Below, one piece after another: positions 1 to 64,000 of a DNA stretch of 64,000 bases. Below the pieces are notes generated by a model, which saw nothing but the letters and a program-made list of their open reading frames with translations, did not search any database and was not told the DNA's origin. Within the stretch, counting starts at the first letter, position 1. Each line of letters opens with the position of its first letter. Source of the stretch: Candidatus Bathyarchaeota archaeon (lineage in GTDB: Archaea > Thermoproteota > Bathyarchaeia > Bathyarchaeales > Bathycorpusculaceae); NCBI GenBank assembly GCA_963828195.1, contig CAWHDT010000005.1, positions 480,001 to 544,000 of the forward strand, in the 5' to 3' direction. Made by a program: the position numbers and the translations under genes.

Positions 1-1422
1 GGTTTCTCGGTAGATGACGATTGGCTTGCTAAGTTTTACTTTTAAGCCTGCTTCCTGCATACGGTAAGCTGTGATTTCAAGGTGGAGCTCACCCATGCCT
101 GATAAGAGGAATTCGCCGCTTTCTTTATTCATGACGAAATGCAGGTTAGGGTCTTCCGTTGTAAGCTTATGCATGACTTTATCGAATAAAGGCAGGTCTT
201 TGACGTCTTCAGGCTCGACAGCTACGGTTACAACCGGGTCAGAAACGTATCTTAAGCCCTCAAACGAATGTACATCTGCACCTTCTTCAGCAACAGTTTC
301 GCCTACATGTATTGATGGTAAACCTGAGATTGCTCCAATGTTACCTGCTGGAACACGGTCAATAAGAACACGGTCAGTTGCCATACTCATGAAAACCTGT
401 TGAATAGTGCCTTTCTGGTTACTGCTTAACAGTTGGACAGTTTTTCCTCGCTCAACTGAGCCGCTGAAAATTCTGCCAATCGCAACAGTTCCGCTATGTG
501 GATCAACTTCAATGGTTGATATGCACATTAGCAAAGGAGCTTTAGGATCAACTTTTGCCATTCCTTGACCTGTCGGACTGTCAACGTCTCCTGGCCAAAT
601 CTGTGGCTGTCTATACGGTTGTGCTTCGTAGGGATTAGGTAAGTGTTTGCAGAACATATCCAAAATCGGTTCTGGCAGCGGCGCTTTTTTACTTAATTCA
701 TCAACTTTTCTTCCAACTTCTATTGGATCGCCAGTGTATGCGTCGATAATGTCTTGGAAAGTGACTTTCTTTAATTTCATATGATCAAGATTTAAACCCC
801 ATTTGTGCAGTGCAGAGCCGAACGCAACGCGGCTATCTTCTATTTTGACTTGCCAGTCTTGTTTGTGCTCTTTAGGCGCATACCGCTCAATTAAAGTGTT
901 TATTCTCAAGAGAATCTTAGCAAATTTCTTTTGGATCTCTTGAGGTGTAAGTTTGATTTCTTTTATTAACCGATCAACTTTATTGATGAATAGAATTGGT
1001 TTAACACGTTCTCGAAGGGCCTGCATCAAAACGGTTTCTGTTTGAGTCATGGGTCCTTCCACAGCATCTACAACCACAAGTGCACCGTCGACTGCTCTGA
1101 GACTTCTTGTTACAGCACCGGAAAAGTCAATGTGTCCGGGTGTGTCGATGAGGTTTATGAGGTAATCTTGATTATTGTATGTGTGGACTAAGCTGACGTT
1201 TGAGGCGAAAACGGTCATTTGACGTTTCTGCTCAAGATCCCATGAGTCGAGGAAAAGTTTTTGCCCAGCAGTTTGGGTGCTTATTATTCCTGCGGCTGCA
1301 AGTAAACTGTCGGCAAGTGTGGTTTTTCCGTGGTCCACATGTGCGATGATGCTGGTGTTCCTGATGAACATTGGAGTTTCCATCAACTTCACAATTTCGT
1401 CTGTTTGCCTATAACGCGCCAT
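1..1422 (-). CDS. fusA: Translation elongation factor EF-2 family GTPase (N-terminal part; runs off the window start)
   Basis: Manual reading of the minus strand from ATG at 1422: MARYRQTDEIVKLME..IIAHVDHGKTT (G1), EQKRQMT (G2), LIDTPGH (G3), FINKVDR (G4). Absent from the ORF track because the stop lies outside the window. Confidence 0.95.
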   Translation of the reverse strand, partial: MARYRQTDEIVKLMETPMFIRNTSIIAHVDHGKTTLADSLLAAAGIISTQTAGQKLFLDSWDLEQKRQMTVFASNVSLVHTYNNQDYLINLIDTPGHIDFSGAVTRSLRAVDGALVVVDAVEGPMTQTETVLMQALRERVKPILFINKVDRLIKEIKLTPQEIQKKFAKILLRINTLIERYAPKEHKQDWQVKIEDSRVAFGSALHKWGLNLDHMKLKKVTFQDIIDAYTGDPIEVGRKVDELSKKAPLPEPILDMFCKHLPNPYEAQPYRQPQIWPGDVDSPTGQGMAKVDPKAPLLMCISTIEVDPHSGTVAIGRIFSGSVERGKTVQLLSSNQKGTIQQVFMSMATDRVLIDRVPAGNIGAISGLPSIHVGETVAEEGADVHSFEGLRYVSDPVVTVAVEPEDVKDLPLFDKVMHKLTTEDPNLHFVMNKESGEFLLSGMGELHLEITAYRMQEAGLKVKLSKPIVIYRET

Positions 1423-1635
1423 ACTACTCAATCTCCATTTTCATGATGTTGGTAACTTTCAATGTATGTTTTTTAATTATATCTGGCATTTAGTGAACAC
1501 TCAAATGTGATAAACTACATGGAAAGCGAATTTGTAGCCTATTAACCTTATGGCAAACTTTCACAGAACCTTTCGGAAAAAAACAGGTGTGAATCGGGCT
1601 TTTTCGGGGTTTTTTCAAGGTTGATTTTTGCGCGA

Positions 1636-1812
1636 ATTTTTAAGTTGCGACTTTTGCCCTGTGAAAGTTGCGACTTTCCGCTCTGGGTCTTTGCGTTTTG
1701 GGTTGCTTTTTTGGTTTGGGGTTTGAAGGGCTTGGCGAGCTGCGACTTTGGGATGGGCGGAATGCGACTTTGAATGTTGACTCTATGTAGGCGACATTGT
1801 CGGATATGGGCG
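1636..1812. repeat. Dispersed ~180-bp element, copy 1 (four GTTGCGACTTT-like boxes)
   Basis: Boxes start at 1644, 1667, 1739 and 1761. Aligns by eye with 18819-18956 and 36321-36497. Confidence 0.9.
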
Positions 1813-1931
1813 AATTCTCAGCAGCAACCCAGAACCCAAACGTCACAGCTAAAACACCCAACAAACCTGCAGAGGCTTCATCGGAAAACTTGAGCACTCA
1901 GTGCGGATTTAGATTCACACTATAGAATGCA

Positions 1932-1979
1932 CAGCCTCCTAAGTTGGGGTCAAGGGTTCAAATCCCGCCTTGCCCGCCA
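1932..1979 (+). pseudogene. Degenerate 3' half of tRNA-Arg(CCT), att-like remnant
   Basis: cagcct-CCT-aagttgg...gggTTCAAATccc...gcccgCCA. No matching 5' acceptor strand upstream. Confidence 0.75.
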
Positions 1980-2152
1980 AGAGCCAATTTAGGCAATTTC
2001 AGCCAATTATGCGGCCTTCAAGTCCTCAACGAAATACTAAGAGCATCCATAATGTTTCCTGGCAACTATTTCTTCAACGTAATAATCCTTAACAAATCTA
2101 GGCTTAAATACCCGAAAATGACATTCCATAAACAACAGAAGATGAAGACCGG

Positions 2153-3019
2153 GTGCCTGCTTTAGAACTGAATAATATTTCTTCAGGTTATAATAAGCAG
2201 TTAGTGTTGCATGATATTAGCTTTAAACTGCAAGAGCCATCAATCTACGTTGTTTTAGGGCCAAACGGCGTGGGCAAGACAACTTTGTTTAGGACAATCG
2301 CGGGTATTCTGGAGCCATTTAGCGGCAATATTCTCCTTGACGGACAAAACCTAACTAGCTCACGTGAAGCCCGAAAAAAGCTGAGTTTCTTCTCCCAGAA
2401 CGCAATGCCTGAAGAGATGACAGTGTACCAGGCACTCAAGTTCTATTCCAACATGGAGGGCGGAGACCCAGACAAGGCAATTGAATTGCTCGACCTCGGC
2501 GAACTGAGGGATAAACGATTTTCAGATCTTTCTCAGGGACAAAAGAAGAGGGCGTCACTAGCGAAAGTGTTTTTGTGCGAAAGAGACCTCTACCTATTAG
2601 ATGAACCCACGGCAAATCTGGACCCCGTAGTTTCAAAAGAAATTCGTGATATTATATTAAAGCTAAGCAAGGACAAAATGATTCTGTACTCATCCCATAA
2701 TCTTTATGAAGCCACCGACATCGGCACTTACCTGATCCTAATCAAAAATGGCTCAGTTTCAACGTTTGATAAAATCTCAAACATCAAACCCAAGAATTAC
2801 CGTGTAGGCATCAAAACCCAAACGGACATAACAAAAATTGTCGATGCCAAACGCGAGGGCGACTACTACGTCTTAAGCGTATCCAGCCCTCAAGAAGCAG
2901 GACTTACCCTCAAAAAACTCGTTGAAAAAGGCGTCTTAGTTACCGAAATGCGCCAATTAGATAATCCATTGCAGGAACTATTTGAAACACCCAGCACTCA
3001 AAACACAGTGAGGGCATGA
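2153..3019 (+). CDS. ABC-2 type exporter ATP-binding subunit
   Basis: GPNGVGKT Walker A, LSQGQ signature, LLDEPT Walker B, SSH switch. Confidence 0.9.
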   Translation: MPALELNNISSGYNKQLVLHDISFKLQEPSIYVVLGPNGVGKTTLFRTIAGILEPFSGNILLDGQNLTSSREARKKLSFFSQNAMPEEMTVYQALKFYSNMEGGDPDKAIELLDLGELRDKRFSDLSQGQKKRASLAKVFLCERDLYLLDEPTANLDPVVSKEIRDIILKLSKDKMILYSSHNLYEATDIGTYLILIKNGSVSTFDKISNIKPKNYRVGIKTQTDITKIVDAKREGDYYVLSVSSPQEAGLTLKKLVEKGVLVTEMRQLDNPLQELFETPSTQNTVRA

Positions 3020-3022
3020 GAA

Positions 3023-3704
3023 ATGAACAATACGTTGGTTTTTGTAAAGCGTAGCCTCAACCTAAGTAAAATACTGGCGGGGGTGGGAGTGGGTCTTGCA
3101 GGCCTCGGGATCTTTGTGATATTTACCCTATCTCTTCTCGTGGGAAGTTCAAGTGCGGCGGTCTTTGTCCTTCCGGTCTCATTTATGTCTCTTGCGCTTC
3201 TAATTTTTGCAACCCCGGTTACACTTCTTTACGTTTATGATAAGAACAACGGTGTGTTGGAGTATTTGCTTTCTCTCGGGTGGAATCAAAGCGATATCTT
3301 CAAGCAATACCTGAAAGCCGCTCTCCTCCTTGCACTAATCCTCTTCACAGGCGAAGCCGCCGCGATTCTGATTGCAGGTGCCATTGCGGGGTTAATGGCG
3401 GTCTTTGCTTTGGATTTGTTGATGATGTTTCTAACGGCATTTATGGGTTTTTCAGTGGTTTCGTTGGTTACTGTGGCAATGATGGCTTTTAGCACGTTAC
3501 AGAAGCAACGAGTGGGCGCTAACACTCCTCTCGGCATGGCGATTGGCGTCCCGTTCATATTTCCCACCTTTTACCTTTCTTTCCCTCGGATTCAGCCCAG
3601 AACTGATAATTTACCTATTGCTTTGCACTTTAGCCGCTGCCCTGTCAGTTGCGTTGCTGCTTCTCTCAAGCAGGCTTATTAGAAGAGAAAAAATGCTACC
3701 CTGA
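3023..3704 (+). pseudogene. ABC-2 type permease, frameshifted near 3575-3582
   Basis: Multi-TM protein with a DKNNGVLEYLLS motif. The hydrophobic C-terminus (SLGFSPELIIYLLLCTLAAALSVALLLLSSRLIRREKMLP*) continues in another frame to TGA at 3704. Confidence 0.75.
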
Positions 3705-3789
3705 AAAGTTACTATTGAATTTCTTGCGCTTCACCAACTATGACGGTAAATATTCTGGCCACTTAGCGCATACCTACCCGAGGGTTAAG

Positions 3790-3818
3790 CGAGGGTTCAT
3801 AGCTATCCCCGCCCGCCA
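3790..3818 (+). repeat. Highly degenerate tRNA-Arg 3'-end remnant
   Basis: cgagggttca...ccccgcccgcca matches the T-arm and acceptor part of 4741-4789. Confidence 0.65.
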
Positions 3819-3860
3819 TTGCCTTTTCGGCTGCTTTCCTTTTGTAAAAGCGCTTAGAGT

Positions 3861-4352
3861 TCATTTAATGATGGAATTGAGGTAACTATGGTATTCTTTA
3901 ACGGCATCATCCGGAAAAGGGGTGACTACTACGATTTCTTTAACTTTGGCAAGTTCCCTGTCCAGCGAGTAGACAACGGTTGTACCTAGGCTTCTAGCAA
4001 GCGAAATCAGGTATCCGTCCCAAGATTCTACGTCATACGTCGAGGCGTAATCTAGAGCGTCTGTAGCCAGATGTGTCGAAATATGAGGATAAAGAGCGGC
4101 TGATCCAGATGTGAGGATTCCCTCCATTATCTTCTTGGCGGTTAATCTTGGAACTCTTAAGTATCGAGTAGTTATGTGGTAAGCTCCCAGAATGGAGGAA
4201 ACTGGAATTACCGCTCTCCTTTTTTCCTTTAATGCTTCTGAAAGAAAGGTTATGCTGTAATCTTTGAGAGGGTTCTCGAAACAGCAGGGAACCACAACGC
4301 CAATATCGACGACGCCTTCAGGACAAGCCAAGCTTTCTTCTCGCGTATTCAC
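3861..4352 (-). CDS. vapC: PIN-domain (VapC-like) toxin, copy 1; real start probably TTG at 4331
   Basis: N-terminal VVD, central SWDGY and C-terminal YSLDREL PIN motifs. Overlaps the upstream AbrB-type antitoxin. Confidence 0.85.
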   Translation of the reverse strand: MNTREESLACPEGVVDIGVVVPCCFENPLKDYSITFLSEALKEKRRAVIPVSSILGAYHITTRYLRVPRLTAKKIMEGILTSGSAALYPHISTHLATDALDYASTYDVESWDGYLISLARSLGTTVVYSLDRELAKVKEIVVVTPFPDDAVKEYHSYLNSIIK

Positions 4353-4611
4353 GGCTCATCCACTTCCAGCTTTCTGTAGACTGTTCAGTGAAAGCTTGTG
4401 CTTTAAAATTCCTTGAAAGGTTCTCCCAATCTTGCACTTTTTTTTCTACATCTTTTTTCAGTGGTTCAAGTATGACTCGTTGGCCATCGATTCGCAGTGT
4501 TATTTGTCCCCCTTGCTTAATTCCAAAAGTTTCTCTTACTCGGGCAGGCAACACCATCCTTCCCTGTTCAGCCACTTTTATGGCATTTTCCATCTTTACC
4601 ACCACAAACAA
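4318..4611 (-). CDS. vapB: AbrB/MazE-fold antitoxin, copy 1
   Basis: KVAEQGRMVLPARVRETFGIKQG swapped-hairpin signature. Confidence 0.88.
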   Translation of the reverse strand: MFVVVKMENAIKVAEQGRMVLPARVRETFGIKQGGQITLRIDGQRVILEPLKKDVEKKVQDWENLSRNFKAQAFTEQSTESWKWMSREYARRKLGLS

Positions 4612-4740
4612 TATCTTTCCTCAGGGCTATAAACTTTTTAACTCAGCAGTAACACCTTTTGGTTACTACATAGTCATTGCCGAATCGCTGTCATTTGATA
4701 TGGTAACGATATTGTTCGGCTTTTGAGATTAAATTGCATT

Positions 4741-4789
4741 CAGCCTTCTAAGTTGGGGGTCGAGGGTTCAAATCCCTCCCCGCCCGCCA
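4741..4789 (+). pseudogene. 3' half of tRNA-Arg(TCT) from anticodon arm to CCA, orphan att-like copy
   Basis: cagc-ctTCTaa-gttg anticodon arm, gaggg-TTCAAAT-ccctc T-arm, cccgccc-g-CCA. No D-arm or 5' acceptor strand. Confidence 0.85.
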
Positions 4790-4913
4790 CGAATACACCA
4801 CGCCCAGTGAGAGGGTTTTACATGCGTTTTCTGGAAGAGTAGATTTTTCTATGAAATGCCTCTGTTAATCCTTCATCTTTTTATAGTTATGTGTCGAGTA
4901 GAACGCGATACTC

Positions 4914-6938
4914 TTGTCTGTTAAGTTCAAAGCCAATAGCGAGGGTCAACAACCCGATTCATTAATTTTCAATTCTAATGATAATATTTGTGAAAAATGC
5001 ACTCCGAATAAAGCTGTCGAATCATTCACAAAAAAAAGTGACACACCCAAAACGCAGCCGCCCCCCGCAAAAAACGTTGAGAAGAAAATGCGGAAAAGGC
5101 GCTTGTCCGAATTATCAAATGCAGGTTCGACCCAAAGTTTTGAGCTTGAAGAGGATACAACAAATGGAAAAGTTACGCACAAGTATTTTTGCAGTTTTTC
5201 CGATCCTTACGACATAAAACGACTAATTGAAACTAAGTCATTTTCAAATTTTGAAAGTTTCAGGCTGCATTTGGAAGCCCGCGAAATGAAGCGCTCCGCC
5301 CAAATTGATAGATTAATTTCTGCGGACTCTCTGCGAGCGAAAATAGTGCCATACAGTTTTCAGATGCAAATTGCTCTTCAAGTGATAAACGAAATGAAGG
5401 GAAACGCTATACTTGCTGATGAAGTTGGCCTCGGCAAAACAATCGAGGCTGGCCTTATCATGAAAGAACTGATTTTAAGAGATGAAATAAACTCAATTCT
5501 AATTGTAGCTCCTAAAAGTCTGTTGTCGCAGTGGAAAACTGAAATGACTGAGAAATTTGGGGAAAACTTCTCTATAGCCAATAACCATAAAGTGGATCTG
5601 TGTACCGCCAAGAGAATAATTTGTTCACATAACCTTATTGCAAGGAAATATGATGAGTTTGCAAGTAGAACTTGGGATTTAATTGTAGTAGATGAAGCTC
5701 ACGCTTTTAGAAATCCTCACAGTAAGGGACGAAGCTGCTTGGCGGGGCTTAGCAAAAATCATTTCTTGCTTCTTACCGCCACACCCTTATGCAATAAACT
5801 AACCGACTTGTACAGCATTGTGGATTTAATTCAACCAGGCATCTTTGATAGTGAACGCTTGTTCGTTTCTCGATTTGCTGAAGACTCAAAGAGCCGGGTG
5901 GTAAAGCCGGAGGGAGCATTGCAGTTAAGGCAAATACTTCAAAATGTCATGTGCCGCACTCGAAGAGAACAAACCGGCATGTCGTTCACAAAACGATACG
6001 TTGACTCCAGAACACTCGAGGCCGACGAAAGAGAACGCGAATTCATTGACAAAGCCACCGAATACCTAAGAGACATTTACAAAAATAATTTCAAAACAAT
6101 TGAAACCTTAATGAGGGAAAATCCAACCAGAAAAATAACCGATTCCCAAAGCAAAGCAATCCTAGTCTTTCAGGCAATTGCTCTTCAGCAGTCATTTTCA
6201 AGTTCCCCCGAAGCCTCAATCGAATCATTACTAAGGAGACAGCAGCGCTTCCCTTCAGAAATCCAAGCTACAAATAAACTGATTGAAATTGCAAAACAGG
6301 CCAAAAGCTCAAAAATTAAACTCCTAAAACAGGTCCTCAATGAAATCCCAAATGAGCAAGCGCTAATATTTTGTCTAAGGAGAATTACAGCTCACAAGCT
6401 TAAAGAAATGCTATATCAGGAATTCGGCAGAGCCGCCGTCTTTTTAGGTGATATGAGCCAATGCGAAAGAGACAGCGTGATTTCATCATTCAAAAAAGGC
6501 GAAGTCAAATACCTCATCGCCACTGACTCTGCAGCAGAAGGATTGAACCTTCAGAATTGCTGTGTAATGTTCAATTATGATTTGCATTGGAACCCCATGA
6601 AAATCGAGCAGAGAATCGGGCGAATCCACAGATACAAACAGGACCGCGACGTCACTGTCTTCAACCTGAGCATAAAAGACACCATCGACGACTATGTCCT
6701 TCATATTCTATACCAAAAAATCGACTTATTCACCATGACTATCGGCAAAATGGAAACTGTTTTAGCTGAATTGAAAGAAGGGTCGCAGGACATTCAAAAA
6801 ACAATCATGGCCATTTTACTAAGAAGCAATTCCCACATTGACATTAGACGAGACCTCGAAAAACTTGCTGCCGACTTGAGCGTTTCGCGGAAAAATCAAG
6901 AGTTAGCAGAAAAATTTTCGCAAGGCGTTCTTGATTGA
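4914..6938 (+). CDS. SNF2/RapA-family SF2 helicase (YqhH-like)
   Basis: LADEVGLGKT, VVDEAH, LTATP, AEGLNLQ and WNPMKIEQRIGRIHR motifs. Confidence 0.92.
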   Translation: MSVKFKANSEGQQPDSLIFNSNDNICEKCTPNKAVESFTKKSDTPKTQPPPAKNVEKKMRKRRLSELSNAGSTQSFELEEDTTNGKVTHKYFCSFSDPYDIKRLIETKSFSNFESFRLHLEAREMKRSAQIDRLISADSLRAKIVPYSFQMQIALQVINEMKGNAILADEVGLGKTIEAGLIMKELILRDEINSILIVAPKSLLSQWKTEMTEKFGENFSIANNHKVDLCTAKRIICSHNLIARKYDEFASRTWDLIVVDEAHAFRNPHSKGRSCLAGLSKNHFLLLTATPLCNKLTDLYSIVDLIQPGIFDSERLFVSRFAEDSKSRVVKPEGALQLRQILQNVMCRTRREQTGMSFTKRYVDSRTLEADEREREFIDKATEYLRDIYKNNFKTIETLMRENPTRKITDSQSKAILVFQAIALQQSFSSSPEASIESLLRRQQRFPSEIQATNKLIEIAKQAKSSKIKLLKQVLNEIPNEQALIFCLRRITAHKLKEMLYQEFGRAAVFLGDMSQCERDSVISSFKKGEVKYLIATDSAAEGLNLQNCCVMFNYDLHWNPMKIEQRIGRIHRYKQDRDVTVFNLSIKDTIDDYVLHILYQKIDLFTMTIGKMETVLAELKEGSQDIQKTIMAILLRSNSHIDIRRDLEKLAADLSVSRKNQELAEKFSQGVLD

Positions 6939-8398
6939 GCACGGAATATTCGAACTCAAAGATTCGTACATTTATTGGATCGTTCGTTAAATCCAAAAAT
7001 GGAGAGTTAACTGAGCAGTCAAACGAAGTTTTTAGAGTAAAATACCCAAACCAAACAAGCAGCACAGAGTACACTTATGAGCCTTCAGTAGCACGAGAGA
7101 AAAAAATTCTTTTAATGGCGCCGGGAAGTCCAACGTTCCAGCACATTTTGGATGAATGTTTAGAAAACGGTGTTCTATGCCAAATTAAAGTAAACCCGAA
7201 AGGCGAATTGGAAACACTACTCAAAAACAACTTTAAAGATTCACCTTTTGATTGCCAAGATTGCCAAAAAGTGACAGCTGGCGATAAATCGTTTAGTGTT
7301 TGCGAGAAAACCCAACAGTGTTACCACCAAATAAACAATGGAAAAATCGTTTCAATAAAAGTTATTAAAAAAGAGCCAGCGAGATATTATCGACTTTATT
7401 TCTCCGCAGCATTCCGCAACAAATCGAGGCCAAGGAATGAAGAGTTGATTACATTTTTGATGGATGAAGCTGGAAATATTGTTGACGCTGAGGATTTTTA
7501 CGGAAAAAATATTTTGGATAATGAAGCGTTAGAGATTCAAGATTTTAAGGCGAAGCTTAACCCAGAGGTGTTTGATGAGTTAAAGTCTGTTGCAGACAAA
7601 AAAATGGCGGAAATTATAAAGGAAAAGTTGGTTCTCTTTGATTTACCTCTCAGTAAGGAGAAGGATGCTAAACTAAGAAGCTTCGATAAAAGACTTCGGC
7701 GGGAACGTCTTGAACAGGCAATTAATAGTAAATACGATTTTGACTCGCAGAAGTGGCAAGCTACCTACGAAGCGCTCATGAGAAAAGAAGAAGAATCACT
7801 AGCAACCTGCATAGACATAAAATTCATCAATCTGCTTGTAATCAACACAAATAAGGTTACCTTTGAAATAAGCCTTGATAACAACGCAACCGTACATTCA
7901 TCAATCATCTTAGGCATTAATCATACCGCGGAAGTTAACTGCCCAATCTGCCGAAATGATTTCTCTGAAGGTTATGCAACCGAAGATTCGTTCTACTGTT
8001 GCGGAAACTGCATTAGACAATCCATTGAGACAGGAAAAATTTATTCAAAAAAAGTGGCCCTAAAACTGGACGAAACATTGAATGAATATTTTGAGCAAGA
8101 CGAAGGTTTTGTCTGCTCAGTCTGCGGCAAGAGACACAGTCGCTTACTGGAATTCAAATGCAGCTATGACGATTCAAGCGTATGCATTTTTCATTATGAT
8201 TATTGCGATTTTTGTGGTGAAATTTTCTCAAAACTTAACTTAACTTCCACGCATGAATTCCAGCGAAAACTATGTCCAAAACACACCGTCAAATGTGAAA
8301 ACTGCAAAGCAGTTATTGGAGTTGACGAAGTCAAGGTTTGTCAAGTCACTGGCGAAAGACTTTGTGTCAACTGCATGGATAAGTCGAGGATGCATTAA
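6935..8398 (+). CDS. Helicase partner protein with coiled coil and Cys-rich multi-Zn-finger C-terminus (YqhG-like position)
   Basis: Overlaps the helicase stop. Many CxxC/CxxH pairs (CQDC, CPIC, CGNC, CSVC, CDFC, CPKH, CENC, CVNC). Confidence 0.8.
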   Translation: MSTEYSNSKIRTFIGSFVKSKNGELTEQSNEVFRVKYPNQTSSTEYTYEPSVAREKKILLMAPGSPTFQHILDECLENGVLCQIKVNPKGELETLLKNNFKDSPFDCQDCQKVTAGDKSFSVCEKTQQCYHQINNGKIVSIKVIKKEPARYYRLYFSAAFRNKSRPRNEELITFLMDEAGNIVDAEDFYGKNILDNEALEIQDFKAKLNPEVFDELKSVADKKMAEIIKEKLVLFDLPLSKEKDAKLRSFDKRLRRERLEQAINSKYDFDSQKWQATYEALMRKEEESLATCIDIKFINLLVINTNKVTFEISLDNNATVHSSIILGINHTAEVNCPICRNDFSEGYATEDSFYCCGNCIRQSIETGKIYSKKVALKLDETLNEYFEQDEGFVCSVCGKRHSRLLEFKCSYDDSSVCIFHYDYCDFCGEIFSKLNLTSTHEFQRKLCPKHTVKCENCKAVIGVDEVKVCQVTGERLCVNCMDKSRMH

Positions 8399-8399
8399 G

Positions 8400-9333
8400 A
8401 TGGGGACTTTGAGGTTTAACGGGGTTTTAGAAGAAATTAAAGAGCGATACCCAAACATCGATTTAATGCAGTTTCTACAACAGAAACTTCAGATTCCCGA
8501 CTACAAGGCAGAAAAATTGGCTGCCCGTATAGAAAAACAATTCTTCCAAAAAGAAACAAACAAAACTGAGCGAAAATATGTAAGAACAGTGTCGCAAAAA
8601 AACAGTAAATCCATGATTCCTTCAGAAACACGCGCTTATTCAGTTGATTGTCTTTCGGGGAAGGAATTTGAGTTTTTTATTGAGTGGCTGTTTGAAGAAC
8701 TAGGGTACGAGGTCCATTCGGAAAAGCATTCAACTTGTTTCGGGGTTGACTTTGTGGCTGCAAAGGATGGCGAGATTGTTGCCATTCATGCCCGAAGGTA
8801 TCCTAAAACTTACATGGTATCCGATTCTATTCTTTTAATGTCGCAGAACGCAAAGTGTACCTTTGGGTGTCAGAGGTCGATTGTATTAATCACCGCATAT
8901 TTTACGCCCCAAGCAATAGATGACGCTAAAAGGTTAAATGTCGAACTTTGGGACAAAGATAGCCTTACATGCAAAATTGATGAGGTAAGGAAAAAAGCTA
9001 CAGTGAAAGGGCAGTCTCGTTTTCCCCAGTTTACGGGGTCGCTTGCTCAAACTCTTTTAAAGTTTGAAGAAGCAGGAGATTTCATTATAGAACCCAAGGC
9101 AGCGGGAAAATTCGATTTGCATTTGACGGGAGTAAAATTTCCCTCTTTTAACCTTTCAAGTCCATGCTAATGAAGTCACTCGATGCGTCTACAGAATTAA
9201 AAACAACGGACCAGTTGGAGAACATGACGGCACAGTTTTGATTAACAGCGAGCGCGACAACAAAAGAATCGGCCCAAATGACACCAATGCATACGCATCA
9301 ATAATTCAGTATCTTGAGACATTTTTCACCTAA
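8400..9333 (+). CDS. Mrr-family (type IV restriction) endonuclease-like protein, frameshifted near 9140
   Basis: GKEFEFFIEWLFEELGY..GVDF..VAIHARRY..LITAYFTPQA..VELWD is the Mrr_cat pattern. The C-terminus continues in another frame to TAA at 9333. Likely start is ATG at 8400. Confidence 0.75.
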
Positions 9334-9461
9334 CCACCGATCACTGTAGCGGAGCTCAAATCTCTTCGTGCGCTTCCGTTTGCTCAATTTTGCCCATTGA
9401 AATTGTAAAATGCGGTGAAGGCTCTGCAAGGTTTTTATTTGCTCCTTGCAATGTAAAGTTG

Positions 9462-10349
9462 ATGTCAGCTAAACAGTTTTTCATAGACCGCTACGCGGAG
9501 CTCGGTTGGGCATTTCGGGAAGTTAACCTGAAGCAGTCAATCCGAATAAACCAAACCAACGTTAAAGGAAAAAATCTTCCCGACAGGCTCCGCGGCTTAG
9601 GCGTCGAACTTGAGAAAATCCCTTTTCTGGCGGCGGGGTGGTGGGTTGGAGAATCCAAAGTTTCCGTCGGCGCCACAGCCGAGTACCTACTGGGCATGTA
9701 CTCTGTTCAGGAGGCAGCAGCGCAGATTCCCGCCGCGCTCTTCACTGCTTTAAGAGGCAAAACGGTGCTTGACGCTTCAGCGGCGCCGGGCGGAAAAACC
9801 GTTCAGCTGGCGGACTTGATGGAGAACAGCGGAGCCATAATTGCTTTGGATGAAAACAAGCAGCGGTTGGTGGCAATGGCGAACCATTTGGAGCGCTGCC
9901 ACGTCAGCAACACAATCGTTTACAATCTGGATGCCAGGCAAGCTGCAACACTGAACCGCGTCTTTGACCGCATACTTTTGGATGTTCCCTGCTCGGGCAA
10001 CTTTGCCTCTGACAGCCAATGGCTTTACCGCAGAACCCTCGCGGACGTGGAGCGGAACGCGAAGGTGCAGCGGGAAATTCTCTCTGAAGCTACAAAATGT
10101 TTAGCGGCTGATGGCGAAATGGTTTATTCTACTTGTTCACTGGAGCCTGAGGAAGACGAGTTGAACATGGATTGGGCTGTCAAAAACTTGGGGCTACAAA
10201 TTCAACCCATTGACTGCATCGGGGTAGAAGGGTTAACTGAGGTTTTCGGCAGAAAACTTGACGCTCAAATTGCAAACTGCAGAAGAATCTGGCCACAAAA
10301 AACACAGGGCTTCTTCGCGTGCAAACTGAAAAAGGCGGCGGCGAAATGA
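9462..10349 (+). CDS. NOL1/Nop2/Sun RNA m5C methyltransferase
   Basis: AAPGGKT, LLDVPCSG and YSTCS catalytic motifs. Confidence 0.92.
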   Translation: MSAKQFFIDRYAELGWAFREVNLKQSIRINQTNVKGKNLPDRLRGLGVELEKIPFLAAGWWVGESKVSVGATAEYLLGMYSVQEAAAQIPAALFTALRGKTVLDASAAPGGKTVQLADLMENSGAIIALDENKQRLVAMANHLERCHVSNTIVYNLDARQAATLNRVFDRILLDVPCSGNFASDSQWLYRRTLADVERNAKVQREILSEATKCLAADGEMVYSTCSLEPEEDELNMDWAVKNLGLQIQPIDCIGVEGLTEVFGRKLDAQIANCRRIWPQKTQGFFACKLKKAAAK

Positions 10350-10822
10350 GACCTTACGAAGTTTTTGCTTCCCGTTTCGGCGGCAGAGTCCAGTTTAACC
10401 CAGAGTTTATTCTTGAAAAAAATCAACGCTTCTACCTTTTGAATCCGCGCCTGAAAAAGGTTGGGCAAGAAGACTTTTTTTACGCTGGCTTGTACCTTGG
10501 CAAAGTGGGCAAAAACGGGGGTTTCTTTCCGAGCTTCAACCTGCTGAACTTGCTTGTTGATGTTGCGGCGAACAAAATTGTCGTCGATCGGAAGGCAGCT
10601 TGGCTTTTCATCTGCGGAAGAGATGTTTTTAGGGAGGGGATTGTGAAGGTGATGGGTTCTAAGCGGAGAGGCGAGGCGGTTTTGGTTCTGAATGAGTTTG
10701 GTGAGTGTCTTGGATTTGGCTCTTTAATGGATGGCTTAAATGAAGGTGGTGGTAAGGTTGCTGTCAGGAATGTGCTGGATGTCGGCGATTTTCTGCGGAG
10801 AGAACGAAGAGGAAACTTCTAA
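10346..10822 (+). CDS. Nip7-like PUA-domain ribosome biogenesis protein
   Basis: Translationally coupled to the Nop2 homologue. WLFICGRDVF..LVLNE..CLGFG..DVGDFLRRE is a Nip7/PUA pattern. Confidence 0.75.
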   Translation: MRPYEVFASRFGGRVQFNPEFILEKNQRFYLLNPRLKKVGQEDFFYAGLYLGKVGKNGGFFPSFNLLNLLVDVAANKIVVDRKAAWLFICGRDVFREGIVKVMGSKRRGEAVLVLNEFGECLGFGSLMDGLNEGGGKVAVRNVLDVGDFLRRERRGNF

Positions 10823-10979
10823 CTCTATAAGCTGGTTCGGCTGAACGCAAAAAAAATTGGGTGACAGCTTGATTGCCCCAGAAATTTTTGTTTTGTGTAG
10901 TGAACGTTTATTCAAACAATTTAGGGATAAACTTATATATGTTTATGTTTTAAGTGGATTCTCAAACATATGATTTAAT

Positions 10980-12452
10980 ATGGTGAAAGTCATGGATGAA
11001 CAAGTAAAGAAAGCAATTGAAACCCTCAAATCAAACAATATTCGATGGGTGCACTCTGCATTCGTCGATGTAAGAGGAATACTTCAAGACATGGTTCTGC
11101 CCGCCCGAGAATACATAAGCGGCTCAGCATTCACCGACGGCATCGGCTTCGACGGATCTTCAGTACGCGGCTTCAAATCAATCGAAGAATCCGACATGAT
11201 CTTTATGCCTGACGCCAAAACCTTATCGATAATGCCCTGGGTAACTGATGAGGCGCAGAAAAGCGCAATCGTACTCGGCGACGCATTGGAAGCTTCAGGG
11301 GGAAAAGAACCCTCCGTTGCTTGCCCAAGAGGCTACGTTGCAAAAAGAGCAATTAAAGCGGCCAAGGACATGGGGTACACTGGAATTTTCGCTCCTGAAC
11401 TTGAACATTTCGTGTTTACGTCAATTGACCCCACCAAAATGACCTGGGACCTTTGGGCAGCTCCAAAAAGCGGAGAAGGAGATGCTTGGGGTGCGCCAAG
11501 GGTTGTGCCAAACTCGCCAGAAGTAACTCCCGGCGGCTTCATACTCAGACCTAAAGAAGCTTACTATCGAACTCCGCCCGAAGACACAACGGTTGAGTAC
11601 CGGAACGAGGTTTCACAGGTTTTGGAAGATAACTTTGGCTTAACAATCGAGAAGCATCACCACGAAGTAGCAACTGTCGGCCAAGTAGAAATCGACTACA
11701 AATACGGTGAACTGCTGGAAACCGCTGACCGAGCACTCTTCTTCAAGTTCGTCGCCAAAAACATCGCTAAGAAACGCGGCTTAATCGCCACTTTCATGCC
11801 GAAACCCATCTACCTTGACAACGCCAGCGGCATGCACGTTCACTCAAGCATATGGAAAGACGGGAAAAACGCAATGTATGACGCAGAAGATGACTACTGT
11901 GAACTCAGCCAAACTGGCAGATACTACGTCGGAGGCATACTTGCCCACGCTAAAGCTTTAACTGCAGTGTGTTGCCCAACTGTGAGCAGCTACAAACGCT
12001 TAGTGCCAGGCTTTGAAGCGCCAATTTACGTTATGTGGTCCAGAGCCAACCGATCTGCACTTGCCCGCATCCCTATGTACTATAAGGGTCCTTCTCATCA
12101 GGCGCAAAAAAGAGTTGAGTACCGAGGCGTTGACCCATCATGCAACCCATATCTGGCATTCGCATGCATTATGATGGCTGGTTTCGACGGAATCAAAAAG
12201 AAACTTGATCCAGGCGACCCAGTTGACGAAGACGTTTACAAACTAAGCAAAGCAAAACGCAAAGAACTAGGCATAAAAGAGCTCCCCACCACGCTCAAAG
12301 GCGCGCTAGATGAAATGGAAAACGACGACGTCATAAAAGAAACCTTAGGCACCCACGTGTTCGACGCATTCATTGAACTTAAAACAAACGACTGGAACCA
12401 ATACTGCCTCTACGTTTCGCCTTGGGAAATAATGAAGTACCTCGACTACTAA
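10980..12452 (+). CDS. glnA: Glutamine synthetase type I (with GSI-beta-like insertion)
   Basis: FDGSS, HHEV..GQVEI, FMPKP..NASGMH, RLVPGFEAP, NRSALARIP and EYRGVDP motifs. Confidence 0.95.
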   Translation: MVKVMDEQVKKAIETLKSNNIRWVHSAFVDVRGILQDMVLPAREYISGSAFTDGIGFDGSSVRGFKSIEESDMIFMPDAKTLSIMPWVTDEAQKSAIVLGDALEASGGKEPSVACPRGYVAKRAIKAAKDMGYTGIFAPELEHFVFTSIDPTKMTWDLWAAPKSGEGDAWGAPRVVPNSPEVTPGGFILRPKEAYYRTPPEDTTVEYRNEVSQVLEDNFGLTIEKHHHEVATVGQVEIDYKYGELLETADRALFFKFVAKNIAKKRGLIATFMPKPIYLDNASGMHVHSSIWKDGKNAMYDAEDDYCELSQTGRYYVGGILAHAKALTAVCCPTVSSYKRLVPGFEAPIYVMWSRANRSALARIPMYYKGPSHQAQKRVEYRGVDPSCNPYLAFACIMMAGFDGIKKKLDPGDPVDEDVYKLSKAKRKELGIKELPTTLKGALDEMENDDVIKETLGTHVFDAFIELKTNDWNQYCLYVSPWEIMKYLDY

Positions 12453-12642
12453 GTCAAGGTTTTCCATTCTTTTCTTTTTTAATTGCATCTATGAGATAAA
12501 ATAAAAGTTAGTATTTTTCGAAATGAAGTTGATTTTTCTCTAAAAAAAGTTTTACACTAAATGTTTAGTGCTGAGTGATACTTCGTATTTGACTCCGCAA
12601 AAGCTGTGAAGTTTTTTGGAAAAAGCAAAATAAGAAAAAATT

Positions 12643-12960
12643 TTAGGTTGCGGGCGTCTCTTTGAAGACTTCTTCTACGTCATGTTCCGGTTCTGTTTTC
12701 TCTTCAGGCATTTCAGGTTGTTTTTCTTCTTCTTTTTCTGCGTCTATGCTAAAAATATAGACGACAAACGAGACAACTGCGAGTACTAAGTACGGCAACA
12801 TTGCAACTATGATGGTGTAAGCAATGAAGGCTGCGGGGGCGGATGACGTATACTGCAGCTTATCTAACTCGTAGCTTATCACACCGGCTAAAGCTGTAAA
12901 AACAATGAATACTAAACCAAATATCAATGCAATTTTGTTAATTATTTTCCAGCTGTTCAT
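12643..12960 (-). CDS. Small two-TM membrane protein with acidic tail
   Basis: Two hydrophobic helices. Upstream purine-rich SD-like sequence. Confidence 0.7.
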   Translation of the reverse strand: MNSWKIINKIALIFGLVFIVFTALAGVISYELDKLQYTSSAPAAFIAYTIIVAMLPYLVLAVVSFVVYIFSIDAEKEEEKQPEMPEEKTEPEHDVEEVFKETPAT

Positions 12961-13252
12961 TTTTTTGCCTCAATATCTATTTGCCTTACGCTTGCTTACC
13001 TTTTAAAGCATTGCTTTTCGAAAAACAAAGCCAGATTCAGCATAATTTTAGGTTGCTATGAATTCAAGTTCAAACCAGCGGTTCAAGGCAGGGAGCGCAG
13101 CGAAGCAGGTTAAATTTTAGAATACCAGCCCATTGCCCGATTAAACAATCAGCCATTTCCAGCGGCACAATCGTTTAAACGTTAAATATATTTATGCTTA
13201 AACATCTATTAAATAAACAGTCAATCAAAAGCTGATTGACAGGTGAAATTAA

Positions 13253-14617
13253 ATGAGAAATTTCAAAGATGCTGTTTGGAAAGAGAGCGTAACAAAAGTA
13301 ATTCAGGAATTACGTGAACAAGAAATCAAGTTCATCAGACTTCAATTCACCGACATAAATGGCATGTTAAAGAATTTGGCTGTAAGCGCAAAAAATATTG
13401 AAGCAATATTTGAAAATGGCCAATCTTTTGATGGATCCTCCATAACAGGTTACAGGCCCATCGAGGAGTCAGACATGGTGCTGTACCCTGACCCCACTAC
13501 CTTCGCGGTTCTGCCTTGGAGACCGAAAGAAAAGTCTTCTGCTAGGCTGCTCTGCGACATTTACACTCCGCAAAACAAGCGTTTTGAAGGGGATCCAAGG
13601 TACGTTCTTGAACGAGCCATTGAAAAAGCGTCCAAAGCAGGCTTCACATTCATGTGCGCGCCTGAACTTGAGTTTTTCATAGTTGAAGAAAGCGAGACCG
13701 GCGGCTTGCCAACACCCATTGACATGGCTGGCTACTTTGACTTTCATCCTGGAGACTTAACAGACGACCTCAGACGGGAAATCGCTGACACGGCGGAGGC
13801 TTTCGGTATTGAAATCGAGATTTCGCATCATGAAGTTGCGTTGGGGCAAAATGAAATTGACTTCAAATACGATGAAGCCTTGAAGACGGCTGACAGAACC
13901 CTTACAATGAAAATGTGCGGGAAAGTGGTTGGTGCACGAAACGGCTACATAACCACGTATATGCCTAAACCGTTCTCAGGCATAAATGGTTCAGGAATGC
14001 ATACTCACCAAAGCCTCTGGAACAAAAACGTGTCGCAAAACCTCTTTTACGAAGACAACGAAAAGAACGGCTTCCTATCAGACCTAGCAAGAAACTTTAT
14101 AGGTGGACAATTAGCACACGGACGCAAAATGTGCGCAATACTTGATTCATGGCCAAACAGCTTCAAACGTTTAGTCCCAGGCTACGAAGCACCAGTTTAT
14201 CTTGCTTGGGCACACAAAAACCGTTCACCGCTTATCCGAGTGCCAAACTTCGGCGGAAGAAAAAACGCTGCCCGATGTGAAATCCGCTGCCCCGACGGAG
14301 CAGGAAACCCGTACCTGCAGTTTGCAGTGCTTTTAGCCGCGGGTTTGGATGGCATCAAGAACAGGATTGACCCAGGCGACCCAGTGGAGCTAAATGTTTA
14401 TCAGATGACCTATGAAGAACGAAAAGAACGAAACATCGTTTCACTACCAGAATCCCTGCAAGAGGCGCTCGATGAGCTTGAGACCAGTGATTTGATGCGT
14501 GAAACACTTGGCGAAACCGCATTTGACAATTTCCTGCGAGAAAAACGCAGAGAATGGGACCTCTACCGCACACAAGTCACAGAGTGGGAAGTCAACCGCT
14601 ACATAAAACGGCTTTAA
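13253..14617 (+). CDS. glnA: Second glutamine synthetase-family protein (GSI-alpha-like)
   Basis: FDGSSI, HHEVALGQNEI, YMPKP..NGSGMH, RLVPGYEAP and NRSPLIRVP motifs. GGTGA SD. Confidence 0.92.
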   Translation: MRNFKDAVWKESVTKVIQELREQEIKFIRLQFTDINGMLKNLAVSAKNIEAIFENGQSFDGSSITGYRPIEESDMVLYPDPTTFAVLPWRPKEKSSARLLCDIYTPQNKRFEGDPRYVLERAIEKASKAGFTFMCAPELEFFIVEESETGGLPTPIDMAGYFDFHPGDLTDDLRREIADTAEAFGIEIEISHHEVALGQNEIDFKYDEALKTADRTLTMKMCGKVVGARNGYITTYMPKPFSGINGSGMHTHQSLWNKNVSQNLFYEDNEKNGFLSDLARNFIGGQLAHGRKMCAILDSWPNSFKRLVPGYEAPVYLAWAHKNRSPLIRVPNFGGRKNAARCEIRCPDGAGNPYLQFAVLLAAGLDGIKNRIDPGDPVELNVYQMTYEERKERNIVSLPESLQEALDELETSDLMRETLGETAFDNFLREKRREWDLYRTQVTEWEVNRYIKRL

Positions 14618-14754
14618 GCCCTAGCGGCTGTTTGCCTTTTTTTATCTTTGATTTTTTTGTGCCTTAAAAGCATCTATGCTTTTTATGAACAAAGAAGTTT
14701 CTGTATTTCTAATTCATAAGAGCTATTATCGGGGTTGCAGATGCATGCATGTGA

Positions 14755-15057
14755 TTGATTATGCGACGGTCCAAGCTTGAACTTTATGTTGCCGTTCTGA
14801 ACGTTGTTGCCATCCGTGGACCTCTTAATATTACTGGGTTGCTGCTTAGAGCAAGGCTGAACCATGTGCAGCTAAAACCCATCTTAAACAATTTAATAAA
14901 TAAAGGGGTTATTCAAGAGCAACATCTGGAAAATGACTCTATTGTTTATGTATTAACCTCTTTGGGGCAGCGGCTGTCAAAGCAGTTTAAACAGGTAGAA
15001 GAATCCAAATGGTCTCTTGATGATCTGCCAGAACAAACCATCGCTGCCCTTATTTGA
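14755..15057 (+). CDS. Winged-helix transcriptional regulator (archaeal RRSKLE-type)
   Basis: MRRSKLELYVAVL..LNNLINKGVI..YVLTSLG wHTH pattern. Confidence 0.75.
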   Translation: MIMRRSKLELYVAVLNVVAIRGPLNITGLLLRARLNHVQLKPILNNLINKGVIQEQHLENDSIVYVLTSLGQRLSKQFKQVEESKWSLDDLPEQTIAALI

Positions 15058-15166
15058 CCTCCTAAAAGTCGGGTTAACGTGGATTTGACGCTGATTGTGA
15101 ATTCAGATTTTGGCGCAATAAATTAATTAAATTACTTTGTTCGTATCGTTTTTGAAGGAAAATTGC

Positions 15167-15382
15167 ATGAAGGAAAATTTAGATTCGAAAAGCAGGAAAG
15201 AACTTGCAAATAAAATCGTAGCTCTTCTTGGCAAAGAAATGCAGCCCTTACCCAAAGAAGTTCAGATCATACTGGCAGACGATTTAGTTACCGTTTTTGA
15301 AAGCAGACTTAAAGTTCTAAACCGTGCACAGTCTCCAGTTGACTTCTATGTTGAACTGCCTCAGAAAGTAAGCATCAACTAA
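15167..15382 (+). CDS. Hypothetical protein
   Basis: Clean ORF with ATG at 15167 and coding-like composition. Confidence 0.6.
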   Translation: MKENLDSKSRKELANKIVALLGKEMQPLPKEVQIILADDLVTVFESRLKVLNRAQSPVDFYVELPQKVSIN

Positions 15383-15433
15383 CAAGCCTAAAGTCCCCCA
15401 AGCATCAACCCATAATACAAAATGGCTAAACTG

Positions 15434-15844
15434 TCATGTCACGTGTAACCAACCGCGTCCGCCCTTCTTGGGCTGCTTAACAGACCGCTTCACAGGAACA
15501 TCCTGCAGGGTGCGCGTGTTCTTTTGAGACCTGGGACCGATGATTTCGGTTTTCACGAACTTACTCCAGCCGCCCACCTGGACATTGGGTTGAATGACGC
15601 GGTCAAGATTTTCAACCACATTTTGCTCAACAATCTCCTTAAAACTTAGTGCTTTGAAATCTTTTGTTGCGTGAATAACAGTGCCTCGTTCTACCTTCAA
15701 AGTTGCGTAGTCGCATACTGAAACGCCTTCGGCCAAAACCTTATCGTTAAACCGCTCGCTCCACAAAAGCTTCCATTGAGTCTTAAGCTTCTCAACCAGT
15801 TCCTTCTGAGCGTTAATTCTATCTTCAAAAGAATCTTTAGCCAT
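15434..15844 (-). CDS. Hypothetical protein
   Basis: ORF with likely ATG at 15844 after a GAGGT SD. Confidence 0.7.
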   Translation of the reverse strand: MAKDSFEDRINAQKELVEKLKTQWKLLWSERFNDKVLAEGVSVCDYATLKVERGTVIHATKDFKALSFKEIVEQNVVENLDRVIQPNVQVGGWSKFVKTEIIGPRSQKNTRTLQDVPVKRSVKQPKKGGRGWLHVT

Positions 15845-16009
15845 AACCTCTGGCGAATCATTAGGAACCTGCAATTTGCTCTCCCTACAGCACTGTATGC
15901 GCACACTTGAACCTCGAACTATTTAACAGTTATTCCCCATGAAAACAAATCAAACTTGCACTTAAAAATTCAAAACTCGACCTTACAAAAATAAAAAAAG
16001 TGGTTTAAA

Positions 16010-16279
16010 TTAAAGAGGAGTGATTTTCACTATGTTTCTTTTTTCAAGTCTTCGCAGCGCATCTAGACACTCATCTTTTTTCTCGCCGGTAATGTTTAGG
16101 TTGAGCATTATGTCCCTAACTGAAACTTCTGCTTTACCGAAATTTTCGTGTCGCTTGTACAGATGTTGAACAATGGATTTTTCAAGTTTCCCGCATCGCC
16201 AAGTAGTGTTGCGAATTAAAACGACGATGGTTCGGACAAGTATCTGCTCCTTTGATTTTCTTCCTCGCGGATCGCCCAT
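16010..16279 (-). CDS. Hypothetical basic protein, possible wHTH
   Basis: C-terminal ECLDALRRLEKRNIV resembles a wHTH recognition helix and wing. Confidence 0.6.
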   Translation of the reverse strand: MGDPRGRKSKEQILVRTIVVLIRNTTWRCGKLEKSIVQHLYKRHENFGKAEVSVRDIMLNLNITGEKKDECLDALRRLEKRNIVKITPL

Positions 16280-16359
16280 CTCTCCCCACCGCAATAATTA
16301 AGCTACATCATGGTTTTTAAACATTGTTACCTCTTGGGCTTAAAGTTGTAGACACGAAT

Positions 16360-16809
16360 TTACAGGGTTTTTTTAAGGTAAAAACCGTGCTTTTTGCCGT
16401 AGTATTTTTCTAGTTTACTTATTTTCTGGTACCCAGTGTTTTGATAGAGCTTCAACGCGGATGCATTGTCTTCGCGAACTTCCAAGTGGCATTCGCCAAT
16501 GCTTTTTTGTTTAAGAATTGTTTCTGTTTCTTTCAGCAACTTGCTAGCGATACCTTTTCGCCTATAGTTCGGCGCCACATTTATTGTTATTATATGCCCG
16601 TAAACTGTATTGTTTTCTATTTCTACCTGCGCTATTATAAATCCTGCTATGTCATTGTTTGTTTTGGCTGCCAACGCAATTGTGTTGTAATCCGTGAGCA
16701 AGTAGGCTATTTGCCGTTTCGTGAAGGCTTCCTCGTCAAAGCAAAGCGCTTCAATTTCACATAGCTTATCAAGTAGCTTAAGGGAAGCGGTTTCAATTTT
16801 TATTTCCAT
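16360..16809 (-). CDS. rimI: RimI/Ard1-type N-terminal acetyltransferase
   Basis: HIITINV..YRRKGIA, LEVREDN..ALKLY..GY..YY motifs. Confidence 0.9.
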   Translation of the reverse strand: MEIKIETASLKLLDKLCEIEALCFDEEAFTKRQIAYLLTDYNTIALAAKTNNDIAGFIIAQVEIENNTVYGHIITINVAPNYRRKGIASKLLKETETILKQKSIGECHLEVREDNASALKLYQNTGYQKISKLEKYYGKKHGFYLKKTL

Positions 16810-16829
16810 TTTTTATTATCTTAGAATAA

Positions 16830-17978
16830 TTACGGCAGAGGGTCAATTTTAATTTTTTCTGTGTTAATTGCTGAAGACACTGTTGGCTTCAGTTCGAGCC
16901 ACTGCTGTGCTCCAAGGCCTATGCCGAAGAATAACCATAATGTTATGATTCTTGTAAGTATAGTAGCAGTGGCAGCCAATGCTCCTGGGACACCCATTGA
17001 AATATACAAGGTAGTCATCACGGCCTCTGGAAGCCCAACTTCAAACGGTATGCCTACAGGTATTGATTTGACAGCTAAGAAAATGGCTGAAGTTACAATA
17101 ATTATGCTCCACGAAATCGTGTGACCAAGCGACATAAAGACGAGGTACGGTATGCTGAGACTAAAAACCCAAGATGCAAGCAAATAGAACAGGGAGTAAC
17201 TGATGGTTCGGGGGTTATGCCGGAACTCTTTCATCGCATCGTGAAAATGCGCTGTAATTTCAACCGCTTCTTCTTTTAATTTTTCCAGTTTCATTTTTCC
17301 AAAACTGATTTTTTGCGCAAACCTTGTTACCCAATTGATGACTTTTAACGTCCATTGCTGCTTGTAAGACAAAACAAACATTAAAACAAGTATAGCAATA
17401 ATCGCTGCTGCAACCAGTAAAATGAGGTTAAAGACCAGTGGGTCAACGTTCCCCCCAAAGGTAAGCAACACCAGTCCAATGATTAATGCGAAAGCGTTTA
17501 TTGCGGTTCCAATAAACCTATGAGTATAGAGTGAAGCCACCACTTTTCCAAATGACCCGCATCCATCTCTAGTAAGCAGATATGTTCGAGTTACTTCCCC
17601 GCTGATGGATTGTGCTGGAACAATAGTGTCAACGTACATTCCATACCACACGTAGAGGTACGCTCGAACCACGGTCATTTTGATGGCTAAGCGATTAGTT
17701 AACACGCGCCAAGAAACCGTAAAGAATAGCACTTGGAGTAAACCAAAGATTATAGCTATAGAATAAAGAAGCGGATTAGCGGTTTCCGCCGTGGCAAATA
17801 TACCTAAAATGTTTACATTAAACAAATAAATATACATAAAAAAACCGACTAAACCTAACAGTGGAAAAAGCACTGTCCTCCACGATAATTTCAATTTAGG
17901 CGGCTGCATTTCGGTTCTTTGCACCCAAGGCAAACGGTGAAATGTCATTTTGCCATTATATACTTTGCCTAAATCCAC
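16830..17978 (-). CDS. UPF0104/lysylphosphatidylglycerol-synthase TM (flippase-like) protein
   Basis: About 8 TM helices. VSWR, P..SGEV.R and P..VGLPEA motifs. True start probably slightly downstream. Confidence 0.8.
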   Translation of the reverse strand: MDLGKVYNGKMTFHRLPWVQRTEMQPPKLKLSWRTVLFPLLGLVGFFMYIYLFNVNILGIFATAETANPLLYSIAIIFGLLQVLFFTVSWRVLTNRLAIKMTVVRAYLYVWYGMYVDTIVPAQSISGEVTRTYLLTRDGCGSFGKVVASLYTHRFIGTAINAFALIIGLVLLTFGGNVDPLVFNLILLVAAAIIAILVLMFVLSYKQQWTLKVINWVTRFAQKISFGKMKLEKLKEEAVEITAHFHDAMKEFRHNPRTISYSLFYLLASWVFSLSIPYLVFMSLGHTISWSIIIVTSAIFLAVKSIPVGIPFEVGLPEAVMTTLYISMGVPGALAATATILTRIITLWLFFGIGLGAQQWLELKPTVSSAINTEKIKIDPLP

Positions 17979-18133
17979 GCTGAGGTTTCAAAAAAACACT
18001 CCCCGCTAAATTAGTCACATTAACAAAACACTGTCGAACTGTCAATGCGCAAACAAAAGTCTGCGCTCAATAAACATTAAGTAAGAATTATAAAAAGAAC
18101 AAAAAAGGATTAGATTTTTTTTAGACTTTAAGC

Positions 18134-18730
18134 TTAGTATCTTGGTCTGTAGCCGCCGCCGCTTCCGCCAGAACCTCTTCGGTCTCTGTCTCTGCCGCCG
18201 CCGTAACCGCCGCCACTGCCGCCGCTTCCGCCTCGTCTATCTCTTCCGCCGTAGCCGCCTCCACCGCCTCCGTATCCTCTGCCTCCGCCTCTTCCGCCGC
18301 CGCCTCTGTATGGTCGTCTTTCTTGTTCGTATGCTTTGCTGGATACGTTGTTTTCTGTGTTTACTTCTACGGTGAGTGGTTCTTTTGCGGGTTCGAGTTT
18401 GCCGTATTTGCCGATGTTTAAGCGTATGTTGCCTTTGAATAGTGTGACGTAGCCGTTTTCCACGCGGATTGTGTCGTTTTCGTTTACTTTTTCGATGTTG
18501 TCATCCCAAAGTGTAACGTATACTACGCCTGTTTCGTCGCCGACGAGTGCGTCGCTTACTTTGTGGGGTGAGCCATCTCTGCCCATGGGGATTTCGCGGA
18601 TTTCTGTTTTAGATACTACTTTGGCCGTAACGTTAACCGCTTTTGATTGTGGGGTTAAGTCTCCGACTTTTGCTTCTACTGGTGTCTTTTTGTTTTCGAA
18701 AAAACCTTCAACAGCCAATCTGTTCAACAT
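18134..18730 (-). CDS. ssb: Single-OB-fold ssDNA-binding protein with Gly/Arg/Tyr-rich tail
   Basis: VGDETG..VTLWD..ENGYV.LFKG..RLNIGKYG is the crenarchaeal-type SSB OB fold. Confidence 0.9.
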   Translation of the reverse strand: MLNRLAVEGFFENKKTPVEAKVGDLTPQSKAVNVTAKVVSKTEIREIPMGRDGSPHKVSDALVGDETGVVYVTLWDDNIEKVNENDTIRVENGYVTLFKGNIRLNIGKYGKLEPAKEPLTVEVNTENNVSSKAYEQERRPYRGGGGRGGGRGYGGGGGGYGGRDRRGGSGGSGGGYGGGRDRDRRGSGGSGGGYRPRY

Positions 18731-18818
18731 CCTAGATTTGTGGTTCTAAGGAAAGGTACATGTTCTCTGCACTTAAGTTTTTCGCTTTGCGGATTTTTTG
18801 AGTTGCGTTTTTTTGGGG

Positions 18819-18956
18819 ATTTTTAAGTTGCGACTTTTGGGCTGGCGTAAGTTGCGACTTTCCGCTCTGGGGCTTTGTGTTTTGGGTTGTTTTTTTGGTT
18901 TGGGGTTTTAGGGGCTTGGCGGGTTGCGACTTTGCTACGGGCGGTTGCGACTTTTT
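18819..18956. repeat. Dispersed element, copy 2
   Basis: GTTGCGACTTT boxes at 18827, 18851, 18923 and 18944 with the same T/G-rich spacer. Confidence 0.9.
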
Positions 18957-19096
18957 CGGGGTTTTCCGGCTAGTCCTGGCGGTCGGCACAAAGTGTCGGG
19001 GGTTGTTTGGGTTTGTTGGCAACGTTAACCATTTCTATTAAATGTGAGAAGTCTTATATCATAGTCGATTACAAACTAACATAACGGTGACTGACG

Positions 19097-19389
19097 CTGA
19101 AATCAGCTGCAGAAATAAAAACTCAACTAAACGCGCTTATGCCAATTCTTAAAGAAAAATATGGCGTAGACACAATAGAAATCTTTGGATCTTACGCACG
19201 CACAGAACAAAACAAAAAAAGCGACTTAGACATCCTAATCACCTTCTCAAAACCCTACAACCTTTGGGAATTCATAGATGTAAAAGAGTTCCTGACAAAA
19301 AATTGCGGATGAAAGTGGATTTAGTACCCAAAGACTCTATAAAACCCCTGATCAGAGACCAAATTCTGCAAGAAGCAACGTCGATATGA
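19097..19389 (+). pseudogene. mntA: MntA-type minimal nucleotidyltransferase antitoxin, 1-nt deletion in the A-run at ~19297-19302
   Basis: Manual translation gives IFGSYAR.EQ.KKSDLDILI (GSx10DxD). Restoring one A gives KVDLV..SIKPLIRDQILQEA. Confidence 0.85.
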
Positions 19390-19744
19390 GAGATACAGGC
19401 TGTATCTTAAAGAAATTTTTGACGCAATAGATGAAATTGAGGAATTCACAAAAGGGTTTTCTCTGAAAGATTTTGTGGGCAATAAAATGGCTGTTAGGGC
19501 TGTAATTACAGACCTGATAATTATCGGTGAAGCTGTAGATAAAATTCCTAAAAACATCAAATACAATTATCGGCAAATTCCATGGCGGACTTGGGAAAGA
19601 ATGAGGGAGACCCGAAACGAGCTTGCACATGAATACTATAACGTAAAACCCGACGTTCTCTGGTCAATAATAAAATATGAACTGCCGCCCATAAAACCGA
19701 TAATCAAAAAAATATTAGACGACGAAGCACCAAGCACTGAATAA
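19386..19744 (+). pseudogene. hepT: HepT/DUF86 HEPN RNase toxin, 1-nt deletion just after the start codon
   Basis: IIGEA..IPW..RNELAHEY (Rx4H). ATG at 19386 is out of frame with the body by one base. Confidence 0.85.
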
Positions 19745-19779
19745 AGTAATCAACAAAAATTTTGTTGGCAACCCACTGC

Positions 19780-20184
19780 TTAGAGCCATTTTGTTTTGGT
19801 TTCTTTTATTTGCCTGATGTGTCTGTCGTCAGTTAAGATGTAGTCGCTGGACGATGCGATTGCCGTTGCCGCTATGATGGCGTCGGCTGTGGGCAGCTCA
19901 GCGTATTTGCAGCGGAGTTTTGCAGCTTTAATTGCGATGGGCACATCAAGACAGGATAGTTTAAGGTCTAATTTGAGTAGAGAGCTGACTCTTGATTCGG
20001 CCACGGCTTTTCCAAGATTTTGAAGCTGGAACTTGTAAAATTCATGTATTACTATTGATGGAACAACACCTAAATTTTCTTTTCTTTGAAGAGTTTCAAA
20101 GGTTACTCTTAACCATTTTTTGAATTGCTCGTCAGGTGTTGCCAAACTTTCGATAAGAAGCCGCGTGTCAATAACAGCTTTCAT
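19780..20184 (-). CDS. vapC: PIN-domain VapC toxin
   Basis: VIDT..HE..ADAIIAATA..LTDDRH motifs. Confidence 0.9.
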   Translation of the reverse strand: MKAVIDTRLLIESLATPDEQFKKWLRVTFETLQRKENLGVVPSIVIHEFYKFQLQNLGKAVAESRVSSLLKLDLKLSCLDVPIAIKAAKLRCKYAELPTADAIIAATAIASSSDYILTDDRHIRQIKETKTKWL

Positions 20185-20411
20185 CAGTATCTGTCTTCTG
20201 AACGCATTTTATCAAGCTGTTCCATGGCTTTTTTTAAATCTATTTTTCCAGCATCTACACCGATAAGGTCTTCAAACCTGGGCACAACTGAGAACTTTGC
20301 CTTCGCCCGAGTACTGCACAGTCATTTTCACGCCCTGTTTTATGCCGTATTTGCGTCTGAGGGCGACGGGAATTGTGATTTGCCCTTTGCGGGTTACAAG
20401 CACTTATCCAT
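20184..20411 (-). pseudogene. vapB: AbrB/MazE antitoxin with two apparent frameshifts
   Basis: Manual translation gives VLVTRKGQITIPVALRRKYGIKQG, then VPRFEDLIG..LDKMRSEDRY* in another frame. Stop overlaps the vapC ATG. Confidence 0.75.
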
Positions 20412-20433
20412 GGTTCAACTTCAACCTTCAAGT

Positions 20434-20464
20434 AGAACAAAGTACAAGGGTACAACTTTGTTCT
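20434..20464. promoter_or_regulatory. Inverted repeat, probable TA autorepression operator
   Basis: AGAACAAAGT-N11-ACTTTGTTCT just upstream of the antitoxin start. Confidence 0.6.
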
Positions 20465-20503
20465 TTTGGCGGGAAAAAAAGGATGTGCCACGCGACCGCT
20501 TTG

Positions 20504-21880
20504 CTATTTGAGGAGCGTTTTTTCGTCTGGGGGCTGCTTGATTAAGCCGTGCTTCATAAGCAGCTCAGTTGATTGCCTCGCGTTTTGGATTATGGCTGTG
20601 GCTCGCTCAAAAAGTTCCTGTCTTGAAGGCTTTACCCTTGCGACGCCATCATCAATCGATTTAAGAGCGCATGCCACGGCTTCCCGCGGAAAAACTTCCC
20701 ACTCATCCATCCTCGGCAAAATATCCGTCTCACACATACCCCGCTCCTCAGCGTACCCCGCAAGCTCCAGCGCAGCAGCAATACACATGCCATCCGTCAC
20801 GCCTCGGGCTTTCACGTCCAGCACCCCCCTGAAAATCCCCGGGAACCCCAAGCTGTTGTTCACTTGGTTTGGGAAGTCGCTTCTGCCAGTAGCCACAATT
20901 TTAGCTCCTGCCTCTTCCGCATCCCACGGCCAAATCTCAGGAATAGGGTTGGCGCACGCAAAGATTATCGCGTCGTTAGCCATCGTTTTAATCCATTCTT
21001 TCTTGATAGTGCCTGGACCCGACTTGGAAGCAGCCACAACCGCATCCACCCCTTTGAATGCCTCGGCTATGTCGCCGGTTCTGCCTTCGCCGTTGGTTTT
21101 CTGTGTTACATCAAACTTCCATCGGTCATCTTCCTTGACGATGTCCACTCTGCCCCTGTGAACGACGCCTTTGCTGTCAGCAAGAATAATGTTGCCAGGC
21201 TTGACTCCCCACTGCATAAGCACATACGCCGTGCGGATGTTTGCCGCTCCCGAACCCACCAGCGTGATCAAGCTGTCTTGCGGTTTTTTCCCGACGATTT
21301 TAAAAGAGTTAATTAGCCCAGCCAAAATCACGGTGGCTGTTCCCTGCTGGTCATCATGCCAAACAGGAATTTTGAGTTGCGCACAAGATTTCTCCAGAAC
21401 CTCAAAGCACTTCGGCTTCTCAATATCCTCAAGATTAATGCCGCCAAACGACGGCTCCAAAGCGCTGCAAATACGAACTATTTCATCTGGGTCTTTGGTT
21501 CTTAAGCAAATTGGAAACGCATCCACCCCGCCTAAATACTTGAACAAAAGCGCTTTCCCCTCCATCACGGGCAAAGCCGCTTCAGGACCAATATCGCCGA
21601 GTCCCAAAACGCGGGTGCCATCCGAAACCACCGCCACCGAATTCCAGCGATTAGTGAGTTCGAAGGATTTGTCGGGGTCAGCTTGGATTTCCCTGCATGG
21701 CGCCGCAACGCCCGGAGTGTACCAGATGGCGAAGTCGTCAACGCTTCGAATCGCGCATTTGGGAATAACCTGCATTTTACCTTCATAGAACCTGTGCATC
21801 GGCGGGGATAGTTGCGCGGGTTTCTTGGCTTTTGCTAGCAGTTCATCCACGGTTGGTTTAGGCTTATCTGACGAATCCAA
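20504..21880 (-). CDS. mae: NAD(P)-dependent malic enzyme
   Basis: YTPGVA, DGTRVLGLGDIG, MEGK, INLEDI, HDDQQGT, ANP.PEI and TGRSDFPNQVNN motifs. Confidence 0.95.
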   Translation of the reverse strand: MDSSDKPKPTVDELLAKAKKPAQLSPPMHRFYEGKMQVIPKCAIRSVDDFAIWYTPGVAAPCREIQADPDKSFELTNRWNSVAVVSDGTRVLGLGDIGPEAALPVMEGKALLFKYLGGVDAFPICLRTKDPDEIVRICSALEPSFGGINLEDIEKPKCFEVLEKSCAQLKIPVWHDDQQGTATVILAGLINSFKIVGKKPQDSLITLVGSGAANIRTAYVLMQWGVKPGNIILADSKGVVHRGRVDIVKEDDRWKFDVTQKTNGEGRTGDIAEAFKGVDAVVAASKSGPGTIKKEWIKTMANDAIIFACANPIPEIWPWDAEEAGAKIVATGRSDFPNQVNNSLGFPGIFRGVLDVKARGVTDGMCIAAALELAGYAEERGMCETDILPRMDEWEVFPREAVACALKSIDDGVARVKPSRQELFERATAIIQNARQSTELLMKHGLIKQPPDEKTLLK

Positions 21881-21986
21881 AACATATTTCTCCTGTTCAA
21901 CCGCCTAAATACGAGCGGATGGTTTTAAGCGTTCCGCAGATCAAAATATCAGCACAAAATGAAGGTGGAATAAGCAGTAAGTATTT

Positions 21987-22012
21987 AAGTGTAATTTTCT
22001 ACTTTTACACTT
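21987..22012. promoter_or_regulatory. Inverted repeat in TA promoter (probable operator)
   Basis: AAGTGTAA-N10-TTACACTT between the TATA-like TATTTAAG and the antitoxin ATG at 22022. Confidence 0.6.
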
Positions 22013-22021
22013 TGATTCTAA

Positions 22022-22303
22022 ATGACTGTAAGCATAAAAATAGACGATTTAAAAAAACAAAAACTCGATCGTTTCCTAGCTCAGCTGCTACTAACGGAAG
22101 GCAAAAAAGTAACGCTTCAGGAAGCAGTAGGGCTTATGATTGACCATGCACTGGAAAACCAGGATGAATTCATTCAAAACCTAAAAGACTTACCACCACT
22201 TGAAGATGATCCAATCTGGAAAATGATGGAAAATGCAAAACATTTAGGTATTAAAGACTTATCGACAAATATTGATGAATATCTCTACGGAAGCCAAACT
22301 TGA
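22022..22303 (+). CDS. Putative antitoxin (RHH-like N-terminus)
   Basis: Coupled to the downstream PIN gene. C-terminal DLSTNIDEYLYG is typical of archaeal VapB. Confidence 0.75.
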   Translation: MTVSIKIDDLKKQKLDRFLAQLLLTEGKKVTLQEAVGLMIDHALENQDEFIQNLKDLPPLEDDPIWKMMENAKHLGIKDLSTNIDEYLYGSQT

Positions 22304-22710
22304 TGGCGATTTTTATCGATACAGGAGTCTTCCTTGCTCTTTATAATGTTGACGATCATTATCACCAAAAAAGCAAAGAATTGATCAAAAACGCCTTAAC
22401 GGGAAATCTCGGAAGATTGTATACCTCAGATTACATAATAGATGAGGCTATAACAACCCTATTGGCAAGAACGAGACAACACAAGATAGCGGTAGAGCTA
22501 GGAAAATACCTGATTGAATCACCAAGAATAACAAAGCTAACCGTAGACCAGGACGCATTTATCGTTGCATGGTCAAAATTCAAGAGTATGGAAGACAAAG
22601 GTCTAAGCTTCACAGATTGCACCTCCATAGCGCTAACAGAGAAACATGGGATAAAACAGATAATGAGCTTCGATTGCGGGTTCGACGGCTTAACCCAAAG
22701 AATATGCTAA
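22300..22710 (+). CDS. vapC: PIN-domain VapC toxin
   Basis: IFIDTG..DE..LSFTDC..SFD.GFD motifs. Confidence 0.92.
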   Translation: MMAIFIDTGVFLALYNVDDHYHQKSKELIKNALTGNLGRLYTSDYIIDEAITTLLARTRQHKIAVELGKYLIESPRITKLTVDQDAFIVAWSKFKSMEDKGLSFTDCTSIALTEKHGIKQIMSFDCGFDGLTQRIC

Positions 22711-22885
22711 CCCGACATCGCTCTCAAGCCTTACTTATGGAATTTCTTGGATAGAACTCAGTTTACTTAAGATGGTACCCGTGAACCTTCTGTGGGGTTC
22801 AAATTCTATCGGTGAAAAATTAAATCAGAATATTTAAGAACACTTGTACACACAGTTTTTTTAGAACTTGTTAGGATGTTTTGTG

Positions 22886-23479
22886 ATGCCTGAAAATAAG
22901 ACGGAAAAGAGTTTAAAAAACAAGGTTGACCTGGGAGCGAAGGGTGCCTCGTACCCGATGCCTGTGACTTTAGTCGGGGCGACTGTTAAGGGGAAACCGA
23001 ATTTCTTGGCGGCTGCGTGGTTTACGTTTGCTGGATTGAATCCGCCCAAAGTGGCTGTCGCACTCAACAAAGCACATTATACTAATCAAGGCATAAAAGA
23101 CAACAAAACCTTCAGCCTCTGCATACCCTCCGAGGACATGGTGAAAGCCACGGATTACTGCGGAATAACTTCGGGATTTAAAGCAGACAAGTCAAGTGTT
23201 TTCGACGTATTCTACGGCAAACTAAAAACCGCCCCAATGATAACAGAGTGCCCCGTCTGCCTTGAATGCAGCCTCGACAAAGTTGTCGATAACGGCTCAC
23301 ATGAACTGTTCATTGGAGAAGTCATATCCACTTTCACAGAGCAAAAATACTTGACAGATGGAACCCTCGACACCAAAAAAATGAAGCCAATCATTCTATC
23401 ATTGAGCGACAGGCTTTACTACGGATTGGGTGAGGCGAAGGGAAAGGCGTGGGAAGCGGGCAAAAACTACAAGCCGTAA
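22886..23479 (+). CDS. Flavin reductase family protein (flavoredoxin-like)
   Basis: YPMPVTLV, DYCGITSG..DK, ECPVCLEC and HELFIGEV motifs. Confidence 0.88.
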   Translation: MPENKTEKSLKNKVDLGAKGASYPMPVTLVGATVKGKPNFLAAAWFTFAGLNPPKVAVALNKAHYTNQGIKDNKTFSLCIPSEDMVKATDYCGITSGFKADKSSVFDVFYGKLKTAPMITECPVCLECSLDKVVDNGSHELFIGEVISTFTEQKYLTDGTLDTKKMKPIILSLSDRLYYGLGEAKGKAWEAGKNYKP

Positions 23480-23701
23480 ATTAAGTCCAATTGTGTGCAA
23501 GTATGTGCACTTTTTTTCTCCAGGGAGATAATTATGAATTGCCTGAAACTCTATAGGCCCTGAAATGATGGGTTGTAATATTTTGCTCAAAATTGTGAGT
23601 AAATCGTTTAACAAAACACTTAAAACCAAGCGGTAATAATAATTAATTTGTGTGGTGCGTCATGAAAGGCGCGAGCGCTTTTTTAGAAAAAATATTGAGG
23701 A

Positions 23702-24832
23702 ATGTTTATGAACGTTAAAGTTTGGAAGATTTTAGGTTTATTAGCCATTGTAATTTTTGTTTTGTCAGCAGCAAACACAGCACATGCCATTGGAGTAACT
23801 GCCTCGATAAGCGTAGGGTCCGGTCCTTGGGGCATAGCGTATGATTCTGGTACAGGCCAAGTATTCGTGGGTGTTTCTGGCGCCAACTCTGTTTCAGTCA
23901 TATCAGCCAGCAACAACGCCATTGTCACGTCAGTGGCGGTGGAGGAGTCACCTACTACATTAGCTTATGATTCGGGTAAAGGAGAGGTATTTGTTTCTAA
24001 CTCTGGATCGGACACCGTGTCAGTTATATCGGATAGCTCAGACGCCGTGGTTAAAACCGTGTCTGTGGGAAGCGCCCCAGGAGGATTAACATACGACTCA
24101 ACCAAAGGCGAGGTCTTCGTGGCCAATTCTGGAGGTCACACCGTCTCAGTCATATCAGACACAACCAACGCCGTTGTGGATACCGTTACTGTGGGAACAA
24201 ACCCTTTTGACTCAACTTATGATTCTGCCAAAGGAGAGATTTTCGTATCTAATTACGCATCGGGCACAGTCTCAGTGGTATCGGACAGCACTGACAACGT
24301 TGTTGCAACAGTTACAGTGGGGGCACACCCCTTGGAGTTAGCATATGACTCTTCAAAAGGAGAGGTCTTTGTGGTCAATTCTGCCAGCGACACAGTCTCA
24401 GTCATATCAGACAGCAGCAACAAAGTCGTCGCAACCATACCAGTGGGAGATAATCCTTCAGCCATAGCTTATGATTCTGGCAAAAGCGAATTATTTGTGA
24501 ATAGTAGAGACACAGCATCTGTCTCAGTCATATCAGCTAGCACTAACAAAGTAGTGTCAACCGTCACTGTGGGAAACGACCCCTACGGCGTAGCGTATGA
24601 CTCCAGCAAAGGCGAGCTCTTCGTAACCAATTTTGACGATAGCACAATCTCAGTCATATCAGACTCCACAAGCACCTCCACGTCGCCAAGCCCAACCACA
24701 TCTACAGCCCCCAGCCCAACAATACCAGAGTTCAGCAGTGCAGCACTCATTTTAGTGGTGGTAGCCGTTGTGTTAGTAACTTCGGTTGCATTGGCAGTGA
24801 AAAAACAGAAAAAATCGACGAATCAGCTCTAA
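23702..24832 (+). CDS. Cell-surface YVTN beta-propeller protein with PEF-CTERM-like anchor
   Basis: Signal peptide, seven ~42-aa repeats (VG..P..AYDS.KGE.FV.N..S.TVSVIS), a Ser/Thr/Pro linker, then IPEF, a TM helix and a basic tail. Confidence 0.9.
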   Translation: MFMNVKVWKILGLLAIVIFVLSAANTAHAIGVTASISVGSGPWGIAYDSGTGQVFVGVSGANSVSVISASNNAIVTSVAVEESPTTLAYDSGKGEVFVSNSGSDTVSVISDSSDAVVKTVSVGSAPGGLTYDSTKGEVFVANSGGHTVSVISDTTNAVVDTVTVGTNPFDSTYDSAKGEIFVSNYASGTVSVVSDSTDNVVATVTVGAHPLELAYDSSKGEVFVVNSASDTVSVISDSSNKVVATIPVGDNPSAIAYDSGKSELFVNSRDTASVSVISASTNKVVSTVTVGNDPYGVAYDSSKGELFVTNFDDSTISVISDSTSTSTSPSPTTSTAPSPTIPEFSSAALILVVVAVVLVTSVALAVKKQKKSTNQL

Positions 24833-24925
24833 TTGCGCTGGTGCGTCGCCAATTTAACTTTTTTTTTAATTTCTGCTCGTTTTTTTCAAGTAAAGCTGGC
24901 ATGCTGTAAAGTTTGTACTTTGTTT

Positions 24926-25276
24926 TTACCAATCAGATTTTCTCTTCCAAATGTTAAATGTACATTGACCCCAACAGTAAGAACCCGCCTTGTATTGACA
25001 GCCATTACAGCTGGCGCCAGTAAATTTAGGCACCGACACCTGCGTTGAATGAACACGAACAAAAACCTTCTTCGGCTCCACAGTTTGATTCACAGACACA
25101 CCCTCCTTTAGAAACTTCAAACGCAGCGGACATTTTTCATAGATTAACGGATCAGAAAAAATAGATGCAGGACAAGTCTGCCCCCCACATTCACGAACAC
25201 TCACCTCAAACTCCCCAAAACCGCCCTCAACCTTAGCATACTCACAACAAACCACTTTCACGTTTCTCCCAACCAC
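24926..25276 (-). CDS. Small Cys-rich hypothetical protein
   Basis: ORF with several Cys clusters (CC, CxxxxC, CNGC..YC..QC). Confidence 0.5.
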   Translation of the reverse strand: MVGRNVKVVCCEYAKVEGGFGEFEVSVRECGGQTCPASIFSDPLIYEKCPLRLKFLKEGVSVNQTVEPKKVFVRVHSTQVSVPKFTGASCNGCQYKAGSYCWGQCTFNIWKRKSDW

Positions 25277-25330
25277 ACACTACACAAACAAGTATAAAAC
25301 ATAAACAAACCTCGTTTAATTATTATTTTT

Positions 25331-25365
25331 GGAAATAATGAAGTACCTTGACCACTAAGTTAAGG
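25331..25365 (+). repeat. Duplicated 3' end of the first glnA
   Basis: 32/35 identity to 12425-12459, including the glnA stop codon. Confidence 0.8.
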
Positions 25366-25592
25366 AATTTCAAACCAAAGGCCCCGTCTGTAAAGTTTGG
25401 TATTACCTTATACTTTTCTTTTTCTATCTTAGTTCATCTAAAATAGAGGAACTTACGCTTCTATATATGTCCACACTCGGTCAGTTGATGTCTATTTAAA
25501 TTTGCTAGTAATAGAATGCAAAGTTGTCCAAGATTATTTATATTGAGATTTAACTATTAGTTAAGCGTGAGCAAATCAAGGTTTGATTAACG

Positions 25593-26648
25593 ATGCCAAT
25601 TCAAAATCTCACGATAAGAAATTTCAAATCAATAAAGAACATGGAGCTGAACTGCAAAAGAATCAACATATTTATTGGAGAACCAAACACAGGAAAATCA
25701 AACATCTTGGAAGCAATCGGTCTGCTATCACATGCAGAATACGGACATCTGAGCAGTTTTGTGCGATTTGAAAGTTTGTTAGACATATTTTACGACAGGA
25801 GCCTAAGTGACCCTATCAGTATAATATTTGACGAGAATGCTTTAACAATAGAATTTAAGGACGGATGTTTTGTAGGAAATTTTCTTAATTCGTTGCAAAC
25901 GCCAGGAGCTCATCCCGTTAAACAAAATATCCATATTTTTAATTATGATTATTCCGGAAACCCACGTCCAAATTTAAGTTCACCAGGGCAAATACAATGG
26001 CATATGCTTAATGGAGAACGCAAGAAAGTTCTGGCACAGTTCAAGTATTATCGTTTCAGCAGAAAAGAGTCTTTTGTCAACCAAAGTTCTGATTTTCTCT
26101 TGCCTCCTCAAGGAGACAACTTGTTGCATATTATCTTAACCAAAAAAGACCTGAGAGGCGTAATTTCAACATTATTTAAAAAATATGGATACCGAATTGT
26201 TTTCAAGCCCCCTGAAGGCAAAATTGAAGTTCAAAAAGAGCAAGAGGATGTAATTGTTTCAATTCCTTACGCTCTGTCCTCTGAAACTCTTCAAAGAATA
26301 ACCTTTTATCTTGCTGCCATTTACTCCAACAAGAATTCGATAATAAGCTTTGAAGAACCAGAAGCTCACGCTTTTCCATATTACATGAAGTATCTGGCAG
26401 AAAAAATTTCAATGGACAGAGTCAATAATCAATACTTTATTGCAACGCATAATCCCTATTTTCTGATGTCAATTATTGAGAAAACTCCAAAAGAGGACAT
26501 CGCAACTTTTGCAACCTATTTCGAAGAATACCAAACAAAAGTCAAACCACTCACTCAAGAAGAGACTGAAAATGCTTTGTCCATGGGAGCTGACTTGTTC
26601 TTTAACATTGACCAATTTCTAGGCAAGATTGAATGCGAAGGAAATTGA
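25593..26648 (+). CDS. ABC-type (AAA_15/AAA_21-like) ATPase of OLD/PARIS-type systems
   Basis: IRNFKSI, IGEPNTGKSNILEA, FEEPEAH and ATHNPY motifs. No TM partner. Confidence 0.85.
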   Translation: MPIQNLTIRNFKSIKNMELNCKRINIFIGEPNTGKSNILEAIGLLSHAEYGHLSSFVRFESLLDIFYDRSLSDPISIIFDENALTIEFKDGCFVGNFLNSLQTPGAHPVKQNIHIFNYDYSGNPRPNLSSPGQIQWHMLNGERKKVLAQFKYYRFSRKESFVNQSSDFLLPPQGDNLLHIILTKKDLRGVISTLFKKYGYRIVFKPPEGKIEVQKEQEDVIVSIPYALSSETLQRITFYLAAIYSNKNSIISFEEPEAHAFPYYMKYLAEKISMDRVNNQYFIATHNPYFLMSIIEKTPKEDIATFATYFEEYQTKVKPLTQEETENALSMGADLFFNIDQFLGKIECEGN

Positions 26649-26652
26649 TGCT

Positions 26653-27141
26653 ATGATATTTGTTGAATGCATACCAGACTACACGTTAGTATGCAAATTA
26701 AGGTCAAGCCCAACTAAGAAAGTTGAACATTCTTTCGGCAAAACATCGGTTCTCAACAAGCTCATTAGAAGAACGGGAGTTCCCAATTATGAAAACTCCA
26801 TCGGGATGATTGATGAAGACCCGCTTAGTAATCAGCCCAAAACAATCAGAAGTTTTGTTGAAAAAGCTCAGATTCCTGAATGTCAAATAAAAATACTCTA
26901 TTACGAATTTCTAAATAACCATATTTTGGTTTTAAGCCCCAGACTTGAAGAGTGGTTGATAGCTTCTGCGAATGAAGCGGGGATAAGCATGTCCGATTTT
27001 GAGTTACCCAACAATGCCGAGCAACTCCATCAAATAATAAACTTGAACGTTGACAAGTTAACTCTACTGATTGATGCTTTGCTGGAAAAGAGTAATAGAA
27101 TGAAGGAACTCAAGAAGTGTATCCTTGGACTGTATTTTTAA
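26653..27141 (+). CDS. Stand-alone TOPRIM-like protein (putative nuclease partner)
   Basis: IFVEC.PD..GK..GMIDED..LEEWL, a TOPRIM E...DxD arrangement. Starts just after the ATPase stop. Confidence 0.65.
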   Translation: MIFVECIPDYTLVCKLRSSPTKKVEHSFGKTSVLNKLIRRTGVPNYENSIGMIDEDPLSNQPKTIRSFVEKAQIPECQIKILYYEFLNNHILVLSPRLEEWLIASANEAGISMSDFELPNNAEQLHQIINLNVDKLTLLIDALLEKSNRMKELKKCILGLYF

Positions 27142-27259
27142 GTAATCTTAATTAAAAGATTCGAATACCAAGTTTTCCTTATCTACCGATTTAGCCCAAA
27201 GTTTTCTCGATAGAAACTAAAATTTTGGAAAACTTTAGCTTGAATAACAATGCTGATTT

Positions 27260-27376
27260 GTTAGTGACCTTTTAATCTGCTCGCTACCTGACCTAAAAAA
27301 GAGTAACGTGAATTTAACGAAGTCAAATGTTCAAAACCGCAGTGCGACAAGTTCAGGGCAATAAGTGGGTTAGCGC
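27260..27376 (+). repeat. Degenerate duplicate of the glyS promoter and first codons
   Basis: Aligns to 28001-28119 (ccttttaatctgctcgctac...acgaagtcaaatgttcaaaacc.cagtgcgacaagttca...gttagcgc). Confidence 0.85.
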
Positions 27377-27461
27377 TCTGGCTTATCTCGAAATAAAAAA
27401 AGTTTATTTTAAGATGGGTGCTCGTGTTTTTAAGTACGCTGGTGCTTAGGGTGCGTGTTGA

Positions 27462-27830
27462 TTAAGGTGTCTCTTCTTTCTTGCTTTCTTTCAGTTTGCT
27501 GATCTCCATATTTATGTGTTCTAGAACAGCCTCAAGTTTTTCTTTTTTGTGCTCCAGCATCTCCAGGACTTGTTCTTTGCTTGGTTGAATCATGGGTTTG
27601 CCGCATGCTGGGCACTGCATTCCGGGTCCAGAGCTCCAAGGCATGCTCATAGGCATTTGTCCGCCCATCATACCGTGGCCTCTCCATGGACTCATTCCGC
27701 CCCAGGGACCCATCCAGCCCATCCTGGGTCTCCACTCCTTTGCCGCAGTCATTAAATTTTCGTTCAGCTCAATTTCAATGGTTATCTTCGCTTTTCCACT
27801 TTTATCTTCACTCATCAAAATCACCTCCAT
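27462..27830 (-). CDS. Hypothetical protein: Gly/Met/Pro/Trp-rich segment, CPAC motif, C-terminal coiled coil
   Basis: ORF track. Probable start MSEDK after a GGAGGTGA SD. Confidence 0.7.
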   Translation of the reverse strand: MEVILMSEDKSGKAKITIEIELNENLMTAAKEWRPRMGWMGPWGGMSPWRGHGMMGGQMPMSMPWSSGPGMQCPACGKPMIQPSKEQVLEMLEHKKEKLEAVLEHINMEISKLKESKKEETP

Positions 27831-28052
27831 CTACGCGCGCTTTTCTGGAGTATTACCTATTTTTCAATCAAGTCAAGGTAATAATTAAATGTGATAGTGG
27901 GCTGTCCAGCAACATCGAAAGCAGACGGCGTTCTCGGCGTGTGCGCAATCACCAACCGACTTAAACACGCAAATTAGTCATAGACTTTGCAGCGTCATTG
28001 GTTAGTAACCTTTTAATCTGCTCGCTACAATAGGCTAAAAAGGTAACCTGAA

Positions 28053-29825
28053 TTGAGCGACGAAGTCAAATGTTCAAAACCACAGTGCGACAAGTTCACA
28101 GCCATTAACGAGTTAGCGCGCCGAAGAGGATTTTTCTGGCCGTCCTTTGAGATTTACGGTGGCAGCGGCGGCTTTGTAACTTATGGTCCCCTTGGGGCAA
28201 GGTTGAAGCAGAATATTGAGGCTAAGCTCCGCGAGCTTTTTGTTAAGAAAATCGGGATTTACGAGATGGAGTCATCGGTGATTGCGCCCGGCAAAGTTTT
28301 TGAGGCGTCGGGGCATGTGGATCATTTCAAGGAGCCGATGGTGGAGTGCCAAAACTGCCATACCCGTTTTCGGGCTGACCATTTGCTTGAGGAAAAAGGC
28401 ATCACTTCGGCGCAGGCGGAAAAGATGGATTTAGCTGAAATTAATCAGGAGATGGAACGCCACGAGGTTGTTTGTCCGGACTGCAAGGGCAAATTCGGGG
28501 AACCCCAGCGTTACTTGACCATGTTCCAAACCACCATTGGCCCGTACTCGGGCGCGGTCGGCTACGGGAGACCTGAGGCTGCACAGAACATTTTCGTTGA
28601 GTTCAACCGCCTCTACACCGTTGCGCGGGAGAAGCTTCCCTTCGGAGCCATCCAGATTGGGCACGCTTTGCGCAACGAGATTTCGCCGAGGCAAGGCTTG
28701 ATTCGGCTGAGGGAGTTCACGATTTCCGATTTAGAGTTTTTCTTTGATCCTGAAGAGCCCTGCTGCCATTTGCTGGGCGAGGTTGAAAATGAGGTTTTGC
28801 CCATTCTGCTTGGGGAAACAAGGCTCAAGGAAAGTGAGGAAACAGCAGATTTCACGGTTCGGGAAGCGCTTGACCAAAAAATAATCCGCTCGGAGTGGCA
28901 GGCGTTTTTCATGGCTATGGCGAAGAAGCTTCTGGTTGACTTGGGGGTTCCAGCGGAGAAACAGCGGTTTATAGAGAAACTCGCTTGGGAAAAAGCGCAT
29001 TACTCCAGCCAAAGCTTCGACCAAGAAGTACTTGTTGACCGCTGGGGCTGGGTAGAAGTCTCGGGGCACGCGTACCGTACAGATTACGATTTAACTTGCC
29101 ACATGAAGGCAAGCGGCGTGGACATGACGGTTTACAAGGAATACGCCAATCCAGTCGAAAAAGAGGAGCCCACGGTTAAGCCCCTTATGGCTAAGTTGGG
29201 TCCAGTTTACAAGAAAGAAGCTGAGAAAGTGGCGGCGCTGCTGGCTAAAATCCCCGCGCAGGAAGTTGCCGACGCCATGCAAAAACAGGGTTTCTTTATG
29301 GTGGAAAACTATAAAGTAACACCTGACCAACTGGACATCAGCAAGCAAAAAACGACTGTTCGAGGCACCCGCTTTGTTCCGCATGTTGTGGAGCCAAGTT
29401 TCGGCTCAGACCGCCTCTTTTACGTTGCATTGGAATACGCTTACGGCATCAAAGACGACCGCGTGGTCATGAGTTTTCCAAGAAGCATCGCGCCGATCCA
29501 AGTTGGCATTTACCCTTTAATGGGCAAAGACGGCTTAGACACCAAAGCAGCACAGGTGCAGAAGATGCTGGCGAACGAGGGTTTCATGGTTGAACTGGAC
29601 GAAGCAGGCTCCATTGGACGCCGCTACGCGAGGGCTGACGAGGCAGGCGTGCAGTTAGGGGTAACTATAGATTACGACACGTTAAAAGACGGCACAGTAA
29701 CCATACGAGACCGCGATAGCTGGCGGCAGGTGCGAACCCAAGTCAAAGCGCTCCCGGAACTTTTACGCAGTTACTTCCAAGGAAAAATAAACTTCGGGGA
29801 TTTAGGTGCACTAGTGGAGAACTAA
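28053..29825 (+). CDS. glyS: Glycine--tRNA ligase (archaeal/eukaryotic type)
   Basis: RRGF..SFEIYGG, RPEAAQ, RNEISPRQGLIRLREF, VVEPSFG.DR and SIGRRYARADE motifs. Confidence 0.97.
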   Translation: MSDEVKCSKPQCDKFTAINELARRRGFFWPSFEIYGGSGGFVTYGPLGARLKQNIEAKLRELFVKKIGIYEMESSVIAPGKVFEASGHVDHFKEPMVECQNCHTRFRADHLLEEKGITSAQAEKMDLAEINQEMERHEVVCPDCKGKFGEPQRYLTMFQTTIGPYSGAVGYGRPEAAQNIFVEFNRLYTVAREKLPFGAIQIGHALRNEISPRQGLIRLREFTISDLEFFFDPEEPCCHLLGEVENEVLPILLGETRLKESEETADFTVREALDQKIIRSEWQAFFMAMAKKLLVDLGVPAEKQRFIEKLAWEKAHYSSQSFDQEVLVDRWGWVEVSGHAYRTDYDLTCHMKASGVDMTVYKEYANPVEKEEPTVKPLMAKLGPVYKKEAEKVAALLAKIPAQEVADAMQKQGFFMVENYKVTPDQLDISKQKTTVRGTRFVPHVVEPSFGSDRLFYVALEYAYGIKDDRVVMSFPRSIAPIQVGIYPLMGKDGLDTKAAQVQKMLANEGFMVELDEAGSIGRRYARADEAGVQLGVTIDYDTLKDGTVTIRDRDSWRQVRTQVKALPELLRSYFQGKINFGDLGALVEN

Positions 29826-29895
29826 GCAGCTAACTTTTTTAATGAACGCTCAAATAATAACATAAGAAATTATCGATATTTAAGGCGGGGAACAA

Positions 29896-30555
29896 GTGGT
29901 ACTTCCATCAGAAACAGAAGAGCGTGTGAAGCGCAGAGCTCTCAACGCTTGCCAAGATAACTTACGTAAGGTTGTTGATGTGTCAAGAAAAATTCCTCAG
30001 GTGGCGGAGTGTTTTGCAAGCGGCGACAAAGAAGGCGTGAGGAAACTCTTCAGCGAAATCAGGATGGGCGAAGAAGAAGTTATTAAGGCTAGGCGCATGG
30101 TTTCGCAGGAGCTGGCGGAGATAGGCGCCATTTTGATTGCCCGCGAAGACTTCTTGAGATTTACGAATTTGTCAAGTGAAATAGCCGACTTCTCCGAGGG
30201 CATAGCGTATTACCTCGTTGAGATAATGGAGCACAACTGGACTATTTCGCCAGACGTCAAAAAAGACCTGCTTAAGCTGTCCTTAGCCGTCTTGGACACG
30301 GTGCTTAAGCTTCGGGAAACAATGATGGTGCTAAACTACGGGTCACTGAAAACCTTGGAGAGGGCCAAAGACGTGGAAATCGCCGAGCGCATAGTTGACG
30401 AACAATACCGAGCATTAACCATCAAAGTACTCAGCGGCAAACTCGAAGTTCCAGTGATGCTGCTTCTAAGAGATGTTCTGCAACTACTGGAAAACAGCGC
30501 TGACAAAGCCGAAGACGCCGCGGACGCCGCACGAATGCTATCCTTCATCATGTAA
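29896..30555 (+). CDS. DUF47/PhoU-like phosphate transport regulator
   Basis: Helical repeat with REDF..IAD and ENSADKAEDAAD. Confidence 0.8.
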   Translation: MVLPSETEERVKRRALNACQDNLRKVVDVSRKIPQVAECFASGDKEGVRKLFSEIRMGEEEVIKARRMVSQELAEIGAILIAREDFLRFTNLSSEIADFSEGIAYYLVEIMEHNWTISPDVKKDLLKLSLAVLDTVLKLRETMMVLNYGSLKTLERAKDVEIAERIVDEQYRALTIKVLSGKLEVPVMLLLRDVLQLLENSADKAEDAADAARMLSFIM

Positions 30556-30570
30556 AAGAGCCGAACTGCA

Positions 30571-31125
30571 ATGCCGAAAACAAAAGTTGAACTCATCGAT
30601 AACTTTTTAGTTGTTTGGGATTCTGCGGAAGGCTCACAGCTGTACAAAGCAGGGTACTATGGGAAACCCGTTGGGATCCCTAAACCCAAAATTCCCGAGT
30701 TTGATGCGCCCCTTATTTTGGATTTAATGGAAGGCTTGTACCTTTTTGAGAACAAGAAAATAGAGATTTACGAGGATCCCGACGAGGCCAAGGTTAGCCT
30801 AAAAAAGCTCAGGCAAAAAGCTAAGCAGTTGTACGATGAATTTGAAGAAAAATACGCTGTTTACCGCGACCTGCGAGAAAGCGGGTTAATTGTTACGCCA
30901 GGCATAAAGTTCGGCTGCGACTTCGCCGTCTACAAGTACGGTCCAGGCGTTGAACACGCACCCTACATGGTCTCGGTGAAGAAATCGGGCTCAGACATTT
31001 CCGCCACAGAAATCGTCAAGGCAGGACGCTTAGCCACGACTGTTAGGAAACGGTTTATTATTGCGGTTCCCGATTTGGCCGCGGAGAAAGTGAAGTACGT
31101 GATTTTCAAATGGTTTAAGGCTTGA
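30571..31125 (+). CDS. endA: tRNA-intron endonuclease, catalytic subunit
   Basis: VYRDLRESG..GIKFGCDFAVY..GP..HA..GRLATTVRK retains the Tyr/His/Lys triad. Confidence 0.95.
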   Translation: MPKTKVELIDNFLVVWDSAEGSQLYKAGYYGKPVGIPKPKIPEFDAPLILDLMEGLYLFENKKIEIYEDPDEAKVSLKKLRQKAKQLYDEFEEKYAVYRDLRESGLIVTPGIKFGCDFAVYKYGPGVEHAPYMVSVKKSGSDISATEIVKAGRLATTVRKRFIIAVPDLAAEKVKYVIFKWFKA

Positions 31126-31131
31126 ATTTAA

Positions 31132-31530
31132 TTATTCCCAAATTCGCCTAACCCAATCTACTCGTTCAAAGTCTTTATCGTGCGAATATATTTCGCTTAT
31201 GTTAGCTTCGTTCATTACTTGTAATGTTAATGAATCGACAAAATCAATCTGTTTTTCATACATTTCTGGAATTGAAGGAAGAAAATTTTCCCATATTGCG
31301 CTAATTTTTTCAAGTGAGGCATACGAGTTTACTGCCATCAGAAATCCCCCTATTTCTTTTCTCCGATTATTGTATTCTAACCAGTCAACAACTTCCTGAA
31401 TAACAGCTGAACTCGTTGCGGTCGCTTCACCATTTTCAATTCGTTTGAGAATTTTTTTTGAAATTTCATAATCCTCTTTAGGAGATTGCCTGATGGCATA
31501 TATGAAAACGTTTGCATCAACGAACCTCAT
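31132..31530 (-). CDS. vapC: PIN-domain VapC toxin
   Basis: FVDANVF..QEV..DFVD..YSHDKDF motifs. Confidence 0.9.
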   Translation of the reverse strand: MRFVDANVFIYAIRQSPKEDYEISKKILKRIENGEATATSSAVIQEVVDWLEYNNRRKEIGGFLMAVNSYASLEKISAIWENFLPSIPEMYEKQIDFVDSLTLQVMNEANISEIYSHDKDFERVDWVRRIWE

Positions 31531-31797
31531 CTATTTTGCCCTCGATAGCTTCTTTTCTATTCTTGCCGCGGACGCTTTTATTAGCTCTTGTTTTACTGTT
31601 CCCCTAATTTTCACTCCTTTGGCTAAACCGTCAAGCAGTTCTGTCGGGTTTGGAACGGTATTGGGAGGCAAAATAACTAGCCTATTATTCATTATTTCAA
31701 ATGTTACGCAATCCCCTTCATTAATCCCCAGTTTTTTTCTGAAGCTTGCCGGGATTGTAACTTTACCTTTTTGGAGCACCTTAGCTTGTTCACCCAT
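31531..31797 (-). CDS. vapB: AbrB/MazE-fold antitoxin
   Basis: KGKVTIPASFRKKLGINEGD signature. Confidence 0.9.
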   Translation of the reverse strand: MGEQAKVLQKGKVTIPASFRKKLGINEGDCVTFEIMNNRLVILPPNTVPNPTELLDGLAKGVKIRGTVKQELIKASAARIEKKLSRAK

Positions 31798-31886
31798 AAT
31801 GGTTACCCATATTAAGGTATGTTTAGATTACCTAATAAGATTACCTTATTTTTCAATCAAAACAAAAAGAAAAAAGCGCCAAGTTG

Positions 31887-33182
31887 TTAGTTCGCGATTA
31901 TTGTTTGGTTTTGGAATTCTCCTCGGATGGTCTGATGGGGATAAATTTTTGATGTTGCAAGGGAGCAGCCTTCGTCTAGTTTTACGTCGTCTGCTATGAC
32001 TGAGACAGCGCTTATTTTGGTCGGTTTCGCCTGGCTTGAGTTTACAACGACGTGTCTGCCGATTATGCTGTCGTACACTTCAGCGTTTTCCCCAATTATC
32101 ACTCGGTCCATTACCGCTGAGTTGGTTACAATGGCGTTTTTGCCGATTCGGGTGAAGTTGTCGATGCATGAATCCACGATTCTTGCGCCATCGTCAATTT
32201 GGCAGTGGCGTCCAATCAAAACGGCGCCTTCAATGGTGATTTTCTTCTGTTTTATTTTATGGATTATTTCTTGGCGGCGTTTTTGTGAATCGCTGCTTTC
32301 GCCCTGCACCCAAATCGGGTTCTCTTCATTTAATCTTCCGCCGAAGTCATGGAGGGTTGAAAAGCCCCCGTGAAGAAGGTTCTTCATGGCTTCAAGGTAG
32401 CTCTTAGGTGTGCCCACGTCAAACCAGTTGCCTTTCAAAGTGTAACCGTACACTGGACGCCCGCTTTGGATTACGTATGGGATAAAGTCGTAGCCGAAAT
32501 CTAACCTGTTTTTTTCTTTGACGATTTGCTGTACGCCTTTTTCCCTGAAAATTTTCTTCACTTCAGGCGATAAAACGTAAAGACCGGTGTTGGCAAGGTT
32601 GCTGGGGGCATCCTTCGGCAGCGGCTTTTCAACAAATTTTTGTATTCGCCCATTCTTGTCGATGTCGGCTATTCCTAGGCCTTCCACGTTGTTGACTTCA
32701 CGCAGCACAATGGTTAACGCAGCGCATTTTTCCTTGTGAAAATCAATTAAGCTCTTAACTTTTATGTCAAAAATGTTGTCGCCTTGCACAGCGAAAACCG
32801 GGTTGTTAAGTTCATAGTACTCCATGTTTATTCTTGCTGAATCAGCGCTTCCTAAATCGTCAACGTTTGGCTGATATTTTATGTGGATGCGCGGCTTTAT
32901 GTTATAACGGGCCGAGAAACCGTAGCCTGACTCAAAGTAGTCATAGAGGTCTCTATAGTTGGTGTAGCCTTTAACGCCGAATATGAAGTTGCGCAGGCCC
33001 TGGCTTGCCAGCGACAAAAGAGAAAACTCCACAAGCGGCCTATTCAAAAAGCGAAGGCAGGCTTTGCTTGTTTCAGCCGTCAACGGCAAAAGCCGCGTTG
33101 CTTTTCCGCCTACTGGAATAATTACCCTAATCTTTTCGGGCGCATAGGTATCTCCAACTAGAGGTGCATAATTGTTACTCAA
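31887..33182 (-). CDS. NDP-sugar pyrophosphorylase (mannose-1-P guanylyltransferase-like) with LbH domain
   Basis: GGKATRLLPLT, QGDN, FVEKP and WFDVGT motifs plus hexapeptide repeats. Confidence 0.9.
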   Translation of the reverse strand: MSNNYAPLVGDTYAPEKIRVIIPVGGKATRLLPLTAETSKACLRFLNRPLVEFSLLSLASQGLRNFIFGVKGYTNYRDLYDYFESGYGFSARYNIKPRIHIKYQPNVDDLGSADSARINMEYYELNNPVFAVQGDNIFDIKVKSLIDFHKEKCAALTIVLREVNNVEGLGIADIDKNGRIQKFVEKPLPKDAPSNLANTGLYVLSPEVKKIFREKGVQQIVKEKNRLDFGYDFIPYVIQSGRPVYGYTLKGNWFDVGTPKSYLEAMKNLLHGGFSTLHDFGGRLNEENPIWVQGESSDSQKRRQEIIHKIKQKKITIEGAVLIGRHCQIDDGARIVDSCIDNFTRIGKNAIVTNSAVMDRVIIGENAEVYDSIIGRHVVVNSSQAKPTKISAVSVIADDVKLDEGCSLATSKIYPHQTIRGEFQNQTIIAN

Positions 33183-33396
33183 GGCTTCACAACCACTTAC
33201 TGCAATAAAGATAGGTTGTACGCTAATCCTTTTATTGTTTCTTATAAGGAAGAAAGGCGGAATAAACAGCTTAAATTATCTGGGGTTACAACAAGGGATT
33301 TACCCAGTAAAATGTAGATTCAATGTAAAAAGTAAAAGGAACCCATCCGTAGGGTCTATTTTTAGAAACAAAAAGGTCATTGGAAAAGAGGAGATT

Positions 33397-34263
33397 TTAG
33401 GCTGCTTTAGGTTTAGCTTTCTCGACCGCACCGCTTAAGCTTGACATTTCCGCGTTTGCTTTTCTTATCAGGTCGCCAATTGTTTCTTTGGTAGGTATGG
33501 CGGCGCCGACAGCTAATGCAACGGCTTTTTGATGTGCCATCTGCAATAAGGGTTTAATTGTGTCTTTCGATGGATAAGATATGCCTAGTGCTAACGCAAA
33601 GGCTTCTTGGTTGCTTTGCTCGACGCTTCGTCTTGTTGCATCAACATCAACCCTCAGCTGGTCACCGGTAATCATTAAGCCATCATCAAAAACTGCGCGC
33701 ATCGAAATGCCGAGTTCAACAGCTTTGATGCCTAGTTTTGATAGGACCCCAGCGAGGCGCTCGTTGATTTCTTCGCCCCTGCGAACAACCAAAGTGTCTT
33801 TGCTGACCCAGACGCTTCCAGACTCGATTCGTGTAGGCAAACCAACAGCGTTTAATTGGCTGATGAATGGGCCTGGAGGTTGACCCGTGTTGCCAGATGG
33901 AACAACCACGTCGTTAGCGGCGATGTCGCCTGACTTGGCGGTTGTTCTTACTTTGCCCCTTTCCAGCAGCAAAGCCAGTTTGAACGGGTTTAAGTCTGTG
34001 AACAGGTAAACGTTTGAGCCGTCCAAGTATTCCTCAAGTTTCTTTAAATCTTCTTGATTCATCTCTTCAATAGCGAGCTTCATCAAAGTATTCTTTAAAA
34101 CGCGGAGGTACACTTTGCCAGCCATACTTTTCTTGATTTCTTGAAGTTGAGAAGCACGGACCTTCTGCAGGCTAGCGATGCCAATGGATTTGTACTCTTT
34201 CATTATGCTTTTTATCGAATCTACTTGGCTTGATTTTTCGTCTAATACTTGTTGGGACGGCAT
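33397..34263 (-). CDS. rpl10: 50S ribosomal protein L10/P0
   Basis: KNTL, FTDLNPFKL, AKSGDIA..V..GNTG.PPGP motifs. Confidence 0.96.
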   Translation of the reverse strand: MPSQQVLDEKSSQVDSIKSIMKEYKSIGIASLQKVRASQLQEIKKSMAGKVYLRVLKNTLMKLAIEEMNQEDLKKLEEYLDGSNVYLFTDLNPFKLALLLERGKVRTTAKSGDIAANDVVVPSGNTGQPPGPFISQLNAVGLPTRIESGSVWVSKDTLVVRRGEEINERLAGVLSKLGIKAVELGISMRAVFDDGLMITGDQLRVDVDATRRSVEQSNQEAFALALGISYPSKDTIKPLLQMAHQKAVALAVGAAIPTKETIGDLIRKANAEMSSLSGAVEKAKPKAA

Positions 34264-34278
34264 GATTTTTCTTCTCTG

Positions 34279-34929
34279 TCACGGTTTAATTTTTACTGGC
34301 TCACCCATAGATGTTTTGATAAAAGCGTACTTTACGTTTTTCAAGCCACGCTTAAGTTTTCCATCTAAAACACGAAGAACCGTCATGATGTTATCGACAA
34401 GTTCTTCATCCTTCATCTGTTGAGTGCCAACTGAAACTTGAATGATCGGTTGATTGCGCATTCTCACAACCACGGTTTTGCGGTGCTTACTTATTATAGC
34501 TGCAATGTCAGCGTTCGGCGGAACAGGAATAGGCATTTTTCCTCTAGGTCCCAAAACTGGACCAAGAATTCTGCCTACCAGCGGCATCAAGGGTGCTTCG
34601 GAGATGAAAACGTCATATTCGGTGGCAAGCTTGCGAAGTTCCTTCTTTTTACCGTTCAACGTATCTAAGTCAGCGCGTTCTATAACGTGGTCAGCTTGTG
34701 CGTTTTTTGCTTTAAATGCAAATTCTCCAGAAGCAATGACACATATCTTGTTGGGCTTTCCAGTTGCGTGAGGAAGCTCGACGACTTCTTGGATTTTGCC
34801 TTCTGGCGCCTTCATATCGATCTCTACAATATCTAAGATCATATCTACGGTCTGGTTGAATTTTTTTTCGCCAGACTTCGCCTTTGCCTGTTTAACTGCT
34901 TCTGAAATTGTTTTGTTGTCTAGGGGCAT
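34279..34929 (-). CDS. rpl1: 50S ribosomal protein L1
   Basis: KFNQTVD, LGPRGKMP and KTSMG motifs. Confidence 0.97.
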   Translation of the reverse strand: MPLDNKTISEAVKQAKAKSGEKKFNQTVDMILDIVEIDMKAPEGKIQEVVELPHATGKPNKICVIASGEFAFKAKNAQADHVIERADLDTLNGKKKELRKLATEYDVFISEAPLMPLVGRILGPVLGPRGKMPIPVPPNADIAAIISKHRKTVVVRMRNQPIIQVSVGTQQMKDEELVDNIMTVLRVLDGKLKRGLKNVKYAFIKTSMGEPVKIKP

Positions 34930-34987
34930 TTTTAAGCCTCGTGCCAATGAGGGATTAGAAACCCATTATAAAAATATTCGCTTATCA

Positions 34988-35476
34988 TTATTCGGTACCA
35001 AATAGCTGTTCGTAGTTGCCAGCATCAATGTCTTTTTGCACTTCACGGGGGTCTTTGCCTTCAACAGTAACGCCTAAACTAACGCAGGTTCCAAGCATCT
35101 CTTTGGTTGCCTTCTTCAGTGTTGGCGATAAAAGCTCAGGACGCTTAATTTTTGCGATGCGAACCATCTGCTCCATAGACAAATCCCCTACTTTAACAGT
35201 GTTGGGTGTTCCTGAACCCTTCTCTATTTTCAGTTCAGCGACGATTAGGGCTGAAGCGGTTGGGGTGCCTATGTTTACGTCAAAGGTTTTGTCTTCAGTG
35301 TTAACGCTAATTTTTACTGGAACTTTCATTCCAGCATAGTCTTTGGTTAGCTCGTTAATTTTGTTGACGATAGCCATAATGTTGACGCCTAATGGGCCAA
35401 GAGCAGGACCTAACGGTGGACCTGCATTGGCTTGTCCGCCACTTACGAGCAACTCTACAACTTTTTTCTCGCTCAT
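34988..35476 (-). CDS. rpl11: 50S ribosomal protein L11
   Basis: GGQA.AGPPLGPALGPLG and GTCVSLG motifs. Confidence 0.97.
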   Translation of the reverse strand: MSEKKVVELLVSGGQANAGPPLGPALGPLGVNIMAIVNKINELTKDYAGMKVPVKISVNTEDKTFDVNIGTPTASALIVAELKIEKGSGTPNTVKVGDLSMEQMVRIAKIKRPELLSPTLKKATKEMLGTCVSLGVTVEGKDPREVQKDIDAGNYEQLFGTE

Positions 35477-35492
35477 TTTTTTCACCAGTTTA

Positions 35493-35963
35493 TTACTTTG
35501 CTTTTTCTACTAGTTTTACATAGTCTGAATGTACCGTGATTGGTAAGGTGAATGTTGCCTCAAGCAATTCAAGGGTTACTTCGCCTTTTGCCTTGTCTAA
35601 TCTTGTGATTTTGGCTCTCATGCCTTTGAAAGGTCCACCAGTTATTTCGACGACGTCATCTTCGTTGAGGTCTTCCATGACTGGTTTTCGGACGATGTAG
35701 CGTTCTATCTCGCTGAAGCTTACTAGCCCAGGGATTCTTGAGCGTACATGCCTCAACCCCGTGATGGCTTCTTCCACCAAATGTGGACCGTCCGCTTCCA
35801 CGAACACGTACCCTTTTAACGTGTCTGGCACAAGAAGAGCTTTTATTGGAATATGATTCATTTCAACTTTTGATGCAATCAATCGGGCAACATTTCGTTC
35901 TTGTCCAGTAGTGGTTTTTACAACGAAAATTTTTGCTTGCGATTGCTCTTCTTTCTTGTCCAT
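35493..35963 (-). CDS. spt5: Transcription elongation factor Spt5/NusG
   Basis: TTGQE..KGYVFVEA NGN domain and GPFKG KOW motif. Confidence 0.97.
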   Translation of the reverse strand: MDKKEEQSQAKIFVVKTTTGQERNVARLIASKVEMNHIPIKALLVPDTLKGYVFVEADGPHLVEEAITGLRHVRSRIPGLVSFSEIERYIVRKPVMEDLNEDDVVEITGGPFKGMRAKITRLDKAKGEVTLELLEATFTLPITVHSDYVKLVEKAK

Positions 35964-35979
35964 GAATTCAGGTTTCCTT

Positions 35980-36177
35980 TTAAGATGATGTTCCTGCTAC
36001 GCCTGCGCCGCCTATTGCGTATGCTAAGAGTTTAATTACGAAACCGATTAAACCAATTGCGCCGATGCCTAAGAGGCTGATTTTTATGGATAGCATGAGT
36101 TCTTCTCTTCCTGGTTTTACAGCTAACTTTAAGGTTCTTCCCGCTTGACTTAACCAAGATTTTATTCCCATATGCAT
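35980..36177 (-). CDS. secE: Protein translocase SecE/Sec61-gamma
   Basis: RTLKLAVKP.REE..IG.IGFVI. Conserved position before spt5. Confidence 0.93.
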   Translation of the reverse strand: MHMGIKSWLSQAGRTLKLAVKPGREELMLSIKISLLGIGAIGLIGFVIKLLAYAIGGAGVAGTSS

Positions 36178-36320
36178 CGCACACTCAAGATTTCATTTAT
36201 GAATAATAAACGTTGCTGTAACTTAGTTTAAAAAATGGATTATCAGCACCTTTAAAGCTTCTCTACAAGGCTAACTATTTTGTGGTTAAACTTTCTTGAA
36301 AGCTTTTTTTCCGGGTTTAG

Positions 36321-36497
36321 ATTTTTAAGTTGCGACTTTGCCGGGACGTAAGTTGCGACTTTCAGGCTGGGTTCTTTGCGTTTCGGGTTGCTTTTTTGGT
36401 TCAGGCTTAGGTTCTGGTTGCCCGTTGCGACTTTGGGATGGGCGGGTTGCGACCTTCCATGTTGGCTCCATGTTGAAGCTATTGTCGGTTTTGGGCG
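36321..36497. repeat. Dispersed element, copy 3
   Basis: Boxes at 36329, 36352, 36424 and 36446. The tail (atgttg.ctc.atgt..attgtcgg.t.tgggcg) is shared with copy 1. Confidence 0.9.
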
Positions 36498-36512
36498 CGG
36501 CGCCTAATGCGC

Positions 36513-38114
36513 TTAGGGACCACCACTTATTATCTTTGAAATTCGCACGGCTAGGTCTGTAATTTGAAGAACTGATGGCAATGCCTTCTCTATCCCTTCC
36601 CATATACTTTTGAGCATACTCTTCTTCGGATTGGGCTTTTGAAGTTCTTCATTGAAACAATCGAATAACTCCGCAGCCTCTTTGTTGCCTGTCTTTTCAA
36701 TTTCTTTAGCTACTTGCAGAAGAGCCATCGCAGTATCTCTGTCGTATTTCTTTTGGATTTTGTTAAAAGATCGTTTTACTTTGGATCTATTGATTATCGT
36801 AGAGTTATTGATATTGCTAAAAATGTCTCCCGTATGCAATTCTCCTATGTTTATTGTTATTCCCGCATAGGATTTATAAGCATTAATGCGCTCGGTGTTT
36901 AAGCTGTTGTCAAACAATTCTTTGATTGTGAATTCTACAGGATTTTCAAAATGTTGGTAGCATTCATCAAAATCAGTAAGGATGGGCGGGTTATTCATTC
37001 CTGAATGCCTCGAGGCGTAATCCTTCAGCCAATCCACTGCCTCTCTCAAACTCTTTTTCGACCCCGGATTAAATGAGCAAAACGACCACATTTTTGCCAT
37101 ATTTGTTGTATACCCATCCAACTTGAGCTGCGTTTTGTCGGGATCCTCATAGTCAAAGTATGGGCTTGGGAACATTATTGCCACATTTGCGAGTAATCGG
37201 TTCTCAGGAGAGGATTCAATAATTTCGAAGTCTTCTGCGAATAGACAATACTTAGGTACATCTCGAGAGTATTGAAAGATGGATAAATTAGTTGGTAGCA
37301 GCTTAAGTGAACCTGTGAGGTTGGTAATGCAACCTCCCGTCTTCTTAATAGGCTCTATCAAAGCTCGATATTGTTCTTTATCCAATGCAACGGGGATTCC
37401 TTCATGAACAGCTCCCGTAGAAGTAGCACCCAAAAAATGAGTTTCTGCATCGTCCACCTTCTTTGAACCCAACCGCACGGAACCCACGCCTCCGAGCACC
37501 ATTTTAAGCTTTCCAAAGGGCTGGTACTCCGCCTTTTCGAAATCAAAAAATTTGTTAGCCGCAGCCCTTGACTGAATCGCCTCTTCTGTAAAATATCTTC
37601 CTGGCGAATAGGGCAACCATTCGGTTAAATGGAAGTTTTCTAGATGAACATTCATTTGCTCGAAGTGAGTGCCTTTTATTGCGTGCAACCAGAAAGTTTC
37701 GTTATTTTTATAGGTGAAGTTTTTCTTCGATGTTCTTGCTTTAAAAGGGTGCTTATAGAGAGCTAAATCAAAAAAATCAGCGAAAAGCCGGACGAAGTCA
37801 GTTTTGTTAATCTTGCTGACTGGGGCTCCTTTGAAGCCCAAGAAACTTTTTCTATCCACATCCATTTGCGGGCACTTGTTCCTTGGAGCCAATATTAGAT
37901 CTGCATATAAATTAGAGTTTCGAAAGTCGCGCGCGCTGAATAGGTTTTCCGCATGTGAAAAGTTTGTTACTTTCGATCCGCAGAAGGAAATCGCCACCGC
38001 TTCCGATTCCGTCCCAAGACCAGCAGGAATAATTAAATCACATTTGTGTCCTATAGTCTTTAGTCGGTTCAATGAAATACAAATACAGTCTAACTTATGA
38101 TTTCGTTCGGTCAC
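36513..38114 (-). CDS. Hypothetical protein of accessory island (real start probably near 37865)
   Basis: Long ORF with a globular domain (EWLP.SPGRY, GGVGSVRL, HEGIPVAL, TDFDE), an Asn/Ile-rich linker and a helical tail. Confidence 0.75.
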   Translation of the reverse strand: MTERNHKLDCICISLNRLKTIGHKCDLIIPAGLGTESEAVAISFCGSKVTNFSHAENLFSARDFRNSNLYADLILAPRNKCPQMDVDRKSFLGFKGAPVSKINKTDFVRLFADFFDLALYKHPFKARTSKKNFTYKNNETFWLHAIKGTHFEQMNVHLENFHLTEWLPYSPGRYFTEEAIQSRAAANKFFDFEKAEYQPFGKLKMVLGGVGSVRLGSKKVDDAETHFLGATSTGAVHEGIPVALDKEQYRALIEPIKKTGGCITNLTGSLKLLPTNLSIFQYSRDVPKYCLFAEDFEIIESSPENRLLANVAIMFPSPYFDYEDPDKTQLKLDGYTTNMAKMWSFCSFNPGSKKSLREAVDWLKDYASRHSGMNNPPILTDFDECYQHFENPVEFTIKELFDNSLNTERINAYKSYAGITINIGELHTGDIFSNINNSTIINRSKVKRSFNKIQKKYDRDTAMALLQVAKEIEKTGNKEAAELFDCFNEELQKPNPKKSMLKSIWEGIEKALPSVLQITDLAVRISKIISGGP

Positions 38115-38617
38115 GGCAATTAGACAATTCCTACGATCAAGGTCCTGAAGTTGGAGTCTGGCCCATAACTGCTTACCGGGTCGATTACGGCTGGGGTAAA
38201 GTTCCTGCAGAATACTGGCCTGACACTAAGGAAAACCGTGCTAAGTGGCCACCCACGGAGCCACCAGGGCTCGACTTAATAGCTAAAAAATATCGCGGAT
38301 CGAGTTACCAGCGGATCCGTTCGGTGGATGACGGTAGGTTAGCCATATTCTACAATTTAGGTTTTGGCGCGGCATTTATGATAACCAACCAGTGGCTTTG
38401 TGCTAAGCAAGGGATAATTTCAGACTTGGAACCAGTTCTTATAGGGGCTGCCCATTTTGTGGATATTGTAGGGTACAATGATCGTCTCAAGTCCCTTCGT
38501 TTTGCCAATTGTTGGGGGAAAGATTGGGGCGATAAAGGCTACGGCCAGCTCTCTTACGAATATTTCCAGAATCATTATGTCGAGGGTTGGACCAGTATTG
38601 GTTGGTTGGTTGGGTGA
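38072..38617 (+). CDS. Papain-like (C1) peptidase-fold domain lacking the catalytic-Cys segment; N-half of a probable fusion
   Basis: HFVDIVGYND..RFANCWGKDWGDKGYG is the C1A His/Asn region. No QxxCGSCW motif in the ORF. Confidence 0.7.
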   Translation: MKYKYSLTYDFVRSRQLDNSYDQGPEVGVWPITAYRVDYGWGKVPAEYWPDTKENRAKWPPTEPPGLDLIAKKYRGSSYQRIRSVDDGRLAIFYNLGFGAAFMITNQWLCAKQGIISDLEPVLIGAAHFVDIVGYNDRLKSLRFANCWGKDWGDKGYGQLSYEYFQNHYVEGWTSIGWLVG

Positions 38618-39137
38618 ACAAATACATTTAATGGAAACCAACAATCTCAAAGGGGTAGCAGTAAACAAATACTATATTGCTAGCCCTCTCAATTATCCAG
38701 TGACATTAATTGAAATAGCTGATCCCACTAAGGATGAAAGAATAGGTTGGGCTACAGCAATTCCACGTGAAGGATGGATTGATGTTGAAGAACTATTCGT
38801 TAGACCTTCATATCGAAATAATGGATATGGAAGAACCTTGTCAATTGAACTTCAGAAATTTTCCATTAAGAGAAAATTGCCTTTAAGATTATGGATACCT
38901 CACTCAGACATTGAAGGAGACCGCCGAATATTAAAAAAGGTAGTAGAAAACTTGGGATTAACTCTCAAACCATCCGGAGTTCGGTGGGCAAGTTTTAAAG
39001 CTGAACCTTATGTTTCGACAGGGACGGATACTGACCTTACGGTTCAACCCCCGCCGAGCGCCGTTAAGCCTTCTTTCCGTTGGCTATATGCATCCAATGA
39101 CCAGTTAAGAAGAACCGAGCGCAAGGACAAAAAATAA
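38478..39137 (+). CDS. GNAT acetyltransferase domain; C-half of a probable C1-GNAT fusion (coding from ~38614)
   Basis: DVEELFVRPSYRNNGYGRTL acetyl-CoA binding motif. Confidence 0.75.
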   Translation: MIVSSPFVLPIVGGKIGAIKATASSLTNISRIIMSRVGPVLVGWLGEQIHLMETNNLKGVAVNKYYIASPLNYPVTLIEIADPTKDERIGWATAIPREGWIDVEELFVRPSYRNNGYGRTLSIELQKFSIKRKLPLRLWIPHSDIEGDRRILKKVVENLGLTLKPSGVRWASFKAEPYVSTGTDTDLTVQPPPSAVKPSFRWLYASNDQLRRTERKDKK

Positions 39138-39208
39138 CTTATTCGCTTAAAGTCATAAAGACCACATTAACAAAAAAAATTGGGTGATATCTCTTGCAGG
39201 GCGTAGGA

Positions 39209-39230
39209 TCAAATCCCTCCCCGCCCGCCA
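39209..39230 (+). repeat. tRNA-Arg 3'-end remnant
   Basis: tcaaatccctccccgcccgcca is identical to 4768-4789. Confidence 0.8.
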
Positions 39231-39272
39231 ATTGCTTTTTCGGCTACTTTCCCTTTGTATAGCGCTTAGAGT

Positions 39273-39764
39273 TCATTTAATGATGGAATTGAGGTAACTA
39301 TGGTATTCTTTGACAGCGTCATCCGGAAAAGGGGTGACTACTACGATTTCTTTAACTTTGGCAAGTTCCCTGTCCAGCGAGTAGACAACGGTTGTACCTA
39401 GGCTTCTAGCAAGCGAAATCAGGTATCCGTCCCAAGATTCTACGTCATACGTCGAGGCGTAATCTAGAGCGTCTGTAGCCAGATGTGTCGAAATATGAGG
39501 ATAAAGAGCGGCTGATCCAGATGTGAGGATTCCCTCCATTATCTTCTTGGCGGTTAATCTTGGAACTCTTAAGTATCGAGTAGTTATGTGGTAAGCTCCC
39601 AGAATGGAGGAAACTGGAATTACCGCTCTCCTTTTTTCCTTTAATGCTTCTGAAAGAAAGGTTATGCTGTAATCTTTGAGAGGGTTCTCGAAACAGCAGG
39701 GAACCACAACGCCAATATCGACGACGCCTTCAGGACAAGCCAAGCTTTCTTCTCGCGTATTCAC
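39273..39764 (-). CDS. vapC: PIN-domain toxin, copy 2
   Basis: Protein identical to 3861-4352. Confidence 0.85.
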   Translation of the reverse strand: MNTREESLACPEGVVDIGVVVPCCFENPLKDYSITFLSEALKEKRRAVIPVSSILGAYHITTRYLRVPRLTAKKIMEGILTSGSAALYPHISTHLATDALDYASTYDVESWDGYLISLARSLGTTVVYSLDRELAKVKEIVVVTPFPDDAVKEYHSYLNSIIK

Positions 39765-40023
39765 GGCTCATCCACTTCCAGCTTTCTGTAGACTGTTCAG
39801 TGAAAGCTTGTGCTTTAAAATTCCTTGAAAGGTTCTCCCAATCTTGCACTTTTTTTTCTACATCTTTTTTCAGTGGTTCAAGTATGACTCGTTGGCCATC
39901 GATTCGCAGTGTTATTTGTCCCCCTTGCTTAATTCCAAAAGTTTCTCTTACTCGGGCAGGCAACACCATCCTTCCCTGTTCATCCACTTTTATGGCATTT
40001 TCCATCTTTACCACCACAAACAA
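39730..40023 (-). CDS. vapB: AbrB/MazE antitoxin, copy 2
   Basis: Identical to 4318-4611 except one residue (VDEQG vs VAEQG). Confidence 0.88.
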   Translation of the reverse strand: MFVVVKMENAIKVDEQGRMVLPARVRETFGIKQGGQITLRIDGQRVILEPLKKDVEKKVQDWENLSRNFKAQAFTEQSTESWKWMSREYARRKLGLS

Positions 40024-40156
40024 TATCTTTCCTCAGGGCTATAAACTTTTTAACTCAGCAGTAACCAATCTTGGTCTACTGCCCTATTCGTTATTCGGCT
40101 CTTAAGATTAAATTGCATTTACTTTCAAAATCATAGCCAATCAGCCTTCCAAGTGG

Positions 40157-40579
40157 CTAGAGCAGTTCGATAGGGTAGTTTTTTGCTTGGAGTTTCCTGT
40201 ACTGGGTCGCTTCGTCCGCTGTTATGCAGACGGCTTTTCTGTGTTCCGCAATGGAGACTGGCAAGGCGTCATAGAAAGTAACTTTTCCTTCATAGGCTAT
40301 TTCAGCCGTTCTTGTCAGGATAGTTTCGCTCAAATGTACAATGTTGAGGTGGAGACCTAACAAGCTGGTGAGTGCTTTTCTTAATTTTTCGGTGTCGTAA
40401 TCTGGTTTGTACCTTAAAGCGTTGGCAACTTCGGCGATCAGTATTTCTGAGCCCGTTAGTTTCAGTGAACCCTGTGTAAATGAATCCCTGAGTCTTAAGG
40501 CCTCGTCCGTCTTGATTTCTGTGCTAAACCACTTAACCACAACCGAAGAGTCAAGAACTACTTCTCGGCATCTCTCCAT
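40157..40579 (-). CDS. vapC: PIN-domain VapC toxin
   Basis: VLDSSVVVKWF..EVANAL..FYDA..ITAD motifs. Confidence 0.9.
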   Translation of the reverse strand: MERCREVVLDSSVVVKWFSTEIKTDEALRLRDSFTQGSLKLTGSEILIAEVANALRYKPDYDTEKLRKALTSLLGLHLNIVHLSETILTRTAEIAYEGKVTFYDALPVSIAEHRKAVCITADEATQYRKLQAKNYPIELL

Positions 40580-40785
40580 TTGCGTATCTCCTTAGTGCCG
40601 TCCCATTTTATCTTGCTTTCAACCCTTAGTTTGTCTATTGCTGCTGCAGCACACTGTATCTCTTCTCTACGCGCGGCTTCTTCGAAGGCTTTTCTTGCAA
40701 CTTCGCTCCAGTTGATGTTTTTGCAGTGCTGCATGCGGTCCTTCAATTCTTCAGGAATCCTTACTGTAATGTTACTCATGTACAT
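40558..40785 (-). CDS. vapB: Ribbon-helix-helix antitoxin
   Basis: ITVRIPEELK..INWSEVAR..IRKWRD pattern. Overlaps vapC. Confidence 0.88.
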   Translation of the reverse strand: MYMSNITVRIPEELKDRMQHCKNINWSEVARKAFEEAARREEIQCAAAAIDKLRVESKIKWDGTKEIRKWRDAEK

Positions 40786-40892
40786 TCACTTGAGCACATA
40801 TTTTTTGCACATACAAGAACGTACTTCTTGCCATAAATATCTTCCTCTTGTTTGCGGTAGTTTTTGTGGGCGATAGGACGGTGAAGGTTTCT

Positions 40893-41717
40893 TTAGAGTT
40901 TCTTGTAGGACAAATTAACCTCTTGCAGGGCAGAGAGCAACTTTGGTTTGTCTTGGCTTCTGATTCCCTTCCAGTCAAGAACCGCCGACGAAACCTTCTC
41001 AAAAGTTCTCTGGACGCACTGTGCTAACATTTCAGCGTCAACTAGCGAAACAGCGTATTTGGGTATCATGTGGCCGAAAACGGCTTCGCCAGCTAAAGCC
41101 ATAGACGTGAACTTCTGGTTGTAGTGGGTTCCGCCTACGCCAAGGACCGCTTCGCTGCTATAAGCTGAGAAGTTAGCGACCGCGGTCATTGCGGCGTGAG
41201 CAACGGCTTCTGCAGCTTTAGAATCACTCCACTGCGCTGGGGAGCTGCCTAACTCAACAAACATCGTTGGCAAATTCAAACTTGGACCATGATGAGTGCC
41301 CTCATATGTAACTTCATAGTTGAGGCTGAAATCTTCTTTGTAGCGTAAAAGCGCCTTTAAAGCGTCACGCATGGCTGTTGCGGGAGAAACGGAGATTGCC
41401 CGCGGCAACCCGCCCAGACCAGCATCGCCAAAGTTACCGGGGGTATGCACGGATAACGTGGGGGTTCCGCTTTGGCTGCTGTGGCGAGAAATAAAAACGA
41501 TAAGCTCAGCGTTCGGAAAATCATCTTGCAGGTACTGGGCGTTGACTGCTTCTTGGTTAAGCGTGATGAAGCTGATTTGTTTTCGGTTGATTTCTGCGGC
41601 ATAAACTGGGTTTTCTTGGTAGCTCTGCTTTGTCTTTGTGAACGGGTAGAGTTTAAGCATGTTCTCGGCTATGTTTACTCCCGCAATGTCACGGGTTGAA
41701 TGGACGAGCAGAATCAC
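40893..41717 (-). CDS. dtdA: Archaeal D-aminoacyl-tRNA deacylase
   Basis: SRH.S..LSVHTPGN, YEGTHHGP, FVELGS, GGTHY and GHMIPKY motifs. Confidence 0.93.
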   Translation of the reverse strand: MILLVHSTRDIAGVNIAENMLKLYPFTKTKQSYQENPVYAAEINRKQISFITLNQEAVNAQYLQDDFPNAELIVFISRHSSQSGTPTLSVHTPGNFGDAGLGGLPRAISVSPATAMRDALKALLRYKEDFSLNYEVTYEGTHHGPSLNLPTMFVELGSSPAQWSDSKAAEAVAHAAMTAVANFSAYSSEAVLGVGGTHYNQKFTSMALAGEAVFGHMIPKYAVSLVDAEMLAQCVQRTFEKVSSAVLDWKGIRSQDKPKLLSALQEVNLSYKKL

Positions 41718-41845
41718 TATCGCATCTCCAAGTAACCCTTGTTAGTTAACTCTAAAAACATTGTCAAACGGCTTACTGTTTTGAATGGGTTTAACGCACT
41801 CAGAAGCAGTAAAGTTAAATCGCATAATCGCTTATTAGATAAATC

Positions 41846-42004
41846 ATGACCAAAGAGAAAAAACGCCGAGTTTGCGCTAGAGTTGACAAATCAATTGTTG
41901 AAGAAATGGAGCAAATGCGTGATAAAACAGGCGTTCCAGTTAGCAAGCAAGTAGAGTTACGATTGAAGGGATTTACATTAACAAAAGCCCCAAAAAGTGA
42001 GTAA
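41846..42004 (+). CDS. 52-aa putative ribbon-helix-helix DNA-binding microprotein
   Basis: Manual translation MTKEKKRRVCARVDKSIVEEMEQMRDKTGVPVSKQVELRLKG; below the ORF-track cutoff. Confidence 0.65.
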   Translation: MTKEKKRRVCARVDKSIVEEMEQMRDKTGVPVSKQVELRLKGFTLTKAPKSE

Positions 42005-42077
42005 AATTCCCGCATAAGATTTTCCATAAAGCTTATAATTATTGGCTCGGTTCAGCCTACTTGAAGGCAAAGTAAAG

Positions 42078-42989
42078 ATGCATCTGATTAATTTCAAAGA
42101 GCTATCCAGTCAAGAGCTTACTGGTATTGTTGACTTAGGCATTGAAGTTAAGCATAACCCTAAAAAATACCACAGCGCCTTTGAGGATAAGTTGGCTGCG
42201 TTGATTTTCCAGAAAACCTCCACGCGCACAAGGGTTGCTTTTGAGGTTGCGGCTACACAGCTTGGCGGCCACGGCTTGTTTATTGATTGGCGAACCACGA
42301 ACTTCACGTTGGCGGACATTTCGGATGAGATCCGCTATTTGTCACGTAATGTTGACTGCATAATGGCGAGACTGCTGTACAACTCGGATCTAATGAAGAT
42401 GGCTAATGCCTCGCGTGTTCCAGTCATCAACGGCTGCGACGAAAAATACCATCCAAGCCAAGCCCTAGCCGATTTAATCACCGTAAAAGAGAAAAAGGGG
42501 ACGCTAAAGGGCGCTAAACTGGTCTATATCGGCGTCCACAACAACGTTTGCAACTCGCTAATAGAAGGCTGCACAAAAACGGGGGTAAACCTAACAACGG
42601 TCACGCCGATTTTCAATGAGGCGGCACGCGACGACGAGTTGCTGGCTGAAGCGAAGAAAACGGGGCTTTGGCAATCCACCTTGGACGCAAAAAAAGCCGT
42701 CAAAGACACCGACTTCGTCTATACGGACACTTGGATTGACATGGAGTTCTTCACGGACCCGAAGTTTGAATCTGAGAAGGAGAAGCGGATTAAACTTATG
42801 ATGCCTTACCAAATCAACGCTGAACTGCTCAAAGGCAGCAACGCATACATCATGCATGACATGCCCATCCACCGCGGATACGAAATAAGCGCAGAAGCGA
42901 TTGAGAACCCCAAGGCAGTGATTTACGAGCAGGCAGAAAACAGGCTTTATGCGGCTAAGGCAATTTTGTTAAAGTTGATGAGCACTTAA
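42078..42989 (+). CDS. argF: Ornithine carbamoyltransferase family
   Basis: STRTR, HPSQ and EQAENR motifs. DTWIDM and HDMP variants. Confidence 0.88.
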   Translation: MHLINFKELSSQELTGIVDLGIEVKHNPKKYHSAFEDKLAALIFQKTSTRTRVAFEVAATQLGGHGLFIDWRTTNFTLADISDEIRYLSRNVDCIMARLLYNSDLMKMANASRVPVINGCDEKYHPSQALADLITVKEKKGTLKGAKLVYIGVHNNVCNSLIEGCTKTGVNLTTVTPIFNEAARDDELLAEAKKTGLWQSTLDAKKAVKDTDFVYTDTWIDMEFFTDPKFESEKEKRIKLMMPYQINAELLKGSNAYIMHDMPIHRGYEISAEAIENPKAVIYEQAENRLYAAKAILLKLMST

Positions 42990-43325
42990 GCACTTTCTTT
43001 TCACATTTTTGTAGTAGTTTTTGCACAAATTTCCGTGTTGGCTGTACCTCATGATGGGCAACCGAGGCTGGAAAAAAAGAAGCAAAAGAAGTTAGGCACC
43101 CAAGATAAACTGTACAGTTGCCCCGAGATTACCCAATCCAAAGAGTCTCAGCAAGCCCCTTGAAATGCTGGTCGCCTGTTCAAACCTTCGAATCCATCCC
43201 TAAAACTGCCTTAATCAATTAAAGCAAGGGCAAAAAGTCAGAAGGCTCATAAGTATCTTGTAATCAAATAGCAAATTGAATCCAAGCTAAGAAAGGCTAT
43301 AGCTAATGACAGAGGAGGAAAAGGA

Positions 43326-43778
43326 TTGACTAAAGCAAGCTACAAAGATAGACTTCTTGCTAATTTAGGCTTAATAGGCGTTATCGCCTTTTTTTTCGGT
43401 GCAGAACTCATTTACACCGCCCTAAGCAACATTATTGTCTTTAATATCAACCTCAGCGATGAAGCAAGAAATCTTTACTTTTTGTCAGGTTCATTTTTCT
43501 TGTTTTTCGGTATTTATATTATTAATCATTTTAGAAGACCTAAAGAGTCAACCAGAGAGTTGACTATCATAGCTAAAATAGGTGGATTGTTGCTTTTAAC
43601 AATCAGTTTGTTTTGGCTTCTAAACTGTGTTAACGCTTTGTGGTATTTCTCATTCAAAACTGACCATTCACAAGCATCTATAATGTTGTATTCTTATCAA
43701 GACTTTTTTGGCGATGGATTTCTTCTTTTTGGACTTGGAATTTGGTTACTAATCAAAAGAAAAGAAGATTTAGCCTAA
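43326..43778 (+). CDS. Four-TM hypothetical membrane protein
   Basis: Hydrophobic helices and a GAGGAGG SD. AT-rich. Confidence 0.65.
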   Translation: MTKASYKDRLLANLGLIGVIAFFFGAELIYTALSNIIVFNINLSDEARNLYFLSGSFFLFFGIYIINHFRRPKESTRELTIIAKIGGLLLLTISLFWLLNCVNALWYFSFKTDHSQASIMLYSYQDFFGDGFLLFGLGIWLLIKRKEDLA

Positions 43779-43975
43779 GAAGAAAAACAAGCGACGGCAA
43801 AAAACTTAACCACGCTGCACATAGGCGATTTCGTTGGGGATGGTAATGTTTCTTTTTACTGTTAAGCTGTGGATACAGAGCTTTTTCTGGATTCAAACAG
43901 ATCGGTTGTTTTCCCAAAAAGCAGAATTCTTAATTACCTCGTCTTCTATGGGTTCTGGTTTGAGGTTACAATGAT

Positions 43976-45043
43976 ATGGTTAAGATTGATTTCGGTGGCG
44001 TCAAGGAAGATGTCATCACACGTAAAGAGTTCACGGTGGAGCAAGCCCAAAAAATCCTAAAAGACGAAGTTGTTGTTTCCCTTGGCTACGGCATTCAAGG
44101 CCAAGCGCAGTCGCTCAACATGCGGGACAACGGCGTGAAAGTAATCATTGGACAGGAAAAAGAAGGCGTCTTCAAAAAAGAATGGGACAAGGCAATTGCA
44201 GACGGATGGAAACCAGGCGAAAACCTCTTTCCAATGGAGGAGGCAGCCAAAAAAGGCACCATCAAAATGTACCTACTTACCGACTCAGCACAAAAAGCAG
44301 TATGGCCAAAAGTCAAAGCAACCCTCAAAAAAGGCGACGCACTCTACTTCAGCCACGGCTTTAGCATCGTTTACAAAGAACAAACAGGCGTCATCCCACC
44401 CGCAGACATCGACGTCATCCTTGTTGCACCAAAAGGCTCAGGTACATCCGTGCGCAGAAACTTTGTTGACGGCAGCGGCATAAACTGCAGCTTCGCGGTC
44501 CACCAAGATGCAACGGGCAAAGCAATGGATCGGGCAAAAGCGCTGGGCATAGCTATCGGCGCAGGGTATCTATTTCCAACTACTTTTGAAAAAGAAGTTT
44601 ACAGCGACCTTACAGGCGAACGCGGCACACTGATGGGCGCACTCGCAGGAATCCTTGAGGCACAGTACAACACTCTTCGGGCTCACGGTCACAGCCCAAG
44701 CGAAGCATTCAACGAATCAGTCGAAGAACTCACGCAGAGCCTAATCCGCTTAGTTGACGAGAACGGCATGGACTGGATGTACTGCAACTGCAGCGAAACC
44801 GCACGCATCGGCGCACTACGCTGGAGACCCCGATTCCGCGAAGCCACACAGCCAGTGTTTGATTCACTCTACGAGCTTGTCGCCGCCGGCGAAGAAACAC
44901 GCATCGTACTGGAAAAGAGCAAAGCACCCGACTACCGCCAGAAACTTGCCGACGAACTCAAAGAGATGGGCAACAGCGAAATGTGGCGTGCAGGCGCAAC
45001 CGTGCGTTCACTACGCCCCAGTAAACCAAAGAAGCCAGAATAA
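43976..45043 (+). CDS. ilvC: Ketol-acid reductoisomerase
   Basis: GYGIQG, FSHGF, VAPKGSG, SDLTGERG.LMG and EAFNE motifs. Confidence 0.96.
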   Translation: MVKIDFGGVKEDVITRKEFTVEQAQKILKDEVVVSLGYGIQGQAQSLNMRDNGVKVIIGQEKEGVFKKEWDKAIADGWKPGENLFPMEEAAKKGTIKMYLLTDSAQKAVWPKVKATLKKGDALYFSHGFSIVYKEQTGVIPPADIDVILVAPKGSGTSVRRNFVDGSGINCSFAVHQDATGKAMDRAKALGIAIGAGYLFPTTFEKEVYSDLTGERGTLMGALAGILEAQYNTLRAHGHSPSEAFNESVEELTQSLIRLVDENGMDWMYCNCSETARIGALRWRPRFREATQPVFDSLYELVAAGEETRIVLEKSKAPDYRQKLADELKEMGNSEMWRAGATVRSLRPSKPKKPE

Positions 45044-45189
45044 GCTTCTCTCTATTTCTATATTTTTGTCTCTGATTTTTAGCAGAAGCTTAGCAAACAG
45101 ACTCGGGTCTAAAAAACTAAAATAAAAAGAACCCCAAAAGTTTAGGGGCTAAAATGTAGAACCTAAGATTCTAAGGTGACAAGATTAGT

Positions 45190-45318
45190 TTAGAGCCATA
45201 ACTTAGAACGTACGCTTTTGCATGAGCAACAAACTGTGTAAATCTCTTGCTCATTTTTTATGACCAGTTCGGTCTCTGCCGTCGACTTACAATTCGGGCA
45301 GACATCATTATTCATCAT
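45190..45318 (-). CDS. 42-aa zinc-finger microprotein (CPxC...CxxC)
   Basis: Manual translation MMNNDVCPNCKSTAETELVIKNEQEIYTVCCSCKSVRSKLWL with GGAGA SD. Confidence 0.6.
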   Translation of the reverse strand: MMNNDVCPNCKSTAETELVIKNEQEIYTVCCSCKSVRSKLWL

Positions 45319-45615
45319 ATATTCATCTCCAATTTACTTTGAGGCAGGCTTACATGAACCAAAAATTTGAGTTTCAGCGTGGCTTATTGCGTTAACAGTA
45401 AGGGCACAAAACCAGTTTTTTGGGTATCTTGTTTATGCTGTCGATTACTAGTTATAACTTGCTTTGCTAAAATATATCTGTTTCCCAACTGCCTACTCTA
45501 ATTAACTTGAAATCAATGTATTTTTCAAAATATGTTTTCGGTTTCCTATACAGGGCGTAGGCTAATTTTTTATATCTGAAGCCAACGCTTTGCTAAACAA
45601 TACGGGGTCTAATCA

Positions 45616-46962
45616 TTGGAGTACATAATCATCGCTGCAGTTGCTGTCTTTGCGGTGACGCTGTTTTTGATGATTAAGCGCCCGTTTGGTTTGCGACTGG
45701 GTTACGCGGCTGGAATCGGGGCGGCGGCTTCGCTTTTGCTTGGCACGGTTAGTTTGGGGCAGGCGGCGCAGTCTTTCCTCAATATTTGGGATGCAGCTTT
45801 GGCGTTTTTGGGCATTGTGGCGTTGTCGGTTACGTTGGATGCTATGGGTTTCTTCAGGTGGGCAGCCTTGCGAGTTGTGAAGTTGGCGGGTGGCAGTGGG
45901 CTGCGTCTTTTCTTTTATGTTTCTTTGTTGACTGCGGCGGTAAGTATTCTTTTTGCGAATGACAGCGCAGTTTTGATTTTGACGCCTATAGTTTTGGAGA
46001 TTGTAACTTGTTTAGGCATGGATTATAAGGGGAAGCTTGCATACCTGTTCAGCGCAGGCTTAATGGCTGACACCGCAGCTATGCCGCTAATCACAAGCAA
46101 CCCTATCAACATTTTAAGCGCTGATTTTTTCAAGTACACTTTCGTTGACCACCTGATTTTCATGGGTCCAGTGGCGGTTGCCGTTACCCTCGTCAGTTTA
46201 TTGTTGTTTTACTTGTTTTTTAGAAAACAAATCCCCAAAGCTTACGACATGGAAGCTGCAGACGCGTTAACTGCGGGTAAACCCGTGATTTCGCCGTTTT
46301 TGCTCAGGGTAAGTCTGGCTGCGCTTGTAGCTATTGATGTAGGCTATGTATTGACGTCTTTGAACCGGTTCCCCGTTTCAATTGTGATTTGCAGCGGTGC
46401 AGCGTTTCTGGTGGTGGTTTACTGGTTTTCGCTGAAGTGGAATGGGTCGGTTAACGGCCAAAAGAAAGGACTCATTGGCTTGGCAAAAGACATCAACTGG
46501 GACATTGTACTGTTTATGTTTAGCATCTTCCTTGTCGTTCAAGGATTAGAAACAGCCGGAGTCACAAACCTATTAGCTTCTGTCCTCTTGGCCACTAGCA
46601 AGTTTCCATCTGTGCTGGGAATTTTTGCTCCAAGCATGGTTATAACCGTTGGAGCAAGCTTCATGAATAATTGGCCCATGACAATTCTCGGATTGCTTAG
46701 CATCCAGCACATTGGAGCGACTGGAACAGCCCTGACAGGACTGATTTTCAGCAACATCATCGGAAACAACCTGGGACCCCACTTTTTCCCACTGGGCTCA
46801 CTCGCGATTGTGATATGGCTGGAAACGATGAAGCGCAAAGGCGTAACCATTAGCCTTAAAGAGTACCTAAAAATTGGCGCAGTCTTGTCGATAGCGCAAG
46901 TTGCAATCGCATCGACTGTACTGTGGGCTGAATTAAGTATGGGCTTACACTTGATTGTTTAA
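45616..46962 (+). CDS. ArsB/NhaD-family (ion transporter superfamily) permease
   Basis: FANDSAVLILTPIV, PLITSNPINI, MNNWP and LGP..P.GSLA motifs. Confidence 0.88.
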   Translation: MEYIIIAAVAVFAVTLFLMIKRPFGLRLGYAAGIGAAASLLLGTVSLGQAAQSFLNIWDAALAFLGIVALSVTLDAMGFFRWAALRVVKLAGGSGLRLFFYVSLLTAAVSILFANDSAVLILTPIVLEIVTCLGMDYKGKLAYLFSAGLMADTAAMPLITSNPINILSADFFKYTFVDHLIFMGPVAVAVTLVSLLLFYLFFRKQIPKAYDMEAADALTAGKPVISPFLLRVSLAALVAIDVGYVLTSLNRFPVSIVICSGAAFLVVVYWFSLKWNGSVNGQKKGLIGLAKDINWDIVLFMFSIFLVVQGLETAGVTNLLASVLLATSKFPSVLGIFAPSMVITVGASFMNNWPMTILGLLSIQHIGATGTALTGLIFSNIIGNNLGPHFFPLGSLAIVIWLETMKRKGVTISLKEYLKIGAVLSIAQVAIASTVLWAELSMGLHLIV

Positions 46963-47988
46963 TGTGCTAAGTATTTCCCTGTAGGCCTTTAATGCTTCAT
47001 CTTCGCTTTGAACGTTTTTTATCAGCATGCGTCCGCCGTTAAACAAGCTGACTTTATAGGTTTTGTAGTTGAACATGAGGGCTAAACGTGACTTCAAACG
47101 AACCTTAAACTGCTTGTTTACCGTGGGGTAAACTTCCTCAAGGTTTAGTTTGAGCGGTTTTTCTGGGTTGATGTTTGCTGTGTCTTTGCCGCAGAGCCAA
47201 ACCAGCCGTTCCCCGCCAGCAACCGAAGATAAGCCGCCGTGGCAGACTGGGCAGCGCGTGCTTTTCGAGATATCTATGCTTGTGAAATCCATGTCGCTGA
47301 AGTCACAGACAAGCAGTTTGCCCTTCAATGTTGAGCCGATTCCCGCTAAGAGTTTTATTGTTTCCATGGCTTGCAGAGACCCGATTATTCCAGTTGTTGC
47401 GCCGAGGACTCCGCGGGTGTTGCATGTTAGTAAATCTGCGTCGGAGAGGTTAGGCATCAGACATTCCAGGCAGCCGGTTTCGGGCGGAGCAAACACGGAG
47501 AGGTTGCCTTCGATGCCGATCGCTGCGCCGAAAACATATGGAATTTTCAGTTTCACGCAGGCACGATTAACGAGGTAACGAGTCACCATATTATCTAAAC
47601 CGTCAACAACGCAATCCACGCCGTCTAAAAGCCCCATGACGTTGCTTGCGTTCACATTTTCTGGAATCGCCTCAGCTTTCACGAGCGGGTTAAGTTTTTC
47701 CAGTTTTTTTGCGGCAACCTCTGTTTTGGGATAATGCAAGTCTTCAGCGTTGTAGAGGATTTGCCTGTGCAGGTTGTGGGTTTCTATGGTGTCTTGGTCG
47801 ATTAAGCGTATGTGGCCTACGCCCGCCAACGCAAGGTAGAGTGAAGAAACCGTTCCTAAGCCGCCTGCGCCGACGACTGCAACTTTTGATTTGGCTAGTT
47901 GCTGTTGACCCTTTTCGCCGAGTTCTTTTAGTATTGTTTGGCGACTGTAGAATTCTTTAGCGAAAGCTCTCTTTTGCGCCGCATCCAC
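46945..47988 (-). CDS. moeB: ThiF/MoeB/UbaA E1-like adenylyltransferase with C-terminal domain
   Basis: YSRQ, GAGGLG, NLHRQ, CLEC, TC...GV and CPVC motifs. Confidence 0.9.
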   Translation of the reverse strand: MDAAQKRAFAKEFYSRQTILKELGEKGQQQLAKSKVAVVGAGGLGTVSSLYLALAGVGHIRLIDQDTIETHNLHRQILYNAEDLHYPKTEVAAKKLEKLNPLVKAEAIPENVNASNVMGLLDGVDCVVDGLDNMVTRYLVNRACVKLKIPYVFGAAIGIEGNLSVFAPPETGCLECLMPNLSDADLLTCNTRGVLGATTGIIGSLQAMETIKLLAGIGSTLKGKLLVCDFSDMDFTSIDISKSTRCPVCHGGLSSVAGGERLVWLCGKDTANINPEKPLKLNLEEVYPTVNKQFKVRLKSRLALMFNYKTYKVSLFNGGRMLIKNVQSEDEALKAYREILSTLNNQV

Positions 47989-48183
47989 TTTAACCAGTCC
48001 TCAGAGTGAAGTGTTGTTATTCTATCTTATATTTTGCCTTTATTTCAAAATGAATCAAGAGTTTTGAGTGGGGTTTGTGGTTGTTCGCTTTGTTAAGTTG
48101 GAAGGAAATGCGGTGTTTTTTGGGAAAATGTTTATAGGCAAAGCTACTACCTTTGATAGTAGCTGACAAAGAAAGAAAAAAAT

Positions 48184-48365
48184 AGCTGCAACCAAGGCAA
48201 AAGCCGCCTCCACAAACGGAACAAACAAGCCGATGAATCAATTCTCCTTTCCACCGGCTTGAAAAACCGCTAGCCCCTTCTCAGTGGAGGCGGCGAAGCT
48301 CCCAGCCCCGAAAAGAACCGAGTTTTCAATGGCGAAAACAGTTGACGTCTGGGGCATTATTGGGG
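48184..48365. ncRNA. Candidate structured non-coding RNA (unassigned family)
   Basis: Nested stems GCCGCCTCCAC/GTGGAGGCGGC (48203-48213/48284-48294) and CAAGCCG/CGGCTTG, followed by GCCCC/GGGGC. TATA-like TTTATA at ~48131. Confidence 0.5.
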
Positions 48366-48377
48366 TTTGAGGAATGG

Positions 48378-50072
48378 CTATGTTTCTTGGAATTTACCTT
48401 TAATCTTGAACTGCCTTTCATATATGCCTCTGACTTTGTCGATTGTATCTGCTTCCCGGGGCGTTTTGTCGTCCCTTATCCTACTTATGCGGGCAAACCG
48501 CAGTGCCATTTGGCTTTTGTATTTGGGACTTCTCTGAATCTCGTTATAAAGTACCTCGACAACGATTTTGGGGATAACTATCACTCGGTGTCCGCTTTGC
48601 CCGACGGCATACTGCTTTAACTGCTTGGTCATTTCGATGATTTCTGCGTCGGTTAAGCCCTTGAAGGTTTTGCCAACATTCAAAAACTCGTCTGTCTGGG
48701 GGTCTCTTGCCCCAAGATAGTAGTCGGAAAGCCAACCTTTCCGTCTGCCATAACCGTATTCTGCAGCGGTTATAACAAGGTCTAAGGGTTCAAGAACCAT
48801 TTTTATTTTGAGCCACTTTTTGCCCCGTCTTCCAGGGGTGTACGGGCTGTCGATTTTTTTCGCCATCAGCCCTTCGTGCCCAGCATCTATTGCTTCCTTA
48901 AGAAAAGCCTCTGCTTCCCCGATTTCTTCAGTGACCATTTGTTTTGACAGGGGAATTTCCTCTGCAGTCTGTGCCAGGATTTGCCTGCGCTGCATGTAGG
49001 GCTTCGCGATGAGGCTTTCACCGTTAAGGTAGAGAACATCAAAAAGGTAAAGCGTTAAAGGGATTCTCTGCGCCGTGCTCTTGACGTCGCGGGTTCGTTT
49101 GAATCGGCGCATTAAATGTTGAAATGCGATGGGGTAGCCGGCGCTGTCGAGTGCAACGACTTCGCCTTCAATGATAGCTGACTGAGCGTCGAGGTTCCGT
49201 TTTACAGCTTCAACGATTTCTGGCAAACTCATCGTCACGTTAGTTAGTCTTCGGCTGAAAATCTCCACGTGACCGTTCTGCAAATGAATTTGAACCCTTG
49301 CCCCGTCGTACTTGTATTCGAAGGCGGTTTTGCATCTTTGCTCGGTCAATGCTTCTTTTACTGTTTGAGCTGTTTGGGCGAGCATAAGTTTTACTGGTCT
49401 AAAAACGCTGAAGCCTGCTTTTTCCAAGCCGACTACGCCATGGGTTTTCAGCATTTTGGATACTTCACCTATATCGCCAAGAACCATGCTTGCGTGCTGA
49501 ACCTTCTGGACAGGAACGTCGAAGGCGCTTGCAACTGCTTGCTCCATTAAGCCTTCCTGCAGACCCGTCCGCATCTCCCCAGTGAAGATTTTGACGAGGT
49601 ACTTCGCTTCAGCTGGGGTTGCTTGGCTGAGCAGAGCGGTGATTAGGCGTTCTTTTTTGGTTCGGGAACGGGCGCCTGAGGTTTGGGCGATGGCTTCGAA
49701 TGCTCGCCTGACTTCAGTTATGGTTAACGACCGTTCTGTGAGCTGGGTTTGCTTTTTCGCTTTTGCTTGCTCCAGAACTGCTCTGGTGGCTGAGCCTATG
49801 TCGCCTGTACCTGCCATGGCTTCTTGGAAACGGTTCCAGTCAAACTCGCTTATGCGTTCAAAAACTCGGGTTAGAGTTGACCAGTTTACATCCAGCGATT
49901 TTTGGCCGTATTTTGGGAATGCTCTACCAACCATCATGTTTGTGGCGGGCTCAATCTCTTCCGGGCTGAGCGTTTTCAGGTAGTTCGCCGTTAAATCTAT
50001 GATTTCAAGCCGTTTCTTCGTAGCTTCGACCTTTTCAAGCAATTCGGAGAGGGATTTGAAAGATGCAGGCAT
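48378..50072 (-). CDS. lig: ATP-dependent DNA ligase
   Basis: EYKYDGAR, EGLMAK, YTPGRR.K.WLK.K and LRFARI.R.RDDK motifs. Confidence 0.96.
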   Translation of the reverse strand: MPASFKSLSELLEKVEATKKRLEIIDLTANYLKTLSPEEIEPATNMMVGRAFPKYGQKSLDVNWSTLTRVFERISEFDWNRFQEAMAGTGDIGSATRAVLEQAKAKKQTQLTERSLTITEVRRAFEAIAQTSGARSRTKKERLITALLSQATPAEAKYLVKIFTGEMRTGLQEGLMEQAVASAFDVPVQKVQHASMVLGDIGEVSKMLKTHGVVGLEKAGFSVFRPVKLMLAQTAQTVKEALTEQRCKTAFEYKYDGARVQIHLQNGHVEIFSRRLTNVTMSLPEIVEAVKRNLDAQSAIIEGEVVALDSAGYPIAFQHLMRRFKRTRDVKSTAQRIPLTLYLFDVLYLNGESLIAKPYMQRRQILAQTAEEIPLSKQMVTEEIGEAEAFLKEAIDAGHEGLMAKKIDSPYTPGRRGKKWLKIKMVLEPLDLVITAAEYGYGRRKGWLSDYYLGARDPQTDEFLNVGKTFKGLTDAEIIEMTKQLKQYAVGQSGHRVIVIPKIVVEVLYNEIQRSPKYKSQMALRFARISRIRDDKTPREADTIDKVRGIYERQFKIKGKFQET

Positions 50073-50193
50073 AGTTTGAACCGAAAAACGTGGCTAATAA
50101 AATATGCATCTAGGCTGCTTATTAATGCATTTTTGCAAAATAAGAAAGAGGTTTTGCAAGGAAAAAAGGTAATCTAGCAGATAGCTGAGGCGA

Positions 50194-50598
50194 TTAGGAA
50201 AATACTGAAAACGTTGATTCACCTTCGGGTTCCTTTTGTTTATCGTTGAATTCCTTAATTTTCTTGTCGAGTTCTTCTACTTCTTTGGTGTTGCCCAGCG
50301 TTTTTTGGCAGTCCCTTGCCTGCTCAAGTGCACTAACCCCATATCTGTCAAATGCCTTGCTAAACGAGATATCCGCCGATTTCATGAAAAACTCAGCGCC
50401 TTTTTTGCAGTCTTTGAGAGCAACAGCAGCTTCACCAGCTTTATAATTCATTTCCGCGGAGCCAAAATAGTTCTGTCCTTTATAGTAGAGCTCAGCAGTT
50501 TTGGCAAAGAGGTCTCTTGCTTCCTCAAACTTGCCATTTTCCATCAATGAAATGGCTTCTTTATGCATTTTGATTGGGTCTTCTCTTACGCTCATCAA
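50194..50598 (-). CDS. TPR/SNAP-like helical repeat protein
   Basis: Repeated A..Y.KA.E helical pattern. Confidence 0.7.
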   Translation of the reverse strand: MMSVREDPIKMHKEAISLMENGKFEEARDLFAKTAELYYKGQNYFGSAEMNYKAGEAAVALKDCKKGAEFFMKSADISFSKAFDRYGVSALEQARDCQKTLGNTKEVEELDKKIKEFNDKQKEPEGESTFSVFS

Positions 50599-50881
50599 CT
50601 ATTCACCTATCGTCATTATTTTGCGATGAACTCCCATTTAGATTTTCCCCTTTGGAAAGTTACTCTTAAAAAGCGAATGGAAAATTTTATGGCGAGCACC
50701 CCTGATTGGGTACTCTTAAGGCACTCTTAACTACAGAAGTTAAAAAAAATAATGTCTGATGTCGTTACTTTCTGAAAGGTTCGGCGCGCATTGATCAATA
50801 AGTTTCTTCACAGAAATGCGTTAGTTCAAGAGAAACGGTTTTTATCTATCCTTGGGCACTATTAATATGGAAATTAATTGA

Positions 50882-51688
50882 GTGGTTGACATAATGCATT
50901 CTCTAAAAATTGTTGTTACAACTTTTTTGGTATTAACGATTTTAGCTGGGGTCGGAACCAGTTTTGCGCTCACATCTGGGCCTTCTAGCGGTTATGTACA
51001 ATACCAGGTTGTTGCAAGCGGCAACAATAGCTACTTCCAGCCTGTCAGCGGCATCATAAACGAGACCGTCCAACCCACTGGACAAACGGGATTTGTAAAC
51101 CTCATACTAGGCATATCCTCAACAGCGGCAAATCTTACCTACGCTAAAGATGTGAACACTACTTCTCTGCCAGAAATCTTCCCGTACTTGCCTATCACAA
51201 CAAACGAGTCGATATCATATCAAACTCAAGGATTCTCCATCAGCGCAAACCTAATTAATGCAGGCCAGACGTCAGTCACCTTTAACGGCGCCGCGTACCA
51301 AGCGACAGAGTCTTTAATCGCCTTCTCAGCGGTAAACTCCTCCAATGCCCTGTCTTTTTCAGGAAATGGCACCATAATCACTATGCCGTCGGGTTTAATT
51401 GACACGGCTCAACTATCGCTGAACCAAACAGCCTCGATTAATGTGACCCTCTTATCGACAAATCTTTCCCTTAGCGCCCCAGCTAGTAAAATAAACCCTG
51501 TTGGAGCCTCTGTGCTTGGCATAGCTTTGGCAGCGGCTGTTGCAATTGCAGCCCCAACGATATACACGAGAGAGAAAAAGAAAAAACACGAAGAGCAAAC
51601 TCGGGAAAATAAAAATGAAAAAAGCCAAGAAAGCGATGCAAAACAAGAAAACGAGGACGAGAATAAGCCGTCTTACTGGGTTGACTAA
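50882..51688 (+). CDS. Secreted, membrane-anchored glycoprotein-like protein
   Basis: Signal peptide, many NxS/T sequons, C-terminal TM and charged tail ending PSYWVD. Confidence 0.75.
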   Translation: MVDIMHSLKIVVTTFLVLTILAGVGTSFALTSGPSSGYVQYQVVASGNNSYFQPVSGIINETVQPTGQTGFVNLILGISSTAANLTYAKDVNTTSLPEIFPYLPITTNESISYQTQGFSISANLINAGQTSVTFNGAAYQATESLIAFSAVNSSNALSFSGNGTIITMPSGLIDTAQLSLNQTASINVTLLSTNLSLSAPASKINPVGASVLGIALAAAVAIAAPTIYTREKKKKHEEQTRENKNEKSQESDAKQENEDENKPSYWVD

Positions 51689-51787
51689 CGTTGAGTAATG
51701 CGAAAAACGGTTATTTAGCAACAAACATGAAGGCTTAGGTGAGCTGGCACGGCTAACTCTTCAGCGGTAATTGAGCTCAATGAAGCG

Positions 51788-52723
51788 GTGAAAGATTATG
51801 GCGGCAACAGACGGATTGGCCCAGTAAATCTCACGATTGGAAAAGGGGAGATCGTGGGGTTTCTCGGTCCTAACGGGTCAGGTAAAACAACTTGCATTAG
51901 GCTGATCTTAGGTTTAATGAGGTCGAGCTCGGGCACAGTGAAAGTCAACGGATTTGACCCAATCGCCAATCATGTTGAGGCTTTAAGGCATGTGGCGTAT
52001 TCTCCTGAGTTGCCTAATATTCAGACTTTTCTGAGCCCAAGAGAGCTTCTAAACTTGATTTCTCACGAACTCTATTTCCCAGATAACGCAAACAGGAAGA
52101 GCGAGATAGATAAAGTGATTGAACTAGTCGGGTTACATGACTACGCAGATACGAAGGTTGGCAAACTAAGTAAAGGTATGATTCAAAGGCTGAGCGTCGC
52201 CCAAGCATTGGTTGGCTCCCCTGAAACTTTGATTCTGGATGAACCGATGATCGGTTTAGATCCTGCGGGGGTAGCTCATTTTAGGGATGTTTTCCGAGAC
52301 TTCGCATCCAACGGGAAAGGTACAGTCTTCATGTCCTCGCATATTATGAGCGAAGTAGAGTCGCTTTGTACTTCTGTCGCGATGATTCACCATGGGAAAA
52401 TACTGTTCAAAGGGTCAGCAGACGAAGTGGTGGGAAAAGTTTTGGATTACTCTCTTGTTGAATTAGAGACTAGCCCCTTAACGCCTCTAACGGTTCAACA
52501 ATTAAAAGAAATTCCTGGGATAACCCAAATTAACATAGCCGATAAAAAAGATAAAGTCGCTATTGAAATTACAGTTTCTGAGCATCACCAAGACATCAGA
52601 CCAGAAGTCGCCGATATTGTGGTCAAGTCAGGCGCTAAACTCTACACTATCAAGCAGGGCGAAAACATGCTGGAGAGAGCTTACATAGAAGCGCTCAAAC
52701 AGACAAAAGGTGGCAAACCTTGA
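51788..52723 (+). CDS. ABC-2 exporter ATP-binding subunit
   Basis: GPNGSGKTT, LSKGM, ILDEP and SSH motifs. Confidence 0.92.
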   Translation: MKDYGGNRRIGPVNLTIGKGEIVGFLGPNGSGKTTCIRLILGLMRSSSGTVKVNGFDPIANHVEALRHVAYSPELPNIQTFLSPRELLNLISHELYFPDNANRKSEIDKVIELVGLHDYADTKVGKLSKGMIQRLSVAQALVGSPETLILDEPMIGLDPAGVAHFRDVFRDFASNGKGTVFMSSHIMSEVESLCTSVAMIHHGKILFKGSADEVVGKVLDYSLVELETSPLTPLTVQQLKEIPGITQINIADKKDKVAIEITVSEHHQDIRPEVADIVVKSGAKLYTIKQGENMLERAYIEALKQTKGGKP

Positions 52724-53580
52724 AACGCCCCGAAGTCATTTTCACTTTCGCTCGGTACGAAATCAAGCGTGCCATAGCGCGAAAAAAAGTTTTGGCTCTT
52801 GTTGCGTTCACGATACTTTTGACTGTGCTTCCATATTACGCGTTGTCGCAAGCAGGAACCAGCCTGATCCCCGCTTCCATCGCCTCATCGGTTGATCCGT
52901 ACCTTTGGGTTTTTGCGGTGATCTTGGTGGGTCCTCTCTTCTTGAACTTTACCGCAATCTTGATAGCTGCAGGTTCAATGTCGGAGGAATACGAGCAGGG
53001 CACTGCCGAACTTCTTTTGTCAAAGCCAGTTAGACGAAGTGACTACATCACAGGTAAATTCCTAGGTGGATATCTTCTGTTTCTTTTTATTCTTACTTTA
53101 ACCATTGTCCTGTCTATTGCTTCGGCGTTCACTTTTTTCGGCGTCCAAAAAGACCTCTACTTAATTCCAGGATTATTCATAGCTCAAGCCTTTAGTTCAC
53201 TACTATTTTTTTCTTTAGCGTTCATGCTTGGAGAACTAATCAGGCGCTCTTCCCTTGCTTACATTTTCTCGTCAGCGATTTTCTTTTCAAGTTACATTAT
53301 AAGCGTTTTTTTGGATGCAATCTTTAGGGCTACAGGCAAAGTAGTTTATAAAACCGTTCAGATGTATCTTCCATCTTCAGCCGCAGGTTCGCTTCCCTCT
53401 CAATATGCTTTGCCGAGGCTTCCCACGGCTCTGTCAACAGCCCTTACCTTCATCAACACTTCAACCATCCGGCCCACAATTAGCTTCTCAATCGAAATCC
53501 TGCTTGTCTACACAATCATAGCATTAACTATTTCAGTAGTCTACTTCTTGCGTGCAGATATTTCAAGAAAACTAAGTTAA
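52720..53580 (+). CDS. ABC-2 exporter permease
   Basis: EYEQGTAELLLSKPVRR...GKF motif and 6 TM helices. Confidence 0.9.
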   Translation: MKRPEVIFTFARYEIKRAIARKKVLALVAFTILLTVLPYYALSQAGTSLIPASIASSVDPYLWVFAVILVGPLFLNFTAILIAAGSMSEEYEQGTAELLLSKPVRRSDYITGKFLGGYLLFLFILTLTIVLSIASAFTFFGVQKDLYLIPGLFIAQAFSSLLFFSLAFMLGELIRRSSLAYIFSSAIFFSSYIISVFLDAIFRATGKVVYKTVQMYLPSSAAGSLPSQYALPRLPTALSTALTFINTSTIRPTISFSIEILLVYTIIALTISVVYFLRADISRKLS

Positions 53581-53686
53581 TTTTTCTTAAAAGCTTATCC
53601 CAATTTAGCACGCTATTTTTTCTCTTCTCACTTCGGCCTTTACCTATGGTATAACATAAAAGCCTGTTTAGGCAACATACCCAAAG

Positions 53687-55084
53687 ATGACCTCAACTCT
53701 CAAATGCATTCACTGCGGCAGTGAATTCCCAGTTTATCCTCTCAGGAGTAACTGTGAAAAATGCGGCGGCACATTGGAGTTTGCAGTTGATTTGCCCGAA
53801 GCTGGAAAATTCAAGTTTTCAGGAGTACAAGGGTTCTGGCGGTACAAAGAGATGATGCCGCCAGTTAAGCACATGGTCAGTTTAGGGGAGGGCGGAACGC
53901 CGTTGCATAGGGCAGAGAGGCTGGCTAAAGCATTTGGGTTAAAAAATCTTTATTTGAAGGATGAAACCCGCAACCCCACAAGCTCGTACAGAGACCGCGC
54001 GGCAGCCCTCTTGACATCAAACGCGATTGACCAGGGTTTTGAGGCGCTGGTCTGCGCAAGTAACGGGAACATGGGCGCTTCTTTAGCTGCTTACGGTGCA
54101 AAAGCAGGATTGATTTGCCACGTCTTGGTTCCCAAAGTTGTGGATGTCGGAAAACTCGCGCAGATGATTGCATACGACGCCGTCATCGAAGAATCAGGCA
54201 CCATTGTGGATGACTCTATTCGCAAAGCGGCGGACTTAGCCAAAGAAACAGGTTGGTACCAAGCTACTGCCGAACTTAACCCGCTCGTGGTTGAAGCCCA
54301 AAAAACCATTGCCTATGAAATAAACGAGCAAGCCCCGATCCCAAACTGGATTGTCGTACCGATGGGAAGTGGCGGAACAATCTATTCGCTTTGGAAAGGC
54401 TTCAAGGAACTCAAGCATCTAGGGCTCGCCGACTCGCTGCCTCGAATGGTTGGGGTTCAAACGGAGGGCTGTGCACCAATAATCAATCAACTTAAAGAAA
54501 ACTCGCCGCTGAAATCGTGTAGCCCGTCCACCCGTGCATTGGCAATACTTGTGGGCGAACCGTTGCAAAGCGACTTAGCCGTGAAAGCAATTCATGAGTC
54601 AAATGGGGTTGCTTTAACCGTTTCAGACAGCGAAATTTTGGCCGCCGAGCTTTTGGTCGCAAAGCTGGAAGGGGTCTTCGCAGAGCCAGCAAGTTCAGCC
54701 GCCGTGGCAGCATTGGAGAAACTGAAAGAAAAAAAGATTTCCAGTGACGACATCGTGGTATCCCTCATTACCGGAAGCGGATTAAAAGCGACTGATGTTT
54801 TGCAAGCGCTGAACAAAAAGCAGAAGACAGCAGGGTTGGGGCTGGCGGTCAGCACTAAGCAGAAGATTCTCAAAATTCTTAGCGAGAAGGACTCTTATGG
54901 CTATGACTTGTGGAAGCAGCTTGGTCAGATTATGACTCGCGCCGCTGTTTATCAGCATCTTAATGAGCTGGCTGAAAGGGGTTTGGTGGTTGGCTATGAG
55001 GAAGGTGGCAAAAGATTTTTCCGGATTACGGAGCGGGGAAGGAAGGTTTTGGCGGCTTTTGACGATATACAGTTGCTTTTGTGA
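53687..55084 (+). CDS. Threonine-synthase-like fold-type II PLP domain (Schiff-base Lys replaced by Arg) fused to a C-terminal PadR-like wHTH
   Basis: N-terminal Zn ribbon, SLGEGGTPL, NPTSSYRDR (canonical NPTGSFKDR), PMGSGG and EPASS. C-terminal ILKILSEKDSYGYDLW..AVYQHLNELAERGLV..FRITERG. Confidence 0.88.
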   Translation: MTSTLKCIHCGSEFPVYPLRSNCEKCGGTLEFAVDLPEAGKFKFSGVQGFWRYKEMMPPVKHMVSLGEGGTPLHRAERLAKAFGLKNLYLKDETRNPTSSYRDRAAALLTSNAIDQGFEALVCASNGNMGASLAAYGAKAGLICHVLVPKVVDVGKLAQMIAYDAVIEESGTIVDDSIRKAADLAKETGWYQATAELNPLVVEAQKTIAYEINEQAPIPNWIVVPMGSGGTIYSLWKGFKELKHLGLADSLPRMVGVQTEGCAPIINQLKENSPLKSCSPSTRALAILVGEPLQSDLAVKAIHESNGVALTVSDSEILAAELLVAKLEGVFAEPASSAAVAALEKLKEKKISSDDIVVSLITGSGLKATDVLQALNKKQKTAGLGLAVSTKQKILKILSEKDSYGYDLWKQLGQIMTRAAVYQHLNELAERGLVVGYEEGGKRFFRITERGRKVLAAFDDIQLLL

Positions 55085-55107
55085 TTGCTGTTCCGTAACG
55101 CTTATTT

Positions 55108-55133
55108 TATAGTATAGCTGCAACTATACTATA
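55108..55133. promoter_or_regulatory. 26-bp palindromic operator candidate over the pdxS promoter
   Basis: TATAGTATAG-ctgcaa-CTATACTATA with perfect 10-bp arms. Overlaps a TATA-like TTTTATA and ends 13 bp before the pdxS ATG. Confidence 0.75.
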
Positions 55134-55146
55134 GACGGGGTTCTGT

Positions 55147-56055
55147 ATGAGCGAAACCAAAAAAATAGTTGAACAAAAAGGAACGGACAGATTAAAAAGA
55201 GGATTCGCCAAAATGGTCAAAGGAGGCGTCGTAATGGACGTTACGAACGCAGAGCAAGCAAAAGTCGCCGAGGCTGCCGGCGCTGTTTCAGTTATGGCTC
55301 TGGAAGCTGTTCCCGCCGACATACGCGCAAGAGGCGGCGTGGCAAGGATGGCTGAGCCAAAAAGAGTGAGAGAAATCATTGCAGCAGTAACCATTCCGGT
55401 TATGGCTAAATGCAGAATAGGTCATATTGCAGAAGCGCAAGTTCTCGAAGCCTTAGGGGCTGACATGGTTGATGAAAGCGAGGTTTTAACTCCAGCAGAT
55501 GAAGATGACCACATCGAAAAAAGAAAGTTCACTCTCCCGTTTGTCTGCGGCGCCAGAAACCTTGGGGAAGCTTTAAGAAGAATAAATGAGGGAGCCGCCA
55601 TGATAAGAACTAAAGGTGAACCAGGAACAGGAAACGTCGTTGAGGCGGTAAGGCACCTTAAACTTATGAACAGAGAAATAGCGGCCTTAAAACGAATGTC
55701 AGACGACCAGTTGACAGAAAAAGCCAAAGAATACTTTGTCCCAATAGAATTAGTTAAAGAGACAAGAGACCTGGGAAGATTACCTGTTGTGAATTTTGCT
55801 GCAGGAGGAATTTCCACGCCGTCTGATGCAGCATTAATGATGCAGTTGGGTGCCGACGGATTATTTGTCGGTTCAGGAGTGTTCAAATCCAAAAATCCGC
55901 AAGCTTACGCAAAAGCAATCGTGGAAGCGGCATTGCATTATGATGACCCAAAGGTTCTCGCCAAAATCTCTGAAGGCTTAGGCGAGCCGATGGATGGGAT
56001 AGATACGTCTAAGATGGAAGAAAAACAAAAAATGCAAACACGGGGAACCAATTGA
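55147..56055 (+). CDS. pdxS: PLP synthase subunit PdxS
   Basis: [30 protein letters not shown] and FAAGG..TP.DAA motifs. Confidence 0.97.
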
Positions 56056-56678
56056 AAGTAGGCGTCATAGCAGTTCAAGGCGCCGTAACTGAACACATCG
56101 ATATTTTAAAGAAAGCAATGAAAGAGCTAAAAATCGACGGCGACGCCCTGCCTATAAGGAAAACTAAAGACTTAGACCACGTTTCTGGGCTGGTCATACC
56201 CGGCGGCGAATCGACAACAATAAGTCGATTAATTCTTGATGCTGGAATGCAACAGAAAATAATTGATCTCGCGGAAAAGGGACTGCCAATTCTCGGAACC
56301 TGTGCAGGCGCAATTCTTCTGGCAAAAGAGGGCGATGAACAGGTAAAGCAGACAAAAACAAGCCTACTAGGCCTCATGGAAATAAGGGTCAACAGAAACT
56401 CTTACGGTCGGCAAGTTGATTCTTTCGAAGTCAATTTGCAAATTGAAGAAATCGGAAAAGAACCTTTCAAAGGAATATTTATCCGTGCACCGACCATAGA
56501 AAAAGTTTGGAGCCCCACTAAAATTTGGGCTAAGCACCAAGCTACAATTGTAGGCGCAAAAAAAGGAAATATTATAGCCCTAACTTTCCATCCAGAATTA
56601 GGCGATGACCTAAGGATACATGAGTATTTCTTAAAAATGGTTTTAAATCAAGAAACTCCTAAGACAAATCAACAGTGA
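56052..56678 (+). CDS. pdxT: PLP synthase glutaminase subunit PdxT
   Basis: PGGESTT, GTCAG, RN.YGRQ.DSF, FIRAP and FHPEL motifs. Confidence 0.97.
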
Positions 56679-57005
56679 TCAGGCACACTAGCCCTCCTGT
56701 GGAGACATTGCTAGTTTTCAGTAGACCAAGAAGTTTTTGGAACCCTCCTTCTGCTCAGCCTCATACTCATCAAATGCGGCTTTAAGTTTCTCGAAACCTT
56801 CACTATCAAATTTTTCTTCACTCATCAAATCACCTCATAAATAATTGTTAAGTAAGTATACGATTAGTATTGACACTAATTCAGCACATAAAATATTTGC
56901 ATATTGCATTCACTTTCTAACCATTGTCTATATAATTTATTTACGGAAAACTTAAAATAAAATCGCATAGATAGCCATCTAAAAGCATTATATCAGCTCA
57001 GTTAA

Positions 57006-57623
57006 TTGGATGTGAATAAAGAAGTGGCTGTGAATGAAGCAAGAGCTTCCAGATGGAAAAAAAGCTATAACATTAGCCTTAAGCAAATAATTATTATCTT
57101 ACTTGTCGTTTCATTATTTTTGGTTTTTTTCGCCAATATTGAAGCCCATGCGAACTGGGATTTAATGCGCGAACAAGCTTATGAGTATGGATACTGGATG
57201 AGTTCTGTTTATGGTTTTTTCCCTTCTTATGTTCAAAATAACACCTTCACGGGAAATCTTGCCACAGAAGAGCTGGTTACTGAGCACCTGTTACAGGCAG
57301 GAAGTTGTGTAGGCGCATTAGCAACGACAGACCCCCAACACTTCAGACAGCTAAGCGTTATCCAAAATTTCCTAATGGACTTGCCCTATTCGGATACTGT
57401 TAGGTTGAATGACACATCAAAAGCCATTTTGCTTGATGATTTAGATGGATTAGTATATGCTATACCAAACGCGTATAATGTTTACTCAATTCCTACGTCT
57501 TCTGCTAATACTGACTGGGGTGCGCCGCCATTTTGGTACTTCAGCACAGACCCATGCAACGAAACTACACTACAGAACGCAGTTGCTCTTGCCACCCAAG
57601 GAAGCCAAATAATGTATACGTAA
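57006..57623 (+). CDS. Hypothetical membrane-anchored protein
   Basis: N-terminal TM helix followed by a probable extracellular domain. Confidence 0.6.
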   Translation: MDVNKEVAVNEARASRWKKSYNISLKQIIIILLVVSLFLVFFANIEAHANWDLMREQAYEYGYWMSSVYGFFPSYVQNNTFTGNLATEELVTEHLLQAGSCVGALATTDPQHFRQLSVIQNFLMDLPYSDTVRLNDTSKAILLDDLDGLVYAIPNAYNVYSIPTSSANTDWGAPPFWYFSTDPCNETTLQNAVALATQGSQIMYT

Positions 57624-58026
57624 TCGCTCAAAAACTATCTAAGTATCAATACTAATGTTATGGTTACTGTTAATTTCGGCTAAGAAATTTGGAAAAACAA
57701 AGAGAAGAATGGAAAAAGCACTAGAAAGTGCTTGTGGCAACACTTTGCGCTTCACCGCTGACGTCGTTTGCAATTGTGCCTTTCTGGCCGTTTTTCACGC
57801 CGTAAGCGGTTAAGACAACATTGCTCAAAGTGATTTTTGGGGTTCCCATCCCATAGCGGTGCTTTGTGGACCCAGAACTAACGTAGTTATTAAACTCATA
57901 TTTTTTTCTCCTGATTACAATGTTACTTTGAAAACGGTTAACATTTGCAGTATATTTTAGATTAACTGCTCAAGGCTGCAAAAAGTTAGTCACTGCTTAA
58001 AAGCTAGATTTCACTGATGATAAGCT

Positions 58027-59034
58027 ATGAAATTGCCGCCTGGAAAAATCCCCGTAGATATTCTAAAAGAAGTAGTTTTCAAAAATCTCGGCGTTGAACG
58101 TAACGAAGTAGTTTTGGGTCCTGCTGCCGGTGTGGATGGTGCAGTTTTAGATGTTGGAAACAAAAACGCCATCGTTTCTATGGATCCAATCACGGGCGCG
58201 GTTGGACGCATCGGGTGGGAAGCCATCAACATTAATGCTAATGATGTTGCAACGTTTGGGGTTGAACCCGCCTTTTTCTTCTCGTGCCTGCTTTTGCCAG
58301 AGAACGCTGACAGCAAAATCGTTGAGACAATTTGTGATCAAATGAACGCTGCCGCCAAAGAGTTGGGCATCGCTATTGTTGGTGGACACTGCGAATCAAC
58401 ACCGGGGCTGGCTAATCCCATTGTGGTTGGCTGCATCGTGGGCTTAACAGAAAAAGGCAAATACGTAACCGCCGCGGGAGCCAAAGCAGGCGACAAACTG
58501 ATTTTAACAAAAAGCGCGGGAATTGAGGGTACAGCAATTTTAGCCTCTGACCGCGAAGAACAACTAAAAAAAGTTTTTGCCCCGACTTTTCTTGAAAGCG
58601 CCAAGCAATTCTATGGCCAGATAAGCGTTGTAAAGGACGCTTTGACCGCTTACCGAGCAGGCGGAGTACACGCGATGCATGACCCAACCGAAGGCGGAGT
58701 ACTAAACGGCATCCACGAAATGGCAGACGCTGCAGGCTTAGGCATACGTGTTTTCGAAGAAAAAATAACGGTTGAACCAGAAACCGCCAAAATCTGCAGG
58801 TACTATGAAATTGACCCTTTGCAACTGATGGGTTCAGGCGCTTTGCTTATTGCTGCTCAGCCAGAAACCGCAAGCAAAATAATTGATGCTTTAAGTGTAG
58901 AGCACATTTACGCTGACGTCATAGGCGAATTCAACCCTAACCTCAACAAACGAATACTGATGCATAAAGACGACACGGCAGAGATGCTGCCAAAACCAAT
59001 CTCAGACCATTTATGGATTGCTTTGACACGTTAA
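58027..59034 (+). CDS. AIR-synthase-related (HypE-like) protein
   Basis: DPITG, NDVAT.G, GGH.E and MHDPTEGG motifs. Confidence 0.85.
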   Translation: MKLPPGKIPVDILKEVVFKNLGVERNEVVLGPAAGVDGAVLDVGNKNAIVSMDPITGAVGRIGWEAININANDVATFGVEPAFFFSCLLLPENADSKIVETICDQMNAAAKELGIAIVGGHCESTPGLANPIVVGCIVGLTEKGKYVTAAGAKAGDKLILTKSAGIEGTAILASDREEQLKKVFAPTFLESAKQFYGQISVVKDALTAYRAGGVHAMHDPTEGGVLNGIHEMADAAGLGIRVFEEKITVEPETAKICRYYEIDPLQLMGSGALLIAAQPETASKIIDALSVEHIYADVIGEFNPNLNKRILMHKDDTAEMLPKPISDHLWIALTR

Positions 59035-59068
59035 GCTGTTTTCCAAAGGGTTTGCTTGAAGAAAAAAA

Positions 59069-62000
59069 TTAGTGTTGCCTTGGCGCCAAAATGTCTTGGA
59101 AGTCAGGGTTGGCGTTGCCGTACTTTTCTTTTATAGCCCGGTTTATTCGAAGCCAATCATCAAATACTAACGGCCACGTTTGGCTGGTTGAAATCCGTTT
59201 TTTGATGTATTCTTTGATCGAATCTGATCTTTTGATTATTTTTTTCTGCCAATCAACCTCGATCAAGCCGCCGCGACGCAGGTACTGCAGGCTCTGATAT
59301 ACTCTGTCCGAATCAATAGGGTAGCTTAAGCTTCCTGACAAGTCTGCGATAAGTGAATCAAAAGAAATCTCAGCCTCTTCACGCAAACATACCACCGCGG
59401 CTACATCCTGCACCAGCCGTGCACTCTTGCTTAAATAGAAGGTTTTTCTCTTCGGAACCAAAGATTGCTCAATTCTGAAGGCATGCCGCTTGTAGAACCA
59501 TTTCTTCACTGCCTCAGCTAGAAACAGGTAGGCAACGATAAAGAACACCAGGAAAGCGTAGAATAGTGGTGGAGGAGGTACAAAATGGAACAGCTTCCCC
59601 ACTGCTGTATAGGGGATTATGAGTGCTACGGCAACTATTGAGAGACTACTTATTACCAAGTACTTGCCAGGTCTGCTTTTCCAGAAGGGCGATTGCCTAG
59701 TCCTAATGACAAATACCACTAATGTCTGAGTGATAAGCGATTCTACGAACCAGGCAGTTTCGAACATGTGTTGCTGAAAAACTGATGCCAACGGGATGCC
59801 CGATGCTGCTGCAGTCACTGGAATACCAAAAACTAAGTACATTGTAAAGAACGTGGCGTAATCAAAGATTGAACTGAGTGGGCCTTCCACTATCATGAAG
59901 TTTCTGATGAAGGAAATGTCCCATCTTTTGGGGCGCTCAATGTATTCTTCATCGACATTGTCTGTAGCTATCGTAGTTTGAGAGAGAGTGTACAAAAGAT
60001 TGTTTAACAAAATCATGATGGCCAGCATTGGCAGGAAGGGCAAAAATAATGCTGCACCCGCAACGCTGAACATGTTGCCGAAGTTTGAGCTAATACCCAT
60101 CATAACGTATTTCATTGTGTTACCGAATGTTTTTCTTCCCTCGATAACACCTTCAGCCAACACCGTCAAGTCACTCTCTAAAAGTATGATGTCGGCTGAC
60201 TCTTTAGCGACGTCCACAGCATTGTTAACAGAGATTCCAACATCAGACGTTTTAAGGGAAGGAGCATCATTGATGCCATCGCCCATGAAGCCGACAACAT
60301 GGCCGTTGCTTTTCAACAAGTTAATTATTCGGTCTTTCTGCGCCGGAGTTACGCGTGCGAATACATTCGCATCTTCCACAACTCGGGCTAACGCGTCATC
60401 GGTCATTTGGAGCATGTCGTTTCCGAGAACAACACCCTTTATCTCGAACCCAAGTTGTTCACAAACTTTTCTTGTAACGAGCTCATTGTCGCCTGTTAGG
60501 ATCTTTAGTTCTACTCCTTCTTTGGCGAGCAGACGAAGGGACTCTTTTGTCGATTCTTTTGGAGGATCAAGAAAGGCGACGAAGCCCAGAAATATCATGT
60601 CGCTTTCATCATTAACGGTGTAAGCTGCTTTGTCTTCTCTGAGCTTTTTGTATGCCACGCCCAACGCCCTTAATCCTTCAGCGCTTAGATCAAAGAATTT
60701 TTGTTCAATCTTTTTCCGTACGTCCTCAGTAATGTCCTGTATAATGCCGCCTATTTCGCAGTAATTGGAGATTTTTAAAATATCTTCCGGGGCACCTTTT
60801 GCTATGAAGAATCTTTCTCTTTCCTTTTCAACCACAACAGAAACTCGTCTTCGGATGAAATCAAATGGGACTTCATCGATTTTTTGGAACCCTTGGACGT
60901 TAATTTCTTTATGAGATAAAATTGCGTCGTCAAGTGGACTTTTCAATCCAGTTTCAAAATAACTGTTTAAGTAGGAATACAAAAACACTTTATCATCATC
61001 GTTGCCTTCTGAATCAATATGCAAAACAAGCGATATTTTATTCTCAGTTAAAGTTCCAGTTTTATCTGTGCACAAAATGTTCATGCTGCCGAAGTTTTCA
61101 ATTGAAGGCAGATGCTTCACGATAACGCCTTTTTTCGACATGTTTACGGCGCCCTTGGAAAGGTTCATCGTGATGATCATCGGCAAAAGCTCAGGAGTCA
61201 ACCCTACCGCCAAAGCAGCTGCAAAAAGAAGCGATTCAACCAGCGGTCGATGGAAAAGAGTCAGCACAATAAAAACGAAAATAACCAAAACGAACGTCAC
61301 CTGCATGATGAGGTAACTGAATCCTTTGACGCCTCGCTCAAATTCGGTTTCAGGGGGCTTTGCAACAAGTTTCTTGGCAATCTTTCCATATTCTGTGGAG
61401 CCGCCAGTTTTCACAACCACAGCCGTCGAGCTGCCGCTGACAACTGAAGTACCCATGAAAAGATAATTATTCCAGTCAGTAATCGAACCAGAGGATAAAT
61501 TTACTGTTTCGAGCTTGTTGGCGGTCTTTTCCACAGGGAATGATTCCCCGGTGAGAGAACTTTGATTAATAAAAAGATCTTTACCGCTGATTATTCTTGA
61601 GTCCGCAGGGGCGATATCTCCAGCGGACAGGTAAATTATGTCCCCGGGAACTATCTGAGAAAGCTTAAGCTCTTTTTTTAGACCATCACGGAGCACAGTA
61701 GCTGTCGTAGTGACCTTTTCTTTGAGGAGTTCAGCGGCATTTTCCGCTTTAGATTCTTGGTAATGATCTATGATGACACTGATTAACACGATAACAACTA
61801 TTATGGTAAAATCTGGTACATCACCGGTGTAGCCGGCGAAAGCAGCTGCAAACAGAAGTATTAAGATTAAGGGACTTTTAAAATGGAGAAGAAAACTGAC
61901 TATGCCAGAACGTTTCTGCTTTCGCGCTAACTCGTTAGTGCCATAAATATTTAGGTTTTGTTCCGCTTGCTGGGAACTTAGACCCTGGGTTGAGGTTCCA

Positions 62001-62125
62001 AGTCGCAACAATAACTCGTCGGTTGGCAGAGTTAGAATTTCCTCGGATGTTACGGGAGGCTGCGCTAAAGGGATGTTTTCCTTTACGGTGAATATTTCTG
62101 GATTAATCGGTGCGCCGTCTGCCAC
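59069..62125 (-). CDS. mgtA: Mg2+-translocating P-type ATPase (P3B) with C-terminal extension
   Basis: TGES, PELLP, DKTGTLT, GDGINDAP and SSNFGN motifs. Confidence 0.93.
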   Translation of the reverse strand: MADGAPINPEIFTVKENIPLAQPPVTSEEILTLPTDELLLRLGTSTQGLSSQQAEQNLNIYGTNELARKQKRSGIVSFLLHFKSPLILILLFAAAFAGYTGDVPDFTIIVVIVLISVIIDHYQESKAENAAELLKEKVTTTATVLRDGLKKELKLSQIVPGDIIYLSAGDIAPADSRIISGKDLFINQSSLTGESFPVEKTANKLETVNLSSGSITDWNNYLFMGTSVVSGSSTAVVVKTGGSTEYGKIAKKLVAKPPETEFERGVKGFSYLIMQVTFVLVIFVFIVLTLFHRPLVESLLFAAALAVGLTPELLPMIITMNLSKGAVNMSKKGVIVKHLPSIENFGSMNILCTDKTGTLTENKISLVLHIDSEGNDDDKVFLYSYLNSYFETGLKSPLDDAILSHKEINVQGFQKIDEVPFDFIRRRVSVVVEKERERFFIAKGAPEDILKISNYCEIGGIIQDITEDVRKKIEQKFFDLSAEGLRALGVAYKKLREDKAAYTVNDESDMIFLGFVAFLDPPKESTKESLRLLAKEGVELKILTGDNELVTRKVCEQLGFEIKGVVLGNDMLQMTDDALARVVEDANVFARVTPAQKDRIINLLKSNGHVVGFMGDGINDAPSLKTSDVGISVNNAVDVAKESADIILLESDLTVLAEGVIEGRKTFGNTMKYVMMGISSNFGNMFSVAGAALFLPFLPMLAIMILLNNLLYTLSQTTIATDNVDEEYIERPKRWDISFIRNFMIVEGPLSSIFDYATFFTMYLVFGIPVTAAASGIPLASVFQQHMFETAWFVESLITQTLVVFVIRTRQSPFWKSRPGKYLVISSLSIVAVALIIPYTAVGKLFHFVPPPPLFYAFLVFFIVAYLFLAEAVKKWFYKRHAFRIEQSLVPKRKTFYLSKSARLVQDVAAVVCLREEAEISFDSLIADLSGSLSYPIDSDRVYQSLQYLRRGGLIEVDWQKKIIKRSDSIKEYIKKRISTSQTWPLVFDDWLRINRAIKEKYGNANPDFQDILAPRQH

Positions 62126-62504
62126 GATGTTCCCCGCCAGTGCTCACTCTGCCAAAGCGAGACAGTTCTAGCATCACCAGATACATCATCGTTAAAAAAC
62201 TGTTCCATAAAAAAGAAGACAAAGCAGCAGCTGGACTTTTCAAATTTTGCGAAAGGCAGATGACGTTCACTATTGGCTATTGACGATACAAGCACTTTTT
62301 TGGCAATTCAGAGACAAGCAAAAGACGATGTTGAAAGCTCTTTCTTACTGCATCGTGGCAAGGGGGCAACTTTCTAAATTGCCGCAATACGTAGGGCACG
62401 TCACCGACGCAAATCAAAAAAAGTGTGATGATAGTTCAGATAATTGTTTTTATAGTTCCAATGTTTAAAGTATTAAAATTAACCAATCGGCAAGTGACAC
62501 TTGT

Positions 62505-63551
62505 TTGACGACAGACATCATAAAAGTAGCATCAATTGCGAGACGCTCACTTGCTCCGAATAAACCTCATCATGCTCAATGGTTAGTAACAAGAAAATGC
62601 AACTACCGCTGTGCAGGTTGCAACGTCTGGAAAGAACAAGATCAGGGAGAACTTGCAACAGCTGACATAAAAAAGGGAATGGATATTCTAAAAAATCTCG
62701 GTGTAGTGGAGCTTGTAATTTCAGGAGGCAACCCGCTGCTTAGGGATGACATAGGGGAGATAATTGATTACGCCTCAAAACGTTTCGTCACAACTGTATA
62801 CGATAACGGAAGTATGGCAGCTGAAAAAATCGATTTGCTTCGACATGTAGATTTCGTGGCAATTTCAATAGATAGTTTGGATGAAGCAAAAAACGATGAA
62901 ATAAAGAATGTGCCTGGCGCGTGGAAAAGGGCAATGGAAACGGTGGAAAAGCTTCATAATAATGGAGTAAACGTCAGTGTCACGCCTACAATTTCACAAA
63001 AAAACCTTTACGAAATAAGAGATATTACGGATTATTTCACAAAAAAAGGCATCCCCGTCTGGTATTGCCTTTACTCGTACGACGTTTCAGCGGGTGAAAA
63101 CCAACTATTTAAGCTCGGCAAAGAAAACGATGAGTTCGTGATAACAGATAAACAAGCTATGGTTAAGCTTTGCACATCATTAATTGAAATGAGAAAGAAA
63201 AATAGGCAAATACTGATGACCAATAAGCTTCTGAAAACTTTACGAAGCTTCTATGAGGAAGACAAGAGAACATGGAGATGCCAAGCACTACGGAACTTCA
63301 TAGTTCTTGATCCTCTAGGGAGAGTTGCTGGGTGCCACAGCCACAATTTTGCAAGCTCCGTATTTGATTTACCTAAATTGTGGAAAAGCCAAGAATTCAA
63401 AGAACTCCGCCAAAATTACTATGAATGCACACAGTGCAACTATCTATGTTATATTTTCTATTCCCTTCAGGGAAGCCCATCTGGCTATTTATCGTTGGCT
63501 ATGGACCAGTGGAAAAACGCGGATTTAATATTCAAAAAGATTGAAAAATAG
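62505..63551 (+). CDS. Radical SAM protein with C-terminal SPASM/twitch-like Cys cluster
   Basis: CNYRCAGC motif, ISIDSL, C-terminal C..C...CTQC..C. Confidence 0.88.
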   Translation: MTTDIIKVASIARRSLAPNKPHHAQWLVTRKCNYRCAGCNVWKEQDQGELATADIKKGMDILKNLGVVELVISGGNPLLRDDIGEIIDYASKRFVTTVYDNGSMAAEKIDLLRHVDFVAISIDSLDEAKNDEIKNVPGAWKRAMETVEKLHNNGVNVSVTPTISQKNLYEIRDITDYFTKKGIPVWYCLYSYDVSAGENQLFKLGKENDEFVITDKQAMVKLCTSLIEMRKKNRQILMTNKLLKTLRSFYEEDKRTWRCQALRNFIVLDPLGRVAGCHSHNFASSVFDLPKLWKSQEFKELRQNYYECTQCNYLCYIFYSLQGSPSGYLSLAMDQWKNADLIFKKIEK

Positions 63552-63664
63552 CCTTCCAAATCCAGAAGGGTATGATGGGAATCGGCAGTTTTCAGTTATT
63601 GATTGACAAGTAAATTTCTGACCCGCTTCGATATTTGTTATAGGAACTATTAGGCTGCTGACTC

Positions 63665-63817
63665 TTATTTTGGGATGTCGTCGTTTATTTTTCTTGGTCC
63701 TGCATCTTTTGGTTTTTTTAATTCTATTATGGCGGGCAGAAAAAAAAGCACAATTATTATGGCGATCGTAATTATCAATGTAGCGATTAATGAATCAGGA
63801 TTCTGATTTTGGATCAT
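63665..63817 (-). CDS. 50-aa single-TM microprotein (possibly frameshift-truncated)
   Basis: Manual translation MIQNQNPDSLIATLIITIAIIIVLFFLPAIIELKKPKDAGPRKINDDIPK. Confidence 0.5.
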   Translation of the reverse strand: MIQNQNPDSLIATLIITIAIIIVLFFLPAIIELKKPKDAGPRKINDDIPK

Positions 63818-64000
63818 TTAACGTCTTACTTTAATCTTTAATTCTCAATATAACAGTTTCCAATACCTGAGTGTGATGTTTTAACCCACACGTTTTTGTC
63901 TCGCCTGATAATCTTCGAAGCTAATACATCGAAAAAAGCCTTCAAACAAATGGGCATGTTGTAAAAAAAGGTAAATATCAAAATAGGAATAAGCCATTGA

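Follow-up and report, generated by a model that had tools for sequence, protein, structure and literature searches.

To our knowledge, the MocR/PdxR proteins are the only known PLP-responsive regulators. PdxR, a member of the MocR subfamily of GntR regulators in Gram-positive bacteria, is a one-component regulator in which a PLP-enzyme fold is combined with a winged helix, and its gene is located beside its target. The helix-turn-helix (wHTH) is N-terminal and of the GntR type, the enzyme-like part is an aminotransferase domain of fold-type I, and in bacterial PdxR the lysine is retained. The PdxR regulon comprises pdxST, pdxK, and pdxU, covering synthesis, salvage, and uptake of vitamin B6; Archaea are stated to lack MocR regulators (PMC5320631). 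An archaeal vitamin regulator, RbkR, likewise consists of an enzyme-derived domain and a wHTH, but its vitamin is riboflavin and its enzyme domain is a CTP-dependent kinase, which is still active. RbkR binds palindromes of 16-20 bp upstream of biosynthesis genes and of ribU, the gene of an ECF S component, with motifs that vary between lineages (PMC5397151). The RbkR sites are positioned upstream of the TATA box and are read as activating (PMC5397151), whereas the palindrome described here overlaps or follows a TATA-like box. Two further families have parts in common with the regulator analysed below. The winged helix is shared with PadR repressors (PF03551). Members of this family are dimers binding inverted repeats, and a canonical PadR protein has about 110-180 aa, an N-terminal wHTH, and a C-terminal dimerisation helix. 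The Zn ribbon and the fold-type II domain are shared with threonine synthase, ThrC (TIGR00260, NF004170/PRK05638), in which the lysine of the motif NPTGSFKDR forms the internal aldimine. In the full-text literature covered, with subscription journals largely outside, neither an archaeal B6 regulator nor a ThrC-like/PadR fusion described as one was found. As judged by comparing sequences, the palindrome and the adjacent regulator appear to form the first gene switch for vitamin B6 recognised in archaea.

The window, that is the whole stretch of 64,000 nt that was analysed, belongs to a bathyarchaeal genome of 2.83 Mb in nine contigs (G000). The features discussed are listed in Table 1.

Table 1. 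Features of the regulator-pdxST locus in the window
Feature	Position	Strand	Description
Block described as a weaker half-site in the initial annotation	53645..53654	+	TATGGTATAA; 8/10 identical to the palindrome arm; not counted as part of the operator
Regulator gene	53687..55084	+	465 aa; Zn ribbon, ThrC-like fold-type II PLP-enzyme domain, C-terminal PadR-type winged helix
Putative pdxST core promoter	55097..55111	+	BRE-like stretch followed by TATA-like TTATTTTATA, which overlaps the start of the palindrome; inferred
Palindrome of the initial annotation	55108..55133	.	TATAGTATAG-CTGCAA-CTATACTATA, 26 bp
Putative operator core	55110..55131	.	TAGTATAG-CTGCAA-CTATACTA, 22 bp; from sequence conservation
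Left half-site of the core	55110-55117
Centre of the core	55118-55123		Family consensus TTRYAA
Right half-site of the core	55124-55131
pdxS	55147..56055	+	PLP synthase lyase subunit; PF01680, 341.6 bits; NF003215, 495 bits (cut-off 395); first gene of the predicted regulated operon
pdxT	56052..56678	+	PLP synthase glutaminase subunit; PF01174, 184 bits; TIGR03800, 215.8 bits; 4-bp overlap with pdxS

In its domain content the regulator resembles threonine synthase. Pfam matches were obtained to PALP (residues 64-363, 255.5 bits) and to PadR (PF03551, residues 394-456, 39.5 bits with a cut-off of 27), and NCBIfam NF004170 (PRK05638, 'threonine synthase') is matched from position 2 to 441 of 442 with 414 bits, the cut-off being 421. 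Residues 52-371 align with solved ThrC structures at E-values of 1e-54 to 1e-63, and the N-terminal zinc ribbon, CxxC...CxxC, is invariant in the alignment of the orthologues. The fold-type II PLP domain and the N-terminal Zn ribbon typical of threonine synthase are present, but the Schiff-base lysine is not. The motif NPTGSFKDR of the ThrC structures 2zsj, 2d1f, and 6cgq reads NPTSSYRDR in the regulator, the lysine being replaced by R102. This arginine is invariant in all 19 aligned orthologues, down to 54% identity, and among 80 further regulator loci the position is occupied by R in 79, by S in one, and by K in none. Other motifs of the pocket are altered as well, with SNGNMGAS, GSGGT, and TGSGLK in the regulator in place of STGNTSAS, GNAGN, and TGNGLK in the ThrC structures. 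An ordinary thrC gene is present separately in the same genome (C5:685192-686355); its product retains the lysine in NPTGSFKDR and is 41% identical to the regulator over residues 5-381 only. The lysine is also retained in the ordinary ThrC proteins encoded next to the regulator gene in two other loci (L146, L157). Because the Schiff-base lysine is lost, the regulator is read as a probable ThrC-derived pseudoenzyme sensor, a paralogue of ThrC and not an enzyme. The best 120 homologues all carry PF03551 and PF00291 in precomputed annotation, and where public sources name them, the name is always 'threonine synthase'.

The architecture also differs from those of the described regulators. While the winged helix scores above the PF03551 cut-off, it forms the C-terminal 75 residues of a protein of 465 aa and follows an enzyme-like domain of 380 residues, unlike the small canonical PadR proteins. 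The Pfam content, PALP and PadR without any GntR or aminotransferase class I/II domain, separates it from MocR/PdxR. PdxR and the regulator share the general layout, a gene beside the target and a PLP-enzyme fold joined to a winged helix, but in the latter the wHTH is C-terminal and PadR-type, the enzyme part is ThrC-like of fold-type II, and the lysine is lost. By these comparisons the two are analogous, not homologous. With an enzyme domain and a vitamin other than those of RbkR, the regulator is, on the same grounds, to be placed in neither the PdxR nor the RbkR group. A homodimer modelled with PLP included gave an ipSAE of 0.83 compared with 0.00 for the best control, a pLDDT of 86, and contacts agreeing to at least 94% between runs; of proteins with solved structures, 20 of 30 pairs and one of 23 single chains reach the ipSAE mark applied. 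The predicted interface is symmetric and confined to residues 66-376, that is the ThrC-like domain and not a C-terminal dimerisation helix as in canonical PadR, and the winged helices are positioned outside the confident interface. As the interface sits in the ThrC-like domain, the favourable score may reflect likeness to solved ThrC dimers.

A near-perfect palindrome of 26 bp in the gap between the regulator gene and pdxS had been noticed in the initial annotation, and its coordinates and near-perfect symmetry were confirmed (Table 1). The gap is 62 bp long, from the TGA codon of the regulator gene (55082-55084) to the ATG of pdxS at 55147, and 15 bp separate the right end of the 22-bp core from this ATG. 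The arms are perfectly complementary over 10 bp and the central TGCA extends the symmetry to 12 of 13 pairs, in agreement with the repeat finder, which reported arms of 13 nt with 92% complementarity and no spacer. The exact pattern, searched with up to three mismatches, occurs once in the window, in none of 100 shuffled versions, and once in the whole genome. The next-best matches in the genome show four (C1:407345) or five mismatches of 20 (C1:52740 and C3:419599) and were judged to be chance matches. However, a single occurrence of a specific 20-mer is trivially expected. Perfect inverted repeats in which arms of 10 bp flank a loop of 0-8 nt are not more frequent in the window than expected by chance, the palindrome being the only one; 20 first-order Markov resamples contained 0-3 with a mean of 1.1. 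Since the palindrome alone is at chance level, its weight comes entirely from conservation and from co-occurrence with the regulator.

For the analysis of co-occurrence, G000 and 40 relatives were searched. Of the relatives, 24 belong to its genus and 16 represent 11 other families of the order; the pattern was TAGTAWAG-N6-CTWTACTA, with one mismatch allowed and the six centre positions unconstrained. A full-length regulator was detected in 20 of the 41 genomes; in one of these, G004, the copy is in two pieces with stops. The motif was found in 19 of the 20 regulator-bearing genomes and in none of the 21 others, although these counts overstate independence, because the pattern was derived from the same loci in which it was counted and the genomes are related. 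The reversed pattern, used as a control, gave single matches in three genomes. In the twentieth regulator-bearing genome (G030), the sequence TATTCTAGTTACAACTATACTA, with two mismatches, lies in front of an S-component gene of an ECF transporter, some 640 bp past the regulator. With the exception of two matches with centres unlike those of the family (G016:C9:28861 and G026:C10:99474), all matches are located directly upstream of pdxS or of an S-component gene of family PF07155. Three of them are not linked to the contig of the regulator. On contig C90 of G020, a perfect 22-bp palindrome is found 18 bp before pdxST, the regulator and the S-component gene (ecfS) being on contig C110; on G038:C66 and G035:C56, the site precedes ecfS.

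The pdxS gene itself is rare in this group. Searches with the protein and with family PF01680 both detected it in only four of the 41 genomes, G000, G016, G020, and G004, the G004 copy containing internal stops, and no genome of this sample has pdxS without the regulator. In all four genomes, the palindrome is located directly upstream of pdxS, so that the expected conservation before orthologous genes was borne out. In only three loci of this set does pdxS directly follow the regulator gene (L001, the locus in the window, L003, and L020). Among the pdxS cases, that of G020 counts most, since its pdxST genes (L034) are on a contig other than that of the regulator.

In most relatives, the gene behind the palindrome encodes a membrane protein of PF07155, the S component of an ECF transporter (99-116 bits). 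Orthologues of this S component, with up to 86% identity to the protein of locus L004 used as query, are present in 34 of the 41 genomes, many of which lack the regulator. Comparison of their promoters in 260 bp around the gene start, in the best 30 loci of the matches in these 34 genomes, separated two groups. All 14 ecfS loci from regulator-bearing genomes contain the site with 0-2 mismatches, while in all 16 from regulator-less genomes the best match shows 4-7 mismatches, which corresponds to background. In this sample, the palindrome is therefore missing where the regulator is missing, even in front of orthologous genes. With the same query, no S-component gene was found in G000, G016, and G004, exactly the genomes with pdxST behind the regulator. 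The only other PF07155 gene of G000 (C7:46843-47316, 34 bits) has no site in front of it, the best match showing five mismatches. As far as the palindrome, the pdxS-type locus L001 and the ecfS-type locus L002 have almost the same promoter DNA, which points to a replacement of ecfS by pdxST behind one and the same site. The pdxS promoter, named as the place of the palindrome in the initial annotation, is correct for G000, but the assignment had to be widened to a predicted B6 regulon with two targets, of which ecfS is the one behind the site in most relatives.

PF07155 also includes riboflavin transporters (RibU), and for this reason the substrate of the S component had to be inferred. The only match of the bathyarchaeal protein among PDB sequences with an E-value of up to 1 was 4hzu_S (E 7e-14). 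4HZU is a complex of HmpT/PdxU2, for which pyridoxamine was identified as the substrate by mass spectrometry (PMC4860826), and the known ECF transporters for B6, PdxU and PdxU2/HmpT, belong to PF07155 (PMC9997740). The HmpT residues E41, Y120, N140, and Q143 are identical in the bathyarchaeal S component, while W76 is replaced by F and H84 by K; the aligned residues are described as conserved among S components (PMC4860826). These data support, but do not prove, the assignment as a PdxU2/HmpT-like B6 transporter.

A wider sample consisted of 81 loci, L001 and 80 named contigs, in which sites with up to two mismatches were accepted. The closest regulator loci in named genomes are from Bathyarchaeia, Bathyarchaeota, or unclassified-archaeon MAGs in 79 of 80 cases, the exception being a contig labelled Limnocylindrales. 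A site was detected in 79 of the 81 loci. Regulator, site, and ecfS are all present, for instance, in L134, which is from the genome of the Ca. Bathyarchaeum tardum culture. In L117 the contig ends at the stop codon of the regulator gene, and in L135 the regulator is present but there is no site with up to two mismatches within 2.5 kb. In most loci, the site is located 12-80 bp past the regulator stop codon, but in L089, L105, and L129 it is found at a distance of 225-1225 bp, still directly before ecfS. Since these distant sites stay with ecfS, the site follows the promoter of the target and not the 3' end of the regulator gene. The six centre positions, which were free in the search, read T-T-R-Y-A-A in the 79 sites with 0.8-1.6 bits. 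Of the deviations from TAGTATAG in these sites, 44 are asymmetric and only three symmetric, and the 8-bp arms are fully complementary in only 48 sites. Fewer deviations fall in the right arm (16) than in the left (34).

The position relative to the promoter is also conserved. In the window, TTTTATA (55105-55111) shares four bases with the left end of the palindrome, an overlap noted in the initial annotation, and in nearly all loci of the 41-genome set, TTTATTA or TTTAAATA precedes the palindrome after the regulator stop. Ahead of the motif, the 79 sites are rich in T/T/A/A/A at positions -5 to -1 and in A at positions -13 to -8, a composition compatible with a TATA box and a purine-rich BRE. 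A TATA-like A/T run, judged by eye and from composition, directly abuts the site, and in most loci, according to mechanical start calls, a long ORF has its first in-frame start codon within about 0-35 bp behind the site. Placing the site between TATA box and transcription start relies on the general spacing rule for the distance of these two elements in archaea. A location at or inside the TATA box and close to the start codon is the usual geometry of archaeal repressors, not of upstream activators. Behind the palindrome there is no T-run, the sequence being GACGGGGTTCTGTATG. The position and the missing U-tract are more in keeping with a repressor operator than with a terminator, the view already taken in the initial annotation. 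A scan for sigma-70 promoters and terminators, which is not designed for archaea, gave nothing at the site.

A second, weaker half-site had been proposed upstream of the regulator gene itself, near 53645. The sequence is present (Table 1), but its role as an operator half-site was rejected. In the corresponding block, close relatives have the promoter-like sequence AATGGCATAACATAAAAGG, and ATGGnATAACATAAAAG is conserved in them; the block is more likely part of the BRE/TATA promoter of the regulator gene. Half-sites are not enriched between -150 and +10 of the regulator start: in 66 of the 81 loci, 15 being left out because the gene is not at the standard offset, no exact half-site was found, and half-sites with up to one mismatch occurred in seven loci compared with 13.6 (sd 3.5) in shuffled sequences.

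Full-length proteins of the NF004170 type were also detected outside the Bathyarchaeia, in Thermoproteota families f19, f25, f30, f36, and f40, when 301 genomes were sampled. In the regulator copies of the 30 loci kept, the lysine position is R in 29 and unreadable in one (L151). A sister subfamily of the regulator shows a change from K to L at this position. In family f19, the regulator gene (32-37% identity) again adjoins a PF07155 gene. One of these genomes, G231, with a regulator of 37% identity, has pdxS as well, 400 kb apart from the regulator-ecfS pair, and both promoters share TTCTTAAAG(TA/AT)TAAACTTTATATT. With up to one mismatch, the pattern CTTAAAG-NN-TAAACTTTA has exactly two matches in the 1.6 Mb of G231, one at the regulator/ecfS junction and one upstream of pdxS. 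In four more f19 genomes, it is found only at the regulator-ecfS junction, and the controls for this pattern gave no match. The f19 core, TAAAGT-N4-ACTTTA, recurs as the inner core in the bathyarchaeal variant TAGTAAAGTTATAACTTTACTA. In families f25, f30, f36, and f40, the neighbours of the regulator gene (gatE, EF-1 beta, AIR synthase-related, and others) showed no link to B6, apart from a divergent PF07155 gene in L142.

From these analyses, the palindrome very probably (about 0.8) serves the adjacent one-component regulator as its cognate operator, and this regulator would act as a dimeric repressor of a B6 regulon. The sequence is dyad-symmetric and conserved, it is present only together with the regulator, unlinked sites included, and the genes behind it form a functionally coherent set. 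In the proposed mechanism, the regulator would dimerise through its ThrC-like domain and most likely place a winged helix on both TAGTATAG half-sites, which are 14 bp apart. The space from the TATA box to the expected transcription start would be taken up by the 22-bp site, and a dimer bound there should therefore repress pdxST, presumably by blocking recruitment of TBP/TFB or of RNA polymerase. Across the Bathyarchaeia, the same site would control either B6 synthesis by pdxST or B6 uptake by the PdxU2/HmpT-like S component. Because the site fronts genes of B6 synthesis or B6 uptake, a B6 vitamer, PLP or else PMP/pyridoxamine, is the most likely effector; it would be bound non-covalently in the old cofactor pocket and act as a co-repressor, resulting in negative feedback on B6 supply. 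This part is argued from the regulon and not from the pocket, because the change from K to R removes the canonical covalent attachment of PLP. Repression by B6 is the most economical reading of the mechanism and appears somewhat more probable than its alternatives combined.

The site could also be the operator of the regulator but follow another logic, with O-phosphohomoserine, threonine, or another amino acid as the effector, or with activation in place of repression. With the Schiff-base lysine gone, canonical PLP binding is not to be assumed, and there are precedents for activation: archaeal RbkR sites near TATA boxes are read as activating (PMC5397151), and apo-PdxR activates pdxST in bacteria (PMC5320631). 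We nevertheless regard such a logic as unlikely, since both classes of targets supply B6, the S component having HmpT/PdxU2 as its only PDB match, since no threonine-pathway gene was seen at a site, and since the location of the site, which starts at or in the TATA-like box and ends 1-35 bp before the start codon in most loci, is repressor-like. Even less probable is a linkage effect, in which the motif would serve as an element of the promoter or be bound by some other factor. The motif is rich in A/T and contains TATA-like words, and as it adjoins the regulator gene in most genomes, linkage could mimic co-occurrence. Yet the unlinked sites in G020, G038, and G035 exist only in regulator-bearing genomes, the second site of G231 is 400 kb away from the regulator, and the ecfS promoters of the 16 regulator-less genomes are without the motif, which makes this explanation very improbable.

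Equally improbable appears a function as a nucleic-acid hairpin, be it a terminator, a stabiliser of the 3' end of the regulator mRNA, or a 5' leader of pdxS or ecfS. The usual position shortly behind the regulator stop codon would suit it, and the RNA is predicted to fold with -15.1 kcal/mol (z = -2.6). However, the stem is A/U-rich and lacks a U-tract, the terminator scan was empty at the site, and no Rfam match with an E-value of up to 1 was obtained between 54900 and 55400. The changes in the arms are mostly non-compensatory, and the site is found before pdxS or ecfS without an upstream regulator gene (L034, L032, L047), stays with ecfS when this gene is apart from the regulator, and is absent before the orthologous ecfS genes of regulator-less genomes. 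A chance palindrome without function could be suspected from the resampling, in which one such repeat per 64 kb is what is expected; it is refuted by the comparative data, with conservation in nearly all loci down to 54% regulator identity and a related core at 33-37%.

Compared with the operator assignment, a more far-reaching proposal is held with less confidence, slightly above even odds. The palindrome would be the operator of the first archaeal family of B6-responsive transcription factors, ThrC-derived pseudoenzymes (K to R, and K to L in the sister subfamily) that bind a B6 vitamer non-covalently and repress pdxST or PdxU2-like uptake. The family would extend throughout the Thermoproteota, annotated as 'threonine synthase' including PRK05638, and most Bathyarchaeia of the order, which lack pdxS, would be B6 scavengers. 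If this is true, archaea would possess a B6 switch in which a defined operator of 22 bp governs a simple regulon, and the regulator would be a clear case of an enzyme turned into a sensor through loss of the catalytic lysine. The annotation of hundreds of 'threonine synthase' entries and of one NCBIfam equivalog would have to be corrected. The distribution of pdxS (4/41 genomes) and of the S component (34/41) would also offer a genomic marker for B6 auxotrophy and cross-feeding in Bathyarchaeia.

Bathyarchaeia are an abundant uncultured lineage of sediment and peat. In several ecfS promoters of the genus, a second site overlaps the first by 5 bp, for example in L060, L061, L065, L068, L072, L073, L075, and L080.

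Among the 41 genomes of the order that were searched, pdxS was detected in only four, while a gene for a PdxU2-like S component (ecfS) is present in 34. Most of these sampled Bathyarchaeia may be auxotrophic for vitamin B6. The PLP synthase genes pdxST of the source genome (G000) and of the genomes G016 and G004 occupy the exact place of ecfS in relatives, with the same promoter and predicted operator ahead; in G020, pdxST and ecfS are both present. In G004, a MAG that is 71% complete, internal stops were found in the regulator and in pdxS alike (loci L020, L039, L053, and L054), indicating either a decaying regulon or assembly errors.

At many ecfS promoters a second putative site (…CTATACTAAAGTYRCAACTATACTA) overlaps the first one by 5 bp, an arrangement detected at loci L060, L061, L064, L065, L068, L072, L073, L075, L080, and L127, and also in G001 and G020. 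The pdxS promoters L001, L003, L059, and L034 carry a single site only. The overlap suggests that two dimers could bind side by side at these ecfS promoters. In genomes devoid of the regulator, the ecfS promoters L188-L192 and L199-L201 share another pattern, TTTTTATA…AAAYAG…AAAC(C/T)…CTGTGAA, located right before the start codon, which may represent a different control element standing in for the operator. Matches to the arm pattern with one mismatch in G016 and G026 have the centres GAAGAA and GGAGGG, respectively, unlike the TTRYAA of the operator, and are presumed to be obtained by chance.

Upstream of the regulator gene itself, about 30-45 bp before the start codon, a conserved block, ATGGnATAACATAAAAGSC, was found, which recurs at the same place in L002-L006, L020, and L056-L063 and probably serves as the BRE/TATA promoter of the regulator gene. 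Within the region coding for the zinc ribbon, the gene contains a perfect hairpin with 9-bp arms and a 1-nt loop (ATTCACTGC-G-GCAGTGAAT). For the ABC transporter genes directly upstream, no tie to the B6 regulon was seen.

Coordinates of features in the window and in other genomes
Feature	Location	Position	Strand
ABC ATPase (PF00005) and ABC-2 permease (PF12679)	window	51788-53580	+
Conserved block upstream of the regulator	window	about 53640-53665	
Regulator (ThrC-like/PadR-wHTH), match to NF004170	window	53687-55084	+
Hairpin in the regulator gene	window	53708-53726	
Regulator and pdxS with internal stops	G004:C28	62296-64606	
Arm-pattern match	G016:C9	28861-28882	
Arm-pattern match	G026:C10	99474-99495	

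In public records the regulator family is named threonine synthase. The NCBIfam model NF004170 (PRK05638), an 'equivalog' with this title, spans the wHTH too, and in its top genomic matches, G231 and G085 with about 700 bits, the catalytic Lys is replaced by Arg. The label is probably a systematic misannotation. A further, more distant subfamily of ThrC-like proteins with a C-terminal wHTH (36-39% identity) is encoded at L218 (G107:C5), L219 (G280:C9), and L217 (G025:C66). Here, Leu replaces the lysine (NPTGSFLDR), and the L219 gene adjoins an ecfS-like gene in divergent orientation. Therefore, ThrC-derived regulators without the lysine may form a larger superfamily.

Regulators of the Bathyarchaeia type, with 81-87% identity, are also found on contigs labelled as Limnocylindrales or Acidoferrales bacteria (L059 on DATHCJ010000024.1, and the protein records P0052 and P0060). 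These contigs are likely mis-binned archaeal DNA; L059 harbors the operator and pdxST as well.
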